From contig JAQUAK010000003.1 of NCBI GenBank assembly GCA_028687275.1, positions 5,547 through 69,546 on the forward strand: a stretch of DNA of 64,000 bases. Reading direction: 5' to 3'. The notes under the pieces were generated by a model. It made no database searches, had not been told where the DNA came from, and saw only the letters and a program-made list of their open reading frames with translations. This document shows, one piece after another, positions 1 through 64,000 of the stretch; the first letter of the stretch is position 1; every line of letters starts with the position of its first letter. The DNA comes from Patescibacteria group bacterium (lineage in GTDB: Bacteria; Patescibacteriota; Patescibacteriia; Patescibacteriales; UBA12465). The translations under genes and the position numbers were made by a program.

Positions 1-2
1 AA

Positions 3-134
3 AGTCTTATTCTTGATGAACTATCCATGCAAATTATCGAAAATAAGGTTCAAGAAGGCGATATTATTAAAATAGATACAGGCAATAAAAATGATATCTT
101 AATTACTCGAAAAGAGGTAAAAAATAAGAAATAA
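3..134 (+). CDS. 3' end of a Clp/Hsp100-type AAA+ chaperone gene (5' part lies upstream of the window)
   Basis: Frame 3 is open from the window edge to TAA at 132-134. The tail SLILDELSMQIIENKVQEGDIIKIDTGNKNDILI resembles the ClpB/ClpC C-terminal tail pattern. A hairpin terminator follows. Confidence 0.4.
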   Translation, partial: SLILDELSMQIIENKVQEGDIIKIDTGNKNDILITRKEVKNKK

Positions 135-145
135 AAACTATAAAG

Positions 146-179
146 AACACGCTAAAAATTAATTAACAGCGTGTTTTTT
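146..179 (+). terminator. Rho-independent terminator
   Basis: AACACGCT (146-153) pairs with AGCGTGTT (168-175), followed by a T-run. Confidence 0.7.
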
Positions 180-249
180 ATTTTTAATAATTGAGACTTG
201 GTAATAAAATAAAAATATACTATACTAGTAATACTTAATTCTTTTATTT

Positions 250-1737
250 ATGAACAAATTTTTACATCTAGCCTCCTTTTTTATTATTAGTTTTGTCTTT
301 CTAGGTCTTAGCGACGTTCAAGCCCAAACAGTTGACCCCGCCTTCGACCCTAACTTCATTATCAGTGATGCTGAACTCTTAGATTATGACAGCCTTAGCG
401 TAACGGAGATTCAAAATCTATTACAGAAATATAATAGCTACCTAGCTAGCTACAAAACCCAAAATGCTCATGGCACCATAAAAACGGCGGCTGAGATTAT
501 CTTTGATGCCTCTAATAATAACTATGATTGCAGTGGCGTTACTCTTACTGATAATCCAGTTGAAGCGGAAAAGGCAATTAAATGTCAACGCATCACCACT
601 GTTAGTCCTAAATTTTTAATTGTCCTATTACAAAAAGAGGCTAGCTTAATTGAAAACCCTAGCCCTACCCAAGCTCGCCTTGATTGGGCGACTGGTTACG
701 GTTGTCCTGATAATTGGACTTGCAATCCTTATTACAAAGGCTTTGGCAAACAAGTTAACAGCGCCGCTCTACAGTTTTTAGCCTATATTAATGAGCAATA
801 CCGCTATACCTATAAAGCTGGACAAACTTACACCTTTAGTAACCCCTACGGCACCATCTCTAACGAAAGTATGGTTGTCACTCCAGCAAACAAAGCAACG
901 GCCGCTTTATATAATTACACCCCCCACGTTTTTAATGGCAACTATAATGTCTACAAGTTATATGAAAGATATTTCCCTGCCCGAGAAGCCCGTTATCCAA
1001 GTGGCACATTATTACAAGCTAAGGGTTCAGTTGGTGTTTGGTTAATCCAAGATGGACTTAAAAGACCCTTCTTAAGCAAAAGTGCTTTAGTTTCACGTTA
1101 TAGCCTTGACAAGATTATTAGTGTTGACGAAACTGAATTAGACGGCTATGAAAAAGGTTCTCCTATCAGCTTACCAAACTATTCTATTATCCGATCTTCA
1201 ACTGATCAAAATATCTACTTAATTGTTGATGATACTAAGAGAAAATTTGATAATGAAGCTACTTTAAAAAAATTCGGTTTTAATCCTGACGAAATTATTT
1301 CTGCCACTGCTCAAGATTTGAGTTATTACCAAAATGGATTAAATTTAACCGCTAGTTCAACTTATCCCGCTGGAGCCCTATTACGTGATCCAGATAGTGG
1401 TGGTGTTTATTTTGTACAAGATGGCATAAAAGCACCAATTATAGATAAAGTTATCCTTGAAAAAAAATTCTCCGGAGAACCGGTTCTTAAAGCTACAAGA
1501 GCCGAATTAGCTTTATACACTAAAGTTAGTCCTTTGTTATTTGAAGATGGAGAATTACTAAAATCAGACAGCTCTAGTGCGGTTTATCTAATCGTTAATG
1601 GACAAAAAAAACCTTTTGCTAGTGGTGATGACTTTGAAAAACTTGGTTATAAATGGAGCAATATAATTAATGTCTCTCCCCAATTACTTTACTTGTACCC
1701 CCTTGGTAATTTAATAAGCTACGACTCTGCCCTATAA
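250..1737 (+). CDS. Secreted orphan protein with four C-terminal ~58-aa tandem modules
   Basis: 495-aa ORF with an N-terminal signal-peptide-like segment (LASFFIISFVFLGLSDVQA). The C-terminal half repeats the pattern G-x-hhh-x-D/N-G-x-K-R/K-P/K-F four times. Confidence 0.75.
   Translation: MNKFLHLASFFIISFVFLGLSDVQAQTVDPAFDPNFIISDAELLDYDSLSVTEIQNLLQKYNSYLASYKTQNAHGTIKTAAEIIFDASNNNYDCSGVTLTDNPVEAEKAIKCQRITTVSPKFLIVLLQKEASLIENPSPTQARLDWATGYGCPDNWTCNPYYKGFGKQVNSAALQFLAYINEQYRYTYKAGQTYTFSNPYGTISNESMVVTPANKATAALYNYTPHVFNGNYNVYKLYERYFPAREARYPSGTLLQAKGSVGVWLIQDGLKRPFLSKSALVSRYSLDKIISVDETELDGYEKGSPISLPNYSIIRSSTDQNIYLIVDDTKRKFDNEATLKKFGFNPDEIISATAQDLSYYQNGLNLTASSTYPAGALLRDPDSGGVYFVQDGIKAPIIDKVILEKKFSGEPVLKATRAELALYTKVSPLLFEDGELLKSDSSSAVYLIVNGQKKPFASGDDFEKLGYKWSNIINVSPQLLYLYPLGNLISYDSAL
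1000..1720 (+). repeat. Four in-frame tandem protein modules (~58 aa each) inside the 250..1737 CDS
   Basis: Motif cores VWLIQDGLKRPF, IYLIVDDTKRKF, VYFVQDGIKAPI and VYLIVNGQKKPF recur at roughly 58-60 aa spacing. Boundaries are approximate. Confidence 0.6.
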
Positions 1738-1769
1738 ATAAATTCTTGATCTAATAGGAATGGTTAAAG

Positions 1770-1797
1770 CCTCGCTCCTCTACATTAGCGAGGTTTT
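1770..1797 (+). terminator. Rho-independent terminator
   Basis: CCTCGCT (1770-1776) pairs with AGCGAGG (1787-1793), followed by TTTT. Confidence 0.6.
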
Positions 1798-1890
1798 AAA
1801 AACAAAAATATTGACATAATAATTAATTTCAGTCAATATTTAATAAGTAATCAATCTATAATATAATTATATATACAATAAAATTAATAT

Positions 1891-2703
1891 ATGCCCATTA
1901 TTGCTAGCGCTTTTCTACCCCCTTCACCCCTTCTAATTCCAGAAATAGGTAAACAAAATACCGTAATTTTAGATAAAACATTACAAGCCTATAAACAAAT
2001 CGCCAATTACTTGCAAGAAGCAGAAACTGACGTAATTATTATTATTTCACCTTACGGTAACATGCAAAGTAATAATATTAGTCTAAATATTCACCCAGAA
2101 TTAAAAGTTAGCTTTCAAGAGTTTGGCTTGCTATCTACCCTAAAAACCTTTAAACCAGCTCTAGCGCTAGCAGATGATTTAAAAAAATATCTAGAAAATT
2201 CAGAAAATGCCATACGCTTAAGCAGTCAAAGCTATCTTGATTATGGCTCAGCTGTAGCCCTAAAATTACTAACCGACACCCTTAAAAATACTAAAGTTTT
2301 ACCATTATTCCCCGCTATCAATTTAGATCGCAACTATCATTTTAAATTTGGTAAAAAATTAGGTGAGTATTTACATGCCCGATCAGAAAAGATTGCCATA
2401 ATTGCCGTAGGAGATCTCTCTCATCGTTTAAAAAAGAATTCCCCAGCCGGCTATTCACCTAAAGGAGCCCGCTTCGATAATCGTCTAATCGAATACCTAA
2501 ACGAAAACGATAATAGTATTGAAAAAATTATGGCCATTGATGATAAAGCGGCTAATGAAGTTCTTGAAGGTGCCTTAAAGCAACTATCTCTACTCTTAGG
2601 GGTTGTTGGAGAAGATTTTGAGCCAGAAGTATTAGCCTATCAAAATGATTTTGGAGTTGGTTATTTAAGTGTAAACTTTAATCTACAAGTAGCTCCAATT
2701 TAA
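1891..2703 (+). CDS. Class III extradiol dioxygenase subunit B-like (LigB/Memo superfamily) protein
   Basis: 270-aa ORF. The N-terminus MPIIASAFLPPSPLLIPEIGK and the internal IAIIAVGDLSHRL resemble LigB-type domains as I remember them. The usual N-terminal His appears to be replaced by Pro. Confidence 0.45.
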   Translation: MPIIASAFLPPSPLLIPEIGKQNTVILDKTLQAYKQIANYLQEAETDVIIIISPYGNMQSNNISLNIHPELKVSFQEFGLLSTLKTFKPALALADDLKKYLENSENAIRLSSQSYLDYGSAVALKLLTDTLKNTKVLPLFPAINLDRNYHFKFGKKLGEYLHARSEKIAIIAVGDLSHRLKKNSPAGYSPKGARFDNRLIEYLNENDNSIEKIMAIDDKAANEVLEGALKQLSLLLGVVGEDFEPEVLAYQNDFGVGYLSVNFNLQVAPI

Positions 2704-2713
2704 TTATATTTCT

Positions 2714-3025
2714 ATGGATGACATCGCCGCCTTACTAAAAGCAAGACAGAGTAAAAAAGCTCCAGCCTATCCTTGGCAGGACTTAGCCTTACGTGTAATT
2801 AAAGAATTAAATATTCCTAATTTTAAAAGAGGGGCAATTTTTAAAGTTTGCAAGAACTTAGCGCCGACCTTAGTTGAAAGAGCAATGAATGATACTAAAG
2901 AATTATGTAATAACAGCGCCTCCTGGAAGTATTTTTTCAAAATTACCGACCAGTATTTAACTGATTCTAGTCCCGCAAATACAAAGGAAGCCAATGATGC
3001 TAGAGACAAAGAAAATAAACTTTAA
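2714..3025 (+). CDS. Hypothetical small protein
   Basis: 103-aa ORF starting 10 nt after the upstream stop, in operon context. No family recognised. Confidence 0.5.
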   Translation: MDDIAALLKARQSKKAPAYPWQDLALRVIKELNIPNFKRGAIFKVCKNLAPTLVERAMNDTKELCNNSASWKYFFKITDQYLTDSSPANTKEANDARDKENKL

Positions 3026-3075
3026 ATATCACTAACTACGAAATAAGAAAAAATAAAAAAATTAATATTAAATAT

Positions 3076-3552
3076 ATGAGCGGAAATATAAAAGAAATTA
3101 TTCATCATCCCCATCCTACCTTACGCAAGAAATCCAGCAGCATTCCCGAAAAGAAAATAACTCAAAAGAATTTTCAACAATTTCTTGATGACTTAGAGGT
3201 GACAATGCTATCTAAAGACGGGGCCGGTTTAGCCGCCCCTCAAATAGGAATCAACGATCGAGTAGTCGTTATAGCTAAAGAAGGAGAAAAGTCTTTATTT
3301 CTAATTAACCCACAAATCATCAAAAAATCATGGGGAAAGGCTATTGAAGAAGAGGGGTGTTTATCAGTTATAGACGACAAAGGCCGTATTATCTATGGTC
3401 CAGTAGAAAGACACAAGCGTATTACTTGCAGCTACTATGACCGTAGCGGTAAAAAAAAGAAAATTCAGGGAGATGAAAGACTATCCAGAGTCATTCAACA
3501 TGAAGTTGACCATCTAGACGGAGTCCTCTTTATCGACCATTTAATGAAATAA
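3076..3552 (+). CDS. def: Peptide deformylase
   Basis: All three deformylase motifs are present: GAGLAAPQIG, EEGCLSV and QHEVDHLDG. Confidence 0.95.
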   Translation: MSGNIKEIIHHPHPTLRKKSSSIPEKKITQKNFQQFLDDLEVTMLSKDGAGLAAPQIGINDRVVVIAKEGEKSLFLINPQIIKKSWGKAIEEEGCLSVIDDKGRIIYGPVERHKRITCSYYDRSGKKKKIQGDERLSRVIQHEVDHLDGVLFIDHLMK

Positions 3553-3581
3553 AAATATCGGCTTCAAAGCCGATATTTTTT
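3553..3581. terminator. Bidirectional hairpin terminator between def (+) and dedA (-)
   Basis: AAATATCGGCTT / AAGCCGATATTT stem flanked by an A-run and a T-run. Confidence 0.7.
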
Positions 3582-3594
3582 ATTATCTAAATAA

Positions 3595-4206
3595 CTATTT
3601 TTCCCGACGGCGATAAATAAAATAAAATACAAAAATAAGCGCAACTACTAAAATACCCCAAGATATTTCCGAGTAATAAGTTTTCCATAAAGTCTCATTA
3701 GCTCCAAAAAAATAACCTAAGGCGGCTAACACTAAAGTCCACAAGCCTGAGCCTAAAAAAGTATAGAAAATAAATTGTGCTAAGGGCATTTTAGCAAAAC
3801 CAGCAGGCAAAGATATTAATTGTCTAATTACTGGAATTAAACGTCCAAAAAAAGTTGAACCGCGGCGATAATCATTAAACAATTCCTCCGCTCTTTCAAT
3901 TTGAGCGGTTTTAACTAATAGTATTTTAGCCCACTTTGTCTTAGCTAGACGATAAACTAGCGGTCGACCAAGATAATAAGCTAAAAAATAATTAATTAAA
4001 GCTCCCATTAAGCTACCCAAGATACCTGATCCAATAACTAAATAAATATTAAGCTTTCCCTGCGCTGCTAAATATGCAGCCGGAGGAATAACAATCTCAG
4101 ACGGAAAAGGAATAAAAGAGCTCTCAATTGTCATTAAAAAAACAACTCCCCAATAACCAATATCTTGGGCGAATTGTAATAAAGCATGCACTAAAGAAAT
4201 CAGCAT
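3595..4206 (-). CDS. DedA/SNARE-associated family membrane protein
   Basis: 203-aa polytopic protein with the DedA-type segment ESSFIPFPSEIVIPPAAY and the GRLIPVIR region. Confidence 0.8.
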   Translation of the reverse strand: MLISLVHALLQFAQDIGYWGVVFLMTIESSFIPFPSEIVIPPAAYLAAQGKLNIYLVIGSGILGSLMGALINYFLAYYLGRPLVYRLAKTKWAKILLVKTAQIERAEELFNDYRRGSTFFGRLIPVIRQLISLPAGFAKMPLAQFIFYTFLGSGLWTLVLAALGYFFGANETLWKTYYSEISWGILVVALIFVFYFIYRRREK

Positions 4207-4308
4207 AAATAATTTTATAATTAATTTACTTAAATTATACTATAAAAAATGAAAAGGGCAAACTAACAAGAGCTTGCTTTTCCCGGCTTAATCGGCTAAT
4301 TTATAAAC

Positions 4309-5247
4309 ATGAATAAGAAGCTGAAAACAATTTTTATGGGCACTCCCGATTTTGCTGTTCCTGGGCTACAAAGTCTTTTGGCGTCATCTGATTTCGAAGT
4401 AATGGCCGTCTATACACAGCCAGATAAAAGTGCCGGCCGTAAACATATACTTACCCCTCCTCCTGTAAAAAAAATAGCTCTAGAAAAAAATATACTAGTT
4501 TTCCAACCAGAAAAAATTAAAACTGCTATGGAAAATATTAGCTCTCTCCAGCCAGACTTAATTGTCGTTATCGCTTATGGGAAAATTATCCCCCAAGCCA
4601 TCCTCGATTTACCAAAATATGGCTGTGTTAATGTACACGCCTCTCTCTTGCCTAAATATCGAGGAGCTTCATGCCTACAGGCTGCCATTAAAAATGGGGA
4701 TAAGAAAACTGGTGTTACTATTATGAAAATGGACGCTGGTCTTGATACCGGGCCAATACTAACACAATTAGAAATTACTTTGAGCGGCAAGGAGAATTTA
4801 GAAGAAATACATGATAAATTATCAAAATTAGGGGCAGATAATTTAGTCTCAACCTTAATTGATTATTGTAATAATAAAATTATCGCCCAAACACAAGATG
4901 AAAGCAAAGCTAGTTACGTTGGTTTAATCACCAAAGAAGACGGCTTTCTTAACCCACAAAATAGTGCTGAAGAAATAGAAAGACAAATCAGAGCCTATAA
5001 TCCCTGGCCAGGCACATATTTAATCTTAGACAATCAAGAAAAAATGAAAATTATTGAAGCAGAAGTATTTGAAGCAGCTAATTCTCAATTAGTCGGATCA
5101 TTTTATATTGAAAATAACCAGCTATACCTTACGTGTGGACAAAATTCATTACATATATTAAAATTACAACGTGAAAATCGGAATGCTTTATCGGCCTCCG
5201 ACTTTTTAAAAGGCAATAAAGATATTGTAAAATTTAAAGCCACTTAA
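4309..5247 (+). CDS. fmt: Methionyl-tRNA formyltransferase
   Basis: 312 aa with FMGTPDFAVP N-terminus, VNVHASLLPKYRGASCLQAAI formyltransferase core and a C-terminal Fmt domain. Confidence 0.95.
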   Translation: MNKKLKTIFMGTPDFAVPGLQSLLASSDFEVMAVYTQPDKSAGRKHILTPPPVKKIALEKNILVFQPEKIKTAMENISSLQPDLIVVIAYGKIIPQAILDLPKYGCVNVHASLLPKYRGASCLQAAIKNGDKKTGVTIMKMDAGLDTGPILTQLEITLSGKENLEEIHDKLSKLGADNLVSTLIDYCNNKIIAQTQDESKASYVGLITKEDGFLNPQNSAEEIERQIRAYNPWPGTYLILDNQEKMKIIEAEVFEAANSQLVGSFYIENNQLYLTCGQNSLHILKLQRENRNALSASDFLKGNKDIVKFKAT

Positions 5248-5249
5248 AA

Positions 5250-5321
5250 GGTCCCATCGTCTAACGGTTAGGACGCCAGGTTCTCATCCTGGTAATAGGG
5301 GTTCGATTCCCCTTGGGACTA
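5250..5321 (+). tRNA. tRNA-Glu (anticodon CTC)
   Basis: Cloverleaf by hand: acceptor GGTCCCA/TGGGACT, D arm GTCT-AACGGTTA-GGAC, anticodon arm CCAGG-TTCTCAT-CCTGG, T arm AGGGG-TTCGATT-CCCCT. CCA is not encoded. Confidence 0.9.
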
Positions 5322-5329
5322 CAAATCAA

Positions 5330-5361
5330 AAAAACATCCAGTAAACTAACTGGATGTTTTT
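5330..5361. terminator. Bidirectional terminator (tRNA-Glu on +, HIT/Fic operon on -)
   Basis: AACATCCAGT (5333-5342) pairs with ACTGGATGTT (5349-5358), with an A-run before and a T-run after. Confidence 0.75.
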
Positions 5362-5369
5362 ATATAAAA

Positions 5370-5843
5370 TTATAAGCCCCATTTTTCTTCATTGTATTTA
5401 TCATCTTGTAAAACTATATCAATCTGCTTTTTAATCTCTTCAATATCCTCATTATTTAATGGTTCAAAACCATCATAAAATCCGGTTCCTCTGTCTGGTA
5501 AATAAACACTTTCTGGCCAGACTTGTTTTGCTACATTACTTGCTCTACCAAATACATGGATGTGTAAAAATGGTTTAGTGCTTGTTTTCCAGGCCCAATT
5601 CCCCATGTCTTGGTAATTTATTTTTATCACTGGAATACCTAAATTATTCATTGCCATTTCCATAGCCGCTCCAACTACCATTGTTAGTCGCATTAATTCA
5701 ATGGCGGTCTTTGGGTCGAGTTTAGTTCTATCTGTAATACTGTCATCTTTTACTCTAATTCTAATGTGACCACCATCCGTTCTTGAGATGAATGGTTTCT
5801 CGTGCGACTCAACTATGAAATTTTTAGTTTCGTAAATTTGCAT
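5370..5843 (-). CDS. HIT (histidine triad)-like nucleotide hydrolase/transferase
   Basis: 157 aa. INYQDMGNWAWKTSTKPFLHIHVFGR aligns by eye to the HIT motif HxHxHxxG, with the middle and last His kept and the first replaced by Phe. Starts 5 nt after the fic stop. Confidence 0.6.
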   Translation of the reverse strand: MQIYETKNFIVESHEKPFISRTDGGHIRIRVKDDSITDRTKLDPKTAIELMRLTMVVGAAMEMAMNNLGIPVIKINYQDMGNWAWKTSTKPFLHIHVFGRASNVAKQVWPESVYLPDRGTGFYDGFEPLNNEDIEEIKKQIDIVLQDDKYNEEKWGL

Positions 5844-5848
5844 ATTTT

Positions 5849-6787
5849 TTATCTTATTCTTTCTCTGCCTTCTAAATAATTTTTTAACGCCTCCTTAGTA
5901 GTTAACCAATTTCTTCCTTCTTTATGAGCTTCTAATTTGCCACTGCGAGCTAATAAATTTAAATATTTATCGCTAAATTTAGTGGTTTTAGCCAACTCTG
6001 ATAAACTAATATATTTTTCTTTATATTCTTTCTTGGGTATTAAAACTTTAAGATAAATATCTAAAGTTCTTTCAACTGCTCTGGCAATAAAATTAACAAA
6101 TAAAGAATAATTGCCCTTATCTGCTGAGGCTAAGGCTGTATAGTAACGCTGACGATCGCTTTTTAAGATAACAGCCAAGGGAAATCCTGATTGCATTAAA
6201 ATAATATTCATTACCAATCTAGATGTGCGTCCATTACCATCAAAGAATGGGTGAATATTTACTAACTTATGATGAATAATACTTGCTAGCTCAACAGGGT
6301 GCTGTTTTTTATTTAAAGAGTACCATTTTATTAATTCTCTCATTAAGCCAGGAACTTTAACCACTTCAGGCGGTTTATGGTCAGCTCCTCCAATAATAAC
6401 ACCACTATTACGATATCTTCCCGCCCACTCTTTATCAATATTTTGTTGTACTATTTGATTAAGTGACCTTATTAAATTTTCTGAAAAAGTATTATGTTTA
6501 TCTTTTTCTATTAACTCATATAAATAATCTAAAGCTTCCTGGTGATTTTTAGCTTCAAGGTGATCTTTTAGTGGTTTCCCTTTAATAGTAATTCCTTCGT
6601 TAATAACTAAATAAGTTTCTTTGAGTGTTAAACTGTTTCCTTCAATGGCATTGGAATTATAGGTTAATTCTATTTCAAATTGCTCTTTTAATTTTTGAAC
6701 AACACTAACTGGCAGCGGCCTAAATTTATTAAGTCTATGCAATTTCTCATCTATTCTATTTTTTACTTTTTGATCTAAATAGGTCAT
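5849..6787 (-). CDS. fic: Fic family protein (AMPylase-type) with N-terminal inhibitory motif and C-terminal HTH
   Basis: Fic motif HPFFDGNGRTSRL. Inhibitory-helix motif (S/T)xxxE(G/N) present as SNAIEGN upstream of the Fic core. The C-terminal YISLSELAKTTKFSDKYLNLLARSGKLEAHKEGRNWL looks like an excisionase/MerR-type HTH. Confidence 0.9.
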   Translation of the reverse strand: MTYLDQKVKNRIDEKLHRLNKFRPLPVSVVQKLKEQFEIELTYNSNAIEGNSLTLKETYLVINEGITIKGKPLKDHLEAKNHQEALDYLYELIEKDKHNTFSENLIRSLNQIVQQNIDKEWAGRYRNSGVIIGGADHKPPEVVKVPGLMRELIKWYSLNKKQHPVELASIIHHKLVNIHPFFDGNGRTSRLVMNIILMQSGFPLAVILKSDRQRYYTALASADKGNYSLFVNFIARAVERTLDIYLKVLIPKKEYKEKYISLSELAKTTKFSDKYLNLLARSGKLEAHKEGRNWLTTKEALKNYLEGRERIR

Positions 6788-6817
6788 ATATGCTTAATAT
6801 GGTTTACATATAAATTA

Positions 6818-6846
6818 AGTATATACCATATTACGGCTTTAGTCAA
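6818..6846 (-). promoter_or_regulatory. Putative sigma70-type promoter of the fic-HIT operon
   Basis: On the minus strand, TTGACT (6846-6841), a 17-nt spacer, then TATACT (6823-6818), about 30 nt upstream of the fic ATG. Confidence 0.5.
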
Positions 6847-6867
6847 TATACAGAGCACCGCAAGCAA

Positions 6868-6917
6868 TGTATACAAAACGCCCTCGTTTGTATACATTGA
6901 CGAAAAAGATGTATACA
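6868..6917. promoter_or_regulatory. Array of three TGTATACA palindromes at exact 21-bp spacing (putative operator)
   Basis: TGTATACA at 6868-6875, 6889-6896 and 6910-6917. Sites 1 and 2 also form a near-perfect extended inverted repeat, CAATGTATACAAAACG / CGTTTGTATACATTG. Located just upstream of the fic -35 box. Confidence 0.6.
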
Positions 6918-7134
6918 AACCTATAAAATTTCCACCCACTTCTCAATCTCCCTAATAATTCCGTCAAATTTTTGGTAAATATCGGACTTTAAGACTACAT
7001 AAAGAAAAAAGTCCAGCGAGTGCTGCGGCTTTTCTATATAATTAACCGTTTATTTTATTACCATAGCAATAACTTTTAAATTTTTAGAAAAGTGAAGATG
7101 TGCACAAGGCTCTAGTGTAAGGCATTGCCAATAA

Positions 7135-7163
7135 TTGACAAATCTATTAAAATATTATATATT
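7135..7163 (+). promoter_or_regulatory. Putative promoter of the 7209..7538 gene
   Basis: TTGACA (7135-7140), 17-nt spacer, TATATT (7158-7163). Confidence 0.45.
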
Positions 7164-7208
7164 CTTATGTTATTTAATAAATTAATACTAACCTAATAAA
7201 TATAGAAA

Positions 7209-7538
7209 ATGTACACAACTAAAGCAGGAAAACTCAATGTTGCAGTGGGGAGAACTGGTATTATAGAAGGTGATTTAGTTACAATAAATTTTCCTTCAGA
7301 CCAATTCAACTTATTATTATCAGTGTCTAGATCAGGCGAAGAAGAACAAAGAATGCTGTTTGAATTCCCAAATGATGATAAAAAGATTATTTATGGATAC
7401 CCATGCAATAAAGCTGGGGCTAAAGAATTGATGTCTCTCATTTGCCAAATTACGGGGCTTCAAGCTAAATTGTTCAGAGAACTTTCTGGCGGTATAATTT
7501 ATGAAATGCAGAAAGGTCAAAATATTTTTGCACAGTAA
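7209..7538 (+). CDS. Hypothetical protein (orphan)
   Basis: 109-aa ORF with its own promoter-like element and a hairpin terminator. No family recognised. Confidence 0.5.
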   Translation: MYTTKAGKLNVAVGRTGIIEGDLVTINFPSDQFNLLLSVSRSGEEEQRMLFEFPNDDKKIIYGYPCNKAGAKELMSLICQITGLQAKLFRELSGGIIYEMQKGQNIFAQ

Positions 7539-7562
7539 AGTAATAAAAAATTTATCTCTCCA

Positions 7563-7589
7563 CCTCATCACACAAAGATGGGGTTTTTT
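7563..7589 (+). terminator. Rho-independent terminator
   Basis: CCTCATC (7563-7569) pairs with GATGGGG (7577-7583, one G-U pair), followed by TTTTTT. Confidence 0.6.
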
Positions 7590-7958
7590 ATTTTCTAAAA
7601 AAATAATCAGACTCATGAAAAGTAACTTTAGACCTAATATTGGAAAAAATAATAATGGTTTCTGAGACGACAACTTGTATTACAAAACATAAATTGACAT
7701 AAGATTGTTATTTAAAAAACCTACCTAAATTTTTAAATTTACCTAGCAACCCAACACAGTGCCCGGAAACTTCTGATTTTGAGACTACTTGTATAGATAC
7801 CTACTAAAAGCCTGTTTTTTAACAATATGCTATAATAAATATTAATAAGCTAAAGCCTATAATTATTTTTCTTAAAGTAATGATTCCTATTTTTACAATC
7901 CAAGCCTTTAATTAATACTAACTAAATTGCTTTAGATACTAAAAACTACATATTATAT

Positions 7959-8543
7959 ATGACGGCATTAAATATATCTCCAATTACGCCAATCAGAAAT
8001 TTAAATAATAATCCACTCCCAATAAATAATAACCACGGTTCTTCTATAAAAGTAACTCCTAAAAAAGGGGCTTTCGATAATATAGATATTGATGAAATTG
8101 GCCAAGGCCGTTTAATGACTGAAGGTTCATATGACTCCCGCTTCGGTAAAAATAAATATATGGGGCTTAAAGGGCAGCTAATGAAAGCAAAGCATGAGGG
8201 TAGGCACTCTACTACAAAAAATCTCTCAATGAGCAATATCAAGCAAATACATGATGTAATTGCTAAGCATCTAAAAAAACAAGCAGTTAATTCTAAGACC
8301 TACATAAGCAGAGGAGACAGATTAGCTATAATGAAAGAATCCAGGGCTATGGTAAGGTCTAAGGATAGTAATTTTACTTCACAAGACAGGCAAGATTTAA
8401 TAAAAATTGTAGATAGCTTGCAAAAACAATATAAGGATAAAATTCTTCACAGGAGAGATGATATCCATAGTCCTAGATTAGAAAGATTAACGTCTGCTTC
8501 TATTGATAGACAAGACTCTAATTTATTAAATAAAAATTTATAA
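7959..8543 (+). CDS. Hypothetical hydrophilic protein (orphan, Asn/Lys-rich)
   Basis: 194-aa ORF. An extended -10-like TGCTATAAT sits at 7828-7836 and a terminator lies downstream. No family recognised. Confidence 0.5.
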   Translation: MTALNISPITPIRNLNNNPLPINNNHGSSIKVTPKKGAFDNIDIDEIGQGRLMTEGSYDSRFGKNKYMGLKGQLMKAKHEGRHSTTKNLSMSNIKQIHDVIAKHLKKQAVNSKTYISRGDRLAIMKESRAMVRSKDSNFTSQDRQDLIKIVDSLQKQYKDKILHRRDDIHSPRLERLTSASIDRQDSNLLNKNL

Positions 8544-8625
8544 ATACATCGATATTAATTAATAATGACGTAATTATTAATAAATTATAAATTCCCTTTT
8601 GTCTTTTCCAAAAGGATTAAAATTT

Positions 8626-8656
8626 AAAAGGACATGTTTCAAACATGCCCTTTTTT
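8626..8656. terminator. Bidirectional terminator between convergent genes
   Basis: GGACATGTTT / AAACATGCCC stem (one mismatch) with an A-run upstream and TTTTTT downstream. Confidence 0.65.
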
Positions 8657-8671
8657 GTAATCTTAAATAAA

Positions 8672-9193
8672 TTATTTTTTAGCTTCAGCCAATTCCTGTT
8701 GTCTATCAGCCAACCAAGAATCCCAAGTAGCAAGATATTGAGGAAAACTCAACTTATTGGCAACAATATGGTTTAACCATGCCTCTCCTAGAGAAAAATT
8801 GTCTTTTAGAGCATTTCTAAAACCTTTAGTATCAGCAAAGCCAAATTTCTCCCTTAACTCAGCTTGAGCCTCTTCTTTGCTGCGATGCTCCATTTTCTCC
8901 AAAGAACCATCATTCTTTAATTGACTATAAAGCTCAATTTCTTTTTGACGATCCATGAGCCAAGAATCCCAAGTAGCCTCATATTGAGGAAAGCTATCCT
9001 TGTTTTCCAAAATATAGTCAAGCCATTCTGAGGCTAACTCAATTTTACCTTGCTGTAAGGCTAATTGAAAATCTGAGGTTTTTCTCAGACCAAATTTTTC
9101 AATTAATTCTTTTTGAGCCTCTTCTTTTGTCCTTTTTAGTTCCATGTTGTCCTCCGATTCTTTTTGATTTAAAAAACTACTGTCATTTATCAT
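8672..9193 (-). CDS. Hypothetical protein made of two ~82-aa tandem copies
   Basis: 173 aa. KEEAQKELIEKFGL...SFPQYEATWDSWLMDRQKEIE is repeated as KEEAQAELREKFGF...SFPQYLATWDSWLADRQQELA. Confidence 0.6.
   Translation of the reverse strand: MINDSSFLNQKESEDNMELKRTKEEAQKELIEKFGLRKTSDFQLALQQGKIELASEWLDYILENKDSFPQYEATWDSWLMDRQKEIELYSQLKNDGSLEKMEHRSKEEAQAELREKFGFADTKGFRNALKDNFSLGEAWLNHIVANKLSFPQYLATWDSWLADRQQELAEAKK
8675..9133 (-). repeat. In-frame tandem duplication (2 x ~246 nt)
   Basis: An identical 18-mer CCAAGAATCCCAAGTAGC occurs at 8714 and 8960, an offset of 246 nt (82 codons). The surrounding sequence is similar in both copies. Confidence 0.75.
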
Positions 9194-9261
9194 AATAATT
9201 TTTTTAATTATTTTTAAATAATAACGTAAATAGCTAACTTTTTCAAGGTGTCACTGTTTAA

Positions 9262-9293
9262 AGAAAAAGACCTGCGTTAAACAGGTCTTCTTT
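9262..9293 (-). terminator. Rho-independent terminator of the sigma / membrane-protein operon
   Basis: AGACCTG / CAGGTCT stem. On the minus strand it is followed by TTTTTCTTT. Confidence 0.7.
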
Positions 9294-9320
9294 AAAAATC
9301 CTAATAAACAACCGCCCCGC

Positions 9321-10967
9321 CTATCTAACCATTGGCATTATCTCCATGTCTCCCGGCTGTACCCTAATTTCCCTTTCTACTAGTAACTCCTTAACTAATG
9401 GCACAACTACTGAACGCTGGCCATAATAAGATAAACTGTTTTTACTTATAACGGGAAAGACTAAAGCTGGAACTAACAGCTCTTCATTAACATTATTTTT
9501 ATATTGCCAATACTGTACGTAGGCTCGACTGGGAGTGCCTAATTCAACTTCTTGAATATCATTATCATCTATACCTTCATAATACATGCCCGTTTGCATA
9601 CCCACCTCAGCTACTTTTACAATTCTAGCGAAATCTGTTTCCAAGGCATAATCGGAACTTTGATAACGATAAGGACTAAGGCCATTTAGGCCAGCAGCTG
9701 TTTTGTGCAATAAGCTAAGGTTAACTCTTAAGCCATATAAATTGCCTCCTTGATCTAAAACAGGAGCATCCTCAACTAATAGTGGATAAACAACACTAAT
9801 GTAATCAGGAATATAATAATTTGCCTTATCCGTAGACCTCTCATAATCATCTCTCCAGTTATTATCAACTTGAGCCTCACCATAATGGTCCAAGCTAATA
9901 CTATGATCTTTAATAAACTTATCACTCATAGCTATTAAATCAACACTGTTAGGTACATCACTAATTTTAGTTCTAAATCCATCCCAACAAGCGCTATCTA
10001 GTCCGCAGGCATCTCTTTCTGGGTTCTGCCATTTCTGCCAATTCTCATAAATATAAATATTGTCATTTAAGAAATCGAAGTTAACCGCCAAGCCCTTATC
10101 CTTGTCTTCAATTAAAGATAAATTAGTAACTTTAAGACTATTAAAAGTTTGAATATCTAAATCTTTGAAGTTAAGATTCTTAACTAAAGACAATAAAGAA
10201 GAGTTAGAGATTAGTCCGCCTGTTAAACGCTTATAAACGGCACCTGACGCCTCTTCTAAATTTAACTGCTCACCAGTGTATACATATTTTATTTGATACC
10301 AAGGGGCAATCATTTTACTGGCATTAATATGACCATCACCACCCAATCCATAAGCACCTGAAGACATGGCTCTGGCAATGCCTTGCTCTGAAGAAATAGT
10401 AGAGGCCCCTTCTATCGAGCCCGTTGAGCTAAATGTTGTATCCCCCATAATGGGCACAGCTAAGTCCATATCACGGGCAGCGACTGATGTTACTCCCATC
10501 GAACCAGAAACAGATGATAATGAACCAAAGGCATTAGAAGCTAAACGCACCACCTCTTCTTCATTTGTAATTGAGCTATCTAAGGCGAGATTTATTAATT
10601 CTTCCTTATGGTCATTTTTAGCAATATCAACTTTATTTATATCCGAATTTAATTGTTTAAAGTTTGGGAGTCTATATGCTAATACTGTCAGGAATAAAAC
10701 CAAAACTAAAGCTGAACCAATATACAAATACTTCTGTTGATTAATAAAATTAAAAGAAAATTTACGCTCAGGAATTCTAATATCTTCTTGCAAACGACTC
10801 ATCACCCGCTGTTTAATCTGAGCCGCTAAAGCAGGTGTAAAAGGAGTCTTGGAACCTAAGTCCGACATTTGTCCAATAATTTCTTTTAAAATACCTTCGT
10901 GTTCGCGTAAACTGATATCCAACTGATATAGCTCTTGCAAAATATTACTTAATTCACGCTCTTCCAT
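9321..10967 (-). CDS. Membrane-anchored protein with large extracytoplasmic domain, putative anti-sigma factor
   Basis: 548 aa with a short cytoplasmic N-terminus, one TM segment (YLYIGSALVLVLFLTVLAY) and about 440 aa outside. Its start overlaps the ECF sigma stop by 19 nt. The anti-sigma role is inferred from context only. Confidence 0.55.
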   Translation of the reverse strand: MEERELSNILQELYQLDISLREHEGILKEIIGQMSDLGSKTPFTPALAAQIKQRVMSRLQEDIRIPERKFSFNFINQQKYLYIGSALVLVLFLTVLAYRLPNFKQLNSDINKVDIAKNDHKEELINLALDSSITNEEEVVRLASNAFGSLSSVSGSMGVTSVAARDMDLAVPIMGDTTFSSTGSIEGASTISSEQGIARAMSSGAYGLGGDGHINASKMIAPWYQIKYVYTGEQLNLEEASGAVYKRLTGGLISNSSLLSLVKNLNFKDLDIQTFNSLKVTNLSLIEDKDKGLAVNFDFLNDNIYIYENWQKWQNPERDACGLDSACWDGFRTKISDVPNSVDLIAMSDKFIKDHSISLDHYGEAQVDNNWRDDYERSTDKANYYIPDYISVVYPLLVEDAPVLDQGGNLYGLRVNLSLLHKTAAGLNGLSPYRYQSSDYALETDFARIVKVAEVGMQTGMYYEGIDDNDIQEVELGTPSRAYVQYWQYKNNVNEELLVPALVFPVISKNSLSYYGQRSVVVPLVKELLVEREIRVQPGDMEIMPMVR

Positions 10968-11539
10968 ATATTTATTAAACCAGGCACAATCATAAAGATT
11001 GCTAAAGGCATATTATTTTTTATTTTTTTTAAAGCTCTTCCACAGCTCATCTTAATTGAGCCCTCGTTTTTGTCTAATTGCTTGGCAATCTCTTTAAAAG
11101 ATAAGTCCATCCAGAAACGCATAATTAGAATTTCACGTTCCTCTTTTTTAAGAGCTGAGAGAGCAACTCTAACTTTATCAAAATTTAAACCATTATCAAT
11201 TTGCTCTAGAAAATCATGCTTATCAGCTAAATCCCAGCAATCATCGATATTAAAATACTGCTGCTCACGTCTATAATGATCGGCAATCTTGTGGCGTGCA
11301 ATTGTATATAACCAAGCGGAGAAATTACCACTCTTAAATTGCCATAACTTTTGCCAAACCTTAATAAAAACTTCACTACAGATATCTTCAGCCACAACTC
11401 TATTTAAAGTCTTATAATAAATAAAGTTATAAATCTTTTTAATATAAAGATCATAAAGACCGCTAAAAGCCTCCTGGTTGCCAGCTCTAGAAGCTTCGAC
11501 CAGCTCTGTTTCAATTTGTTGTTCTGCACTTATGGCCAT
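10949..11539 (-). CDS. ECF-type RNA polymerase sigma factor (sigma-70 family, regions 2 and 4)
   Basis: 196 aa. Region 2-like FSAWLYTIARHKIADHYRR and region 4 HTH EREILIMRFWMDLSFKEIAKQLDKNEGSIKMSCGRALKKI. Confidence 0.88.
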   Translation of the reverse strand: MAISAEQQIETELVEASRAGNQEAFSGLYDLYIKKIYNFIYYKTLNRVVAEDICSEVFIKVWQKLWQFKSGNFSAWLYTIARHKIADHYRREQQYFNIDDCWDLADKHDFLEQIDNGLNFDKVRVALSALKKEEREILIMRFWMDLSFKEIAKQLDKNEGSIKMSCGRALKKIKNNMPLAIFMIVPGLINIWKSVN

Positions 11540-11731
11540 AATTGCATTTATTTGTTCTTCTAACTATTATATCAAACGCTGATAATAATAAAAAGTAACA
11601 AAAGTAAATTTTATTGATAATGTCTAATAATCTGACTAATATTCAGCTGACTCTTGTCAAAAAAAAATATTTTTGATACTATCTAAATAATTCCTTGGGC
11701 TGAAAAGCCTTTTTATTTGAGGAAGAAAAAA

Positions 11732-11804
11732 GCGCCTATAGCTCAGTTGGTAGAGCAGCTCCCTTTTAAGGAGACGGTCGTGGGTTCGAATCCCCCTGGG
11801 CGCA
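11732..11804 (+). tRNA. tRNA-Lys (anticodon TTT)
   Basis: Acceptor GCGCCTA/TGGGCGC, D arm GCTC-AGTTGGTA-GAGC, anticodon loop CTTTTAA, T loop TTCGAAT. There is one mismatch in the T stem. CCA is not encoded. Confidence 0.85.
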
Positions 11805-11811
11805 CCCCTAA

Positions 11812-11841
11812 AGAGACTTGATTTATTGCAAGTCTTTTTTT
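11812..11841 (+). terminator. Rho-independent terminator after tRNA-Lys
   Basis: AGACTTG / CAAGTCT stem followed by TTTTTTT. Confidence 0.7.
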
Positions 11842-11852
11842 ATTGGCCAAGA

Positions 11853-11881
11853 TTGACTTAAAGTAAAATTATTGATAATAT
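11853..11881 (+). promoter_or_regulatory. Putative promoter of the 11997..12659 gene
   Basis: TTGACT (11853-11858), 17-nt spacer, TAATAT (11876-11881). This leaves a 5' UTR of about 110 nt. Confidence 0.45.
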
Positions 11882-11996
11882 AGAATGTTCATCGTCCTTT
11901 AACAATCAAGGCAATTAAGGCTATTTCCCTGCTCTGGACAATAATAATTTCCAGGCTAGTGAAATAATTTGAATCGTCTAACATAAAAAGATAAAA

Positions 11997-12659
11997 ATGA
12001 AAAAGAAAGAGAAAACAAAAAAACTAGTTGAAGCAATTATTCAACTAAAGATTAAGGAGCATGATTTAATAAAAGCCATGGACACTGCCAGAATCCTGTG
12101 TGAACGCTCTCTTAATTATACCGAGTGGCGTCAAGCTTATCTAACAATGGGTTATAAAAAAATAGTTGATACCCTTAAAATAATCAACGACCCAGAGCAG
12201 TCTGTACTTTTTATCGCCTATTTAAAAAAAGGCGAGGATATCAAAGAACTAATTTCGGCGGCCGAGCATTTAAATAATGCAAAAACTCAAATTAACCCAG
12301 ACGATCTAAATGAGATTGTTCAGAGATTAATTAAAGATGAAGCGCCAAAAGCTGAAATCCAAATCTTGACCGCCGTTAAGTATCTAAATGGTGAATTTCC
12401 AGACTTATCAAAACGCTGGCTCCGAGCCGGATGTAAAATCGCCTTACGCAACAACAACGTTGCTGCTGCCATCCAAATCAATGAAATTCTCGACGAAAAA
12501 TTAACAGAAGAACAAATCGAAGGTATGCTGCTATACCATATCAAAAAAATGATGGCTAATGATGTAGAGGAGCAAAAAACTCACTTAAAAAATGAGATAA
12601 TAGAATTAATAGAACTTTTGCCCTCAGAAAAGCAAATTTATGAAAACTTAATCTTTTAA
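11997..12659 (+). CDS. Hypothetical all-helical protein
   Basis: 220-aa ORF with helical-repeat-like composition. No family recognised. Confidence 0.55.
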   Translation: MKKKEKTKKLVEAIIQLKIKEHDLIKAMDTARILCERSLNYTEWRQAYLTMGYKKIVDTLKIINDPEQSVLFIAYLKKGEDIKELISAAEHLNNAKTQINPDDLNEIVQRLIKDEAPKAEIQILTAVKYLNGEFPDLSKRWLRAGCKIALRNNNVAAAIQINEILDEKLTEEQIEGMLLYHIKKMMANDVEEQKTHLKNEIIELIELLPSEKQIYENLIF

Positions 12660-12667
12660 ACTTAGAA

Positions 12668-12715
12668 ACAAAAGCGGCCTTTTCCTATAAAACCATGGAA
12701 AGGCCGCTATTTTTA
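12668..12715. terminator. Bidirectional GC-rich terminator
   Basis: AGCGGCCTTTTCC / GGAAAGGCCGCT stem followed by TATTTTT. An A-rich stretch lies on the other side. Confidence 0.75.
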
Positions 12716-12730
12716 TACCTAGATATTTAA

Positions 12731-13612
12731 TTATTTAATTTTTTTCTTATTATTAATAATCCTGCTAACACCGCTCAGATTTTCAGTCCTAATAGTAAAC
12801 CATTCCCAAGCGTAGCGCAACTTCCCTTCGGCAGAGGCTGGACGATGAAAATCAGTGCCACCACTAACAATGGCGCCAGTCCTTTCTGCTAACGGAAGTA
12901 AACGCATGGTATCATTATAGGAGTGGTGTGGAGACAGTAGTTCAAAGCCATCAACCCCGGCCGCCATTAAATGCTCGACTAGATTACCATGCATCTTATT
13001 ATTTAAAGCCGGATGACAAATAATTAACTGTCCGCCAATTTGCTGACGCATTTGTAAAATTCTAGTCAATCCGATACGAGCATCATGCAAACGCAAACCC
13101 TCTTTAGGATAAAGACAATAACGAATAATATCATCTTCACGCACAGCATCCAAATTTAAAGCTTTTTTTATCTTACTTCTATTAGAAGGAATCTCCCAAA
13201 TGGCCTCAGCTAAATAATTAGTGGGCAAATAACCAGGGTGTTTCTTGATAAATTCTCCTAAGTTAAAGCGTAATCCCAAATGGCGCAAACGTAGTGTTAT
13301 CTTTTTAACAAAGCGACGCCTTCTGATATGAGTTGACTCTAACATTTTCAAGAATTCTGGTGCTTCTGGATTGTAATTATACCAAAGTAAATTAAAGGTT
13401 CTCTGCTTATAGCTAGTATAAATTTCAATACCCGGAACTGTTTTAATGCCATAGCGCGAGCAAGCCTTATTAAACTCCTTCTGTCCAGCTATAGAATTAT
13501 GGTCAGTTAAAGAGGCAACTTCAATGCCGTAACGATGTAATAATAAAGCTAACTTACTAGGTGAGTAGTAGCCATCAGAATAAGTTGAATGTACTTGTAA
13601 GTCTATTTTCAT
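12731..13612 (-). CDS. PHP-domain metal-dependent phosphoesterase (TrpH/YciV-like)
   Basis: MKIDLQVHSTYSDG ... SLTDHNSIAG ... GIEIY ... GGTDFH are PHP motifs. The ORF track starts at a GTG at 13627. The ATG at 13612 gives the canonical M-x-IDLH N-terminus. Confidence 0.8.
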   Translation of the reverse strand: MKIDLQVHSTYSDGYYSPSKLALLLHRYGIEVASLTDHNSIAGQKEFNKACSRYGIKTVPGIEIYTSYKQRTFNLLWYNYNPEAPEFLKMLESTHIRRRRFVKKITLRLRHLGLRFNLGEFIKKHPGYLPTNYLAEAIWEIPSNRSKIKKALNLDAVREDDIIRYCLYPKEGLRLHDARIGLTRILQMRQQIGGQLIICHPALNNKMHGNLVEHLMAAGVDGFELLSPHHSYNDTMRLLPLAERTGAIVSGGTDFHRPASAEGKLRYAWEWFTIRTENLSGVSRIINNKKKIK

Positions 13613-13688
13613 AATATCAATATACACCTTTTAGAACTTGCTCACAAATGTTGCCAAAATTTTAAAAATAATATATCATCATATTATC

Positions 13689-13765
13689 GCCGCCTTAGCT
13701 CAGCTGGTCAGAGCAGCTGTTTTGTAAACAGCAGGTCGTCGGTTCGAACCCGACAGGCGGCTCCA
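13689..13765 (+). tRNA. tRNA-Thr (anticodon TGT), CCA encoded
   Basis: Acceptor GCCGCCT/AGGCGGC, D arm GCTC-AGCTGGTCA-GAGC, anticodon arm GCTGT-TTTGTAA-ACAGC, T arm GTCGG-TTCGAAC-CCGAC, 3' TCCA. Confidence 0.92.
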
Positions 13766-13771
13766 TAGTAT

Positions 13772-13800
13772 AAAAATCGCTTAAATTAGCGATTTTTTTA
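13772..13800 (+). terminator. Rho-independent terminator after tRNA-Thr
   Basis: AATCGCT / AGCGATT stem followed by TTTTTT. Confidence 0.65.
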
Positions 13801-13945
13801 TTTTATAAAAATACTTAGCAGCTGAACACTAGGCCTAAATCATAGATTTAAAGTGATGAGCATAAAACGTGTATAAAAAGTTAATAAACTTAACTTGAAT
13901 AATGAAGAACAATAAGATAAGATTAGAGAACAATAATAATAAAAT

Positions 13946-15325
13946 ATGGCTACCGATAATAATTTAATCGCCAAAATACCACCACACAGTCTAGAGGCCG
14001 AGGAATCGCTCTTGGGCTGTCTTTTAATTGATAAGGACTCCATCATTAAAGTGGTAGACATGATTTTACCACAAGACTTCTATCGTCAAAGCAATCAGAA
14101 AATTTATGAGGCCATGCAAGAGCTATACAATAGCCAAGAGCCAATTGATATTATTACCTTAGCTAATAAGCTTGAAGATAAGAAGCAGTTAGTTGACATC
14201 GGGGGACGTACTAATTTAGCTAAACTCTCCAACACAGTGGCGACTGCTGGTAATATTAACCAATACGCTAGCATTATCCAGAAAAAGGCGACTTTAAGAC
14301 GATTGCAACAAGCAGCAGCGGAAATTACCAGTGCTAGCTTTGAAGAGGACCGTGATATCGATGAGATATTAGATGAAACTGAAAAAAGAGTTTTTGGCGT
14401 TTCCCGAAAATATTTAAAAAATGCCTTTCTCCCAATTGACGGTTTATTAGCCGATGCCTTTGAAAGAATTGATGAACTTCATAAACACGGAGGTAAACTA
14501 CGCGGACTAAGTACTGGTTTCTCCGATTTGGATGCTCTTTTAGCTGGTCTACAAAAATCAGACTTGATTATTTTAGCCGCCCGTCCTAGTGTCGGTAAAA
14601 CCTCTCTCGCTCTAGACATTGCTCGCCAAGCCGCTATTCGTAATAAAGCTGGAGTTGGTATCTTTTCTTTAGAAATGGGCAAAGAGCAGTTGGTTGACCG
14701 CATGCTTTGTGCTCAGGCCAATGTAAACTTATGGAAAATGCGTACAGGTCATTTATCAGATAAAGAGGACGATAATGATTTCACCAAGATTGGTAAAGCT
14801 ATGGGTGAATTAGCGGAAGCACCAATTTATATTGATGATTCCAGTACTTTATCAGTAATGGAAATTAGAGCTAAATGTCGTCGCTTACAGATGGAAAAAG
14901 GCTTGGGTTTAATTGTTATCGATTATCTGCAGTTAATGGAGGGGCGAGGACGCTTTACCGACAATCGAGTGCAAGAAATTGGCGAAATTAGCCGCGGTTT
15001 AAAAGGTATTGCTCGTGAATTAAATATTCCAGTCCTAGCCTTAGCACAGTTATCTCGCGCCGTTGAAGCTACGAGTCCAGCCATTCCTAAATTGTCCCAT
15101 TTACGTGACTCTGGCTCAATCGAACAAGACGCCGACGTTGTCATGTTTATTTATCGCAAAGCAGCAGATCGTAGTTACAACCCTAATGATCTACCGATGG
15201 ATGAGAGATATAAAGCTGAGGTCCATATCGCCAAACATCGTAACGGGCCAACTGGTAAAATTGACCTTTTCTTTGATGAGACTACCGCTAGTTTCCGTAA
15301 CATGAGCCAACACCCGAACGTTTAA
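13946..15325 (+). CDS. dnaB: Replicative DNA helicase DnaB
   Basis: 459 aa with N-terminal PPHSLEAEESLLGCLL, Walker A ARPSVGKTSLAL, IVIDYLQLM and SGSIEQDADVVMFIYR. The length leaves no room for an intein. Confidence 0.96.
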   Translation: MATDNNLIAKIPPHSLEAEESLLGCLLIDKDSIIKVVDMILPQDFYRQSNQKIYEAMQELYNSQEPIDIITLANKLEDKKQLVDIGGRTNLAKLSNTVATAGNINQYASIIQKKATLRRLQQAAAEITSASFEEDRDIDEILDETEKRVFGVSRKYLKNAFLPIDGLLADAFERIDELHKHGGKLRGLSTGFSDLDALLAGLQKSDLIILAARPSVGKTSLALDIARQAAIRNKAGVGIFSLEMGKEQLVDRMLCAQANVNLWKMRTGHLSDKEDDNDFTKIGKAMGELAEAPIYIDDSSTLSVMEIRAKCRRLQMEKGLGLIVIDYLQLMEGRGRFTDNRVQEIGEISRGLKGIARELNIPVLALAQLSRAVEATSPAIPKLSHLRDSGSIEQDADVVMFIYRKAADRSYNPNDLPMDERYKAEVHIAKHRNGPTGKIDLFFDETTASFRNMSQHPNV

Positions 15326-15354
15326 TAAAAATCAAAAAATTAATATAATATTTT

Positions 15355-15630
15355 ATGTTTAACAAACTCAAACAATTTAAAGATTTACGCAGTCAAGCCA
15401 AAACCATGCAAAGTGCCTTAGCTGAAGAAAGCGTCACCGAAGAAAGAAATGGCGTTAAATTAGTTTTAAACGGAAATTTAGAAATTATTGAATTAAAACT
15501 TAACCCTGAATTAAGTATTGAAAGTCAGGCTAGCGCTTTAAAGACTTGTTTTAACGACGCCGTTAAAAAAGCTCAACGTTTAATGGCTAAAAAGATGCAA
15601 GAAATGGGTGGCTTTCCTGGTTTAAGCTAA
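15355..15630 (+). CDS. ybaB: YbaB/EbfC family nucleoid-associated protein
   Basis: 91 aa in the position immediately upstream of recR. The pattern (KQAQKMQ-like N-terminus, central beta segment, C-terminal helix) fits YbaB. Confidence 0.75.
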   Translation: MFNKLKQFKDLRSQAKTMQSALAEESVTEERNGVKLVLNGNLEIIELKLNPELSIESQASALKTCFNDAVKKAQRLMAKKMQEMGGFPGLS

Positions 15631-15645
15631 ATTTTCTAATAAACA

Positions 15646-16236
15646 ATGAAATATCCTGCTTACATTCAAGAATTAATTGATCACTTTAGCAAATTTCCTA
15701 GTGTCGGACCAAAAACAGCCGAACGCTATGTTTTTTATTTATTAAAACAAAAGCCGCAACAAATTCAAGCACTGGCCTTAGCCTTAAATGAATTACCGGA
15801 TAAAATTAAATCCTGCTCTTATTGCCGAACTTATAGTTCCACCGACCCTTGTGAAATTTGCGCTGATAAAAATCGCGACCATGAGTTACTCTGTATCATC
15901 GAAAGGAGCCAAGATCAAAGTGTGATTGAAAAGAGTAAGCAATTTAATGGTACATACTTTATTCTCGGTGGCCTTTTAAATACCTTAGAGAACATCGGCC
16001 CCGAACAATTACCTTTTAAAGAATTAGGCCAATTAATTAAAAGCAAAGGGATTAAAGAATTAATTATTGGCCTTAATTTTAATCTAGAAGGAGAAAGCAC
16101 TGCTTTATACTTAAAGAAAATATTTCCCGATTTAAAAGTTACGCGCCTAGCTCGCGGACTGCCAGCTGGCTCAGATTTAGAGTACGCTGATGAGCTAACA
16201 CTAGCTAACGCCTTAAAATATAGAAACACTTTATAA
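15646..16236 (+). CDS. recR: Recombination protein RecR
   Basis: 196 aa with LIDHFSKFPSVGPKTAERY (HhH), the C4 zinc finger CSYC...CEIC and a Toprim-like C-terminal half. Confidence 0.93.
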   Translation: MKYPAYIQELIDHFSKFPSVGPKTAERYVFYLLKQKPQQIQALALALNELPDKIKSCSYCRTYSSTDPCEICADKNRDHELLCIIERSQDQSVIEKSKQFNGTYFILGGLLNTLENIGPEQLPFKELGQLIKSKGIKELIIGLNFNLEGESTALYLKKIFPDLKVTRLARGLPAGSDLEYADELTLANALKYRNTL

Positions 16237-16253
16237 ATGCCGGAGGAGTAAAA

Positions 16254-16481
16254 ATGGTACTTTTAACAATTACGGGCTTATTTTTTCTCGGAATTTTTAA
16301 TTTAAAATTCCGACAACTAGCCTTTACGCTTATTCTCCTATTATTGTTTCACGGACGCTTCAGGCGTTTATTATTTACAATAATTAAATTATTCATTCTT
16401 GGCTTACGTCACAAAAGCTATTATAAAAATGCTTTCCGTAATAGCAAGAGAATAATCAAGGTAATAGGAAAAAGAGAATAA
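16254..16481 (+). CDS. Small, very basic membrane protein (hypothetical)
   Basis: 75-aa ORF preceded by a strong Shine-Dalgarno GGAGGAG (16242-16248) 5 nt from the ATG. It has two hydrophobic segments and an Arg/Lys-rich tail. Confidence 0.45.
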   Translation: MVLLTITGLFFLGIFNLKFRQLAFTLILLLLFHGRFRRLLFTIIKLFILGLRHKSYYKNAFRNSKRIIKVIGKRE

Positions 16482-16512
16482 AAAAATCCGCTTCTTTAAT
16501 AAACGGATTTTT
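16482..16512. terminator. Bidirectional terminator
   Basis: AAAAATCCG / CGGATTTTT stem-loop between convergent genes. Confidence 0.6.
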
Positions 16513-16535
16513 TAAATATATTTTGATAATGAAAA

Positions 16536-16850
16536 TTAAGCAATGCTCAAAATTTTAACACTAGTCTTCAACTGACGATGACCAACTGTCTTCTTATAAC
16601 GAGTCTTACTCTTATACTTAACCACCAAAACTTTATCCTGCTTAGCTGTATCTACAACTTCAGCAATAACTTTTTCACCTAGAGATGGGGCGCCAACTTC
16701 AACATTACTAGCATCACTTTCAGCCACTAATAAAGTATCAAATTTTACCTTCTCCCCAGCCGCCAATTCCAGTTTTTCCACTTTAATGGTTTCGCCTTCC
16801 TTGACCTTATATTGTTTGCCACCGGTGGCAATCACTGCGATCTTCGCCAT
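16536..16850 (-). CDS. rplU: 50S ribosomal protein L21
   Basis: 104 aa. MAKIAVIATGGKQYKVKEGETIKVEKL and the KSKTRYKKTVGHRQ segment are typical of L21. Confidence 0.93.
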   Translation of the reverse strand: MAKIAVIATGGKQYKVKEGETIKVEKLELAAGEKVKFDTLLVAESDASNVEVGAPSLGEKVIAEVVDTAKQDKVLVVKYKSKTRYKKTVGHRQLKTSVKILSIA

Positions 16851-16908
16851 ACATTTAATATTAGCAAAATTATTAGAAAAAATCAGACTTGATCTGATTC
16901 ACCTTTTA

Positions 16909-16936
16909 ATAGTATCAAATATTTGAAAAATGTCAA
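16909..16936 (-). promoter_or_regulatory. Putative rplU promoter
   Basis: On the minus strand, TTGACA (16936-16931), 16-nt spacer, TACTAT (16914-16909). Confidence 0.45.
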
Positions 16937-16982
16937 TAAATAGGATAAGATGAAGTTATTATAAATAGCTAAAAGTCTCTAT

Positions 16983-18248
16983 ATGTCAAAATTCATTATT
17001 AACGGCGGCAAGACCCTAAATGGTAAAATTGCCGTTAGCGGTGCTAAAAACTCTGCTTTAAAAATTATTCCGGCGGCTTTGTTGTCGACAGAATTAATTA
17101 CTATCAAAAATTTACCAGAGATTGAGGATGTAGAGCGCTCTTTTGAGGTCTTAAGAGATTTAGGTGCAAAAATTAATCACCAAGGAAACGAGGCCACAAT
17201 TGATACAGCTGGATTAAATAATACCGAATTAAACGCGAAAATGGCTGATAAATTTAGAGGCTCAATAATGTTTGTTGGACCCATGCTGGCTCGCTTTAAA
17301 GAGGTTAAGTTCCCTCATCCTGGGGGCTGTGTTATTGGTGCTGGTGGACGCCCAATTGATTTATTTCTTGAAGGCTACCGTGCTTTTGGGGCTGAGGTTG
17401 AAGAAGTCTCAGGTAAATACTACAACATCAAGGCTAAAAATCTACATGGGGCTAATTATTTCTTTCCGCTTGTTAGTGTTACTGCTACCGAGAGTTTAAT
17501 GATGACGGCCAGTATTATCCCCGACAAGACCGTTTTAAAAAATTGTGCCATGGAACCAGAAATAACTGCTCTAGCTGAATACTTGAATACCCAGGGCGCC
17601 AACATACAAGGAGCGGGCACACCAACCATGACAATTGAAGGGCAAGAAAAAATTTCTGCTGGCACTTTTACTGTTATTCCTGATCGTATTGAGACTGGGT
17701 CATTTGTAATTATGGCTGCAGCCGCTAATGCTAATCTGGAAATTACTGATTGCAATCCCGAACATATTATGACCCTGTTACAGATACTAAAGAAAATTGG
17801 CGTTGATTTTACTTTTGGTGAAGACTGGATTAAAGTTACTTCTGGCAATCGCCCACTGCAGGCACATGGCATTAGAACCCATGAATATCCTGGCTTTGCC
17901 ACCGATTTACAATCGCCCTATGTTGTCTTAATGACCCAAGCGCAAGGAACGGCTCTAATTCATGAAACTATTTATGATCGCCGCTTAATCTGGACAGACA
18001 TGCTCTCACAGATGGGGGCTAATATTACCATGTGCGACCCTCATCGTATTGTTACCCAAGGTCCAACTAAGCTTTACGGCAAACGATTAATGAGCCCTGA
18101 TTTAAGGGCTGGTATCGCCCTAGTTATTGCCGCGCTCATCGCCGAAGGGCGCACAGAAATAGATAATATTTATCAAATTGATCGAGGGTATGCGAAATTA
18201 GAAGAAAGATTAGGTGCGATTGGAGCTGATATTGAAAGAGTAGAATAA
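16983..18248 (+). CDS. murA: UDP-N-acetylglucosamine 1-carboxyvinyltransferase
   Basis: 421 aa with VSGAKNSALKIIPAALL, the catalytic-loop GGC (PHPGGCVIG) and the C-terminal IDRGYAKLEERL. Confidence 0.96.
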   Translation: MSKFIINGGKTLNGKIAVSGAKNSALKIIPAALLSTELITIKNLPEIEDVERSFEVLRDLGAKINHQGNEATIDTAGLNNTELNAKMADKFRGSIMFVGPMLARFKEVKFPHPGGCVIGAGGRPIDLFLEGYRAFGAEVEEVSGKYYNIKAKNLHGANYFFPLVSVTATESLMMTASIIPDKTVLKNCAMEPEITALAEYLNTQGANIQGAGTPTMTIEGQEKISAGTFTVIPDRIETGSFVIMAAAANANLEITDCNPEHIMTLLQILKKIGVDFTFGEDWIKVTSGNRPLQAHGIRTHEYPGFATDLQSPYVVLMTQAQGTALIHETIYDRRLIWTDMLSQMGANITMCDPHRIVTQGPTKLYGKRLMSPDLRAGIALVIAALIAEGRTEIDNIYQIDRGYAKLEERLGAIGADIERVE

Positions 18249-18254
18249 AAAATT

Positions 18255-19586
18255 ATGTCCAAAAAAATCAGAGATTTTCTATTTATTGCTTTTGTGATTC
18301 TGTTTATTATACTAACAATCATTATTTCTTTGTATGCGGCTGGTTATAAACTAAACACAAAATGGCCACCACGCTTCGGACAACTCGTGCAAAAAACAGG
18401 AATGCTTCTTCTAGATAGCTCCCCTAAAGGTGCTGATATTATTATTAACGGTGAAGAAAAGAAACAATCTTGGTTAATTGATATTGGTCGTAGAAATGTA
18501 ACTACTCCCACAAAAATTAAAAACCTAATTGCTGGCGAATACACTATTCGTTTAGAAAAAGAAGGTTACTGGCCTTTAGAAAAAAAGGTTAAAATAGAAT
18601 CTAGTCAAACTAGTTTTATGGAAGATGCAATTCTATTTAAACGTTCCACGCCTTTAAATTTAGCTCTTTGCGCTCCTCAAGACCTGTCTTTAAGCCCAGA
18701 TAAAAAAAATATCATTCTTAGTAAAGATGGCCAGGTAATCAACTTGAAGAATTCAAGCACCAGCACGCTAGCCGTCACTGCTGGCAATAATATCCAGTGG
18801 TCAAAAAATAGCGACCAAGTTTTATTTGGAGACAAGCTAATTAACATCGACAATAACAGCAGTGGTTATGACTTATCTGTTATTGGTAAAACTGCCACAA
18901 ATTTTTACTGGGACGAAGCTAATAAAAAAATATACTACCAGGCTAACGGTGAAATTAATTGCATTGTCACCGATAAAAATAGCATTAGCACAATTTTAAG
19001 CGGCAGCGATTACGCCGCCTATGCCATTAGAAATAATTTAATTTACACAGTGGAAAGTATTTCTGGACAGAACTATTTGCGTATTTATGGTATAGATAAC
19101 AATATCTTGAAATCAAGTAGCTTCCTGGGTGGCGGTGAATTTTATTTTAAACAAGATGACTATTATTTAAGTCTATACGATAAAAAGCAACAGGCCCTTT
19201 ATTTACTCAGTGATTATGCCGAACAAGCAATTATTAATAAGATAAGGCCAGTTATTAATTGGCGCTGGATTAACAGCGATTTTTTAATCTGGCACAATGA
19301 CTTCGAAATATACTCTTTGAATACTAAAAATAATAAACAAGAATTAATATTAAGAGTAAGTAATCCCATCGTAGACATCGCCTGGAATAAAATAAAAAAT
19401 TATTTAGTATACGCTAGTAATGAGCAAATCAGTCTAATCAATCTTAATCTGGAAAAAAAAGAACCGATTGTACTACTCAGCGCTCAGGGGATAAAGAATT
19501 TAGCACTAGATGAAAAAAATCAATTGTTATATTTCTATGCAGAAATAGATCAAAAATCAGGAATATACAAGCTACAACTACAATAA
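18255..19586 (+). CDS. Membrane-anchored protein with PEGA domain and beta-propeller-like C-terminal region
   Basis: 443 aa with an N-terminal TM segment. SPKGADIIINGEEK...GEYTIRLEKEGYWPLEKKVKI matches the PEGA pattern. The remainder has repetitive beta-strand-like composition. Confidence 0.6.
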   Translation: MSKKIRDFLFIAFVILFIILTIIISLYAAGYKLNTKWPPRFGQLVQKTGMLLLDSSPKGADIIINGEEKKQSWLIDIGRRNVTTPTKIKNLIAGEYTIRLEKEGYWPLEKKVKIESSQTSFMEDAILFKRSTPLNLALCAPQDLSLSPDKKNIILSKDGQVINLKNSSTSTLAVTAGNNIQWSKNSDQVLFGDKLINIDNNSSGYDLSVIGKTATNFYWDEANKKIYYQANGEINCIVTDKNSISTILSGSDYAAYAIRNNLIYTVESISGQNYLRIYGIDNNILKSSSFLGGGEFYFKQDDYYLSLYDKKQQALYLLSDYAEQAIINKIRPVINWRWINSDFLIWHNDFEIYSLNTKNNKQELILRVSNPIVDIAWNKIKNYLVYASNEQISLINLNLEKKEPIVLLSAQGIKNLALDEKNQLLYFYAEIDQKSGIYKLQLQ

Positions 19587-19604
19587 TATACAACTACTTA
19601 TAGA

Positions 19605-19637
19605 CAAAAAGACTACCTCCATCAGGTAGTCTTTTTT
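19605..19637. terminator. Bidirectional terminator
   Basis: AAGACTACCT / AGGTAGTCTT stem with flanking A-run and T-run. Confidence 0.75.
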
Positions 19638-19669
19638 ATTATATATTAACAAACAATTCGCAAACATTT

Positions 19670-20548
19670 CTACTTATCTTTTTGCAAATCTTTTAGAAAC
19701 TTAGCTAAATCATCGCCAATTTCTGCATCTTTAAGACCAAATTTAATAGTGGCTTTAATGAAATTTAACTTATTACCAGTATCAAGCCACTCGCCCTCAA
19801 TCTTTTTACCATAGATAGGCTTGTTCTGCTGTAACATCTCATCATAAGCATCAGCCAACCTAATCTCGCCGGACTTCCCTTTTTCCATATGAGATAAAAC
19901 ATCAATGATATCAGGGGTGATAATATTAATACCAACTTGAACTAAGTTTGATGGAGCATCAGCGATAGCTGGCTTTTCCACGAACTGTTTAACCTCATAA
20001 ACACCATTACCTAAATCTATGCCGCCCATCACACCAAACTGACTAACATCTTTTTTATCAACTTCTGATAAACCAATAACTGTATCACCATATTTTTCAT
20101 AAGTTTCCATGACTTGAGTAACAGGAGAAATAGCCGCATCATAAAGAGTGTCGCCAAACATAACTAAAACAGCTTCATCTTTTTCGATTAAGTGGGCAGC
20201 ACACAAAACAGCATGACCATCTCCTAATGGAATTGGCTGACGGACATAGGAAAATTTAGCTAAATTTTCAATAGCTTGCACTTTTTTAATTAAATCAAGT
20301 TTATTTTTTTCAACTAAGGTTTTTGATAATTCATAAGAATAATCAAAATGATCTTCAATCGCTCTTTTGCCACGACCCGTGACAAAGATTATTTCTTCAA
20401 TACCAGCAGCCACGGCACTTTCCACTAGATACTGAATGACTGGCTTATCTACCACCGGCAACATTTCTTTAGGCTGAGCCTTGGTAGCTGGCAAGAAACG
20501 AGTACCAAAACCAGCGACTGGAAAAATTGCTTTTTTAATTTTTTGCAT
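19670..20548 (-). CDS. galU: UTP--glucose-1-phosphate uridylyltransferase
   Basis: KKAIFPVAGFGTRFLPATKAQPKEMLPVVDKPVIQY is the GalU signature. The ATG at 20548 gives the canonical N-terminus, whereas the ORF track begins at an upstream TTG (20569). Confidence 0.93.
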   Translation of the reverse strand: MQKIKKAIFPVAGFGTRFLPATKAQPKEMLPVVDKPVIQYLVESAVAAGIEEIIFVTGRGKRAIEDHFDYSYELSKTLVEKNKLDLIKKVQAIENLAKFSYVRQPIPLGDGHAVLCAAHLIEKDEAVLVMFGDTLYDAAISPVTQVMETYEKYGDTVIGLSEVDKKDVSQFGVMGGIDLGNGVYEVKQFVEKPAIADAPSNLVQVGINIITPDIIDVLSHMEKGKSGEIRLADAYDEMLQQNKPIYGKKIEGEWLDTGNKLNFIKATIKFGLKDAEIGDDLAKFLKDLQKDK

Positions 20549-20575
20549 ATACTTATTATTAAGGGCCAACTATTA

Positions 20576-21364
20576 TTAACGCCAACCCCATTTTTTAAAA
20601 TATTTCCACCATGATTTAAGATGTTCTCGAGCTATTTTATCAGAAAATATCGCTCTGTACCAGGGCAAACGAGCACTGTCACGCATATGGTCATGAATAA
20701 CCACTGCCTGGGGGTTGTAAACAACTTTTTTCCCAAGTTTGTTCGCTCGACGGCACAAATCAACATCTTCAAAATACATAAAAAATTGATCATCAAATAA
20801 CTTGCCCCCTTCCAAAAGATCATCTTTCCTTACCAGCAAACAAGCTCCCAACAACCAATCAACCACTTTAATCTCGGTGTGGGAGTCCCTCTTCATAAAA
20901 TAATTTTCTAAGAAAACGGGAAAAAGATTTCCAATCGTCGTGCGTCGCAATAGCGGTAAGAATATACTGGGATAGCGAGCACAAGAATACTGCAAACTTT
21001 TATCAGGATTTAACAATTTCGGACCAACTATTGCCACGTCTAAATTATTTTCTAAATATTGATATAATATTTTAATAGCCTCAACTGAAAAAACCAAATC
21101 GGGATTGGCAATTAAAATATACCTACCTGAACTCTCTTTAATACCCAAGTTATTACCGCCCCCCATACCTAAATTAACTGGACTCTTAATATATCTGACC
21201 TGATTATATACAGAAGATAAATCGCTTAGGTTGTCGCCAGAATTATTTTCCACAACAATTATTTCATACGCGATTCCAGAAAGATCAGCCATCACTAAAG
21301 ACTGCAGGCAATTAACCAGCTTAAGCTTACTCTTATAATTAACAATGATAAGCGACAAATCCAT
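20576..21364 (-). CDS. Glycosyltransferase family 2
   Basis: 262 aa with LSLIIVNYKS, IIVVENNSGD, NLGMGGGNNLG, ILIANPDL and a downstream ED motif (FMYFEDVDLC). Confidence 0.85.
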   Translation of the reverse strand: MDLSLIIVNYKSKLKLVNCLQSLVMADLSGIAYEIIVVENNSGDNLSDLSSVYNQVRYIKSPVNLGMGGGNNLGIKESSGRYILIANPDLVFSVEAIKILYQYLENNLDVAIVGPKLLNPDKSLQYSCARYPSIFLPLLRRTTIGNLFPVFLENYFMKRDSHTEIKVVDWLLGACLLVRKDDLLEGGKLFDDQFFMYFEDVDLCRRANKLGKKVVYNPQAVVIHDHMRDSARLPWYRAIFSDKIAREHLKSWWKYFKKWGWR

Positions 21365-21365
21365 A

Positions 21366-22424
21366 TTATTGCTTAAGTAACTTAATTAATAGACGAGTAA
21401 TCGAAAAATAAACAGAAAAAATAGGGTTCACGACATATTTTAAAAGAGGGCTATTTATTTCCTGATAAGCAATCGCCCCAGAGAACAAGGGTAATATCTT
21501 ATAGTCAGGCACCTTACGCAAAGCTTGGGTTTGTCGTCGGGCTTTTAATAAATATGACCAATTCTTAATATTAAAAAAATAAGCCCAAACTTTCTTTTTT
21601 TCTTCTAGCCAGCCAGAGCGCCAAGAAAAATAAGTAGTACCTAATTCCATTATTAATAAAGGCGGGAAAAATAATATTAGAGCTAATAAAGAATAATTTT
21701 TCCAGGCAACAATTAAGCGATTACGCTCCAGCCAATAAAACTTGCTAATAGAGCGACTGAATTCATAATGATGGTAAGCAATTGCTTTTGGCGCTAGTAA
21801 ACATTGCCAACTGGATAACCATAAACGCCAGCCTAAATCTTGATCCTCATTATACATCCAAAATTCTTCATCAAACAAGCCAACATCTCTTAAAGCCTTA
21901 GCTTTTAACAAAACACAAGCTCCTGAAGGATAAGCGATTGCGCTTGATTTCACTTGAACATTATTATATTTTTCGCGATAAGACCGACAGTAACCAAAGC
22001 CTAAAAAATGAGTAACATTACCCAGGCTATTTACCAATTCTCTATCTGGATCAAGCATCAAACGGGCTTGAATGGCACCAGCTAAATGATTGGACTCAGC
22101 CACGTATACAAGCTCTTTTAAGGCACTAGCATCCAAAGAGGCGTCCATATTTAGCAATAATATATAGTCATAGCCTTCGTCCAACATTATTCTCATGGCA
22201 TCATTATTACCCTTGGCAAAACCATCGTTGTGCTTATTACAAATAATACGTGCTTCTGGTGCTTGTGTGCGTAAATAAATCTCTGATTGAACACTACTAG
22301 CATTATCAACAATAAAAATATCAGGCTTAATGTATGGGTCTAATTGACGAAGAGACTCTAAACAAGGCGCTAAAAAGCGCTCAGCATAATCTTTATAATT
22401 AACTAGAATAACCCCTACTTTCAT
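21366..22424 (-). CDS. Glycosyltransferase family 2 with C-terminal membrane segments
   Basis: 352 aa with VGVILVNYKD, FIVDNASS, NDGFAKGNNDA, LLLNMDA and WMYNEDQDLG, plus hydrophobic C-terminal helices. Confidence 0.85.
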   Translation of the reverse strand: MKVGVILVNYKDYAERFLAPCLESLRQLDPYIKPDIFIVDNASSVQSEIYLRTQAPEARIICNKHNDGFAKGNNDAMRIMLDEGYDYILLLNMDASLDASALKELVYVAESNHLAGAIQARLMLDPDRELVNSLGNVTHFLGFGYCRSYREKYNNVQVKSSAIAYPSGACVLLKAKALRDVGLFDEEFWMYNEDQDLGWRLWLSSWQCLLAPKAIAYHHYEFSRSISKFYWLERNRLIVAWKNYSLLALILFFPPLLIMELGTTYFSWRSGWLEEKKKVWAYFFNIKNWSYLLKARRQTQALRKVPDYKILPLFSGAIAYQEINSPLLKYVVNPIFSVYFSITRLLIKLLKQ

Positions 22425-22427
22425 AAA

Positions 22428-23273
22428 TTAAGAAAAAATTTTAGCTAGCAAGCGCCCAAAAGGCCAAACGTTTTTTAGGATGTAATATTGCCAACGCGGT
22501 TGCCATTTCTCAAAATACTTCAACATTGATTCCTGAAAATACTGCTGTTTATTATTAACATCAACTTGATTAAAACTTTGACCGACATAATCAACACAGC
22601 TAGTAATCGGCGTATACCATACTTCACCGCCATTTTTATACACCTGTCTACAAAAGTCAACTTCTTCAAACCAAATAAAATAACGCTCATCCAAATGGAT
22701 GTCAGTGATTGGCATTATTTTTGCACAAGCCTGACGGTTAATCAAGAAGCAAGCGCCACGAATAGAGTCGACTTTCTGGGCACAGCTATAGTCAAACTGT
22801 TTACATAAATAAGCATCAGTAATACCAGAAAAGATATGTGGTAGCTTTAAAACGATAGCCAATTGATCGGCCAACCTAGGGAAACGACGAATATGAGGTA
22901 GTAAAGAGCCATTAGCGCCCTCCAAACGACAACCAACTACGCTTGCTTGAGCATTATCATCCGCCCAAGCTAATAATCGCTCAATGGTGTGAGGGAAAAC
23001 TAGCATGTCTGGGTTAAGTAATAAGACATAATTGCCTTGTGCAATAGCAAGAGCCTGATTATTAGCCTTAGCAAAACCACGATTATCCTTGTTGACAATA
23101 ATTTTTACCTCCGGGAACTCAGTAGTAACCATCTCCACGCTTCCATCTAAAGAATTATTATCAACTATAATAACCTCTGCTCGCAAATTAGCAATAGATG
23201 GTAATAAGGCGGCTAAATTAGCTCTCAATTTTTCTTTCACCTTCCAGCTAACAATAACTATTGAAATATCCAT
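22428..23273 (-). CDS. Glycosyltransferase family 2
   Basis: 281 aa with ISIVIVSWK, IIVDNNSLDGS, NRGFAKANNQA, LLLNPDM and IWFEEVDFC. Confidence 0.85.
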   Translation of the reverse strand: MDISIVIVSWKVKEKLRANLAALLPSIANLRAEVIIVDNNSLDGSVEMVTTEFPEVKIIVNKDNRGFAKANNQALAIAQGNYVLLLNPDMLVFPHTIERLLAWADDNAQASVVGCRLEGANGSLLPHIRRFPRLADQLAIVLKLPHIFSGITDAYLCKQFDYSCAQKVDSIRGACFLINRQACAKIMPITDIHLDERYFIWFEEVDFCRQVYKNGGEVWYTPITSCVDYVGQSFNQVDVNNKQQYFQESMLKYFEKWQPRWQYYILKNVWPFGRLLAKIFS

Positions 23274-23274
23274 A

Positions 23275-23547
23275 TTATTTAAGCTTGGCTTTAATTCTTT
23301 TCAATCGAGAGCCACCGCCAGCAGTAATCGCAACTAATTTTTTCTTAATACCTAAAGTAGTGGCGACAAAAGACACCACCTCATCATTAGCTTGGCCTCG
23401 CTCTGGGGCTGATTTTACCTTCAACTTTAAGGTGCCGTCAGCTAAAGACTCTTGCCATTCAGTTATATCAGAACCAGGAGAAACTTTAACATGAAATGAG
23501 CACTTACCCTTATCTTGTAGGCTATTTTTTATATCTTCAATACTCAT
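23275..23547 (-). CDS. DUF167 (YggU) family protein
   Basis: 90 aa. FHVKVSPGS...GTLKLKVKSAPERGQANDEVVSFVA...ITAGGGSRLKRIKA fits the YggU/UPF0235 pattern. Confidence 0.75.
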   Translation of the reverse strand: MSIEDIKNSLQDKGKCSFHVKVSPGSDITEWQESLADGTLKLKVKSAPERGQANDEVVSFVATTLGIKKKLVAITAGGGSRLKRIKAKLK

Positions 23548-23585
23548 GAAAAAAAATTAATAAATAATTAATAAAAACAATAAAT

Positions 23586-24821
23586 CTATTGCCTAAAAAC
23601 TATAGCATTAGGAATATTGCGGCCTGGACCCACCATATATTCGCCATTATAGATTAAAGCTGAAGAAGATCCGCCATCCAAATTTATAGCATAATCCATT
23701 CCCATCGCCTTCATAATAACCGCTAAATCATCCACCGTAGCTTGTCGAGCTATTACTAAATACAATTCGCCATGACCGGGACTTGTGACGTCATCCTTAT
23801 AACCAATAGCGTTACGCCAGTATTTACCAGTTTTCTGACCATTATCTAAATCCCAATCTATTAAAACATTCATCTTATTTTCCACTAAGCGTGGCTTATT
23901 GCCTAAAGCGGCCTGTAATTTTACACCCTGGCTCTGCTCAAAATCAACCACGCTTTTAAAGTCCCGTGAATCTTTAAAATAATAAAATTTATTGTTTGTA
24001 TCAAAGGCAATAATCGGTCCAGTCGTCCAGTATTTCAATTGATCTTCATTAACCATAATGCCGGTCAAGCTATCATAGACCGGAAAGAAGTAATAATTAG
24101 CCTTACCACAACCGGCAGAAGCACAAAAATAACTACCGTTAACCCCGGCAAAAGCGTTATTTTTAAACACATAACTAGCCAAGGTATCAGCAGCACAACT
24201 CACACCACTGCAAGTATCGGCGGCAGCTAAACTAAGAATCTCTAAATTAGGGTTTTTTAAATCTATTCTGACAACATCAACTTTAAAATTGCCACGCTCT
24301 GTTGTAATAATTTTATAGTCATAGGAACTATATATATTTAAACTTTCATTTAAGCCCGGCTTATGAATCAGGGCTAAATTAGTTTGAGTAATACCTAGTC
24401 CGAGTTCACGCATAACCCGAAAAGCATCCTCTGGTCGCCCTAAATAATATTTTTTTAAATCAAGCGGGTTAATATACCAAGCTTCACCGTTTTTTTCTAC
24501 TTGTAAAATAATTCTACCAGCTAAGCGCTTAGCTAAATCAGTATTACCACTAACAGGCATGCCCACCTGAGCAATTTCTTGAAACTGAATTTCATTGATA
24601 CCTAAGCCTAATTCTCGCATCACTTTGAAGGCATCAGCCGGACGACCTAAAAAATAACGCCGTAAATCAAGCGGATTAATATACCAAGCTTCACCGTTTT
24701 CTTCAACGCTTAAAACAATCCGACCGGATAATTTATCAACCAAGCCGGCAGTCTTGCCTGCCTCTGGCCAAAAACAGAGGGTTAATAATAGTATAGAAGA
24801 TAAAAAACGCCAATATTTCAT
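23586..24821 (-). CDS. Secreted phosphodiester glycosidase-like protein (DUF2233/NAGPA-like) with two N-terminal repeats
   Basis: 411 aa with a signal peptide, two ~51-aa repeats (GRI[VI]L.VE.NGEAWYINPLDL..Y.LGRP.DAF.VMRELGLGI) and the C-terminal AINLDGGSSSALIYNG typical of phosphodiester glycosidases. Confidence 0.65.
   Translation of the reverse strand: MKYWRFLSSILLLTLCFWPEAGKTAGLVDKLSGRIVLSVEENGEAWYINPLDLRRYFLGRPADAFKVMRELGLGINEIQFQEIAQVGMPVSGNTDLAKRLAGRIILQVEKNGEAWYINPLDLKKYYLGRPEDAFRVMRELGLGITQTNLALIHKPGLNESLNIYSSYDYKIITTERGNFKVDVVRIDLKNPNLEILSLAAADTCSGVSCAADTLASYVFKNNAFAGVNGSYFCASAGCGKANYYFFPVYDSLTGIMVNEDQLKYWTTGPIIAFDTNNKFYYFKDSRDFKSVVDFEQSQGVKLQAALGNKPRLVENKMNVLIDWDLDNGQKTGKYWRNAIGYKDDVTSPGHGELYLVIARQATVDDLAVIMKAMGMDYAINLDGGSSSALIYNGEYMVGPGRNIPNAIVFRQ
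24368..24725 (-). repeat. In-frame tandem duplication (two ~150-nt modules, 207-nt period)
   Basis: Nearly identical ~40-nt cores AAATCAAGCGG(G/A)TTAATATACCAAGCTTCACCGTTT occur near 24458 and 24665. The protein repeats start at residues 33 and 102. Confidence 0.8.
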
Positions 24822-24995
24822 AAAATAATCAATAAAATTGAAGCTTAAAGTCAGCTTGAACTGACTTCAGTGTAGCCTTTTTACAGGAAAAAATCAATTT
24901 AAAAAAGATTAAAGACATCTTGTCAATATTTAATAAATCTCATATCTATACTACAATGAAGATAACATTTAGATAACTATTTATATATTAAATTT

Positions 24996-25493
24996 ATGAG
25001 TGAAGAAAATAATTATATTCGTCCTTCTTGGGATGAATACTTTATGAAAATTACAGAAATGGTTGGTTCTCGTGGTAGCTGTGATCGTGGACGTTCCGGC
25101 TGTATTATTACTCGTGATCGGCGTATCGTCGCTACTGGTTATGCCGGATCCCCAGTTGGACTGCCTCATTGTGATGAAGTTGGACACGAATTACACACCG
25201 TGACTAATATTGATGGTACTGTCAGCAAACACTGCATTCGTACTACTCATGCCGAGCAGAATGCAATTTGTGAAGCTGCTCGCATGGGCACATCACTTGA
25301 TAAAGGCACTTTATATTGCAAAATGACTCCTTGTTATACTTGTGCAAAAATGATAATTAATACTGGCATTAAAAGAGTTGTTTGTGCTCAAGATTACCAT
25401 GGTGGTGCTCGCAGTAAAGAAATTTTTAAGGAAGCAGGAATAGAGTTTAATTTATTGTCCGAAGAAATGACTACTTATAAAGACATGAAATAA
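24996..25493 (+). CDS. Deoxycytidylate (dCMP) deaminase
   Basis: 165 aa with zinc motifs HAEQNAI and PCYTCAKMI and a ComEB-type N-terminus (RPSWDEYFM). Confidence 0.92.
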
Positions 25494-25500
25494 TAAATAT

Positions 25501-26316
25501 ATGAAAGCATATTTAGATTTATTAAAAGATGTTTCAGAAAATGGTCGTGGCAAAGACGATCGTACTGGTACTGGCACCACCAGCGTCTTTGGCAGACAAG
25601 TTCGCTTTGATTTAAATCAAGGTTTTCCTCTTTTAACCACTAAGAAACTACATTTAAAATCTATTATTTATGAATTGCTATGGTTTCTGCAAGGAGACAC
25701 TAATATCAAATACCTAAATGATCACGGTGTTTCAATTTGGGATGAGTGGGCTAATGAAAATGGAGATTTAGGTCCTATTTATGGTAAGCAATGGACGGGC
25801 TGGGAAGCAACAAACGGAGAAAAAATAAATCAAATTGCTGAAGCTATCGAAATGATTAAACATAATCCCAGCTCTAGAAGAATTATTGTTAGTGGTTGGA
25901 ATGTAGGGGACTTAAGAGCTTTAATTTCCGGCAAAAAAACAGCCCCACCACCCTGTCACACCTTATTCCAATTTTATGTAGACGCCGACGATCGTCTTTC
26001 TTGTCAGCTTTATCAACGTAGTGCCGATCTATTTCTAGGAGTTCCTTTTAATATTGCTTCCTATGCTCTTTTGGCCATGATGGTTGCCCAAGTAACTGGT
26101 AAAAAACTCGGTGATTTTGTTCATACTTTTGGTGATTTACATATCTATAACAATCATCGTGAACAAGTAGCTGAACAATTAAGTCGCGAACCACGAGTTC
26201 TGCCTAAAATGATTTTAAATCCAGAAGTAAAAGATATATTTTCATTTAAATATGAAGATTTTAAGCTTGAGGGCTATGATCCTTTACCGAGCATTAAAGC
26301 GCCAATAGCCATCTAA
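25501..26316 (+). CDS. thyA: Thymidylate synthase (ThyA type)
   Basis: 271 aa with DRTGTGT, ELLWFL.GDTN, the catalytic PPCH and [22 protein letters not shown]. Confidence 0.97.
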
Positions 26317-26325
26317 TATTAATTT

Positions 26326-26832
26326 ATGATACCTGTAACTCTAATTATGGCCGTAACGGCCGATGGAAAAATTGCTAAAGATAAGAATCAATTAGCAGAT
26401 TGGACCAGTAAAGAAGATAAACAATTATTTATACAAACATCCAAAGATTTTGGCGTTATTATGATGGGTGATAACACCTTCAAGACCTTTCCCAAGCCTT
26501 TGCCTGGTAGGTTAAATTTAGTATTCTCCTATAATGGTGGCGAAGATATTGATGGCCTTTTAAGATGGGTGCAAGGAGAACCGGAAAAAGTGCTCTTAGA
26601 TTTAGAACAAATGGGCTTTAAGAAGGCTCTTTTGGGTGGCGGCGCTTTTTTAAACACCCTATTTTTAAAAAAACAGTTAATTTCAGAAATAATCCTAACA
26701 ATTGAACCAAAAATATTTGGTAATGGTATTTCTTTATTCACTGAAGACAGTGAACATGATTTAGAGCTACAAGAATGCAAACAATTAAATACAAACACAA
26801 TAATGCTTAGATATAAAGTAATTTATTCCTAA
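26326..26832 (+). CDS. Dihydrofolate reductase-like protein (RibD C-terminal domain type)
   Basis: 168 aa. The LIMAVTADGKIA N-terminus, VIMMGDNTF and the GGG segment fit the RibD_C/DHFR-like family. The position directly after thyA suggests a DHFR role. Confidence 0.7.
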   Translation: MIPVTLIMAVTADGKIAKDKNQLADWTSKEDKQLFIQTSKDFGVIMMGDNTFKTFPKPLPGRLNLVFSYNGGEDIDGLLRWVQGEPEKVLLDLEQMGFKKALLGGGAFLNTLFLKKQLISEIILTIEPKIFGNGISLFTEDSEHDLELQECKQLNTNTIMLRYKVIYS

Positions 26833-26838
26833 ATTCTT

Positions 26839-27393
26839 ATGCCCAAATTAATCCTTGGTTTTGCCGGTAAGCTAGCTAGCGGTAAGGCGGTCTGTCAAAA
26901 ATATATCAGCGAAAAACATGACGCCGGCAGTGCTCGTTTTTCCGCCTCACTACGTGACACCCTTAATCGTCTCTACCTACCCATATCTCGCGAGAATATG
27001 CAAAACCTTTCCTTAGACTTCCGTAACCGTTTCGGTAGCGACATTCTTGCTCGAGTCATTGCCGAAGATGTGAAAAACGATCAACATGAAATTGTGATAG
27101 TTGATGGGGTTAGACGCTTAGAAGATGTGAGTTCTCTAAGAGAATTACCCAATTTCTTCCTTATTAGTATTGACGCCAAACCAGAACTAAGATATGAAAG
27201 AATGAAAGCCCGTAATGAGAATGCTGGCGATGCCGAAAAAAGCTATGAGGACTTTATTGAGGACGGCCAACGTGAAGCTGAGTTACAAATTCCAGAAGTA
27301 ATGAAGTCTGCTCACTTCCATCTAGACAATAATGGTGATTTTGATAATTTATATAAACAGATTGACAAAATCTTAGAAGAGATACAAGATTAA
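26839..27393 (+). CDS. P-loop nucleotide kinase (dNMP kinase / dephospho-CoA kinase-like)
   Basis: 184 aa with Walker A-like GFAGKLASGKAV (Ala in place of the usual Ser/Thr) and a VDGVRR segment. Substrate unknown. Confidence 0.55.
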   Translation: MPKLILGFAGKLASGKAVCQKYISEKHDAGSARFSASLRDTLNRLYLPISRENMQNLSLDFRNRFGSDILARVIAEDVKNDQHEIVIVDGVRRLEDVSSLRELPNFFLISIDAKPELRYERMKARNENAGDAEKSYEDFIEDGQREAELQIPEVMKSAHFHLDNNGDFDNLYKQIDKILEEIQD

Positions 27394-27483
27394 AAAAGAC
27401 ACAGCATTAGGAGGAGTGCTGAGGCTTGACCCCAAGGCACTCTTTTATTATCCTAAATATACATATCTATACACTAAGAACCT

Positions 27484-28857
27484 ATGTCTAATTATTCAGG
27501 AAAATTTATCGTCATTGATGGCACCGATGGTAGCGGTAAAACCACTCAATTACAGCTTTTAGCCAGCAAACTCTCAGCTGAGCGTTATGACGTGGAAATT
27601 GCTGATTTTCCTCAATATAATACTAAATCTGCCGGCATGGTGGAAGAATACCTATCCGGTAAATATGGTGGCGCTGACGATGTCAATCCTTATGCCGCTT
27701 CTATTTTTTATGCAATTGATCGCTTTGATGCCAGCAAGCAGATTCGTGAATGGCTAAAACAAGGTAAAATTGTTATTTCTAACCGCTATATTTCTGCTAG
27801 TTTTGCCCATCAGGGTGGGAAAATAGACAATCCACTAGAACGCAAACTATTTTTTAATTGGTTAAGCGAAATCGAATACAAAATTTTTAATATACCTAAG
27901 CCAGATTTATCGCTAATCCTACACGTTGAAGCTGAGGTTTCTCAAAAAATGGCTAAAGATCGTCAACGTGAAGATTGGAAAGGTAAAACTAAAGACATCC
28001 ACGAAGATAATTTACAACATTTAAAAAAGGCTGAGAAAGCCTATATTGATATTGCCCAGAATCTACCAGATTTTAAATTAATTAAATGTACTCGTAACGG
28101 CGAAATCATGAGCCGTGAAGATATTCATTACCTTGTCTGGTTGCACGCTAATCGTATTATAAGCGTTGGCAGTAGTCAAAGAAAGCCTGATTTTCAAGCC
28201 ATGAGCGATTTATTAGTTAGTAAGGGCAAGTTGGGTCCTAATTTACCAGAATTAGCCCATACACCTAAAATTTCTGTTGACCAAATGCCAAGCCAAACAC
28301 TAAGCGTCAGCCAAGAGAGAGCTTTGGCTGCTCACCCCGAAGATGAAGAAAATATAGGGACTACAAAATTAATAAACTCTGAAGCGAAAATTAAAATCAA
28401 CGAAGAATCTACATTTACCTCAAACGATGTTTTAAGAGAAATTATAGTGGAGCGCTTACAAACAAATTCTAAATTACCAACACGATCACACGTGCATGAT
28501 GCCGGGCTTGATTTATATGCTGCTGAAGATTGTTCAATTCCTCCTTATGGTCAAGATACTATTGCTACCGGCATTAAAATTGCTATTCCCACCGGCTACG
28601 TTGGATTGATTTGGGATAAAAGTGGCTTAGCCAGTCAGGGCTTTACCACCATGGGTGGCGTAATTGATGCCAGTTATCGTGGTGAAATAAAAGTTGTTTT
28701 TAAAAATCTTAGTGAAGATATATATAATATTCAAACCGGACAAAAAATTGCACAGCTACTTATTCAAAAAATTACCACCCCTACCATTAAAGAGGCTAAA
28801 GTGGAAGATAACAGCAGTCGCGGCGAAGATGGTTTTGGTAGCACTGGACTTTTTTAA
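27484..28857 (+). CDS. Fusion protein: thymidylate kinase (N-terminal) plus dUTP diphosphatase (C-terminal)
   Basis: The N-terminal ~210 aa has IVIDGTDGSGKTTQ and the SNRY motif of Tmk. The C-terminal ~140 aa carries dUTPase motifs AGLDLYA, GLIWDKSGLA, GVIDASYRGEI and RGEDGFGSTG. One uninterrupted 457-aa frame with a linker of about 100 aa. Confidence 0.9.
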   Translation: MSNYSGKFIVIDGTDGSGKTTQLQLLASKLSAERYDVEIADFPQYNTKSAGMVEEYLSGKYGGADDVNPYAASIFYAIDRFDASKQIREWLKQGKIVISNRYISASFAHQGGKIDNPLERKLFFNWLSEIEYKIFNIPKPDLSLILHVEAEVSQKMAKDRQREDWKGKTKDIHEDNLQHLKKAEKAYIDIAQNLPDFKLIKCTRNGEIMSREDIHYLVWLHANRIISVGSSQRKPDFQAMSDLLVSKGKLGPNLPELAHTPKISVDQMPSQTLSVSQERALAAHPEDEENIGTTKLINSEAKIKINEESTFTSNDVLREIIVERLQTNSKLPTRSHVHDAGLDLYAAEDCSIPPYGQDTIATGIKIAIPTGYVGLIWDKSGLASQGFTTMGGVIDASYRGEIKVVFKNLSEDIYNIQTGQKIAQLLIQKITTPTIKEAKVEDNSSRGEDGFGSTGLF

Positions 28858-28864
28858 GATTAAC

Positions 28865-28885
28865 GCCCCAAATTGGGGCTTTTTT
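28865..28885 (+). terminator. Rho-independent terminator of the thymidylate operon
   Basis: GCCCC-AAATT-GGGGC followed by TTTTTT. Confidence 0.75.
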
Positions 28886-28941
28886 CTTAATAAACCCAAA
28901 ATACTTTCCTGAAAAGGTATTTTCCAGTAAAATAGAGATAT

Positions 28942-30450
28942 ATGAAATATGATGTAATTATCGGCCTGGAAATCCATGCTGAACTAAAAACAAAAAGCAA
29001 GATGTTTTGCTCTTGCGATAATGACTCAAAAGGCAAGGCGCCTAACACAACTGTCTGCCCTATCTGCCTTGGTCATCCTGGCACCCTGCCAACACCAAAC
29101 AAACAAGCAATTGATTGGACGCTTTTAATTGGCCTAGCCTTAGATTGTCAGATTAATAAAAATTCTAAATTTGATCGTAAGAACTATTTCTATCCTGACC
29201 TACCGAAGGGTTACCAGATTTCTCAGTATGACCAACCTTTCTGCTATCAAGGCAGTTTAGATATTGGCGATAAAAAAATAGATATCACTCGTGTTCATTT
29301 AGAAGAAGATACTGGTAAATCTTTTCACCCCCAAGAAAGTAAGGATACTTTAATTGATTTCAATCGTGCCGGAACACCTTTAGTGGAGTTAGTGAGTGAA
29401 CCCGTTATTGAGAGCGCTGAAGAAGCAAAATTATTTTGCCAAGCCTATCAGCGAATTCTGCGCTTTCTTGATGTTAGTAATGCAGATATGGAAAAAGGTG
29501 AGATGCGTTGTGAGGCTAACATCAGTTTACAAAAAAAGGGGGCTTGGGAATATCGTGATGGCTTAATTATTGCCAAAGGCAAGAGAGCATTGAATGCTAA
29601 AGTGGAAGTTAAAAATATTAATTCTTTCCGTGCAGTTGAAAAAGCAATTAATTATGAAATTCAAAGACAAGGCGAGGCCTTAGATAATAAAAAGGAAATA
29701 ATTCCTGAAACAAGAGGTTGGGATGAGAAAAAAGGTGTGACCGTAGCCCAGCGTCGTAAAGAAAGTGCCGCTGATTATCGCTACTTTCCTGAACCAGATA
29801 TCCCAGCAATTATTATTGACGAGGCCTGGTTAAATAAAATTAAATTAAATTTAGTAGAATTACCAGGAACAAAAAAGAAACGTTTTGAACAACAATATGG
29901 TCTAAAAGCTGATAGCGCCGAAACAATTGCTAATGACAAGGATTTAGCTTCATTTTTTGAAAATGTAATGTCAGAGATGGGTGCTTGGATTGAAGCTACT
30001 GGTGATAATTTTGAACGTCAAGATAAAAATGCCGCACAAATGGCAGCTAACTGGATTATTAGTGAGCTCTTGAAAAACTTAAATAAAGACAAACGCAGCG
30101 CGATCGATTTAAAGATGACTGCCGAAAATTTTGCTGAACTTTTGACTTTAATTTGGCAAAATAAAATTAACTCTAATGCTGGACAAAGAATTTTAGAAAT
30201 AATGTATTGGGAGGGTGGAGACCCAACTGATATTATGGAAAAATTAGGACTGGAGCAATTAGATGATAGCGAAGAATTAGAGAAAGCAATTAGATTAGTT
30301 ATTGCTAGCAACCAAAAACAAGCCCAAGAATATAAAGCCGGCAAGCTTCCTCTGATTCAATTCTTTGTTGGCAAAGTTATGGCTGAGACCAAAGGTAAAG
30401 CTAATCCGGAAATACTGCGACCACTCCTAGAAAAAATATTAAGTGAATAA
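28942..30450 (+). CDS. gatB: Asp/Glu-tRNA(Asn/Gln) amidotransferase subunit B
   Basis: 502 aa with YDVIIGLEIHAELKT, the KMFCSC...CPICLGHPGTLP zinc motif and the C-terminal YqeY/GatB domain. Confidence 0.95.
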   Translation: MKYDVIIGLEIHAELKTKSKMFCSCDNDSKGKAPNTTVCPICLGHPGTLPTPNKQAIDWTLLIGLALDCQINKNSKFDRKNYFYPDLPKGYQISQYDQPFCYQGSLDIGDKKIDITRVHLEEDTGKSFHPQESKDTLIDFNRAGTPLVELVSEPVIESAEEAKLFCQAYQRILRFLDVSNADMEKGEMRCEANISLQKKGAWEYRDGLIIAKGKRALNAKVEVKNINSFRAVEKAINYEIQRQGEALDNKKEIIPETRGWDEKKGVTVAQRRKESAADYRYFPEPDIPAIIIDEAWLNKIKLNLVELPGTKKKRFEQQYGLKADSAETIANDKDLASFFENVMSEMGAWIEATGDNFERQDKNAAQMAANWIISELLKNLNKDKRSAIDLKMTAENFAELLTLIWQNKINSNAGQRILEIMYWEGGDPTDIMEKLGLEQLDDSEELEKAIRLVIASNQKQAQEYKAGKLPLIQFFVGKVMAETKGKANPEILRPLLEKILSE

Positions 30451-30465
30451 GACATAAATATTAAT

Positions 30466-30492
30466 AAAAGCCGCTCAAAAAAGCGGCTTTTA
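30466..30492. terminator. Bidirectional terminator
   Basis: AAAGCCGCT / AGCGGCTTT stem between convergent gatB and miaA. Confidence 0.75.
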
Positions 30493-30520
30493 TTATATAA
30501 AAATTCAATACTCAAGTTAA

Positions 30521-31453
30521 TTATAAGTAATCGTTAATTAATTCCTCTGCCTCTGCCTGATTATTAACCCAATTAATTTTTCTTCCCTGCTTTTCCCAGC
30601 GCTTAAACCATGTTTTCTGGCGCTTAGCAAAACGATAGGAAGCATCACTAAGCTTGGCAACCATTTCCTCATAACTTAATTTCTCTAATAAGTAATAGGA
30701 AATAAACTTATACTCTAAACCAAAAGAAATAAGTCGTTGCCAGCTAAGGCCATCCGCATGTAAACCTTCAACTTCGGCCACCATACCTTCATTGTCCAAA
30801 CGATCATTAATTCTTTTTATAATTCGCTCACGTAATATCTCATCAGGCCAATTAAGTCCAATTAATAAAAATTCATATTTGGGTTCTTGTTTTTTTGGCA
30901 ACTCTCCGCCCTGTTCAAATATTTCCAAATAACGGACTAAACGTCGAGGATTAAGCTTATCGCTATTATTAAGTTTACGAGCAAAATCGGGTTTTAATTT
31001 TTCTAAACGTAAGTATAAATCATCTCTACTTAAAGACTCCAATTCCTGACGCTTAGCCTCATTAGGCTTAACTTCACTCAATTCATAATTATCAACTAAA
31101 GCTTGCAAGTACAGACCAGTGCCCCCAACAATAATTGGTAATTTCTTTCTAGCACATATATCACTCAAAGCCTGATTAGCTAATTTTGTATACTTAGCTA
31201 AATTAAACTCAATATTAGGAGAAACAATATCAATTAAATGATAGGGTGTCTTTTTGTCATTTAATTCGTACTCAGCTAAATCTTTTCCTGTTCCAATATC
31301 CATGCCTTGATACACCTGCCGACTATCAGCGGAGACAATTTCACCATTATATTTATCCGCCAAACGTACACCTAAAGACGTCTTGCCCGAAGCAGTAGGG
31401 CCGAGGATAACTAAGACTAAACTTTTCTGATTATTTTTTAAATTATTAGGCAT
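30521..31453 (-). CDS. miaA: tRNA dimethylallyltransferase
   Basis: 310 aa with P-loop GPTASGKTSL, SADSRQVYQGMDIGTGK and GGTGLYLQAL. Confidence 0.94.
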   Translation of the reverse strand: MPNNLKNNQKSLVLVILGPTASGKTSLGVRLADKYNGEIVSADSRQVYQGMDIGTGKDLAEYELNDKKTPYHLIDIVSPNIEFNLAKYTKLANQALSDICARKKLPIIVGGTGLYLQALVDNYELSEVKPNEAKRQELESLSRDDLYLRLEKLKPDFARKLNNSDKLNPRRLVRYLEIFEQGGELPKKQEPKYEFLLIGLNWPDEILRERIIKRINDRLDNEGMVAEVEGLHADGLSWQRLISFGLEYKFISYYLLEKLSYEEMVAKLSDASYRFAKRQKTWFKRWEKQGRKINWVNNQAEAEELINDYL

Positions 31454-31491
31454 ACTTATGCTAAATTATAAAAATCATTAGTAGTACTTTT

Positions 31492-32793
31492 TTATTTTAC
31501 AAACTCTCCCTCCAAATTATTACTAACTATTTTATTAATTTTTACTTTCACGAAATTACCAATAATATCTTCTAAGCGCATTTCAGTCGGAACAATAAAT
31601 TTAATAGTTTTAAAGCCTGAAGTCTTGCCATAATATTTACCCCTTTTATTTATGCCCTCCGCTAAAACAATTATTTCTTTATCTAAATAACTATCATTAA
31701 TATTTTGGCTATTAACGGCTAAAATATCTAATAAAACTTTTTCACGGCGCTTCTTTTCTTCTCGGCTAACATTGTCTTTCATATTCCAAGAAACTGTACC
31801 TGGCCGAGGGCTATAGATAGAAATAAAAGCCATGTCAAAATTCATCTCTTTGATTAATTTGACTGTATTAAGAAATTGTTTTTTTGTTTCACCAGGGAAA
31901 CCAACAATCACATCAGTGGTAATAATAATTCCCGGCTTAGCCTGTCTGATTTGTTCTATAAGTGAACAAAAGTGAGCAGCTGTATATTTACGATTCATGG
32001 CTTTAAGAATTTCATCATCACCCGACTGCAAAGCAACGTGTAAATGATGACAAATCTTATCAGACGAAGCTAAAACAGCAATCAATTCATCGGATAAATC
32101 TTTAGGATGACTGGAAGAAAAACGTAACCAAAAATCACCCGGCAAAGAAGCTAATACACTTAATAATTTAGGAAAGTTAGTCTGCTTACTCTGATAACTA
32201 TTAACATTTTGAGCAATTAAAATAATCTCCTTATAACCCCGCTTAATCAAAGCTTTAACCTCAGAAACAATGTCACTGGCTGGACGATAGACTTCAGGGC
32301 CACGGGCATAAGGAACAACACAATAAGAACAAAAGTTATTGCAACCATTACCAATTGGCACATAGGCGCTAAAATTACTCTCATACTTTGGCTGAATAGT
32401 TAAATATTTCTCACCACTAATTTTTCTTAACTCATCACTACTTAAAAGATTGTCTGGGCGACAATTATGTAATAATGCCAATAAATTGGGCAACTCATTA
32501 ATCGGCATAAATAAATCAACCTTGCCCGCCAGTCTTTTTTGCACATCCTTACGTTTGGCCAAGCAGCCGGTAATAACAATTGTAGCCTTAGGATTAAGTT
32601 TACGCATACGACCGACTAGTCCATAAACCCTATCTTCAGCCGACTGACGAATACCACAGGTTGTTAGAATAATTAAATCAGCCTGAGGCCAATCATCTTG
32701 TTTAATATAATTATTGTCGTCTAAAAAAGAAGCGATGCGCTCGCTATCGGCCTTATTCATCTGACAACCAAGGGTTAATATGTAATAATGCAT
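31492..32793 (-). CDS. miaB: tRNA methylthiotransferase (radical SAM, MiaB-type)
   Basis: 433 aa with the N-terminal UPF0004 domain (LTLGCQMNKADSE), the radical-SAM CNNFCSYC and a C-terminal TRAM-like domain. Confidence 0.9.
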   Translation of the reverse strand: MHYYILTLGCQMNKADSERIASFLDDNNYIKQDDWPQADLIILTTCGIRQSAEDRVYGLVGRMRKLNPKATIVITGCLAKRKDVQKRLAGKVDLFMPINELPNLLALLHNCRPDNLLSSDELRKISGEKYLTIQPKYESNFSAYVPIGNGCNNFCSYCVVPYARGPEVYRPASDIVSEVKALIKRGYKEIILIAQNVNSYQSKQTNFPKLLSVLASLPGDFWLRFSSSHPKDLSDELIAVLASSDKICHHLHVALQSGDDEILKAMNRKYTAAHFCSLIEQIRQAKPGIIITTDVIVGFPGETKKQFLNTVKLIKEMNFDMAFISIYSPRPGTVSWNMKDNVSREEKKRREKVLLDILAVNSQNINDSYLDKEIIVLAEGINKRGKYYGKTSGFKTIKFIVPTEMRLEDIIGNFVKVKINKIVSNNLEGEFVK

Positions 32794-32797
32794 AATT

Positions 32798-34624
32798 TTA
32801 TTCCGTTACAATCGTGCCTGCTTGAATAATAGGGCTTGAAGTAGCAATGCTATCTAAACGATAAAGACCAAAAGGGCCACGACGCTCGAGTAATTCAATC
32901 TTAAAGCCATAGGGCGGTAAACGCCTTTCGTTTAGATACTGCAAATCTTTAGGCGGAAAGAAAAAATTATAATAATAAACTGGATACTCTTTTAATAAAG
33001 CACCAATACTGGCATTAACATCGTCATTAGTCAACAAAGCATTAACTACACGTCGTTCAGGAAAAAGTTGTTTGTCGTGATACTGAGTAATAATAATTGA
33101 ATTGGCCTCCGTCTCATTTAAGATGCTTAGAGTATTATTACGATCAGTAAAGTGATTGTAATATAAAATTGCTAAGCCCTCCTCAGAACCAAAAAAGGTA
33201 AAGATAGAAAAAATAAAAACTAGAACACCGCTTATCACTATCACCCAAGTAGATTCTAAAGAGCGTTTTATTCCACGCGACCATTTAAAATCAGATCTTA
33301 GCGACATTAAGTTTGCAAATAACTTAGCTAAACTAGTAATGGCGAGTGAAGCTAAAGGAATCGCCATAATATATACAGGCAACCAATAGCGAGTATAAGA
33401 ATTACCAATTGTAAAACGAGTCGGGTCAGGATTATCATTAAACTTCCAGCTACCATAATACAAAACTAAGAGAGAGGATAGGATAAACCAAGCAACTAGA
33501 TAAGCATAAATCCAACGTTGCTGTTTTTTAGCTAGTTTAAATAATAAAAAAATTCCACCTAAGAAAGTTAGACTGCAAAGCACGGGAAACATAGCCAAAA
33601 CATAGTGATAGAACATCCATAAAGATTGACGAGGATGATAACCGAAATAAAAAATATTCTGCCAAATAGTATTAGCGGCACTTTTATACTGAGTAAAATG
33701 ACCAGTTACGGTTGATTGTACAAATTGACCACCCGCTTGTGATAGCTGAACGATTGAACGATTCATTTCGCCATAGCCCCCAAAGAATGGTGATGAATAT
33801 AAAATCTGATTCCAATAGAACAAGGGCAGTAAAGCTAAGATTACCGCTGAAAGCATTAATATTAACCTAGTAAAAGCTAAACGACGGGCATAGAATAACC
33901 ACAGAATAAATAAAGCGGGACCAAGCCATAATAACTCCGAAGTGCGAGCCGTAATAGCGCCACCCAACATAAGACCGGCCATAAGAGCTGCTAAATAACT
34001 CAATATTTCTGCCCTCACTAACTTCAAGCGCCAAAAATTTTTATCTTTTTTAATTTTTTGTAAAAGATCACGCGGAATAATACTTAAACTGGCAAAGAGA
34101 GTAAATCCAAGCAAGAAAATGGTAAATAATATATTATGAAACATGCTCCGAGAGGAATAGAAAAAATAAACCGGGAAAGAGGCCAATAGTAAGGCAGAAA
34201 CAATAGCCTGCTTTGGCCCTAATAAACGTCTGACTAAAGCGTAAAAGAAAATAATGCCCAACGCGCCAAAAAATGGGGTTAAATATGGAATCACTCCTAC
34301 TCCTAAAACAGAAGCAATCTTACCATATACTAAAATTATACCAATAAAGCTAACCGGTTTTAACCAACCATGATCACTACGAATACTACGCGGATGAACT
34401 ATCTCTTCAGCCACTAAATTAGCTGGTTCAAAAACTGCAATTTGTCCAGTTTGAGCATAATGATTAGTGAAAAAATAATTAGAAGTTTCGTCGGGTGATA
34501 AAAACTTCACATAATCATCTTCTTGGGTATAATAATTAAAAGCGGAAGTCGCCACAAAAAAAACCAACGCTATTAGCAGGACTAGAATATTATTCAAATT
34601 TTTGGAAAACCAGCCAAATTTCAT
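32798..34624 (-). CDS. Polytopic membrane protein, GT-C fold glycosyltransferase-like (family 39/ArnT-PMT-like)
   Basis: 608 aa with more than 10 predicted TM helices, a first-loop acidic motif (SPDETSNYFF) and a C-terminal soluble domain. Assignment is by architecture only. Confidence 0.45.
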   Translation of the reverse strand: MKFGWFSKNLNNILVLLIALVFFVATSAFNYYTQEDDYVKFLSPDETSNYFFTNHYAQTGQIAVFEPANLVAEEIVHPRSIRSDHGWLKPVSFIGIILVYGKIASVLGVGVIPYLTPFFGALGIIFFYALVRRLLGPKQAIVSALLLASFPVYFFYSSRSMFHNILFTIFLLGFTLFASLSIIPRDLLQKIKKDKNFWRLKLVRAEILSYLAALMAGLMLGGAITARTSELLWLGPALFILWLFYARRLAFTRLILMLSAVILALLPLFYWNQILYSSPFFGGYGEMNRSIVQLSQAGGQFVQSTVTGHFTQYKSAANTIWQNIFYFGYHPRQSLWMFYHYVLAMFPVLCSLTFLGGIFLLFKLAKKQQRWIYAYLVAWFILSSLLVLYYGSWKFNDNPDPTRFTIGNSYTRYWLPVYIMAIPLASLAITSLAKLFANLMSLRSDFKWSRGIKRSLESTWVIVISGVLVFIFSIFTFFGSEEGLAILYYNHFTDRNNTLSILNETEANSIIITQYHDKQLFPERRVVNALLTNDDVNASIGALLKEYPVYYYNFFFPPKDLQYLNERRLPPYGFKIELLERRGPFGLYRLDSIATSSPIIQAGTIVTE

Positions 34625-34705
34625 AAATAAAAAAGAAGATTACAGCTCTAATTAATAGTAGCCAAAATTGGGCGAATAAGCAAGAATTTGCTATTATATA
34701 CACAT

Positions 34706-36625
34706 ATGAAAAACATCAATTTTAAGCTTAATTTCCCTATTTTCTGGCTAGGTTTAAGCCTATTTATCAGCACCAGCACCTTGGTCTATTTTCTTTATGC
34801 CTTAGATATTATCGGCTTAATCGCCAGTATTTTAATTACTAGCATATTACTTTGGAGCCTAAAACCTTACCTAAAAGATTTAAAATCTAAAACAAACTCA
34901 GATACAAGTTATAAATTTTGGCTATATGGCGTAATTAGTATTTTAGCTACTATATCTGCTTTAATATTAGCTTTTTATGCCCGAACAGATCAAGCCATTA
35001 TCTCTCCCTGGCAGTTAATTAATCCTTGGTTTTTTGTGTTTATCGCCTTAGCTAGTTTATGTCTTTTACTCGCTTTAAAACAGGCAGCCCCTGATACCTG
35101 CAAAAAAATCTTACTTAGCTTTTATTACTTAGGGATCTTTAGTGTGGCCTCCATTATTTATAAACTCGGCTATGGCTTCGACCCTTTTATCCATCAAGCA
35201 GCCATGTTAGAAATAAATAAATATGGCTTTATCCTGCCTAAAAACCCTTATTACTTAGGACAGTATAGTGTGATTATTTTACTGCACAAAATCAGCGGAC
35301 TGAGTCTTTATTTAATTAATCAATGGCTAGTGCCAATAACTAGCGCGCTCCTCTTACCTCAAATCATCTATTATCTGTTTCCTAAAAAAGCTGACAATAA
35401 AAGTGCTTGGCTAAGTAGCCCACTTATAATTTTACTAGGTTTTACGCCTTTAATCATGACTACACCGCAGAATTTCAGCTATCTATTTCTATTAGCAACC
35501 ATTATTTTTATTTATACAAATCTTTCTTGGCCTTTAATTGTTTTTTCAGCCCTAGCCACTTTTGCTATTCACCCTTTAAGTGGTATACCTGCTCTTGCCT
35601 TGGTCACTCTCTTTTTATTACCAAAAATTAAAATTAAAAAACTTTCTTTTAATGCACTTAAACGCTCAGAAATTATTTTTGCTAGCTTATTTTTAATCTT
35701 TTGCCTCACCATTTGGGCAACTTCCGGTTTCAGTCCCTTACATTTAAGTAGCTATAACTTAAGCTTGCTTAATCCCTCTTTTCTAGGACAAGAAAATTTC
35801 ATTCTGAACTTTGTTTACTTCTTTGTGAATAACTATTTTTGGCTCATTTTGGCCGGCGCAATAATTATATTTTTTCAACGTCATCGCCTATGGCCGGATA
35901 TATCCCTTAAGGAAACAAAAACATTGCGCCTACTTAGCTTGGCGGCCTTGGCAGCTATTAGCGCTTATCTAATTAGCCGTGGCTTCTCTTTTGCTAGTTT
36001 AATTAATTATGAACAAGATAATTATGCCGCCCGCCTGCCCATTATTGCTTTAATTCTATTAATCCCAATCTATTGGGAGTTATTCCATTATTTAAGTAAA
36101 CGAGCGCTTAAACAAACTCAAATAATGCAGGTAATTCTGCTTGTGGGCACGGCTATAATTATGACAATTGCTGTTTATGGATCATATCCTCGCTTTGATA
36201 ATTACTTCAATTCCCGAGGATACTCAACCGCTGAGAGTGACATTGAAGCGGTGCATATTGTCGAGAATCTAGCCCAAGGTCAAGCTTACATCACTTTAGC
36301 GAATCAACAAGTCAGCGCCGGCGCCTTACATGAATTTGGTTTTCATAATCGATATCTAAATAATAGAGATCAGCAAGAAATATACTTTTATCCAATTCCC
36401 ACTGGTGGGCCGCTTTATCAATATTACTTAGATATGGTCTATAAGAATGCTAAGCGAGAAACTATGCTTAAGGCGATGGAATTTAGCCAGGTTAATCGCG
36501 CTTATTTAATTATTAATAAATATTGGTGGGCCAGTGATAAGATTATCGCCGAAGCTAAATTAAGTGCCAACTTCTGGCAGAAGATTGATGATGGCAAAGT
36601 TTATATATTTGAATATAGGCAATAA
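34706..36625 (+). CDS. Polytopic membrane protein with C-terminal soluble domain (function unknown, GT-C-like architecture)
   Basis: ~639 aa from the ATG at 34706 (the ORF track begins at a TTG at 34688). It has many TM helices and then a soluble tail of about 150 aa. Confidence 0.5.
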   Translation: MKNINFKLNFPIFWLGLSLFISTSTLVYFLYALDIIGLIASILITSILLWSLKPYLKDLKSKTNSDTSYKFWLYGVISILATISALILAFYARTDQAIISPWQLINPWFFVFIALASLCLLLALKQAAPDTCKKILLSFYYLGIFSVASIIYKLGYGFDPFIHQAAMLEINKYGFILPKNPYYLGQYSVIILLHKISGLSLYLINQWLVPITSALLLPQIIYYLFPKKADNKSAWLSSPLIILLGFTPLIMTTPQNFSYLFLLATIIFIYTNLSWPLIVFSALATFAIHPLSGIPALALVTLFLLPKIKIKKLSFNALKRSEIIFASLFLIFCLTIWATSGFSPLHLSSYNLSLLNPSFLGQENFILNFVYFFVNNYFWLILAGAIIIFFQRHRLWPDISLKETKTLRLLSLAALAAISAYLISRGFSFASLINYEQDNYAARLPIIALILLIPIYWELFHYLSKRALKQTQIMQVILLVGTAIIMTIAVYGSYPRFDNYFNSRGYSTAESDIEAVHIVENLAQGQAYITLANQQVSAGALHEFGFHNRYLNNRDQQEIYFYPIPTGGPLYQYYLDMVYKNAKRETMLKAMEFSQVNRAYLIINKYWWASDKIIAEAKLSANFWQKIDDGKVYIFEYRQ

Positions 36626-36652
36626 AAAAAGGGAATACTTTCGTAATTCCCT
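36624..36652 (-). terminator. Rho-independent terminator of the 86-aa gene
   Basis: On the minus strand, AGGGAAT / ATTCCCT stem followed by TTTTTTT. Confidence 0.6.
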
Positions 36653-36671
36653 CGCATAGATTTAAATTTTT

Positions 36672-36932
36672 TTATTCACTAAAACGTCTACGTCGCCGTC
36701 TCGTTCCAGTAATTAAATTAATAATTGTGCCTCCTTGAAAAATTAGGAGATAGAATAGTAACAGCCAAGCAGCTCTTGCTATCGTTAGATTCTCCCCCAT
36801 TTGAAGGGGTAAAACATTTAATGATTTTAATAATAAAGCAATTATTACTATAATTGCATAGATTATAATCACCTGTCCAATTTCCTTTAGAGAGTTTAAT
36901 TTATCCTCTCTAGTCATTTTTTCTTTTTTCAT
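36672..36932 (-). CDS. Small two-TM membrane protein with poly-Arg tail
   Basis: 86-aa ORF between two terminators, with two hydrophobic helices and a C-terminal RRRRRR. Confidence 0.5.
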   Translation of the reverse strand: MKKEKMTREDKLNSLKEIGQVIIIYAIIVIIALLLKSLNVLPLQMGENLTIARAAWLLLFYLLIFQGGTIINLITGTRRRRRRFSE

Positions 36933-37015
36933 GATTAAATTTTTAAGTACTAAAAGTAGAATATCATATAAATATGATTATGTCAATATTTATCTAATTA
37001 ATACTCTAATATTAA

Positions 37016-37048
37016 ACAAAAACTCCAGACTAAGCTGCTGGAGTTTTT
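37016..37048 (-). terminator. Terminator of the adenylyltransferase-mltG-orphan operon
   Basis: AACTCCAG / CTGGAGTT stem with flanking A-run and T-run. Confidence 0.7.
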
Positions 37049-37086
37049 ATATATCAAGTATTATTTATTTAGGAAGATTAAACCAA

Positions 37087-38103
37087 TTAAGCAATTTCAT
37101 CACATAACTCCAAGGCGACCTTTTTTAATGATGTCTCCATATTTTTGTCGCTAGAACCCATACGGGCTTCATTGTGTTTAGTAAAAATAGTTCTGGCTTT
37201 AGTAGTGAAAGAGTCTGAATCAAGTCCAGCATCAGCAAACTGTTGGTCTCCCATTAAAGTTAGGCGACCTCTTTTCAAATATGACTTGACTAAAGCAATG
37301 ACATACTTATCACCATAAGCATTCAAAATACTCCCCATCGCTTTTTTAACAATTGCTAAATCACCTTCGGAACGACGAAATTCCTCCGCACCAGAACTAA
37401 TAATAAAATCAAGCATGTCGGTAGCCTTCTGCTCGCGCTCACCAATATTTTTATCTGGATTAAAAATAATATCTGGCAAATTTAAAACAGTTTCTTTTAT
37501 CTCACCAGCCTCATCTTGCTTAAAGATAAAATCACTCGGCAACACCTCGCCAACCGCACCATGCTGATCATGAATTTGATGTAAATAAGCGCCAGCAGAC
37601 TCTAGTGCCTGAAAGCGATCAACACGATTTAACTTGTCGCTATCAATAATATCAGAGCGCATAATATCTTGTAAGGCCAAGCCATCGCGATATAAAGACT
37701 GATCCTTAATCTCAATTCCTTTTTCATTATCACCATATACACCTTCTAGGCCTAACCGCTTGATATTATTTAATATTTCTTCTTTATTGCCTCGGAAACG
37801 TTTGGCTCCAGGCATAATAAATTTAAAAAATAATTTTGGATCACGTTTCAAAATTTCTCCCACGTTTCTAACGAGATGTTCATCATAATTACGTAAAACA
37901 GCATCACCAAATCTATCAATTTTAGACACTACGCCAGAATTATCCCAAACCATTTTATTATCACCTTCCATCATTCTCAGTTTACCACCATACACACCAA
38001 CCGAACTTTCATAATCTTCGCTAGGCAAACGTGACTCGTTAACAGTCTTGTTAACTGAGTCTCTAATTTTGTTAAGAGGATTTAAAGTTTCGAATTTAAA
38101 CAT
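37087..38103 (-). CDS. Hypothetical cytoplasmic protein, possibly protein-kinase-like fold with altered catalytic residues
   Basis: 338 aa. AYLHQIHDQHGAVGEVLPSDFIF ... VLNLPDIIFNP resembles the LH..HGDLHPGNILF ... IDFG region of small-molecule kinases, with D to E and N to D substitutions. The similarity is weak and seen by eye only. Confidence 0.3.
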   Translation of the reverse strand: MFKFETLNPLNKIRDSVNKTVNESRLPSEDYESSVGVYGGKLRMMEGDNKMVWDNSGVVSKIDRFGDAVLRNYDEHLVRNVGEILKRDPKLFFKFIMPGAKRFRGNKEEILNNIKRLGLEGVYGDNEKGIEIKDQSLYRDGLALQDIMRSDIIDSDKLNRVDRFQALESAGAYLHQIHDQHGAVGEVLPSDFIFKQDEAGEIKETVLNLPDIIFNPDKNIGEREQKATDMLDFIISSGAEEFRRSEGDLAIVKKAMGSILNAYGDKYVIALVKSYLKRGRLTLMGDQQFADAGLDSDSFTTKARTIFTKHNEARMGSSDKNMETSLKKVALELCDEIA

Positions 38104-38113
38104 ATAGTTAATA

Positions 38114-40501
38114 TTATTTACTCTCTAAATGATTAAACACTGGTCCGACTGCAAGCACAATCTTATCCCCTATGGAATGGGCAACAATCATCAAGCGCGG
38201 AGATGCTAAAGTCTCTTGCAAATTAGCCCCTAATTTATTATTGCGCCATGATAGAGTTTTTAACCCGGCCTCATCCACTGAATACATCAAAGCAAAATCT
38301 CGTATAAACCTATTGTCATCGCTATCTAAAACTATACCCTGTGCCTGCTTAGAGGCAATAGCTCGTAAGCCAGCAATCTGTATACCGGCATCGCGTAAAC
38401 GGTTAGAGGCTAAACTGGAGCGCTCATCTATACCCAAAGCCTTAAACATATCTAAAATCATCTGGTTATAAGCAGTTAAACGATTAAAATAATTGAGGTT
38501 TGGTTCAACCCAAGCATAATCAGGAACGCTAGCCGATATCGACAAATTATTAGCCTGAGAATTTGTATTTTTTAAACCTAACTTATCTAGAGGTAACTGC
38601 ATGTCAGTCCAAGCTCCAGCAGCACCTATCGCTCCTTGCTCACGCCAGGAGTCAGAACTTAAATAACTAGGTAAAATAGCAGTCTCTGAATTCAAATAAG
38701 ATTGCCATAGAAATAAAGATGCCCAATAATTATTTAAATTATTTTCCATACCCAATTCGCTTAAAGGCCTTAACTTGTTTAAAGCCTCAGTATAATTAGC
38801 ATAGTCAGCATTTTCTAAAAAAGATTCTCCTCGCCAAGCAGGGTAAATAAGATTTAAAACATCTTGACTAGAGCCCTGACAGCGCTGATATTCCCTCAGA
38901 ACCTTACAGGCAGTCACATTATTTTTTGCGGGCTTATCGCCACCCAAATATAAACCAACTTCGGGATAACTAAGACTACCAAAAATAAATTCATTCGGCC
39001 AATAAAAATCTGCTAAAAACTGTAAGCCAGCTTTAGTATAACCATCCATGGTTTTCAAATTTAAAGACCCTTGCATCGGCACTAACCCTCTTTGTAACAA
39101 AGCCTGGCGCAAAGACTCCATATTGGCGTCACTGTCTATATTTTCTTCAGCAAAAATAGTGGCAATATCATAATCTTCACCAAATAAACCACTAAGTTGA
39201 TCGCGATAATCAACGTAGTTCCAAGAATCACGCAAACCTTTAAAGAAGGCAATTGTTTTATAAACCCGAGCCCATTCATTTTTTAATTCTTGGCTAGATG
39301 AAAAATCTTGAGAGATTAAAGAGGCGGCTGTAAAATTAATACGCCAATCATCCTGATCAAGTAAACAATCTGGACAGCTATCATCCCGATAATTAAGCGG
39401 AAAAACTGAATTCAGCCAAGCGCCAGCAAGATAAAAATTTTGTAAACGGGCATTATCCTTATATTCAAGGGGAATTATAAAATTCTTATAATCACGATCA
39501 TAGAGCAATACTGGCGACTTACTGGTTTCCTTGGCCGCCCTAATTAAATCGAGTTCACGTAGAACATCATCTGTTAAATAAGCTGGAACCGAAAAAGAAA
39601 AATTCCTTTGATCCTGAGGACTAAAGCGACCAGCATTAAATTTATTTTCAATATCAATCTGAGCAATTTGAGGCTTTAGTAATTCTAAAGAAACAGCAAA
39701 AAAAGCTGCTTCTAAACGTTCGCCCTCAAGAACGCGATTATTAATATTACCGATGGCAGCTAAATGTGATTCATAGCGAATTTTAGCCTGTTCATAAAGC
39801 GACTGACTGATATTCCATAAACTTTCATAAAAAACTCCTTCTTCAATATCCTTAAAAGACTGCTTTAAAATACTTTGGTAATAATAGGAAATAAAATCAG
39901 CGCTAAGATAAAGAGGGACTCCTTCTTCATTCAATTTTCGGCTGACAGCATAGAAATCAAGCTCTTCCTTTGGCCAAGGATTATCGATTACAGCAAAAGC
40001 TTGATTATTTAAAGAGTCTAAACCATCGTCAATAGCTAATTTTCTTGAAATCTCATAATAATTAGCCGTATCTACTTTTATATTGATAGGCAAATTATAT
40101 TCACTAAAATTAACTGTCTCTAAAGCATCTTCTGGTAATTTATAAAAATCATTAAAACTTAAATACTCAATCGCCTCAGAATTGACTTCCTGATTATTAT
40201 TTTCTTCGTTATCATCACTGCCATCTAAATGAACATTGTTTAAGCGCGCTTGCTCCTCTTCACTTATATTTGACTTGTCATTAGGCAAAGCTGAGTTTCT
40301 AATACTATTTTTTAAAACACCAACTAGCCACCAAACACCAAAAATAAGTGCGACAAAAACAAATAAGCCGATAATAATCATTAATACTTTCTTTTTATTT
40401 CTACCCGAGTCATCATCCTGACTATTACTAGCAGCTCCCACAAAATTATTAGCCCTTTCTGCCGGAGCGTTTGTTGGCTCATTTTTTACATCTTCAAACA
40501 T
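38114..40501 (-). CDS. Large membrane-anchored extracytoplasmic protein (hypothetical)
   Basis: 795 aa with an acidic N-terminus, a single TM segment (VLMIIIGLFVFVALIFGVWWLVGVL) and about 730 aa outside. Size and architecture are reminiscent of DUF3160-type proteins, but I cannot verify that. Confidence 0.5.
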   Translation of the reverse strand: MFEDVKNEPTNAPAERANNFVGAASNSQDDDSGRNKKKVLMIIIGLFVFVALIFGVWWLVGVLKNSIRNSALPNDKSNISEEEQARLNNVHLDGSDDNEENNNQEVNSEAIEYLSFNDFYKLPEDALETVNFSEYNLPINIKVDTANYYEISRKLAIDDGLDSLNNQAFAVIDNPWPKEELDFYAVSRKLNEEGVPLYLSADFISYYYQSILKQSFKDIEEGVFYESLWNISQSLYEQAKIRYESHLAAIGNINNRVLEGERLEAAFFAVSLELLKPQIAQIDIENKFNAGRFSPQDQRNFSFSVPAYLTDDVLRELDLIRAAKETSKSPVLLYDRDYKNFIIPLEYKDNARLQNFYLAGAWLNSVFPLNYRDDSCPDCLLDQDDWRINFTAASLISQDFSSSQELKNEWARVYKTIAFFKGLRDSWNYVDYRDQLSGLFGEDYDIATIFAEENIDSDANMESLRQALLQRGLVPMQGSLNLKTMDGYTKAGLQFLADFYWPNEFIFGSLSYPEVGLYLGGDKPAKNNVTACKVLREYQRCQGSSQDVLNLIYPAWRGESFLENADYANYTEALNKLRPLSELGMENNLNNYWASLFLWQSYLNSETAILPSYLSSDSWREQGAIGAAGAWTDMQLPLDKLGLKNTNSQANNLSISASVPDYAWVEPNLNYFNRLTAYNQMILDMFKALGIDERSSLASNRLRDAGIQIAGLRAIASKQAQGIVLDSDDNRFIRDFALMYSVDEAGLKTLSWRNNKLGANLQETLASPRLMIVAHSIGDKIVLAVGPVFNHLESK

Positions 40502-40506
40502 AAAAT

Positions 40507-41439
40507 TTATGGTAAATATTTTCGCTTATTATTCAAATGTTCAGCATAAGTAGTAGCATAAACAATATTACTACTGCCAGAAGGAGTTAGAAAATAATTA
40601 TAGCTAGTGCTCAATGGATAAATAGCAGCTTCAATCGCCAAAATTCCAGGATTACTAATAGGCCCTGGTGGCAAATCACGGTATTGATAGGTATTATAAG
40701 GTGATTCAATTTTAGTATCAGCAGTTGTATACTGGGCTTTATTAACTCCAAGAATATAAGCTAAGGTCGCGCAAGACTGCAAAGCTTGACCAACTGCAAT
40801 TCGTCGCCAAAATATACCTGAAATAATACGAGCATCACGATTATCACCGCTGGAATAACTCATTGGCGCTTCTTTTTCTAAAATTGAAGCCATAGTTACA
40901 ATCTCATAAATACTTTTCCCCTGAGCTTTAATATCAGCTCGCATTTTATCGGTTAACTGAGAATCAAAATTATTCAACATTTTTTTAATCAACTCATCAG
41001 GACTGGAGCTAGCAAAAATTCGATAAGTGTCTGGGTAAAGATAGCCCTCCAAGCTACGGTTTTTTGGTTTATCTGCCAAAAAAGAAAATTCAGAAGAATA
41101 ATCAACTAAAGGAGGCAAGTCATCAACTTTATTATAATCTACCTGAGGAAAACCGGATGCTTCTAAAAATTCCTCACCCTGCCAAATGCCTTGACGTTCA
41201 AAATATTGAGCCATATCACGACTGTTCCAGCCTTCAATTAAACGCACAGTCTCCTCTGGGCGTAATTCCATTGACTTGGCTGGCTCTTCTTTTCTAAAAA
41301 GAGAGTCCAGACGATCGAAAAAACTAGAATCTGCCGACAGCGAATGCACAAGACTGCGACCAAAAATAAAACTCAAAAGCAATGCTGTTGCCAGCAAGCT
41401 TAGTCCAACCAAAAATAGATAACGGATTATTCGATGCAT
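40507..41439 (-). CDS. mltG: Endolytic murein transglycosylase MltG (YceG family)
   Basis: 310 aa with an N-terminal TM segment, MASILEKEA and ESPYNTYQYRDLPPGPISNPG. Confidence 0.92.
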   Translation of the reverse strand: MHRIIRYLFLVGLSLLATALLLSFIFGRSLVHSLSADSSFFDRLDSLFRKEEPAKSMELRPEETVRLIEGWNSRDMAQYFERQGIWQGEEFLEASGFPQVDYNKVDDLPPLVDYSSEFSFLADKPKNRSLEGYLYPDTYRIFASSSPDELIKKMLNNFDSQLTDKMRADIKAQGKSIYEIVTMASILEKEAPMSYSSGDNRDARIISGIFWRRIAVGQALQSCATLAYILGVNKAQYTTADTKIESPYNTYQYRDLPPGPISNPGILAIEAAIYPLSTSYNYFLTPSGSSNIVYATTYAEHLNNKRKYLP

Positions 41440-41445
41440 ACTAAA

Positions 41446-41934
41446 TTATTTTTTATTTATTTTCTTATTCGTCGCAGCCGCTTTAGCAATTAATTCAGAG
41501 CTAGCTCTAATTTTTTTACCAAGACCATCAACTAATTTAATGCCATATTTTTTACAAACTTCCGCCTCTGGTACATTAGCTAAATTTTTTCGATCACCCC
41601 CATTAGCAAAAATATCAGGTTTTATTTTTGACAAAGTCTTAATAACTGGCACCTCGCCGTTATCCCACTTATAATCATCAACTGCTAAAACAACTTGATC
41701 AACATCACGCAAAGAACGGATAATTTCCATTCGATCTTTTTCAGGCATAAAAGAAACTCTTCCTTTTAACCTAACTTGCTTATCATTATTCACAATTACC
41801 ACTAATTTATCGCCTAGCTTTTTAGCCATTCTTATCATCTCTAAATGGCCAACGTGCAGGGGATTAAAATAACCAGAAACTGCAACCAAAACGGGCTTTT
41901 TTGTCTGTTTAATTTTATTATCGTTTTTAATCAT
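41446..41934 (-). CDS. Cytidylyl/adenylyltransferase family protein (RfaE domain II-like)
   Basis: SGYFNPLHVGHLEM carries the HxGH motif. VIVNNDKQVRLKGR...DRMEIIRSLRDVDQVV and FANGGDR resemble heptose-1-phosphate adenylyltransferase. The ATG at 41934 is preferred over the extended ORF start at 41988. Confidence 0.65.
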   Translation of the reverse strand: MIKNDNKIKQTKKPVLVAVSGYFNPLHVGHLEMIRMAKKLGDKLVVIVNNDKQVRLKGRVSFMPEKDRMEIIRSLRDVDQVVLAVDDYKWDNGEVPVIKTLSKIKPDIFANGGDRKNLANVPEAEVCKKYGIKLVDGLGKKIRASSELIAKAAATNKKINKK

Positions 41935-42007
41935 ATAAATATATTTAATAATACTATTATAGCAAAAACAAAGACACTGGACAAACAATAAAAATAAGTA
42001 AAATATA

Positions 42008-42039
42008 TAAAAGAAGCCGTCATCTAACGGCTTCTTTTA
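42008..42039 (-). terminator. groESL terminator
   Basis: AAGAAGCCGT / ACGGCTTCTT stem, followed by a T-run on the minus strand. Confidence 0.75.
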
Positions 42040-42059
42040 TATTGACGAACATCTATTTA

Positions 42060-43703
42060 TTACATCATTCCCATGTCCATGTTGTTGCGATTGTCTTTAA
42101 CTTCTGGCTTGTCAGTAATCACAGCCTCAGTAGTCAAAAACATCATGGCCGCAGAGGCAGCATTCTCTAGGGCAGAGCGCACCACTTTAGTTGGGTCAAC
42201 AATCCCTTGTTTAATCATATCAACAAATTCACCATTAGCAGCATTATAGCCCCTCACCTCTTTAGACCCCTTATTTTCTTCAATTATTCTCTGTAAAATA
42301 AGTGAGCCATCAACGCCAGCATTGCTGGCAATTTGACGGATTGGCTCAAGCACTGATTGATTGATTATCTTGGCTCCAGCTGATAATAAACTAGGATTTT
42401 TCATATCTTTTTCAAAGCCAGCAAAATCTACTCCATAACAAGCAACGGCTAAAGCTAAGCCACCACCAGGAACAACTCCCTCTTCAACCGCAGCTTTCGT
42501 TGCATTTAAAGCATCTTCGATGCGATATTTCTTCTCTTTCATTTCCGTCTCTGTGGCGGCCCCAACCTTAATAACAGCAACGCCGCCAGACAATTTAGCT
42601 AAACGCTCTTGCAGCTTTTCTTTATCAAAATCAGAATCACTTATTTCTTTTTCACTTTTAATTTGAGCAACTCTTTCTTTAATTATTTTTTTATCCCCAG
42701 CGCCATCAATAATAGTAGTATTATCTTTTGAAGCTACGACGCGACGAGCCCTCCCTAAATCTTCAACTTCTATCTTATCTAATTTCAAGCCAACTTCTTC
42801 TGAAATAACTCTCGCTCCAGTCAAAACGGCTATATCTTCTAACATAGCCTTACGACGATCACCAAAGCCAGGCGCCTTAATGCCCAAGACATTAAAAGTG
42901 CCTCTTAATTTATTAACAACGAAAGTGGCTAGAGCTTCGCCTTCAATCTCTTCAGCAATAATTACTAAATCTTTCTTACCGGCTTGAGCCAACTTCTCTA
43001 AGAAAGGAAGAATTTCTTGCAAAGAGGAAATTTTCTGGTCAGTCACTAGGATATAAGGATCATTCATTTCTGCCTTCATTGTTTCTGCATTACTAATCAT
43101 ATAAGGAGAAACGTAACCCTTATCAAATTGCATACCCTCAACTATATCCTTCTCAACACCAAAAGACTGTCCTTCCTCAACGGTAATAACACCTTCTTTA
43201 CCAACACTATCCATCGCCTCAGCAATAATACGGCCAATCTCATCATCATTAGCCGAAATTGAGCCAACTTGAGCAATCTCTTCTTTAGTGCTAATACTTT
43301 TACTCATCTTTTTTAATTCAACCACAATCTCGGCAACTCGTGTTTCAATGCCTTTACGGATTTCAATTGGATTAACTCCGGCGGCTACTAATTTTAAACC
43401 ATTATTAATAATAGCCTGAGCTAAAATAGTGGCAGTAGTAGTGCCATCACCAGCCGCATCATTAGTTTTCGAAGCCGCCTCTTTGACCATGTTCGCTCCA
43501 ATATTTTCAAATCTATCTTCTAATTCAATTTCTTTGGCCACAGTTACTCCATCTTTAGTTACAATAGGCGAGCCATAACCACGATCAATAACCACGTTTC
43601 TTCCCTTCGGCCCAAGAGTGACTTTTACCGCGTTAGCTAATTGATCAGCCCCGCGCTTTAAAGCTAAACGTGCTTTTTCATCAAAAATTATTTGTTTAGA
43701 CAT
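42060..43703 (-). CDS. groEL: Chaperonin GroEL
   Basis: 547 aa with [22 protein letters not shown] and the C-terminal Gly/Met tail MDMGMM. Confidence 0.98.
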
Positions 43704-43723
43704 ATATTTTTAGTAATTAATTA

Positions 43724-44014
43724 TTATTCTAAAGTGGCAATAATATCGCCTTCATTTAAGATTAAATAGTCTTCATTATCAATTTTAATTTCATCCGGTG
43801 AATATTTTTTAAAAACAACCTGGTCACCCGTTTTTACACTCATCGGCATTAATTGTCCATTATCCATCATTTTACCAGGGCCCACAGCAATAACTTCCCC
43901 TTTTTCAGGTCGTTCTTTATCAATATTTCCAGGTAAAACGATGCCTGATTTCGTCACTTCCTCGATAGCGGCCGCCTTAATAATAACGTGATTTGAGAGA
44001 GGTTTTAGTTTCAT
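43724..44014 (-). CDS. groES: Co-chaperonin GroES
   Basis: 96 aa. MKLKPLSNHVIIK ... SGIVLPG ... GEVIAVGPG is the typical GroES pattern. Confidence 0.96.
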   Translation of the reverse strand: MKLKPLSNHVIIKAAAIEEVTKSGIVLPGNIDKERPEKGEVIAVGPGKMMDNGQLMPMSVKTGDQVVFKKYSPDEIKIDNEDYLILNEGDIIATLE

Positions 44015-44108
44015 AGAGATTATGGATAAAATATGTAATATAACTATAGATTTATTTAGTCATAATAAATATTTTATCTAATATTATATATTTTTAATTA
44101 ATTTTTTC

Positions 44109-44135
44109 TTAGCACTCAAAGCAAGAGAGTGCTAA
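44109..44135. promoter_or_regulatory. CIRCE operator (HrcA binding site) upstream of groES
   Basis: Perfect consensus TTAGCACTC-N9-GAGTGCTAA. Confidence 0.93.
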
Positions 44136-44145
44136 ATATAAATCT

Positions 44146-44174
44146 ATTTTATAGTTTTTTACAAGTAGTGTCAA
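44146..44174 (-). promoter_or_regulatory. Putative groESL promoter
   Basis: On the minus strand, TTGACA (44174-44169), 17-nt spacer, TAAAAT (44151-44146). CIRCE starts 10 nt downstream. Confidence 0.55.
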
Positions 44175-44245
44175 GGATTGGGAACCAATAATGTAACTAG
44201 CTATTAATAGATAAATATATTAAAATAGAACCATAACATATTATT

Positions 44246-45031
44246 ATGACTATACTTCATTCACTGATATTTGGTTTAGTGGAAGGAATCACCGAATTCC
44301 TACCGATATCCTCAACTGCTCACCTTATAATTACCTCTAAGCTGCTAGGATTACCAGAATCAACTACTCTAAGCAGCTTCTTAATTGCCATTCAGCTGGG
44401 TGCTATTTTATCAGTGGCCGTGCTTTACACCAAAACAATCCTGAAAAATCCTAAACTAATCCTAAAAATTGCAGCTGCTTTTATTCCTACAGCTATTATT
44501 GGTCTGCTCGCCTACAAGTTAGTTAAAGACTATCTTTTAGAAAGTTTGCTGACTATCGCCATTGCTCTACTCTTAGGCGGTATTATCTTAATAGTTCTAG
44601 AAAAATATTTTGCCAGAAGAAAGGCAAAGATAAGCGAAACCGAAGAGAGCTTAGAACAACTCAGCTACTCTCAGGCGGCTATAATTGGCGTCTGCCAGGC
44701 TTTAGCGGTCGTTCCGGGCGTTTCCCGCTCCGCTGCCACTATTATGGGTGGGCTGGCCTTAAAGATAAGCCGCAAAAACATCGTGGAATTCTCTTTTCTA
44801 TTAGCTCTTCCAACTATGCTTGCGGCCACTGCCCTAGATTTATATAAATCTCCTCCTAACTTAAACGGCAGCGAATTAATCATCTGGAGCATCGGCTTAA
44901 TTGTCGCCTTTATAACCGCCACCCTAGGCATCCGCTTCTTTCTACGTTATATTAAAAAACATGATTTTCAGATCTTTGGCTGGTATCGTATTATTCTTGG
45001 TCTGATTATTATTCTTTACCTGTTTATCTAA
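44246..45031 (+). CDS. uppP: Undecaprenyl-diphosphate phosphatase
   Basis: 261 aa with EGITEFLPISSTAHL and GVSRSAATI, the two BacA/UppP motifs. Confidence 0.94.
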   Translation: MTILHSLIFGLVEGITEFLPISSTAHLIITSKLLGLPESTTLSSFLIAIQLGAILSVAVLYTKTILKNPKLILKIAAAFIPTAIIGLLAYKLVKDYLLESLLTIAIALLLGGIILIVLEKYFARRKAKISETEESLEQLSYSQAAIIGVCQALAVVPGVSRSAATIMGGLALKISRKNIVEFSFLLALPTMLAATALDLYKSPPNLNGSELIIWSIGLIVAFITATLGIRFFLRYIKKHDFQIFGWYRIILGLIIILYLFI

Positions 45032-45043
45032 AAGCTACCCAAT

Positions 45044-45075
45044 AAAAAACCCGCTTTAATAAGCGGGTTTTTTAT
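45044..45075. terminator. Bidirectional terminator (uppP / atp operon)
   Basis: AACCCGCTT / AAGCGGGTT stem with flanking A-run and T-run. Confidence 0.8.
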
Positions 45076-45087
45076 TTATCTAAAAAT

Positions 45088-45528
45088 TTATTTTATATTC
45101 TTTAATTTTCGCCATTTATGCAAAGCTCTTTCACGAGCCAAAACTACTTCTAATCTAACGGCTACAGCTGATAGGTCGTAATCTTCGCGATTTATCGCCT
45201 CAGCTTTGGCTTTTTCAGCTTTAGCCTTCGCAGTCGCAACGCGCTCTTCGTCTAATTCTTCTCCTCTTTCAGCTGTATCAGCCAAAACAACAACTTTATC
45301 ACGTAGAACTTCAATAAAACCACCAGAAACAGAAATAATATCCATACTCTGGTCTAAACTTTTAATTTCTAAAACTCCTGGCTTTAAAATTGAAACCAAA
45401 GGGATGTGCTCAGGAAGAATAGTAATCTCACCGTCTTGAGTTGGAACAGTGACTTGCATAATTTCCTTAGACAAAACAGTCCTCTCGGGAGTAACAATTT
45501 CAAATTTAATTGTTTTTTTATCGGCCAT
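45088..45528 (-). CDS. atpC: F1 ATP synthase subunit epsilon
   Basis: 146 aa in the last position of the operon, with an N-terminal beta-sandwich pattern (FEIVTPERTV...) and a C-terminal helical tail. Confidence 0.88.
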   Translation of the reverse strand: MADKKTIKFEIVTPERTVLSKEIMQVTVPTQDGEITILPEHIPLVSILKPGVLEIKSLDQSMDIISVSGGFIEVLRDKVVVLADTAERGEELDEERVATAKAKAEKAKAEAINREDYDLSAVAVRLEVVLARERALHKWRKLKNIK

Positions 45529-45533
45529 AATAA

Positions 45534-46931
<1,398 letters not shown>

Positions 46932-46941
46932 TTATTAAAAT

Positions 46942-47889
46942 TTAATCGAGTAGCGCATTAGCACCAGCGCTAATTTCCGCAATTTCCGCGGTAATACCCG
47001 CCTGTCTCGCTTTGTTATAAAATAAAGTTAATTCGCTAACCATATCTGTCGCCGCTTCTGTGGCCTGATGCATGGCGCTCATACGAGCACTATGTTCAGA
47101 GGCATTAGCTTCTAATAGAGCCTGATAAATCTGGACTTCCAATAAACGAGGAATTATTTTATCTAAGACTTCTTCTGGGCTAGGTTCAAAAATATATTCA
47201 AAACCAGTACTGCCAGCTAAATGTTTTTCCTTTTTCTGAGCAATCAAATCTTTAGTAACACTCACCTTAGGATCACCAACAATTCCCAGATATTCATCCT
47301 CGGCATTAATATCTACTGGCAACAGCTGCTTAACTCTTGGTACCTGTTTAGCGGCGCTAACAAAGTCAGTATAAGCAACAAAAACTTTATCATATTTAGT
47401 GCTTAAAAAATTTTCTATCGCCATTTTAATAATTGGCACTACTTCAGATGAATTATTTAAAACATCACTTTTAGGGAATTCAGCGGCAACTATTTGTTTT
47501 TGTGAATAAACAGAAGCCCCCTTTTTACCAACTAAAATAAACTCAGCTTCTACATTTGGATGAATTTTGATTGAATCTTTGGCCTTATTAATTACGGCAG
47601 CATTATAGGCGCCACACATACCACGGTTAGAAGTAATTAAAATAATAGCCACCTTTTTAGTTTCTGAGCGACTCACAAGTAAAGGATGGCGCAACTCACC
47701 ATTACCGTTAGCCATAGCTGATAAATGCAAAACGGTTTCCCAGCTCAAATTAGCGTAAGTGCGGGTGCGCAATACAGCTTCAATCGCTTTTCTCATTTTA
47801 GCGGCTGCCACCATCTCCATCGCCCTGGTAATCTTTTTAGTACTACTGATGGATTTAATGCGCCGTGATATTTCTTTGGTCTTAGCCAT
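46942..47889 (-). CDS. atpG: F1 ATP synthase subunit gamma
   Basis: 315 aa with N-terminal ISSTKKITRAMEMVAAAKMRKA and C-terminal LTLFYNKARQAGITAEIAEI. Confidence 0.95.
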   Translation of the reverse strand: MAKTKEISRRIKSISSTKKITRAMEMVAAAKMRKAIEAVLRTRTYANLSWETVLHLSAMANGNGELRHPLLVSRSETKKVAIILITSNRGMCGAYNAAVINKAKDSIKIHPNVEAEFILVGKKGASVYSQKQIVAAEFPKSDVLNNSSEVVPIIKMAIENFLSTKYDKVFVAYTDFVSAAKQVPRVKQLLPVDINAEDEYLGIVGDPKVSVTKDLIAQKKEKHLAGSTGFEYIFEPSPEEVLDKIIPRLLEVQIYQALLEANASEHSARMSAMHQATEAATDMVSELTLFYNKARQAGITAEIAEISAGANALLD

Positions 47890-47909
47890 AGATAAAAATC
47901 TTTACAAAG

Positions 47910-49433
47910 CTACTTCACTAAATAATCAAGAGTTTCTTTATAATTACTTAAAACAGTTTTAATCTTCTCCTCAACTTCAGCGTCTAACTCTTTCTTGTCT
48001 AAAATTGCCTTAGAAGCATCAGTATTAATATCAAGATACTTATATAAACCAGCTTCAAATTCTCTCACTTTTTCAACTGGAATATCATCAATATATTTGT
48101 TAATCAAAGCATAATAAATTATTACCTGCTTATCAACAGATAGAGGCTGATATTGATCCTGTTTAAGAATTTCATATAAACGCTTACCGCGCTCTAATTT
48201 ACGACTAGTTTCTTCATCTAAATCAGAACCAAATTGAGCGAAAGCCGCTAACTCACGGAATTGAGCAGCCTCCAAACGCATCTTACCAGCCACTTTTTTC
48301 ATGGCCTTAATCTGAGCGGATGAGCCGACGCGAGAAACAGATAACCCAGCATTAACAGCTGGACGATTACCCTTATAGAACATATCTGGCTCTAAAAAGA
48401 TTTGACCATCAGTAATGGAAATAACATTGGTAGGAATATAAGCCGAGATGTCTCCTGCTTGAGTTTCAATAATTGGCAAAGCAGTAATAGAACCACCTCC
48501 CTGCTCTTTATTTAACTTACAAGCTCTCTCAAGTAAACGAGAATGAAGATAAAATACATCTCCAGGATAGGCCTCACGTCCTGGTGGACGACGGAGTAGC
48601 AAGGAAATTTCACGATAAGAAACGGCGTGCTTGGATAAATCATCATAAATAATTAAAACATCTTCGCCTTTATCAAGAAAATACTCAGCTATAGCGCAAC
48701 CAGCATAAGGAGCAATGTATAACAGAGAAGCGGGATTAGAAGCTCCAGCTAAAACAATGGTTGTATATTCCATAGCTCCAGCCGCCTCTAACTTGCGCAC
48801 AATATCGGCCACCTTTGACTCTTTCTGCCCAATAGCAACATAAACACATTTCATGTTCTGACCTTTCTGGTTAATAATAGCGTCAATTGCAATTGCAGTC
48901 TTACCAATCTGACGATCACCAATAATTAATTCACGCTGTCCGCGACCAATTGGAATCATGGAATCAATTGCTTTAATACCAGTTTGCACTGGCTCATTAA
49001 CAGAAGCACGAGTAATAACACCAGGAGCAATCTTTTCTACCGGATAAAATTCAGTGGTTACTAAAGCGCCTTTACCATCTAAAGCTTCACCTAAAGGATT
49101 AACTACTCTGCCCACCAAAGCCTCACCAACAGGCACACTTAAAATACGTTTAGTGCAAACCACTTCGTCACCTTCTTTAATGCCAGCAAATTCACCCATG
49201 ATAATAGCGCCCACTAGGTTCTCTTCTAAATTTAAGGCTACGCCGGCAATCTCACCCTGAGCTGATTTAAAAAGCAAAATTTCACTCATCATAGCTTCGG
49301 TTAAACCAGAAACTAGAGCAATACCATCAGAGATCTTTAAAACACGGCCAACGCTGCTTTCTTCAACCTCAGTCTTAAAATCAGCAATCTGACGCTTTAT
49401 TTGTTCAACAATAAAGTCCTTGGTGTTAGACAT
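47910..49433 (-). CDS. atpA: F1 ATP synthase subunit alpha
   Basis: 507 aa with Walker A GDRQIGKT, plus [21 protein letters not shown]. Confidence 0.98.
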
Positions 49434-49438
49434 ATAAT

Positions 49439-49843
49439 TTAATTAGTTAAAAGTTGTTTTTTAAATTTTCTTAGATTGTTTTGCAAGCTGCCGTCAATCA
49501 CTAAACCATTATAGCGTAAAACAAAACCACCTAATAATTCTGGAGAGGTGCTATCACTTAACTGAACCTTGACGCCGCCAGCCCGTTTTGATAAATAATC
49601 AGCGATCTTTGCTTTAGCAACATGAGCTAAAGGCCTGGCACTAATTAATTCTGCCTTTACTTCTCCATTCTGAACCTCGTATAAACGCTCCATCTCCTCT
49701 ATAATTGCCTCCGCTTTATTTAAATCCTGACGCTTATGCAAAAAAACAATAAACTTAGCAATAACAGCCTTAGCCTCTACCTCTGATTTATCGGCCACTA
49801 GCTCAAAGAGTCCGCGCGCATATTGTCTAACACTTACTTTCAT
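49439..49843 (-). CDS. atpH: F1 ATP synthase subunit delta (OSCP), short form
   Basis: 134 aa between the b and alpha subunit genes, with the C-terminal [26 protein letters not shown] pattern. Shorter than the usual size of about 180 aa. Confidence 0.8.
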
Positions 49844-49854
49844 AAACTACAATA

Positions 49855-50352
49855 TTATTTCTCTAAATTATTTACAATTTTAGTAATAACCTCTTGATCA
49901 CGTTGATCAGTCATATTCTCTGACAAAAACTGCTGCAAGCCAGCTAGCACTAAGCCAGAAACTTCATTCTTTAATTGTGACATGATTGCCTCTTTTTCGG
50001 CCCTAATCTTTTCCCTTTCTTTTTCAGTAATAATATTAATTTCCTTTTCTGCCTTAGCTACGACCTCTTGCTGACGTTCATCGGCTTTTTTGTGAGCAGC
50101 CTCAATAATTAAACTGGCTTCTTGTCTAGCGCTGATCAGTAGCTGTTTTGTCTCTTCTTTAGTATTCTGCAGACTCTTAGATGCCGCTTCAGCGTCATCA
50201 AGCCCTTTCTCTACCTTTAACTTTCTATCTTCCAGTATGCCAAGAACTGGCTTATAGGCAAAACGCCATAAAACAAAAACTAAAACACTAAAATTAACAA
50301 ACTGCGCGAGCAGAATGCGGCCGTCTATGCCAAGAGCTGTAATTAAACCCAT
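49855..50352 (-). CDS. atpF: Fo ATP synthase subunit b
   Basis: 165 aa with an N-terminal TM helix followed by a long charged helix. Operon position fits. Confidence 0.88.
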   Translation of the reverse strand: MGLITALGIDGRILLAQFVNFSVLVFVLWRFAYKPVLGILEDRKLKVEKGLDDAEAASKSLQNTKEETKQLLISARQEASLIIEAAHKKADERQQEVVAKAEKEINIITEKEREKIRAEKEAIMSQLKNEVSGLVLAGLQQFLSENMTDQRDQEVITKIVNNLEK

Positions 50353-50418
50353 ATTGATATTTTATACTTAAAAAAGCAAAGCAATCCGCCATAAAATAGA
50401 CGGACAAGCTCTATTTTC

Positions 50419-50664
<246 letters not shown>

Positions 50665-50697
50665 TTATTAAATATTATTAGATTATTACAAAAGTTA

Positions 50698-51441
50698 CTA
50701 AGCCGTTGCCTCTTCATTTGTAGTCGTGGCCATAGATATAAACACTAAGGTTAAAACAGCAAATACGAAAGGCTGAACCACGGCGGTTAATAGGCCTAAG
50801 AAAGCAAAAGGCAGGGGGAGGAAAAACGGAAAAAGAAATAACATAACTGCCCCTAAAACTTCTCCAGCAAAGATATTACCAAATAAACGAAAAGATAAAG
50901 ACATCACCTTGGCTACCTCACCAACTAAATCCATCAAACCTAAGAAAAAGTTTAAAGGACTAGTAAAATTAAAGAACTTCCCCACGTAACGCAAGGGCCC
51001 AACAGAAGCGATAGCCACAATTTGTGTTACTATAACCGAAATCATGGTCATCACAAAAACAAGGCTATAATCAGAAATAATAGCCCTAAATAAAGGAACA
51101 ACTCCACCCGCCGTTTGAATAGTAACAGCAGATTGACCAGGGATAAAGGTTAAAAGATTAGCGAAAAGAATAAAAAAGAACATTGTGAAAACTAAGGGGA
51201 AAGCTCTATCTGTTTTTTTCTTACTCCCCATTAAGCTCTCTGCAAAATCGTAAGAACCACCAATTAACATTTCAGCAATATTCTGGAATTTACCAGGTCT
51301 CATCTTTAAACTATATTTAAAAATAATAGCGCCGACCATCAAGAAAGCAAAAACAAGCCAAGACCACAATAAAGTATTGGAAACAGGGAAAGACCCAATA
51401 TTGAATAATATATTTGGAGCCAAAGAAATGTCTAAATTCAT
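50698..51441 (-). CDS. atpB: Fo ATP synthase subunit a
   Basis: 247 aa, polytopic, with LSFRLFGNIFAGE containing the essential Arg. Confidence 0.94.
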   Translation of the reverse strand: MNLDISLAPNILFNIGSFPVSNTLLWSWLVFAFLMVGAIIFKYSLKMRPGKFQNIAEMLIGGSYDFAESLMGSKKKTDRAFPLVFTMFFFILFANLLTFIPGQSAVTIQTAGGVVPLFRAIISDYSLVFVMTMISVIVTQIVAIASVGPLRYVGKFFNFTSPLNFFLGLMDLVGEVAKVMSLSFRLFGNIFAGEVLGAVMLFLFPFFLPLPFAFLGLLTAVVQPFVFAVLTLVFISMATTTNEEATA

Positions 51442-51728
51442 AACTTTCTATCAGTAGATTGATTTTCAGAGTCTTTACCGCCTAAAGCCTTAGCGGCAGC
51501 GGCCTCTTTCGCTATCATTTGATTTATTTTGTTTACCTTTTTAAATAAAAGCACGTTAGTAACTAGAAAGGCAACAAAAACTGCAATTAAAATTAGCAAA
51601 GGCTTGGTATTAAAATATTGATCTAAAAAATAAGCAGGGACGCCAAACAATAATAGAGGGCCTATAATTGAAGACAAACTATAAGTGGCGCTAGAAAGAA
51701 TCAAATCTCTCATTGACTGCTTGTCCAT
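51438..51728 (-). CDS. AtpZ/AtpI-like small membrane protein
   Basis: 96 aa with two TM helices, the first gene of the atp operon. ATGA overlap with atpB, and the only TGA stop I noted among the stops I checked. Confidence 0.55.
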   Translation of the reverse strand: MDKQSMRDLILSSATYSLSSIIGPLLLFGVPAYFLDQYFNTKPLLILIAVFVAFLVTNVLLFKKVNKINQMIAKEAAAAKALGGKDSENQSTDRKL

Positions 51729-51765
51729 AGGCTGAAATTAAATAAATTTAACGCAAACCACTTGT

Positions 51766-51794
51766 TATATACACCTTCGTTTGAAATAAGTCAA
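51766..51794 (-). promoter_or_regulatory. Putative atp operon promoter
   Basis: On the minus strand, TTGACT (51794-51789), 17-nt spacer, TATATA (51771-51766). Confidence 0.5.
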
Positions 51795-51830
51795 GACTAC
51801 TAAAAATCACAATATCCACAAAAACGAGGA

Positions 51831-52682
51831 TTAAATTCTAAAAAAGCTGCGAGCAGTCTCAGTAGTAGCAGCGGCAATTTTTTCAACTGTTGAATTTCTA
51901 ATTTCAGCAATTCTACCGGCTACATACTGCACTAGAATAGGCTCATTACGACGACCACGATAAGGCTCTGGTGTCATGTAGGGGGAGTCCGTTTCAATCA
52001 TAAACTTATCCAGTGGTATTTTACGTAGAACATCATCCCATTGCTTACTAAAAGTAACTAAACCAGTAAAAGAAATAATTAAACCGAGGGAAAAATATTT
52101 CCACGCCAAATCTTCGTCACCGGAAAAACAATGAATTACTCCCCAAGGACGATCATTAGGAATAAATTCAGCGTAAACCTTGCGGAAATCCCTTAAAATA
52201 CTCAACAAATCGTCATGAGCTTGACGACAATGAATAATAGCCGGTAAATCCAAGTGACGAGCTAACAATAGCTGTTTTAAGAATACTTCTTGCTGTCGAC
52301 GTTTAATAGTAGCCACGTCTTTTGTCTGATCTAAATGATAATAATCCAAACCAATTTCTCCAATTGCTACTGCCTTCTCAAATTTAGCTAGTTTTTCATA
52401 GCTATCATAGTTAAATTCTTCTGCTCTAGTAGTAAAATTATAAGCACCATTATCATCATCATTGGCTACTATCTGTTCTTCCAAATGTACTGGGTGAACA
52501 CCAACAGCTGCATAAACACCCTTTTCATAGCGATTAGCGTAAGTTAAAGCCCGATTAGAAGTTTTATACTCCGAGCCAACTAATATCATCCAAGTATCAT
52601 TATCCAAAGCCCGGCGAATTACTTCGTCAGCATCATCTTTAAAATCTTTAAAATTTACGTGAGCGTGAGTGTCAATAAACAT
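51831..52682 (-). CDS. tatD: TatD family metal-dependent hydrolase
   Basis: 283 aa with FIDTHAHVNF, GEIGLDYY, IIHCR and the ETDSPYMTP motif. There is an insertion of about 20 aa before GEIGLDYY. Confidence 0.9.
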   Translation of the reverse strand: MFIDTHAHVNFKDFKDDADEVIRRALDNDTWMILVGSEYKTSNRALTYANRYEKGVYAAVGVHPVHLEEQIVANDDDNGAYNFTTRAEEFNYDSYEKLAKFEKAVAIGEIGLDYYHLDQTKDVATIKRRQQEVFLKQLLLARHLDLPAIIHCRQAHDDLLSILRDFRKVYAEFIPNDRPWGVIHCFSGDEDLAWKYFSLGLIISFTGLVTFSKQWDDVLRKIPLDKFMIETDSPYMTPEPYRGRRNEPILVQYVAGRIAEIRNSTVEKIAAATTETARSFFRI

Positions 52683-52692
52683 AAAAAATGAT

Positions 52693-52718
52693 AAAAAAAC
52701 GCTTTAACAGCGTTTTTT
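52693..52718 (-). terminator. Hairpin terminator downstream of the small Cys-rich ORF
   Basis: AAACGCT / AGCGTTT stem. On the minus strand it is followed by TTTTTTT. Confidence 0.6.
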
Positions 52719-52736
52719 ATATTTCAGAATAAGCTC

Positions 52737-52898
52737 TTATTGAATAGAAGTTTCTTCAGTCTTAACCTCGGTTACCTCAACATTATCAGAAACACTGGCT
52801 TCAGTTGTATCTGCGGAGGCCTTAGAAGCTTCTTCAGCATGGCAACAACATTCTTTATTTAACCCTAATAACTTTTTTAACCAACCACATTTAAACAT
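52737..52898 (-). CDS. Small Cys-rich acidic peptide (53 aa, hypothetical; below the ORF-track threshold)
   Basis: Hand translation gives MFKCGWLKKLLGLNKECCCHAEEASKASADTTEASVSDNVEVTEVKTEETSIQ. It is flanked by a TTGACT-containing promoter-like stretch upstream and a hairpin terminator downstream. Confidence 0.35.
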   Translation of the reverse strand: MFKCGWLKKLLGLNKECCCHAEEASKASADTTEASVSDNVEVTEVKTEETSIQ

Positions 52899-52968
52899 AT
52901 TATTTACATTAATTGTTAAATCCCCCTATATTTAGAGTAGCATTTATAAGTAAAAAGTCAATTAATAC

Positions 52969-54045
52969 CTAGAGATTAAGTTGGGACAATAAATCTTTTT
53001 GTTTCTTATTTAAAACTTTAGGAATCAATACCTTTACTCTCACAAAATGATCTCCTTGACCACGTCCATGTAAATGAGGGACTCCTTTGGATTTTAAGCG
53101 AAAAATAGTTTGGCCCTGAGTTCCCTCTGGTATTTTCAATTTAAAATTACCAGAAATAGTGTCAACATTAATTGTGTCCCCCAAAGCTGCTTGGACCATG
53201 CTGATTTCTGTCTGCGTATGAATATCATCACCCTCTCTTTTAAAATTCGCATGAGCATTAATTCTAATACGTAGAAATAAATCCCCACTAGCAGCGCCCT
53301 TTTCACCGGCATCACCATAACCAGCTAAGCGAATACTCTCTCCTTGATTAATCCCGGCCGGAATCTTTACTTTAATACTCTCAGTTTCTCTAATTCTTCC
53401 CTGCCCATGGCAATGTTTACAGTCAGCGCTAGCTTTTTTACCTTCTCCTTGACAATCAGGGCAAGTTGCCTGTGTTTGCACAGCCCCTAAAATTGTTCTC
53501 TGCATACGAGTAACGCGACCGCTACCTTTACAAGTTGAGCAACTAGTAATTTTAGCATCCGGAGCGTGCCCACTGCCCTGACAGACAGAACATTTTTTTA
53601 AATGAGGAAAAGTTATTTCCGTCTCAGTGCCATGAACCGCATCTAAAAAATCAATAGCTAGGCTCATCTCTAAATCACGGCCCTTTTCCGGTCCGCGCTG
53701 ACTGGACGAAGATCCGCCAAAACCAAAGATATCGCCAAAACCACCAAAGATATCGCCTAAATCATCCATATTGATATTCATACCGCCGTTAAAACCTCCA
53801 AAACCCTGACCATATGAGCCGCCACCAGCCTGTCCATTCTGAAAAGACGAACCAAACTGATCATACTGCTTACGTTTCTCTGCATTACCTAAAACCTGAT
53901 AAGCTTCATTTATCTCTTTAAACTTAGCCTCATCCCCTCCTTTATCAGGATGATGCTCGTGTGCTTTTTTACGGAAAGCAGTTTTAATCTCATCGGCATT
54001 CGCATTCTTATCAACACCTAAGTCTTTGTAATAGTCTTTTGACAT
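52969..54045 (-). CDS. dnaJ: Chaperone DnaJ
   Basis: J domain (DYYKDLGV...HPDKGGDEAKFKEINEAYQVL), a G/F-rich region and four CxxCxGxG zinc-finger repeats. The ATG at 54045 gives the canonical MSKDYY start. The longer ORF (54090) runs toward the dnaK-dnaJ hairpin at 54094-54122. Confidence 0.96.
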   Translation of the reverse strand: MSKDYYKDLGVDKNANADEIKTAFRKKAHEHHPDKGGDEAKFKEINEAYQVLGNAEKRKQYDQFGSSFQNGQAGGGSYGQGFGGFNGGMNINMDDLGDIFGGFGDIFGFGGSSSSQRGPEKGRDLEMSLAIDFLDAVHGTETEITFPHLKKCSVCQGSGHAPDAKITSCSTCKGSGRVTRMQRTILGAVQTQATCPDCQGEGKKASADCKHCHGQGRIRETESIKVKIPAGINQGESIRLAGYGDAGEKGAASGDLFLRIRINAHANFKREGDDIHTQTEISMVQAALGDTINVDTISGNFKLKIPEGTQGQTIFRLKSKGVPHLHGRGQGDHFVRVKVLIPKVLNKKQKDLLSQLNL

Positions 54046-54093
54046 ATATAATAAATTTCTAAAATTTATTGAATTAACTCGTTTTCTCAAGAC

Positions 54094-54122
54094 AACAACC
54101 CTCTCGCAAAGAGAGGGTTGTT
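54094..54122 (-). promoter_or_regulatory. 12-bp GC-rich intercistronic hairpin between dnaK and dnaJ
   Basis: AACAACCCTCTC-N5-GAGAGGGTTGTT forms a perfect stem with no U-tract on either strand. Confidence 0.6.
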
Positions 54123-54137
54123 AGAAAAGAATCTGAA

Positions 54138-56054
54138 TTATTTTTTTTCATCAACCTCCCCTTCAACGATAGTATCCTCCTCTTTAGCTTTTTCTTCATC
54201 AGTCTTATCATCAGTTGACTCATCTTTATTTTCACCGGAAGCATCTGGACCAGGTTGCTGCTGATACATGGCTGCACCAATTTTTTGCGCCACCGCGTTA
54301 ACAGCCTCCATTCCTTTTTTCATTTCCTCAAGATTAGTGCCCTCTTGAGCCTTCTTAAGTTCTGCGACCTTAGCCTCTAATTCAGTTTTATCTTCCGCCT
54401 TCATCTTATCACCTGACTCTTTAATCATTTTCTCAGTGGTAAAGACAACTGCGTCTGCTTGATTTTTTGTCTCCACTTCTTCTTTCTTCTTCTTATCATC
54501 TTCAGCATGAGCCTCTGCTTCTTTTTGCATTTTCTCAATTTCTTCTTTAGATAACCCTGAAGAAGCGGTGATAGTAATTTTTTGCTGTTTGTTGGTTGCT
54601 TTATCAGTAGCGCTAACATTTAAAATGCCATTAGCATCTAAGTCAAACTTAACCTCGACCTGAGGCACGCCACGAGGAGCAGAAGGAATACCATCAAGAA
54701 TAAAACGTCCTAAAGATTTATTGTCAGCAGCCATCGGACGCTCACCTTGAACGACATGAATTTCCACACTAGTCTGACCATCAGCGGCGGTAGAAAATAC
54801 TTGCGATTTAGAAGTTGGAATAGTGGTATTGCGCTCAATCAGAGGAGTGGCAACACTACCCAGGGTTTCAATACCTAAAGTTAAAGGAGTAACATCAAGC
54901 AATAAAACATCCTTAACATCACCTTGCAAAACACCGGCCTGTACAGCTGCACCCATGGCCACAACTTCATCTGGATTAACAGTTAAATTTGGCTCTTTAC
55001 CAAAAAATTCTTTAACTTTTTGCAGGACTAAAGGCATACGAGTCATGCCACCAACCATAATTATTTCATTGATATCTTCAAGCTTAAAACCGGAATCAGC
55101 CAAAGCCCTCTTACAAGGCTCAATAGTTTTAGTTACTAAATCACCAACTAATGATTCTAACTTGGCCCTACTAAGTTTCATGACTAAATGCTTAGGTCCA
55201 TTTTCATCAGTAGTGATGAAGGGTTGATTAATTTCACTTTCAGTGGCAGTTGATAATTCAATCTTAGCTTTCTCGGCCGATTCTTTAATGCGTTGTAAAG
55301 CTAAGGTATCTTTAGATAAATCGATTCCCTGTTCTTTTTTAAACTCTGCAATTATCCAATCAATAATAATTCTATCGAAATCTTCTCCGCCTAAATGAGT
55401 ATCCCCATTAGTCGCTTTTACTTCAACTGTATCAGCAGAAATATCCAACACGGATACATCAAAAGTACCACCACCTAAATCATAAACAACAATCTTTTGG
55501 CCCTGCTTCTTATCAAAGCCATAAGCTAAAGCAGCTGCGGTAGGCTCATTAATAATACGCTTCACATCAAGTCCTGCTATTTTACCAGCGTCTTTAGTGG
55601 CTTGGCGCTGAGAATCATCGAAATAAGCGGGCACAGTAATAACAGCTTCAGTAATTTTTTCACCAATTTTAGCTTCAGCATCAGCTTTAAGTTTAGATAA
55701 AATCATAGCCGATATTTCTTGAGGAGAATGCTCCTTATCGCCCATTTTTACCTTTACGCCTTCTCCAGCCTGAATAATTTTATAAGACATAGCACTTAAA
55801 TCACGCTGTATCTCCTCATCATTAAAATGACGTCCAATTAAACGCTTAACCGCATAAACGGTATTCTCCGGATTAATGACTGCCTGTCTTTTAGCGGCTG
55901 CACCAACTAAACGTTCGCCGTTTTTAGAAATAGCAGCCACGGATGGAGTTGTGCGACTCCCTTCAATATTCTCTAAAATTTTAGGAACACCCCCTTCCAT
56001 GATGGACATGGCTGAGTTAGTTGTCCCTAAATCAATTCCCAAAATTTTTCCCAT
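54138..56054 (-). CDS. dnaK: Chaperone DnaK (Hsp70)
   Basis: 638 aa with [25 protein letters not shown] and an acidic C-terminal tail. Confidence 0.98.
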
Positions 56055-56111
56055 ATTATTTTTATTAAGCTAATAAGATTTTATAATCTTTTTTATTAAT
56101 ATAATTAATTA

Positions 56112-56567
56112 TTATTTTTTCTTTACAATTTGAATTTTAATATTTTTAGCATTCACTTCGCTTACCTTCGGTACACTGATTTTTAAGATGCCATCTTCAG
56201 TGATAGCCGTAGCCTCATCGCCTTTAACTTTTTCTGGCAATGAAATAGAACGATAGAAAGAGCCACGTTTAATTTCCTTGCGATAATAATTTTTTTCTTC
56301 AACTTCACTCTTACGTTCACTTTCACCCTTAATATATAAAATATTGTTTTCGATAGAAATACTAACTTTTTCTGGGTCAATTCCAGCTAACTGTGTTTCT
56401 ACAATAATATTATTATTGTCTTCATAAATATCCAAAGCTGGCGTAAACCCCGCTCGGTTATTGGAAACAGCTGGTAGAAATTCTCCCATGATTTTATCAG
56501 CGTCATCAAAACCGAAGCCATCGCTTAAAAAAGGATTCCATTTAATTAATGACATATTTTTAAACAC
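56112..56567 (-). CDS. Hsp20/alpha-crystallin family small heat shock protein
   Basis: 151 aa. PALDIYEDNNNIIVETQLAGIDPEKVSISIENNILYIKGE ... GILKISVPK is the alpha-crystallin domain pattern. Confidence 0.9.
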   Translation of the reverse strand: MFKNMSLIKWNPFLSDGFGFDDADKIMGEFLPAVSNNRAGFTPALDIYEDNNNIIVETQLAGIDPEKVSISIENNILYIKGESERKSEVEEKNYYRKEIKRGSFYRSISLPEKVKGDEATAITEDGILKISVPKVSEVNAKNIKIQIVKKK

Positions 56568-56626
56568 TTATTTCTTAAAACTTTAAATATTAAAGTAGAT
56601 AAGAATAAGATAGTTAATAAATTATT

Positions 56627-57244
56627 TTAATCGCCAACCACTACTTTAGCAGCGCGAATGACTCGACTGTTTAAAGTATAGCCCGGCATAATCTCCTTAA
56701 TAACTTTATTTCCCTTACCTTCGATAGCATCCATTAAATTGTGATCGAAATTTCCACCCACTGTTTTTATTTCTTCAACTCCTCGATTTGATAATAAATC
56801 CTTAAATTGTTTTAGCACATACTCAACTCCTTTTACCCAGGCGCTATCTTTTTCATTGTCAGGCAAAGCAGATAAAGACATTTTTAAATGATCATAAACT
56901 GGCAATAATTCCTGCAAAAAATCATTTAAGGCATACTTAGCAAAATCAGCCTTATCTTTAACGCTTTGCTTAAGTAAATTCTGATAATCGGCTAAAGCTA
57001 ATTTGTATTGATGTTCAAAATCTTTTTCTTCAATTTCCTCTATTTTGATAAATCGATCACGAGCCGCTCCTTCTTGTTCAATTTTCTCCTGCCAATTAGA
57101 CAGTGGCCGCACCCAAACTTTATTATCTTTTAAAGAGCGGTAAATAACCATTGCTTCTTTAGTTTCTGTTTGTTCGGCTACAAATAACAATTCGTATTTT
57201 CCGCCCTTATAATGTTGATAAATTCCTGTTTGTAATTTTTCCAT
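56627..57244 (-). CDS. grpE: GrpE nucleotide exchange factor with an N-terminal DUF1653-like domain
   Basis: Residues ~5-68, GIYQHYKGGKYELLFVAEQTETKEAMVIYRSLKDNKVWVRPLSNW...RF, match my memory of DUF1653 (YxHYKGGxY...WVRP). Residues ~75-205 are GrpE-like (LLPVYDHLKMSL, FDHNLMDAIE, GYTLNSRVIRAAKVVV). Confidence 0.85.
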   Translation of the reverse strand: MEKLQTGIYQHYKGGKYELLFVAEQTETKEAMVIYRSLKDNKVWVRPLSNWQEKIEQEGAARDRFIKIEEIEEKDFEHQYKLALADYQNLLKQSVKDKADFAKYALNDFLQELLPVYDHLKMSLSALPDNEKDSAWVKGVEYVLKQFKDLLSNRGVEEIKTVGGNFDHNLMDAIEGKGNKVIKEIMPGYTLNSRVIRAAKVVVGD

Positions 57245-57250
57245 AGATAA

Positions 57251-57949
57251 TTATTTAAGATGTTCTTGTAAATAAGTTAATAGTGATAAGTTACGAGCAT
57301 AATCCATACGCATTGGACCTAAAACACCAACTAAACCGGACACACCATGACGACGATACTTTAATAAAGTTACACCTAAAAAGTTTCCAAAAGGATTATT
57401 ACTACCAATGTAAGCATGGCTCTTCTCAGACAAATCATCAAAAAGCTCATCAATAATTTCTTCCATGCGGTCAATCACTTGCGATACATCACACACAACC
57501 TCACTGTGCTTAAATTCAGCTTGAGCAAATAGATTAGATAAACCTGTGTGATAAAGATCGTTTTTATGGAAAGCCCAGAAAACAGCATTAGCAGACAGGT
57601 CAGCTAAAACTTTAGCTACCGGCTTAAAATTATCATCGACCACCTCATTTAAAGCTCTATCCAAAATTTCTTTATCAGCCGCCTTCAAATCTTTCTTCCT
57701 TAGACTACTCTCCTCCAAGTCTAAAAGATAGGCAATCTCTGTGGGGACACGTCCCGCCGAAGTATGTGGCTGATAAATATAAGCTTTCTCTTCCAGGCTA
57801 ATTAATTCATTGCGAACAGTGGCCGGAGAAATGTCTAACTTATACTTTTCTACTAAAATGCCAGAGGCTACCGGTTGAGCACTTTTAACATACTCCTTAA
57901 TAAGAGTACGCAGTATTAATTTTTGACGATCGCTTAAAGATATAGACAT
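57251..57949 (-). CDS. hrcA: Heat-inducible transcription repressor HrcA (short, 232 aa)
   Basis: LSDRQKLILRTLIKEYVKSAQPVASGILV...ISPATVRNELISLEEKAYIYQPHTSAGRVPT is the HrcA winged-helix N-terminus. The ATG at 57949 is preferred because the longer ORF (57994) overlaps CIRCE. Confidence 0.88.
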   Translation of the reverse strand: MSISLSDRQKLILRTLIKEYVKSAQPVASGILVEKYKLDISPATVRNELISLEEKAYIYQPHTSAGRVPTEIAYLLDLEESSLRKKDLKAADKEILDRALNEVVDDNFKPVAKVLADLSANAVFWAFHKNDLYHTGLSNLFAQAEFKHSEVVCDVSQVIDRMEEIIDELFDDLSEKSHAYIGSNNPFGNFLGVTLLKYRRHGVSGLVGVLGPMRMDYARNLSLLTYLQEHLK

Positions 57950-57983
57950 AAATATTTTAACTATAAAGACATTATAAAAAAAA

Positions 57984-58010
57984 TTAGCACTCAAGTCAAG
58001 AGAGTGCTAA
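57984..58010. promoter_or_regulatory. CIRCE operator upstream of hrcA-grpE-hsp20-dnaK-dnaJ
   Basis: Perfect TTAGCACTC-N9-GAGTGCTAA. On the minus strand a TATAAT box lies 6 nt upstream of it. Confidence 0.93.
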
Positions 58011-58065
58011 TTAAAGATTATATTAAGCTAACTTTAAACAAATAAATTAATAATTTATCTTTACC

Positions 58066-60144
58066 TTAACGGTTGGCAAAATACCACTGCATAATTTCTT
58101 TGGCGATTGGCACTGCTACAGCGCTGCCCTCTACACCTTCTTCAACTAAAACAGTAACGACAATTTCCGGATTTTCGTAAGGGGCAAAACCAGTAAACCA
58201 AGCGTGATTAGCTTTCTTGCTCGACCACTGAGCGGTGCCAGTCTTGCCAGCCGAAGTTACCGGCAAAATACTAAGACTACGAGCACTGCCTGACGTAACT
58301 GTTTGACGCATACCTTCTCGCACTACTTGTAAATTATAGGAGTCTACAAAATCTTGCCTAATAATACTCGGAGAAATAGCCCTAGCTAAATTATTATGCT
58401 CATCTAGCAAGGCGCTAACTACAGTGGGTCTATATAACGTACCCCCGTTGGCAACGGTTGCTGTAAAATTAGCTACCTGGAGGGGGGTTGTAAGAATATC
58501 ACCCTGTCCAATAGAAATATGATAGGTGTCGCCAATATACCAAGTCTCATCTTTTGTTTCTTCCTTCCATTCTTTGGTAGGGACAAAACCAGAAGACTCT
58601 CCCGGTAAATCAATACCGCTCTTCTCACCCAAGCCAAACAAATGCATATATTTAACTAAACGATCAAGCCCTAGCCCAATAAAATCCTTATAACCCCCAC
58701 CTATATAATAGAAAAAGGTATTAACAGACTCAGCTAAAGCCTTGCGTACATTAGTAGCTCCATGACCACCCGCCTTCCAGTCAGGAAAAAACCACTGACC
58801 AATGCTAAGTCCACCCGTACTTAAAAAACTAGTATTTTCAGTAATCACCCCTTCTTGCAAAGCAGCAGCAGCTATTACTGGTTTTATTGTTGAACCAGAT
58901 GGAATCTCACCGCTGATTGAGCGATTAAACAAAGGATGATTTTCATCATTTAAAAACTTATCATAATCATTCTGACTAATTCCTTGCGCAAACAAATTAT
59001 TATCATAAGCCGGGAGGCTGATTAAGCTTATAATCTGACCATTACTAGGATTCATAACAATAACGGAAGCGCGAGCAGTGTTTGTTTTTACCAACCAGTC
59101 TTTAGTAATAATTTCAGCCTGCCTTTGCAAATCAATATCTATAGATAATCGCAAATTATAACCAGCCACGGGATCTTCTTCACTAACAATCTGCTTACGA
59201 CGACCTAAAGCATCAACCTCAATATTGCGACTGCCATTTAAACCTTTTAATTCGTTCTCCCAAGAATACTCTAGACCAGTCTTGCCAACATAATCTATTA
59301 AAGAATATTGTGGCCCCAATCTCTGTAAGGCTTCTTCTGTAATTTTGCCTGTATAACCAAGGATATGAGCTAAGCTAGATAAATCAGCAGAGCTGCCATC
59401 AAGTGGAGTGGCGGTATAGGCGTACTCACGTTTAATTTTAGTTTCAATAATCACACCTGGCAAAACGTTTCTTTCTAAGAGTAAGCGCATCGCCTTGTCA
59501 TAATCAATGCTATCCCTAATAAAAAGAGGCTGGTAGGCTTCAAGTGAGCGCAATTTAACTTTAGATAAAGCATCTTTCATCAACTTAAAAGAGGGACCGT
59601 CAACTACTAAATTTAAAGCCGCATCAGAACTATTAGCGCTCACTTCTGGCAAACCATCCATCACTCGGCTCAGATAGCGTAACAACTCATCTCGCTCTAA
59701 CTCATTTGAGGGTAAATCAATCGGCCTTAAAGATAAAACAAAATTGGCAGTATTACGTACCAAGGGAGTGTTATTGGCATCATAAATAATGCCTCGCTTA
59801 GGCTCAATATTTTCAATACGTAAACGATTACCTTCAGCCAAACCACTATAATGAGCTCCCCGGGCCACTTGTAACCAGGCCGTTCGACTAGCTAACACTA
59901 AAATAAAAACAGCAATAAATATCTTAATTGGCAAAAGCCTCTTTAAACTGAAGGTACGCCCAACGATTTCTTTCTGTTGATTTCCAGAAAGAAAAGAATG
60001 CTCAATCCAATCGGTATAATAAGAGTTGTCTTTGAGTTGCCCAAATTTAAAATCACCCTCTTTAATTACAAAAGGATCAACACTAGCTTCACTTGGTGTG
60101 GAAAAATCGCCTTGAAAAAAACGTTTTCTCTTTAATTTATTCAT
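58066..60144 (-). CDS. Penicillin-binding protein 2 (class B transpeptidase)
   Basis: 692 aa with an N-terminal TM anchor, a dimerisation domain and the transpeptidase motifs SGSTIKP (SxxK), SVN (SxN) and KTGTA. Confidence 0.93.
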   Translation of the reverse strand: MNKLKRKRFFQGDFSTPSEASVDPFVIKEGDFKFGQLKDNSYYTDWIEHSFLSGNQQKEIVGRTFSLKRLLPIKIFIAVFILVLASRTAWLQVARGAHYSGLAEGNRLRIENIEPKRGIIYDANNTPLVRNTANFVLSLRPIDLPSNELERDELLRYLSRVMDGLPEVSANSSDAALNLVVDGPSFKLMKDALSKVKLRSLEAYQPLFIRDSIDYDKAMRLLLERNVLPGVIIETKIKREYAYTATPLDGSSADLSSLAHILGYTGKITEEALQRLGPQYSLIDYVGKTGLEYSWENELKGLNGSRNIEVDALGRRKQIVSEEDPVAGYNLRLSIDIDLQRQAEIITKDWLVKTNTARASVIVMNPSNGQIISLISLPAYDNNLFAQGISQNDYDKFLNDENHPLFNRSISGEIPSGSTIKPVIAAAALQEGVITENTSFLSTGGLSIGQWFFPDWKAGGHGATNVRKALAESVNTFFYYIGGGYKDFIGLGLDRLVKYMHLFGLGEKSGIDLPGESSGFVPTKEWKEETKDETWYIGDTYHISIGQGDILTTPLQVANFTATVANGGTLYRPTVVSALLDEHNNLARAISPSIIRQDFVDSYNLQVVREGMRQTVTSGSARSLSILPVTSAGKTGTAQWSSKKANHAWFTGFAPYENPEIVVTVLVEEGVEGSAVAVPIAKEIMQWYFANR

Positions 60145-60315
60145 AACTATTGTTTAATAATATTAACTGGATTTTAAAATTCTGGCAAATAAACATTAAC
60201 AATTATAATAAAGAAATAAATTGTTATTTGGATGTTATCTCAGAATTGCTATAATTAACTATATATATTCTATTATTTTAGAATAATAAAATTTATTAAT
60301 TTTGTTTCAACTTTT

Positions 60316-60987
60316 ATGCGCATTCTCCTAATCGAAGATGAAAAAGACTTAGCTGCCTTCATAACCTCACTTTTAAAAAAAGCGGGGATGGCTATTGATA
60401 CCGCTCATGACGGTGAACAGGGAATATTTTTGGCTCGCACTAATAATTATGGACTTATTATCACTGACTACATTCTGCCTAAATTGGATGGCCGTAGTTT
60501 AATCCAAGAGTTACGTCAGGAAGGTAAGCAAATGCCTATTTTAATGCTCAGCGCCAGACAGGGGACAATAGACAAAATTAGCGTTTTAGATGCCGGTGCT
60601 GACGACTATCTAGCCAAGCCCTTCTCTTCCGAAGAATTATTAGCTCGTATCCGAGCCTTGAGTCGGAGACCACATAATATCCAAAGCGATGTCCTGACAT
60701 TTAAAAATTTAAAATTAGAACCAGAATCTTTTAAATTAAGCAAAGGTAATAAAAATATTAAATTAACTAATAAAGAATTTTCACTACTACAATACTTAAT
60801 GATAAATAAAGGACGAATTGTTTCTAGAGAAACCCTTCTAGATCACGTTTGGGATGATGGGCTTGATTCTTTTTCTAACACGGTAGAAACCCACATTCTT
60901 AGACTTCGTCGGAAAATTGAAAATAAAGATGAAAAAATTATTCACACCATTGTTGGCCGCGGTTATTGTTTAGACATAAGAAAATAA
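60316..60987 (+). CDS. OmpR-family response regulator
   Basis: 223 aa with a receiver domain (ILLIEDE, IITDYILPKLDG, DDYLAKPF) and a winged-helix effector domain (VETHILRLRRKI...IHTIVGRGY). Confidence 0.94.
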   Translation: MRILLIEDEKDLAAFITSLLKKAGMAIDTAHDGEQGIFLARTNNYGLIITDYILPKLDGRSLIQELRQEGKQMPILMLSARQGTIDKISVLDAGADDYLAKPFSSEELLARIRALSRRPHNIQSDVLTFKNLKLEPESFKLSKGNKNIKLTNKEFSLLQYLMINKGRIVSRETLLDHVWDDGLDSFSNTVETHILRLRRKIENKDEKIIHTIVGRGYCLDIRK

Positions 60988-61075
60988 ATAGTTAGATTAA
61001 TTTTAACCTCTGTTTGTTACTATTAATAAAGCAAGGGGCAAAATAGTCCAAAAAGTCGACTTGCTAATCATAAAA

Positions 61076-61168
61076 ATGAATAATCATAATTTTATGGAAA
61101 ATCAAGCAAAAGAACAAAAAAACACCCAGCCAGAAGATGAAAATCCTGGTACGCCTTGGAGAAGTTAA
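61076..61168 (+). CDS. Possible 30-aa peptide ORF between the response regulator and kinase genes
   Basis: Hand translation gives MNNHNFMENQAKEQKNTQPEDENPGTPWRS. No obvious SD. A strong hairpin follows directly. May be non-coding. Confidence 0.15.
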   Translation: MNNHNFMENQAKEQKNTQPEDENPGTPWRS

Positions 61169-61172
61169 ATGA

Positions 61173-61204
61173 AATGCCTTAGCTTATATGAGCTAAGGCA
61201 TTTT
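61173..61204 (+). terminator. Strong hairpin (terminator/attenuator-like) directly before the kinase start codon
   Basis: AATGCCTTAGCT-N6-AGCTAAGGCATT is a perfect 12-bp stem ending in TTTT. The kinase ATG is at 61206. Confidence 0.55.
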
Positions 61205-61205
61205 A

Positions 61206-62615
61206 ATGTTAAAAAATATGAGAAAAAATTTAGTGCGTTTAAAAAATTACCTACTAAGTAGTCGGGCTGAAGACGGCCAACAAGCACAAGCCCGTAAACT
61301 GCAGGTAATTGCCTTAATTTCTGTTAGCATCATGTTTTCACTAAATATTATCAGATTTTATGATTATATCATCGACCCTAACAACCAAGGATTGCCACTA
61401 CATGTAACTTTTATTATTCTCTTGCTATTTATTGGCATTTGGAACTTATCTAAAAATGGCAGAGTCAAAAGTAGCGCTTGGCTTTTAATCAGCGCTTATT
61501 CTCTGCCAACTATTTTTTGTTTTTACACTTGGGGCACGGATTTACCGGCCGCTATTCTCTTAACCGTTTTAATAGTGATGCTGGCTGGTTTATTTTTAGG
61601 CTCCAGAGCGGCCATAATTATCACCGCTTTTTATAGTATATTAATGCTTGTTCTGTCCTACCTGCAAACTGTCTTAATCCTGCCGATTTCTTCCAATTGG
61701 CGACTAGAAGCGCCTCAATTTGCCGACACCATTACCTACGTTCTCTTATGTAATATTATCTTTCTACTTGCTTGGATAATAGTGCGTGAAAATCACCAAG
61801 CCTTAATTGCTTTGGCTAATTCTAGAAATGAGCTCCAACAAGAACGAGATCAATTAGAAATAACTGTTACTCAGAGAACTAAAGAAATTATTAATATTAA
61901 GAAAGAAAAACTAGAGCAATTACAAAGCTTGGCTAGTATCGGCCAACTTTCTGGCGGCATCTTTCATGATATTGTTAATCCTTTAACAGTAGTGGGGCTA
62001 AACTTAGAGCAAATAAAAACAGAAACCTCTAGTATTAAAGCTTTACAAGACAACTTAAAGCAAGCCATAAGCGCGACCAAAAGAATAAAAGGCTTGATTG
62101 ATACTAATAATAATCACTTACGTCGCTGTCATAAAAATCAATTATTTTCTATTAAAAAAGAAATTCAAGAAATCATTAGTATAATGACATCTAAAGCAAA
62201 TGCACAAAATGTCACTATTAGCTTATTAGGCGATGATTACAATCTCAACGGCGATAAGAGTCGTTTTGGACAAGTAATTATGAACTTACTAAGCAACTCC
62301 ATTGAGGCTTGTTACAAGAACGAAAATCAAGATAAAAAAATATTGATTCAGACAGAATGGAATAAAATAGAAAATTCATTGGAAATAAAAATATCAGATA
62401 ATGGCGTAGGCATGAGTGCGGAGCAGCAAGAACACATTTTCCAACCATTTTTTAGTACCAAAGAAAATAATGGTAAAAATATTGGACTAGGCCTTAGTAT
62501 AGTTAAAGAAATAATAAAAGAAGATTTTACCGGAGATATCAGCGTTCATAGCCGTCAAAATTTTGGCGCTCAATTTATAATTACTTTACCAATATGTCAA
62601 TCGAGCGAGATTTAA
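61206..62615 (+). CDS. Sensor histidine kinase with multi-TM N-terminal domain
   Basis: 469 aa with about 5-6 TM helices, a coiled coil, H-box GGIFHDIVNPL, N-box MNLLSNSIEA, G1 DNGVGM and G2 GLGLS. Confidence 0.92.
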   Translation: MLKNMRKNLVRLKNYLLSSRAEDGQQAQARKLQVIALISVSIMFSLNIIRFYDYIIDPNNQGLPLHVTFIILLLFIGIWNLSKNGRVKSSAWLLISAYSLPTIFCFYTWGTDLPAAILLTVLIVMLAGLFLGSRAAIIITAFYSILMLVLSYLQTVLILPISSNWRLEAPQFADTITYVLLCNIIFLLAWIIVRENHQALIALANSRNELQQERDQLEITVTQRTKEIINIKKEKLEQLQSLASIGQLSGGIFHDIVNPLTVVGLNLEQIKTETSSIKALQDNLKQAISATKRIKGLIDTNNNHLRRCHKNQLFSIKKEIQEIISIMTSKANAQNVTISLLGDDYNLNGDKSRFGQVIMNLLSNSIEACYKNENQDKKILIQTEWNKIENSLEIKISDNGVGMSAEQQEHIFQPFFSTKENNGKNIGLGLSIVKEIIKEDFTGDISVHSRQNFGAQFIITLPICQSSEI

Positions 62616-63448
62616 AAAATATTCACGCACTTGCCAAAGAATCAGAATTACTTTGGCCAAATTCATTGAAAGAAGGCCTACAAATTCATTGGCATAAAAC
62701 CATTGATGATGATAAAAATGGCTTAATATCAATGCTAGGCGTTTTACTATGGCAAGACTCTATAAATAATAAAAATATAACCCTGGATAATGTTTATTAT
62801 TTAAGTGTAGCTGAATTATACTTTTGGACAGCCGCTAATTTAGAAGACGATCTAAGCGATAACCCGAACGCTCCCAGAAATTACTTGCCCCTATTAAGCG
62901 CCTGCCGTGATTTAGCCTGGCACTATATTAATAAGACTCTTTTAAATTACAATAATATTAACCTCCCTTTAATTACTAGCCTCTTGCTTAATAACCACGC
63001 CGGTAATTTTCAAGAATTAAGCGCGGATAAACACATCCCCAACGAAGCTGTTGCTGCGGCCTCAAAATCTATTTTTTTATTAATTGGACCGATACTTTTA
63101 ACAAATATCTGCCAGTGGACTAAAGCTGAACAAATAAAATTATTTATAGCCGGAAAATATTTTTTGGCGGCCAAGCAATTAGCGGACGATGTTTACGATT
63201 ATAAAGAAGATTGGAACGCAAATAAAAGGACTTTTGCTCACTACGGATTAAATAAACTACCAAATAAACAAGAGCTTCCCGCTTATTATCGAAAACAAGC
63301 AGAAAATATTTTATCCCTCTGTCAAAAATCTAAACAAGAATTAAAAAAAATCACTGCCTTAAAAAAGCGTGACTGTTTTACTTATTTTTTAAAACCTCTA
63401 GAGCTTAGTTGCCTCAAGGCTTTAACCAAAATAAGTGTTAAGCCTTAA
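62594..63448 (+). CDS. Divergent class I isoprenoid synthase-fold protein (polyprenyl synthetase-like)
   Basis: 284 aa with two Asp-rich motifs 113 residues apart. VAELYFWTAANLEDDLSDN is FARM-like (DDxxD) and AGKYFLAAKQLADDVYDYKED is SARM-like (FxxxxQxxDDxxD). The start overlaps the kinase stop by 22 nt. Confidence 0.5.
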   Translation: MSIERDLKNIHALAKESELLWPNSLKEGLQIHWHKTIDDDKNGLISMLGVLLWQDSINNKNITLDNVYYLSVAELYFWTAANLEDDLSDNPNAPRNYLPLLSACRDLAWHYINKTLLNYNNINLPLITSLLLNNHAGNFQELSADKHIPNEAVAAASKSIFLLIGPILLTNICQWTKAEQIKLFIAGKYFLAAKQLADDVYDYKEDWNANKRTFAHYGLNKLPNKQELPAYYRKQAENILSLCQKSKQELKKITALKKRDCFTYFLKPLELSCLKALTKISVKP

Positions 63449-63500
63449 ATAAAAATCTCTTTACCCCCCCGGACATTATATCGTTGATTACTTTAGTTCG

Positions 63501-63527
63501 AAAACAGCCTCTTAAGAGGCTGTTTTT
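63501..63527. terminator. Bidirectional terminator between convergent genes
   Basis: AACAGCCTCTT / AAGAGGCTGTT perfect palindrome flanked by AAAA and TTTTT. It contains the stop codon of the minus-strand gene. Confidence 0.75.
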
Positions 63528-64000
63528 GGAAGCTTACGTCTTAACACGCTATAGGCAGGCCAGTCTTGCTGAGTAGTCATAATCACTTCTTGTTCGCCAC
63601 CACCGCCATGTGCCTCCAACACATCTTCACCGGTTTTAATATCTTGAATCTTAACTTTTTGCAAATTTGAAATATTATAACTAGGCCCAATAATCTCCAA
63701 TTCATCTTCAACCAGGAGGGTGTTGTGAACTCTAACTTTTAGAGCATAGCCATTATCAACTTTAGAGGAAGAGATAACCTGCCCACAGAATTCCCATTCA
63801 GAAGAAGGAAAATTACCTTCATAATTTTGTAAATTTTCTTCACCCTTAAACATAAACCCTTCGGTGTAACCGCGATGGTTTAATTTAGCTTCAAGTTCTG
63901 CCTTTAAATACTTCAATTCTTTTTCAATTAATTCCTGATCAAAGTTAACAGCAATAAAATCAATAGCACGGCGATAAGTACCGATAACATTAGCTAAGTA
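63512..64000 (-). CDS. 3' part of a peptidase U32 family gene (5' part lies beyond the window)
   Basis: The reading frame is open from position 64000 with no stop upstream of the track's TTG start. The C-terminal barrel-like segment GQVISSSKVDNGYALKVRVHNTLLVEDELEIIGP resembles the U32 C-terminal domain. Confidence 0.55.
   Translation of the reverse strand, partial: YLANVIGTYRRAIDFIAVNFDQELIEKELKYLKAELEAKLNHRGYTEGFMFKGEENLQNYEGNFPSSEWEFCGQVISSSKVDNGYALKVRVHNTLLVEDELEIIGPSYNISNLQKVKIQDIKTGEDVLEAHGGGGEQEVIMTTQQDWPAYSVLRRKLPKTAS

What the first reader, a model, noticed from the sequence alone, without database searches (positions are those of the whole stretch)
5370..6787. Fic-HIT two-gene operon: possible nucleotidylation writer/eraser or toxin module
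A Fic protein is followed after 5 nt by a HIT-like protein on the same strand, between one promoter (6818-6846) and one terminator (5330-5361). The Fic protein has an intact HPFFDGNGRTSR active site, an intact SNAIEG auto-inhibitory motif and a C-terminal HTH. The HIT-like protein carries LHIHVFG, keeping the middle (nucleophile) and last His of the triad. Fic enzymes transfer AMP or other NMP to protein hydroxyls. HIT enzymes cleave or transfer nucleotidyl groups through a covalent His-NMP intermediate. A dedicated HIT partner could reverse the Fic modification, detoxify its nucleotide product or supply its substrate. I do not recall a described Fic-HIT module, but that is memory only and no search was run.
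Basis: partly seen in the sequence, partly recalled or inferred. Interest (0 to 1): 0.65.

Follow-up and report, generated by a model that had tools for sequence, protein, structure and literature searches.

The report
Fic gene beside unrelated HIT gene
A Fic (protein-AMPylating) gene and a HIT-like nucleotide-hydrolase gene do sit 5 bases apart in this Patescibacteria genome, but comparison with about 170 related loci shows that the pairing is a local accident of gene order beside a variable "Fic slot", not a conserved two-gene system.

Summary
A 312-aa class II Fic protein (5849-6787, minus strand) is followed after 5 nt by a 157-aa HIT-fold protein (5370-5843). One promoter-like site lies upstream and one terminator downstream.

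The proposed writer/eraser or toxin module is not supported.
- The HIT-like protein belongs to a small, highly conserved family of Patescibacteria and DPANN archaea. It sits behind many unrelated genes, such as ATP synthase alpha, RuvB and release factor. Only 1 of 73 upstream neighbours is a Fic.
- Among 80 loci carrying orthologues of this Fic, HIT follows in 3. All 3 are in the closest clade (Fic at least 93% identical), and 2 of them carry a TAG stop in HIT.
- One close relative has the Fic alone, running straight into the terminator and tRNA-Glu.
- Another has cleanly deleted the Fic and kept HIT on the Fic promoter.
- In the same clade the slot upstream of HIT holds three different Fic paralogues. 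All three match the SoFic anti-phage defence model.
- The nearest solved relative of the Fic core is FICD, which removes its own AMP marks.

Best reading: a core HIT gene that probably has no promoter of its own sits downstream of a variable SoFic-like slot. Interest is low. A functional link restricted to this clade is not excluded (about 7%).

The parts
5849..6787 (-). 312-aa class II Fic protein ('Fic312'): an FICD-like core with a C-terminal HTH. It matches the SoFic defence model.
   Evidence: Pfam Fic 1.5e-22. PADLOC SoFic 3.1e-37. Best PDB sequence match is FICD, 2.1e-40 over residues 4-246. Orthologues of 62-96% identity were found in 80 metagenome loci.
6638..6655 (-). Auto-inhibitory motif SNAIEG (residues 45-50), fitting [ST]xxxE[GN]. 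Its position N-terminal of the core marks a class II Fic.
   Evidence: Regex on the translated ORF. The class definition is as summarised in PMC12249575.
6218..6253 (-). Fic catalytic motif HPFFDGNGRTSR (residues 179-190).
5864..6013 (-). C-terminal helix-turn-helix region (residues 259-308), of the excisionase/MerR-like HTH_17 type.
   Evidence: Pfam HTH_17 4.3e-5, 24.1 bits against a cut-off of 27. TIGR01764 1e-5. Orthologues P0129 and P0186 carry a precomputed PF12728 hit.
5370..5843 (-). 157-aa divergent HIT-fold protein, a member of a small family of Patescibacteria and DPANN archaea.
   Evidence: Pfam HIT 21.3 bits against 21.5. Foldseek against the PDB returned only HIT proteins in its top 50 matches. 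More than 589 homologues, 66-92% identical among the 120 listed. 285 clusters at 50% identity in 1.84 billion proteins.
5550..5570 (-). FLHIHVF (residues 92-98), a HIT motif in which the first His is replaced by Phe. H94 aligns with the FHIT nucleophile H96, and H96 with FHIT H98.
   Evidence: H94 and H96 are invariant in alignment A1.
6818..6846 (-). Promoter-like site upstream of the Fic gene (TTGACT, 17 nt, TATACT).
   Evidence: In L002 the same region (window 6833-6757) lies directly upstream of HIT after loss of the Fic gene.
5330..5361 (-). Intrinsic-terminator-like hairpin with a T-run, after the HIT gene.
5250..5322 (+). tRNA-Glu(CTC), convergent with HIT. It is the conserved anchor of the locus, together with fmt, a VTT/DedA gene and def further on.
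   Evidence: The HIT/tRNA-Glu arrangement is also seen in L001 and L003. The fmt-VTT-def synteny is seen in L087, L098 and L178.
6922..7010 (-). Conserved intergenic element of about 85 nt that marks the boundaries of gene units in relatives. The window has a single copy, upstream of the Fic promoter.
   Evidence: alignment A2. No Rfam match. No conserved fold.

Best explanation
These are two functionally independent genes that happen to share a transcript.

The HIT-like gene is a conserved core gene of Patescibacteria and DPANN archaea. It is most likely a small-molecule nucleotide hydrolase or transferase that works through a His94-NMP intermediate. In this clade it lies next to tRNA-Glu-fmt-VTT-def, and it appears to have no promoter of its own.

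Immediately upstream is a variable slot. In different close relatives this slot holds one of three distantly related SoFic-like Fic genes (312, 342 or 381 aa), an unrelated 227-aa gene, or nothing.

The Fic in the window is a self-contained class II, FICD-like AMP transferase. It is auto-inhibited by its own Glu49 helix and probably acts as a stand-alone stress or anti-phage (SoFic-type) enzyme.

The tight 5-nt junction arises because only those rearrangements persist that leave a co-oriented promoter and no terminator in front of HIT. The gene families, the distribution of neighbours and the deletion variants are shown by tool results. The promoter dependence of HIT, the defence role of the Fic and both enzyme chemistries are inferred.
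For: HIT side:
- In 80 species-level genome loci, the neighbours of HIT form no conserved cluster.
- Of 73 upstream genes, 53 are on the same strand and 24 lie within 30 nt.
- Of the 36 same-strand upstream genes within 60 nt, several are ATP synthase alpha, RuvB, release factor, ABC ATPase, a family-2 glycosyltransferase, FtsW or MiaA. Only L001 has a Fic.
- A sensitive scan (five Fic queries plus a motif regex) finds a Fic within 6 kb in 3 loci and adjacent in 1.

Fic side:
- Of 80 loci with Fic312 orthologues, HIT follows in L098, L103 and L104 only.
- That is 3 of the 10 loci at 93% identity or more, and 0 of the 62 loci at 82% or less that have at least 500 nt of downstream sequence.
- The 73 downstream genes fall into 55 clusters.
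- Other orthologues sit beside a CD-NTase with Cap15 (CBASS), an nSTAND NTPase, or a PEP-utilizer gene.

Decay within the clade:
- L100 runs from Fic312 straight into the terminator and tRNA-Glu-fmt.
- L002 lost Fic312 by a deletion between A-rich microhomologies and kept the Fic promoter plus 10 Fic codons fused to HIT.
- L103 and L104 have TAG at the near-invariant W109 of HIT, next to an intact Fic that is 94% identical.

Slot behaviour:
- Fic342 followed by HIT in L081-86.
- Fic342, then Fic312, then HIT in L087.
- Fic381 followed by HIT, with the same fmt-VTT-def synteny, in L178, and Fic381 followed by HIT in L001.
- A 227-aa gene followed by HIT in L088.
- The three Fic paralogues are only 25-31% identical to one another. 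All match PADLOC SoFic, at 3e-37, 1.5e-44 and 4e-106. AbiEii lies nearby in L081.

Other points:
- The Fic312 core is closest to FICD (2e-40).
- The HIT family is occasionally fused to His_Phos_1 plus GDPD, to a methyltransferase, or to Ham1, but never to a Fic.
Against: - Within the shallow clade, 5 of about 9 distinct HIT contexts have a Fic directly upstream at a gap of 5-23 nt, and they involve three different paralogues. This is more than a random expectation and could reflect selection for the pairing.
- A class II SoFic has been reported to have a downstream antitoxin, the 47-aa AS1 (PMC12249575), so a downstream partner is not implausible in principle.
- No biochemical data exist for either family.
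- The metagenome contigs that lack HIT next to the Fic could carry it elsewhere in the genome.
- The match to the SoFic model covers only positions 61-305 of 361 for Fic312. The NCBIfam SoFic equivalog cut-off is far from met (35 bits against 550), so the defence role is weakly founded.
Confidence: 0.75

Rival explanations
1. Dedicated Fic-HIT module. The HIT protein acts on the Fic's product. It could remove AMP from modified targets, hydrolyse a toxic nucleotide by-product, or neutralise the Fic like an antitoxin. The two genes would then be kept together by selection, at least in this clade.
For: - The gap is 5 nt, with one promoter-like site and one terminator.
- The adjacency recurs in close relatives with three different SoFic-like paralogues at gaps of 5-23 nt.
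- The intergenic repeat element is never found between a Fic and HIT where they abut.
- HIT enzymes bind AMPylated proteins: hinT was used as an AMPylation enrichment reagent (PMC12375108).
- From general knowledge, HIT enzymes also remove AMP from lysine or DNA adducts (HINT1, aprataxin).
- A downstream antitoxin is reported for an E. coli SoFic (PMC12249575).
Against: - The adjacency is absent outside one shallow clade on both sides: 1 of 73 on the HIT side and 0 of 62 on the Fic side.
- Fic-only and HIT-only derivatives exist among the closest relatives.
- HIT carries a nonsense codon beside an intact Fic in L103 and L104.
- The HIT family is 66-92% identical across phyla whatever its neighbours. 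That pattern fits a core function, not an accessory of a mobile toxin.
- The Fic carries its own inhibitory, FICD-type Glu.
- HIT has no PADLOC match and is never fused to a Fic.
Confidence: 0.08
2. The genes are independent, but the Fic is not a defence gene. Fic312 would be a housekeeping, FICD-like reversible AMPylase that regulates an endogenous target, such as a chaperone or a topoisomerase. Its C-terminal HTH would autoregulate the promoter. HIT would be an unrelated core gene that happens to lie downstream.
For: - Fic312 is itself well conserved (62-96% identity over 80 loci) and widespread in Moranbacteria-like genomes, which suits a resident regulator.
- The best structural relative by sequence is FICD.
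- The inhibitory Glu is intact.
- Many downstream neighbours are ordinary housekeeping genes.
- The NCBIfam SoFic equivalog cut-off is not met.
Against: - The PADLOC SoFic and PDC-S04 models match at 1e-33 to 1e-37.
- Orthologues lie directly beside CBASS and an nSTAND NTPase, with an integrase and a Pif1 helicase nearby.
- The slot is exchanged among three Fic paralogues and lies near AbiEii. That is typical of defence hot spots.
- The gene's genomic position changes even at 93-96% identity.
Confidence: 0.17

Closest known systems
FICD/HYPE-type class II Fic AMP transferases (human FICD, C. elegans FIC-1; also Bacteroides BT_2513, PDB 3cuc, and Clostridioides difficile Fic, PDB 4x2c)
   Same: The Fic core aligns over residues 4-246 at E = 2e-40. 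The HPFxDGNGRxxR motif and the N-terminal [ST]xxxE[GN] inhibitory helix are both present.
   Different: There is no TPR or transmembrane N-terminus. It has a C-terminal HTH_17-like domain instead. It is bacterial and 312 aa long. Its targets and any de-AMPylation activity are untested.
SoFic single-gene anti-phage defence (PADLOC PDLC03963), and the reported SoFic-AS1 toxin/antitoxin pair of E. coli H397 (PMC12249575)
   Same: It is a class II Fic and matches the SoFic HMM at 3e-37. The paralogues that occupy the same slot match at 1.5e-44 and 4e-106. Orthologues lie beside CBASS and an nSTAND NTPase. In both cases a gene lies directly downstream.
   Different: Fic312 lacks the Fic_N region and covers only profile positions 61-305 of 361. 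The NCBIfam SoFic equivalog scores 35 bits against a cut-off of 550. The downstream gene here is a 157-aa conserved HIT-fold protein, not a 47-aa peptide, and it is not a conserved neighbour.
Fhit/Hint-type HIT nucleotide hydrolases and Ap4A phosphorylases (PDB 3i4s, 3nrd, 3ohe, 3wo5, 7p8p, 4inc)
   Same: The fold is the same (Foldseek probability 0.97-1.0, TM 0.46-0.65 for the longer Fhit-like chains). The GH strand and the xxHxHxx motif align with the FHIT nucleophile H96 and with H98.
   Different: The first His of the triad is Phe. Sequence searches against the PDB find nothing. The family has a unique, invariant KQxWPESxYLPDRxTGFY segment, which is modelled with low confidence (residues 99-124). 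The family is small and restricted to Patescibacteria and DPANN archaea. Its substrate is unknown.
Class I Fic toxin-antitoxin modules (VbhT-VbhA, FicT-FicA) and Doc-Phd
   Same: Each is a two-gene operon containing a Fic-fold enzyme.
   Different: In those modules the partner supplies the inhibitory Glu helix in trans and is a strictly conserved neighbour. Here the inhibitory helix is in cis and the neighbour is not conserved.

Membership tests
Fic/Fido family (Pfam PF02661) | Fic domain with the catalytic motif HxFx(D/E)GN(G/K)RxxR | tested here: met
   Pfam Fic 80.6 bits against a cut-off of 24. HPFFDGNGRTSR at residues 179-190.
Class II Fic (cis auto-inhibited) | Inhibitory motif [ST]xxxE[GN] on a helix N-terminal of the Fic core, in the same chain | tested here: met
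   SNAIEG at residues 45-50. This stretch aligns with the FICD region that contains its inhibitory helix. The class definition is as given in PMC12249575.
Class II Fic (cis auto-inhibited) | AMP (or other NMP) transfer to protein hydroxyls, relieved by mutating the inhibitory Glu | not testable with these tools
   This needs an enzyme assay of the wild type against E49G.
SoFic anti-phage defence | Match to the curated SoFic models | tested here: inconclusive
   PADLOC SoFic 3.1e-37, but only over profile positions 61-305 of 361. The NCBIfam equivalog NF046030 scores 35 bits against a cut-off of 550.
SoFic anti-phage defence | Protection against phage when expressed | not testable with these tools
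   Only context is available. Orthologues lie beside CBASS and an nSTAND NTPase, and AbiEii lies near the slot in L081.
HIT superfamily (Pfam PF01230) | Profile match at the gathering threshold | tested here: inconclusive
   21.3 bits against 21.5 for the window protein. Several orthologues carry a precomputed PF01230 hit.
HIT superfamily (Pfam PF01230) | HIT alpha+beta fold | tested here: met
   The AlphaFold model has pLDDT 73 and pTM 0.73. All 50 top Foldseek PDB matches are HIT proteins, with probability up to 1.0, although the E-values are only about 1e-2.
HIT superfamily (Pfam PF01230) | Histidine triad HxHxHxx (x = hydrophobic) | tested here: inconclusive
   The sequence is FLHIHVF. The nucleophile-equivalent His (H94) and the third His (H96) are invariant, and the first is Phe, Tyr or Leu.
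Two-gene toxin-antitoxin or writer-eraser module | Adjacency of the two families conserved across independent lineages | tested here: not met
   On the HIT side, 1 of 73 upstream neighbours is a Fic, and it lies in the same clade. On the Fic side, HIT follows in 3 of 80 loci, all in the clade at 93% identity or more.
Two-gene toxin-antitoxin or writer-eraser module | The toxin gene is not retained without an intact partner | tested here: not met
   L100 has Fic312 with no HIT between it and tRNA-Glu. L103 and L104 have an intact Fic312 next to a HIT with a TAG stop at W109. A HIT copy elsewhere in those genomes could not be checked.

The most novel reading that the evidence does not exclude
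In this Moranbacteria-like clade the conserved HIT-fold enzyme has been recruited as a common downstream partner of interchangeable SoFic-type Fic enzymes. It would either reverse their AMPylation or destroy a nucleotide product. This would explain why three Fic paralogues that are only 25-31% identical each abut HIT at 5-23 nt, with no boundary repeat or terminator in between. It would be the first HIT-family de-AMPylase or immunity factor for a Fic.
Probability: 0.07. Interest if true: 0.6.

Novelty: new member of a known kind. Interest (0 to 1): 0.2.

Why it matters
If the pairing were functional, it would add a new class of eraser or antitoxin to Fic biology. The comparative evidence argues against that, so the main value here is negative: it saves an experimental follow-up on a gene order that is probably positional.

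Two by-products are modestly useful.
- A compact HIT-fold family, very highly conserved in Patescibacteria and DPANN archaea, has an unknown substrate and a unique invariant loop. It is a candidate for a core nucleotide-handling function of reduced-genome symbionts.
- There is evidence for a variable slot, bounded by an 85-nt repeat, in which SoFic-like Fic genes are swapped in a candidate-phyla-radiation lineage.

Tried and rejected
I use it only for the register of the motifs.
- I looked for a degraded second Fic (Fic342 or Fic381) in the window upstream of 6787 and found none. No second HIT copy is present in the window.
- The 85-nt element was tested as an RNA and as phage-derived DNA. It has no Rfam family, no conserved structure (-0.77 kcal/mol), no match in the phage collection, and no other copy in the window.
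- I considered that the repeat might be a tRNA-Glu fragment, that is, an att site. Only a short TGTAGTC stretch resembles the tRNA, seen by eye, and this was not pursued.
- A literature search for a described Fic-HIT system returned nothing relevant. It found only the use of hinT as an AMPylation-binding reagent.
- A multimer prediction of the pair could not be run with the tools available.
Full report
**What is in the window**

On the minus strand, an ORF at 5849-6787 (312 aa) is followed after 5 nt by an ORF at 5370-5843 (157 aa). A sigma-70-like site (TTGACT, 17 nt, TATACT) lies at 6846-6818. A 13-bp hairpin with a T-run lies at 5361-5330. The scan placed no promoter-like or terminator-like site in the junction. 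A tRNA-Glu(CTC) gene at 5250-5322 converges on the terminator. It is followed by fmt, a VTT/DedA-family gene and def. The 157-aa protein is 100% identical to a hypothetical protein of a Patescibacteria metagenome-assembled genome.

**The Fic protein**

- It has a Pfam Fic domain (1.5e-22).
- The catalytic motif HPFFDGNGRTSR is at residues 179-190. The inhibitory motif SNAIEG is at residues 45-50, N-terminal of the core. This makes it a class II, cis-inhibited Fic (classes as summarised in PMC12249575).
- The C-terminal 50 residues match HTH_17/excisionase models just below their cut-offs.
- By sequence, the closest solved structures are human FICD (2.1e-40 over residues 4-246) and its C. elegans homologue. 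From published work on FICD, which I cite from general knowledge, the inhibitory Glu of that enzyme is the catalytic residue for de-AMPylation. Such enzymes act as their own erasers.
- In the PADLOC library the protein matches the single-gene defence system SoFic at 3.1e-37, over profile positions 61-305 of 361. The NCBIfam SoFic equivalog is far below its cut-off (35 bits against 550).

**The HIT-like protein**

- Pfam HIT scores 21.3 bits against a gathering score of 21.5.
- Sequence and profile searches against PDB sequences find nothing.
- An AlphaFold model built from 21 family members (pLDDT 73, pTM 0.73) returns only HIT-superfamily structures from the PDB. These include uncharacterised Fhit-like proteins (3i4s, 3nrd, 3ohe), Ap4A phosphorylase, Fhit, Hint1/2 and aprataxin, with probabilities up to 1.0 but E-values near 1e-2.
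- The motif FLHIHVF aligns so that H94 matches the FHIT nucleophile H96 and H96 matches H98. The first triad position is Phe. Placement in the HIT superfamily therefore stands, as a divergent branch.
- The family is unusual. The 120 listed homologues are 66-92% identical, and those with source names come from several Patescibacteria lineages (Magasanikbacteria, Gracilibacteria, Paceibacteria/Pacebacteria, Parcubacteria). It is also found in Woesearchaeota, Nanoarchaeota and Micrarchaeota assemblies.
- An exhaustive profile search of 1.84 billion representative proteins finds only 285 clusters at E of 1e-3 or better.
- The family has an invariant segment, KQxWPESxYLPDRxTGFY, which the model cannot place confidently.
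- Rare fusions join it to histidine phosphatase plus glycerophosphodiesterase, to methyltransferases, and to a Ham1 fragment, but never to a Fic.

**Is the adjacency conserved? The HIT side**

- A scan of one genome per species found 96 relatives and kept 80 loci with 6-kb flanks. My ORF calls recovered the HIT gene in 76 of them.
- Clustering all flanking genes gave no partner family present in more than 5 loci.
- Of 73 upstream genes, 53 are co-oriented and 24 lie within 30 nt. This small gene is therefore commonly the distal member of tight operons.
- The upstream genes are heterogeneous. Pfam annotation of the 36 closest co-oriented ones gives ATP synthase alpha (in those loci HIT sits between the alpha- and gamma-subunit genes), RuvB, release factor, ABC ATPases, family-2 glycosyltransferases, GTPases, FtsW and MiaA. 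Only L001 has a Fic.
- A sensitive Fic scan (five divergent queries plus a motif regex) found a Fic within 6 kb in only three loci and adjacent in one.
- About 3 Fic genes occur in roughly 0.8 Mb of flanking sequence. On that rough basis, one adjacent case in 73 is not significantly above chance. It also belongs to the same shallow clade as the window.

**Is the adjacency conserved? The Fic side**

- The Fic is itself a conserved orthologue group (62-96% identity), mostly labelled Moranbacteria.
- In 80 metagenome loci, HIT follows the Fic in only three (L098, L103, L104). All three are among the ten loci at 93% Fic identity or more. None of the 62 loci at 82% or less that have at least 500 nt of downstream sequence has it.
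- The 73 downstream genes fall into 55 clusters with ordinary and varied functions.
- Individually inspected orthologues are followed by an nSTAND NTPase, by a CD-NTase plus Cap15 CBASS operon, with an integrase and a Pif1 helicase upstream, or by a PEP-utilizer gene. In the PEP-utilizer case the gene occupies the very same tRNA-Glu-fmt-VTT-def neighbourhood.

**Variation within the clade**

Nucleotide alignment of the window against its closest relatives and inspection of the junctions show the following.
- L087 and L098 have the same Fic312-HIT-fmt-VTT-def arrangement. L087 has an additional 342-aa Fic upstream.
- L100 has Fic312 running directly into a terminator and tRNA-Glu-fmt, with HIT absent.
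- L002 has lost Fic312 by a deletion between A-rich microhomologies. The Fic promoter region and ten Fic codons remain, fused in front of HIT.
- L103 and L104 carry TAG in place of the near-invariant Trp109 codon of HIT, beside an intact Fic.
- Other relatives have, immediately upstream of HIT, a 342-aa Fic (L081-86, 23-nt gap), a 381-aa Fic (L001 and L178; L178 has fmt-VTT-def downstream, as in the window), an unrelated 227-aa protein (L088), an ArsP permease gene, or a divergently transcribed beta-CASP metallo-beta-lactamase gene.
- The three Fic types are only 25-31% identical to one another. All three match the SoFic model, and the 381-aa one matches over its full length at 4e-106. AbiEii lies nearby in L081.

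**Interpretation**

The simplest account is that HIT is a core gene anchored beside tRNA-Glu, and that the position just upstream of it is a variable slot populated by alternative SoFic-like Fic genes.

In every variant the upstream gene is co-oriented, no terminator intervenes, and L002 retained the Fic promoter when it lost the Fic. I therefore infer that HIT has no promoter of its own in this clade. On that view, rearrangements survive only if they keep read-through transcription, and this would produce tight junctions with whichever gene occupies the slot. This step is inference and is not shown.

The rival explanation, a functional Fic-HIT partnership, draws its only real support from the recurrence of three paralogues next to HIT and from two precedents. 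HIT proteins bind AMPylated proteins (PMC12375108), and a 47-aa downstream antitoxin has been reported for an E. coli SoFic (PMC12249575). Against it stand the lack of any association outside the clade, the Fic-only, HIT-only and HIT-nonsense variants, the very high conservation of HIT regardless of context, and the Fic's own inhibitory Glu. I put the partnership at about 0.08.

**Comparison with known systems and verdict**

- The Fic is a new member of the class II, FICD-like/SoFic-like Fic enzymes.
- The HIT-like protein is a divergent, uncharacterised branch of the HIT superfamily.
- The pair does not meet the defining criterion of a toxin-antitoxin or writer-eraser module, which is conserved co-occurrence.
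- I found no description of a Fic-HIT system in the searchable literature. Given the evidence above, that absence is not a sign of novelty.
- Interest is low (0.2). The residual novel reading is given separately.

Noticed in passing
window 6922-7010 (minus strand); also L002 6512-6599, L081 2724-2807 / 4504-4596 / 7676-7771, L087 1527-1611 / 2846-2936, L103 190-291 / 1855-1938, L107 781-889 / 1987-2062: A conserved intergenic element of about 85 nt (consensus ATGTAGTCTTAAAGTCnCATATTTCCGAAAAATTTGnTGAGATTATTGGGGAAATTGAGAAGTGGGnGGAAATTTTA). It always lies just after a terminator hairpin, is co-oriented with the genes, and flanks the Fic342, Fic312 and HIT units in relatives. It is never found between a Fic and HIT where they abut. 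The window has one copy; relatives have 2-3 per 8 kb. There is no Rfam match and no conserved fold. It could be a cassette boundary, a recombination site or a shared promoter region.
   Followed up: partly
window 5370-5843; loci L001-L080; proteins P0241-P0390: The HIT-like protein defines a compact family (285 clusters at 50% identity in 1.84 billion proteins). The family looks restricted to Patescibacteria and DPANN archaea. The 120 listed homologues are 66-92% identical. It has an invariant KQxWPESxYLPDRxTGFY loop of unknown role. In Roizmanbacteria-type loci (L045-L047, L050) it sits between the ATP synthase alpha- and gamma-subunit genes. Rare fusions join it to His_Phos_1 plus GDPD, to methyltransferases and to Ham1.
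   Followed up: partly
L103 1681-1683 and L104 (same codon), the position of W109 in the HIT gene: A TAG stop replaces the near-invariant Trp109 codon (TGG) in two metagenome contigs, while the rest of the ORF stays conserved. This is a recent pseudogene, or possibly a read-through or recoding event. The neighbouring Fic312 is intact.
   Followed up: partly
L092-L094 4001-6471; L089-L091 4001-8945: Orthologues of the window's Fic (75-76% identical) lie 12 nt upstream of a CD-NTase plus Cap15 CBASS operon, with an integrase and a Pif1 helicase upstream. In another lineage they lie upstream of a 1296-aa nSTAND NTPase, preceded by a GIY-YIG gene. This is defence-island-like context for this Fic family in Patescibacteria.
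   Followed up: partly
window 6790-11730 (between the Fic gene and tRNA-Lys at 11732-11806): In relative L095, tRNA-Lys lies about 190 nt upstream of Fic312. The window has about 4.9 kb of extra sequence here. It encodes an ECF-type sigma factor (10949-11539), an overlapping 548-aa protein with no Pfam match (9321-10967), and three small ORFs without annotation (7209-7538, 7959-8543, 8672-9193). The whole tRNA-Lys to tRNA-Glu interval looks like a variable island.
   Followed up: no
L088 3312-3995 and L102 2592-3281: A 227-229-aa protein with no Pfam or PADLOC match (78% identity between the two copies). In L088 it sits directly upstream of HIT (5-nt gap), and in L102 directly downstream of Fic312. 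It is another occupant of the same variable slot.
   Followed up: no
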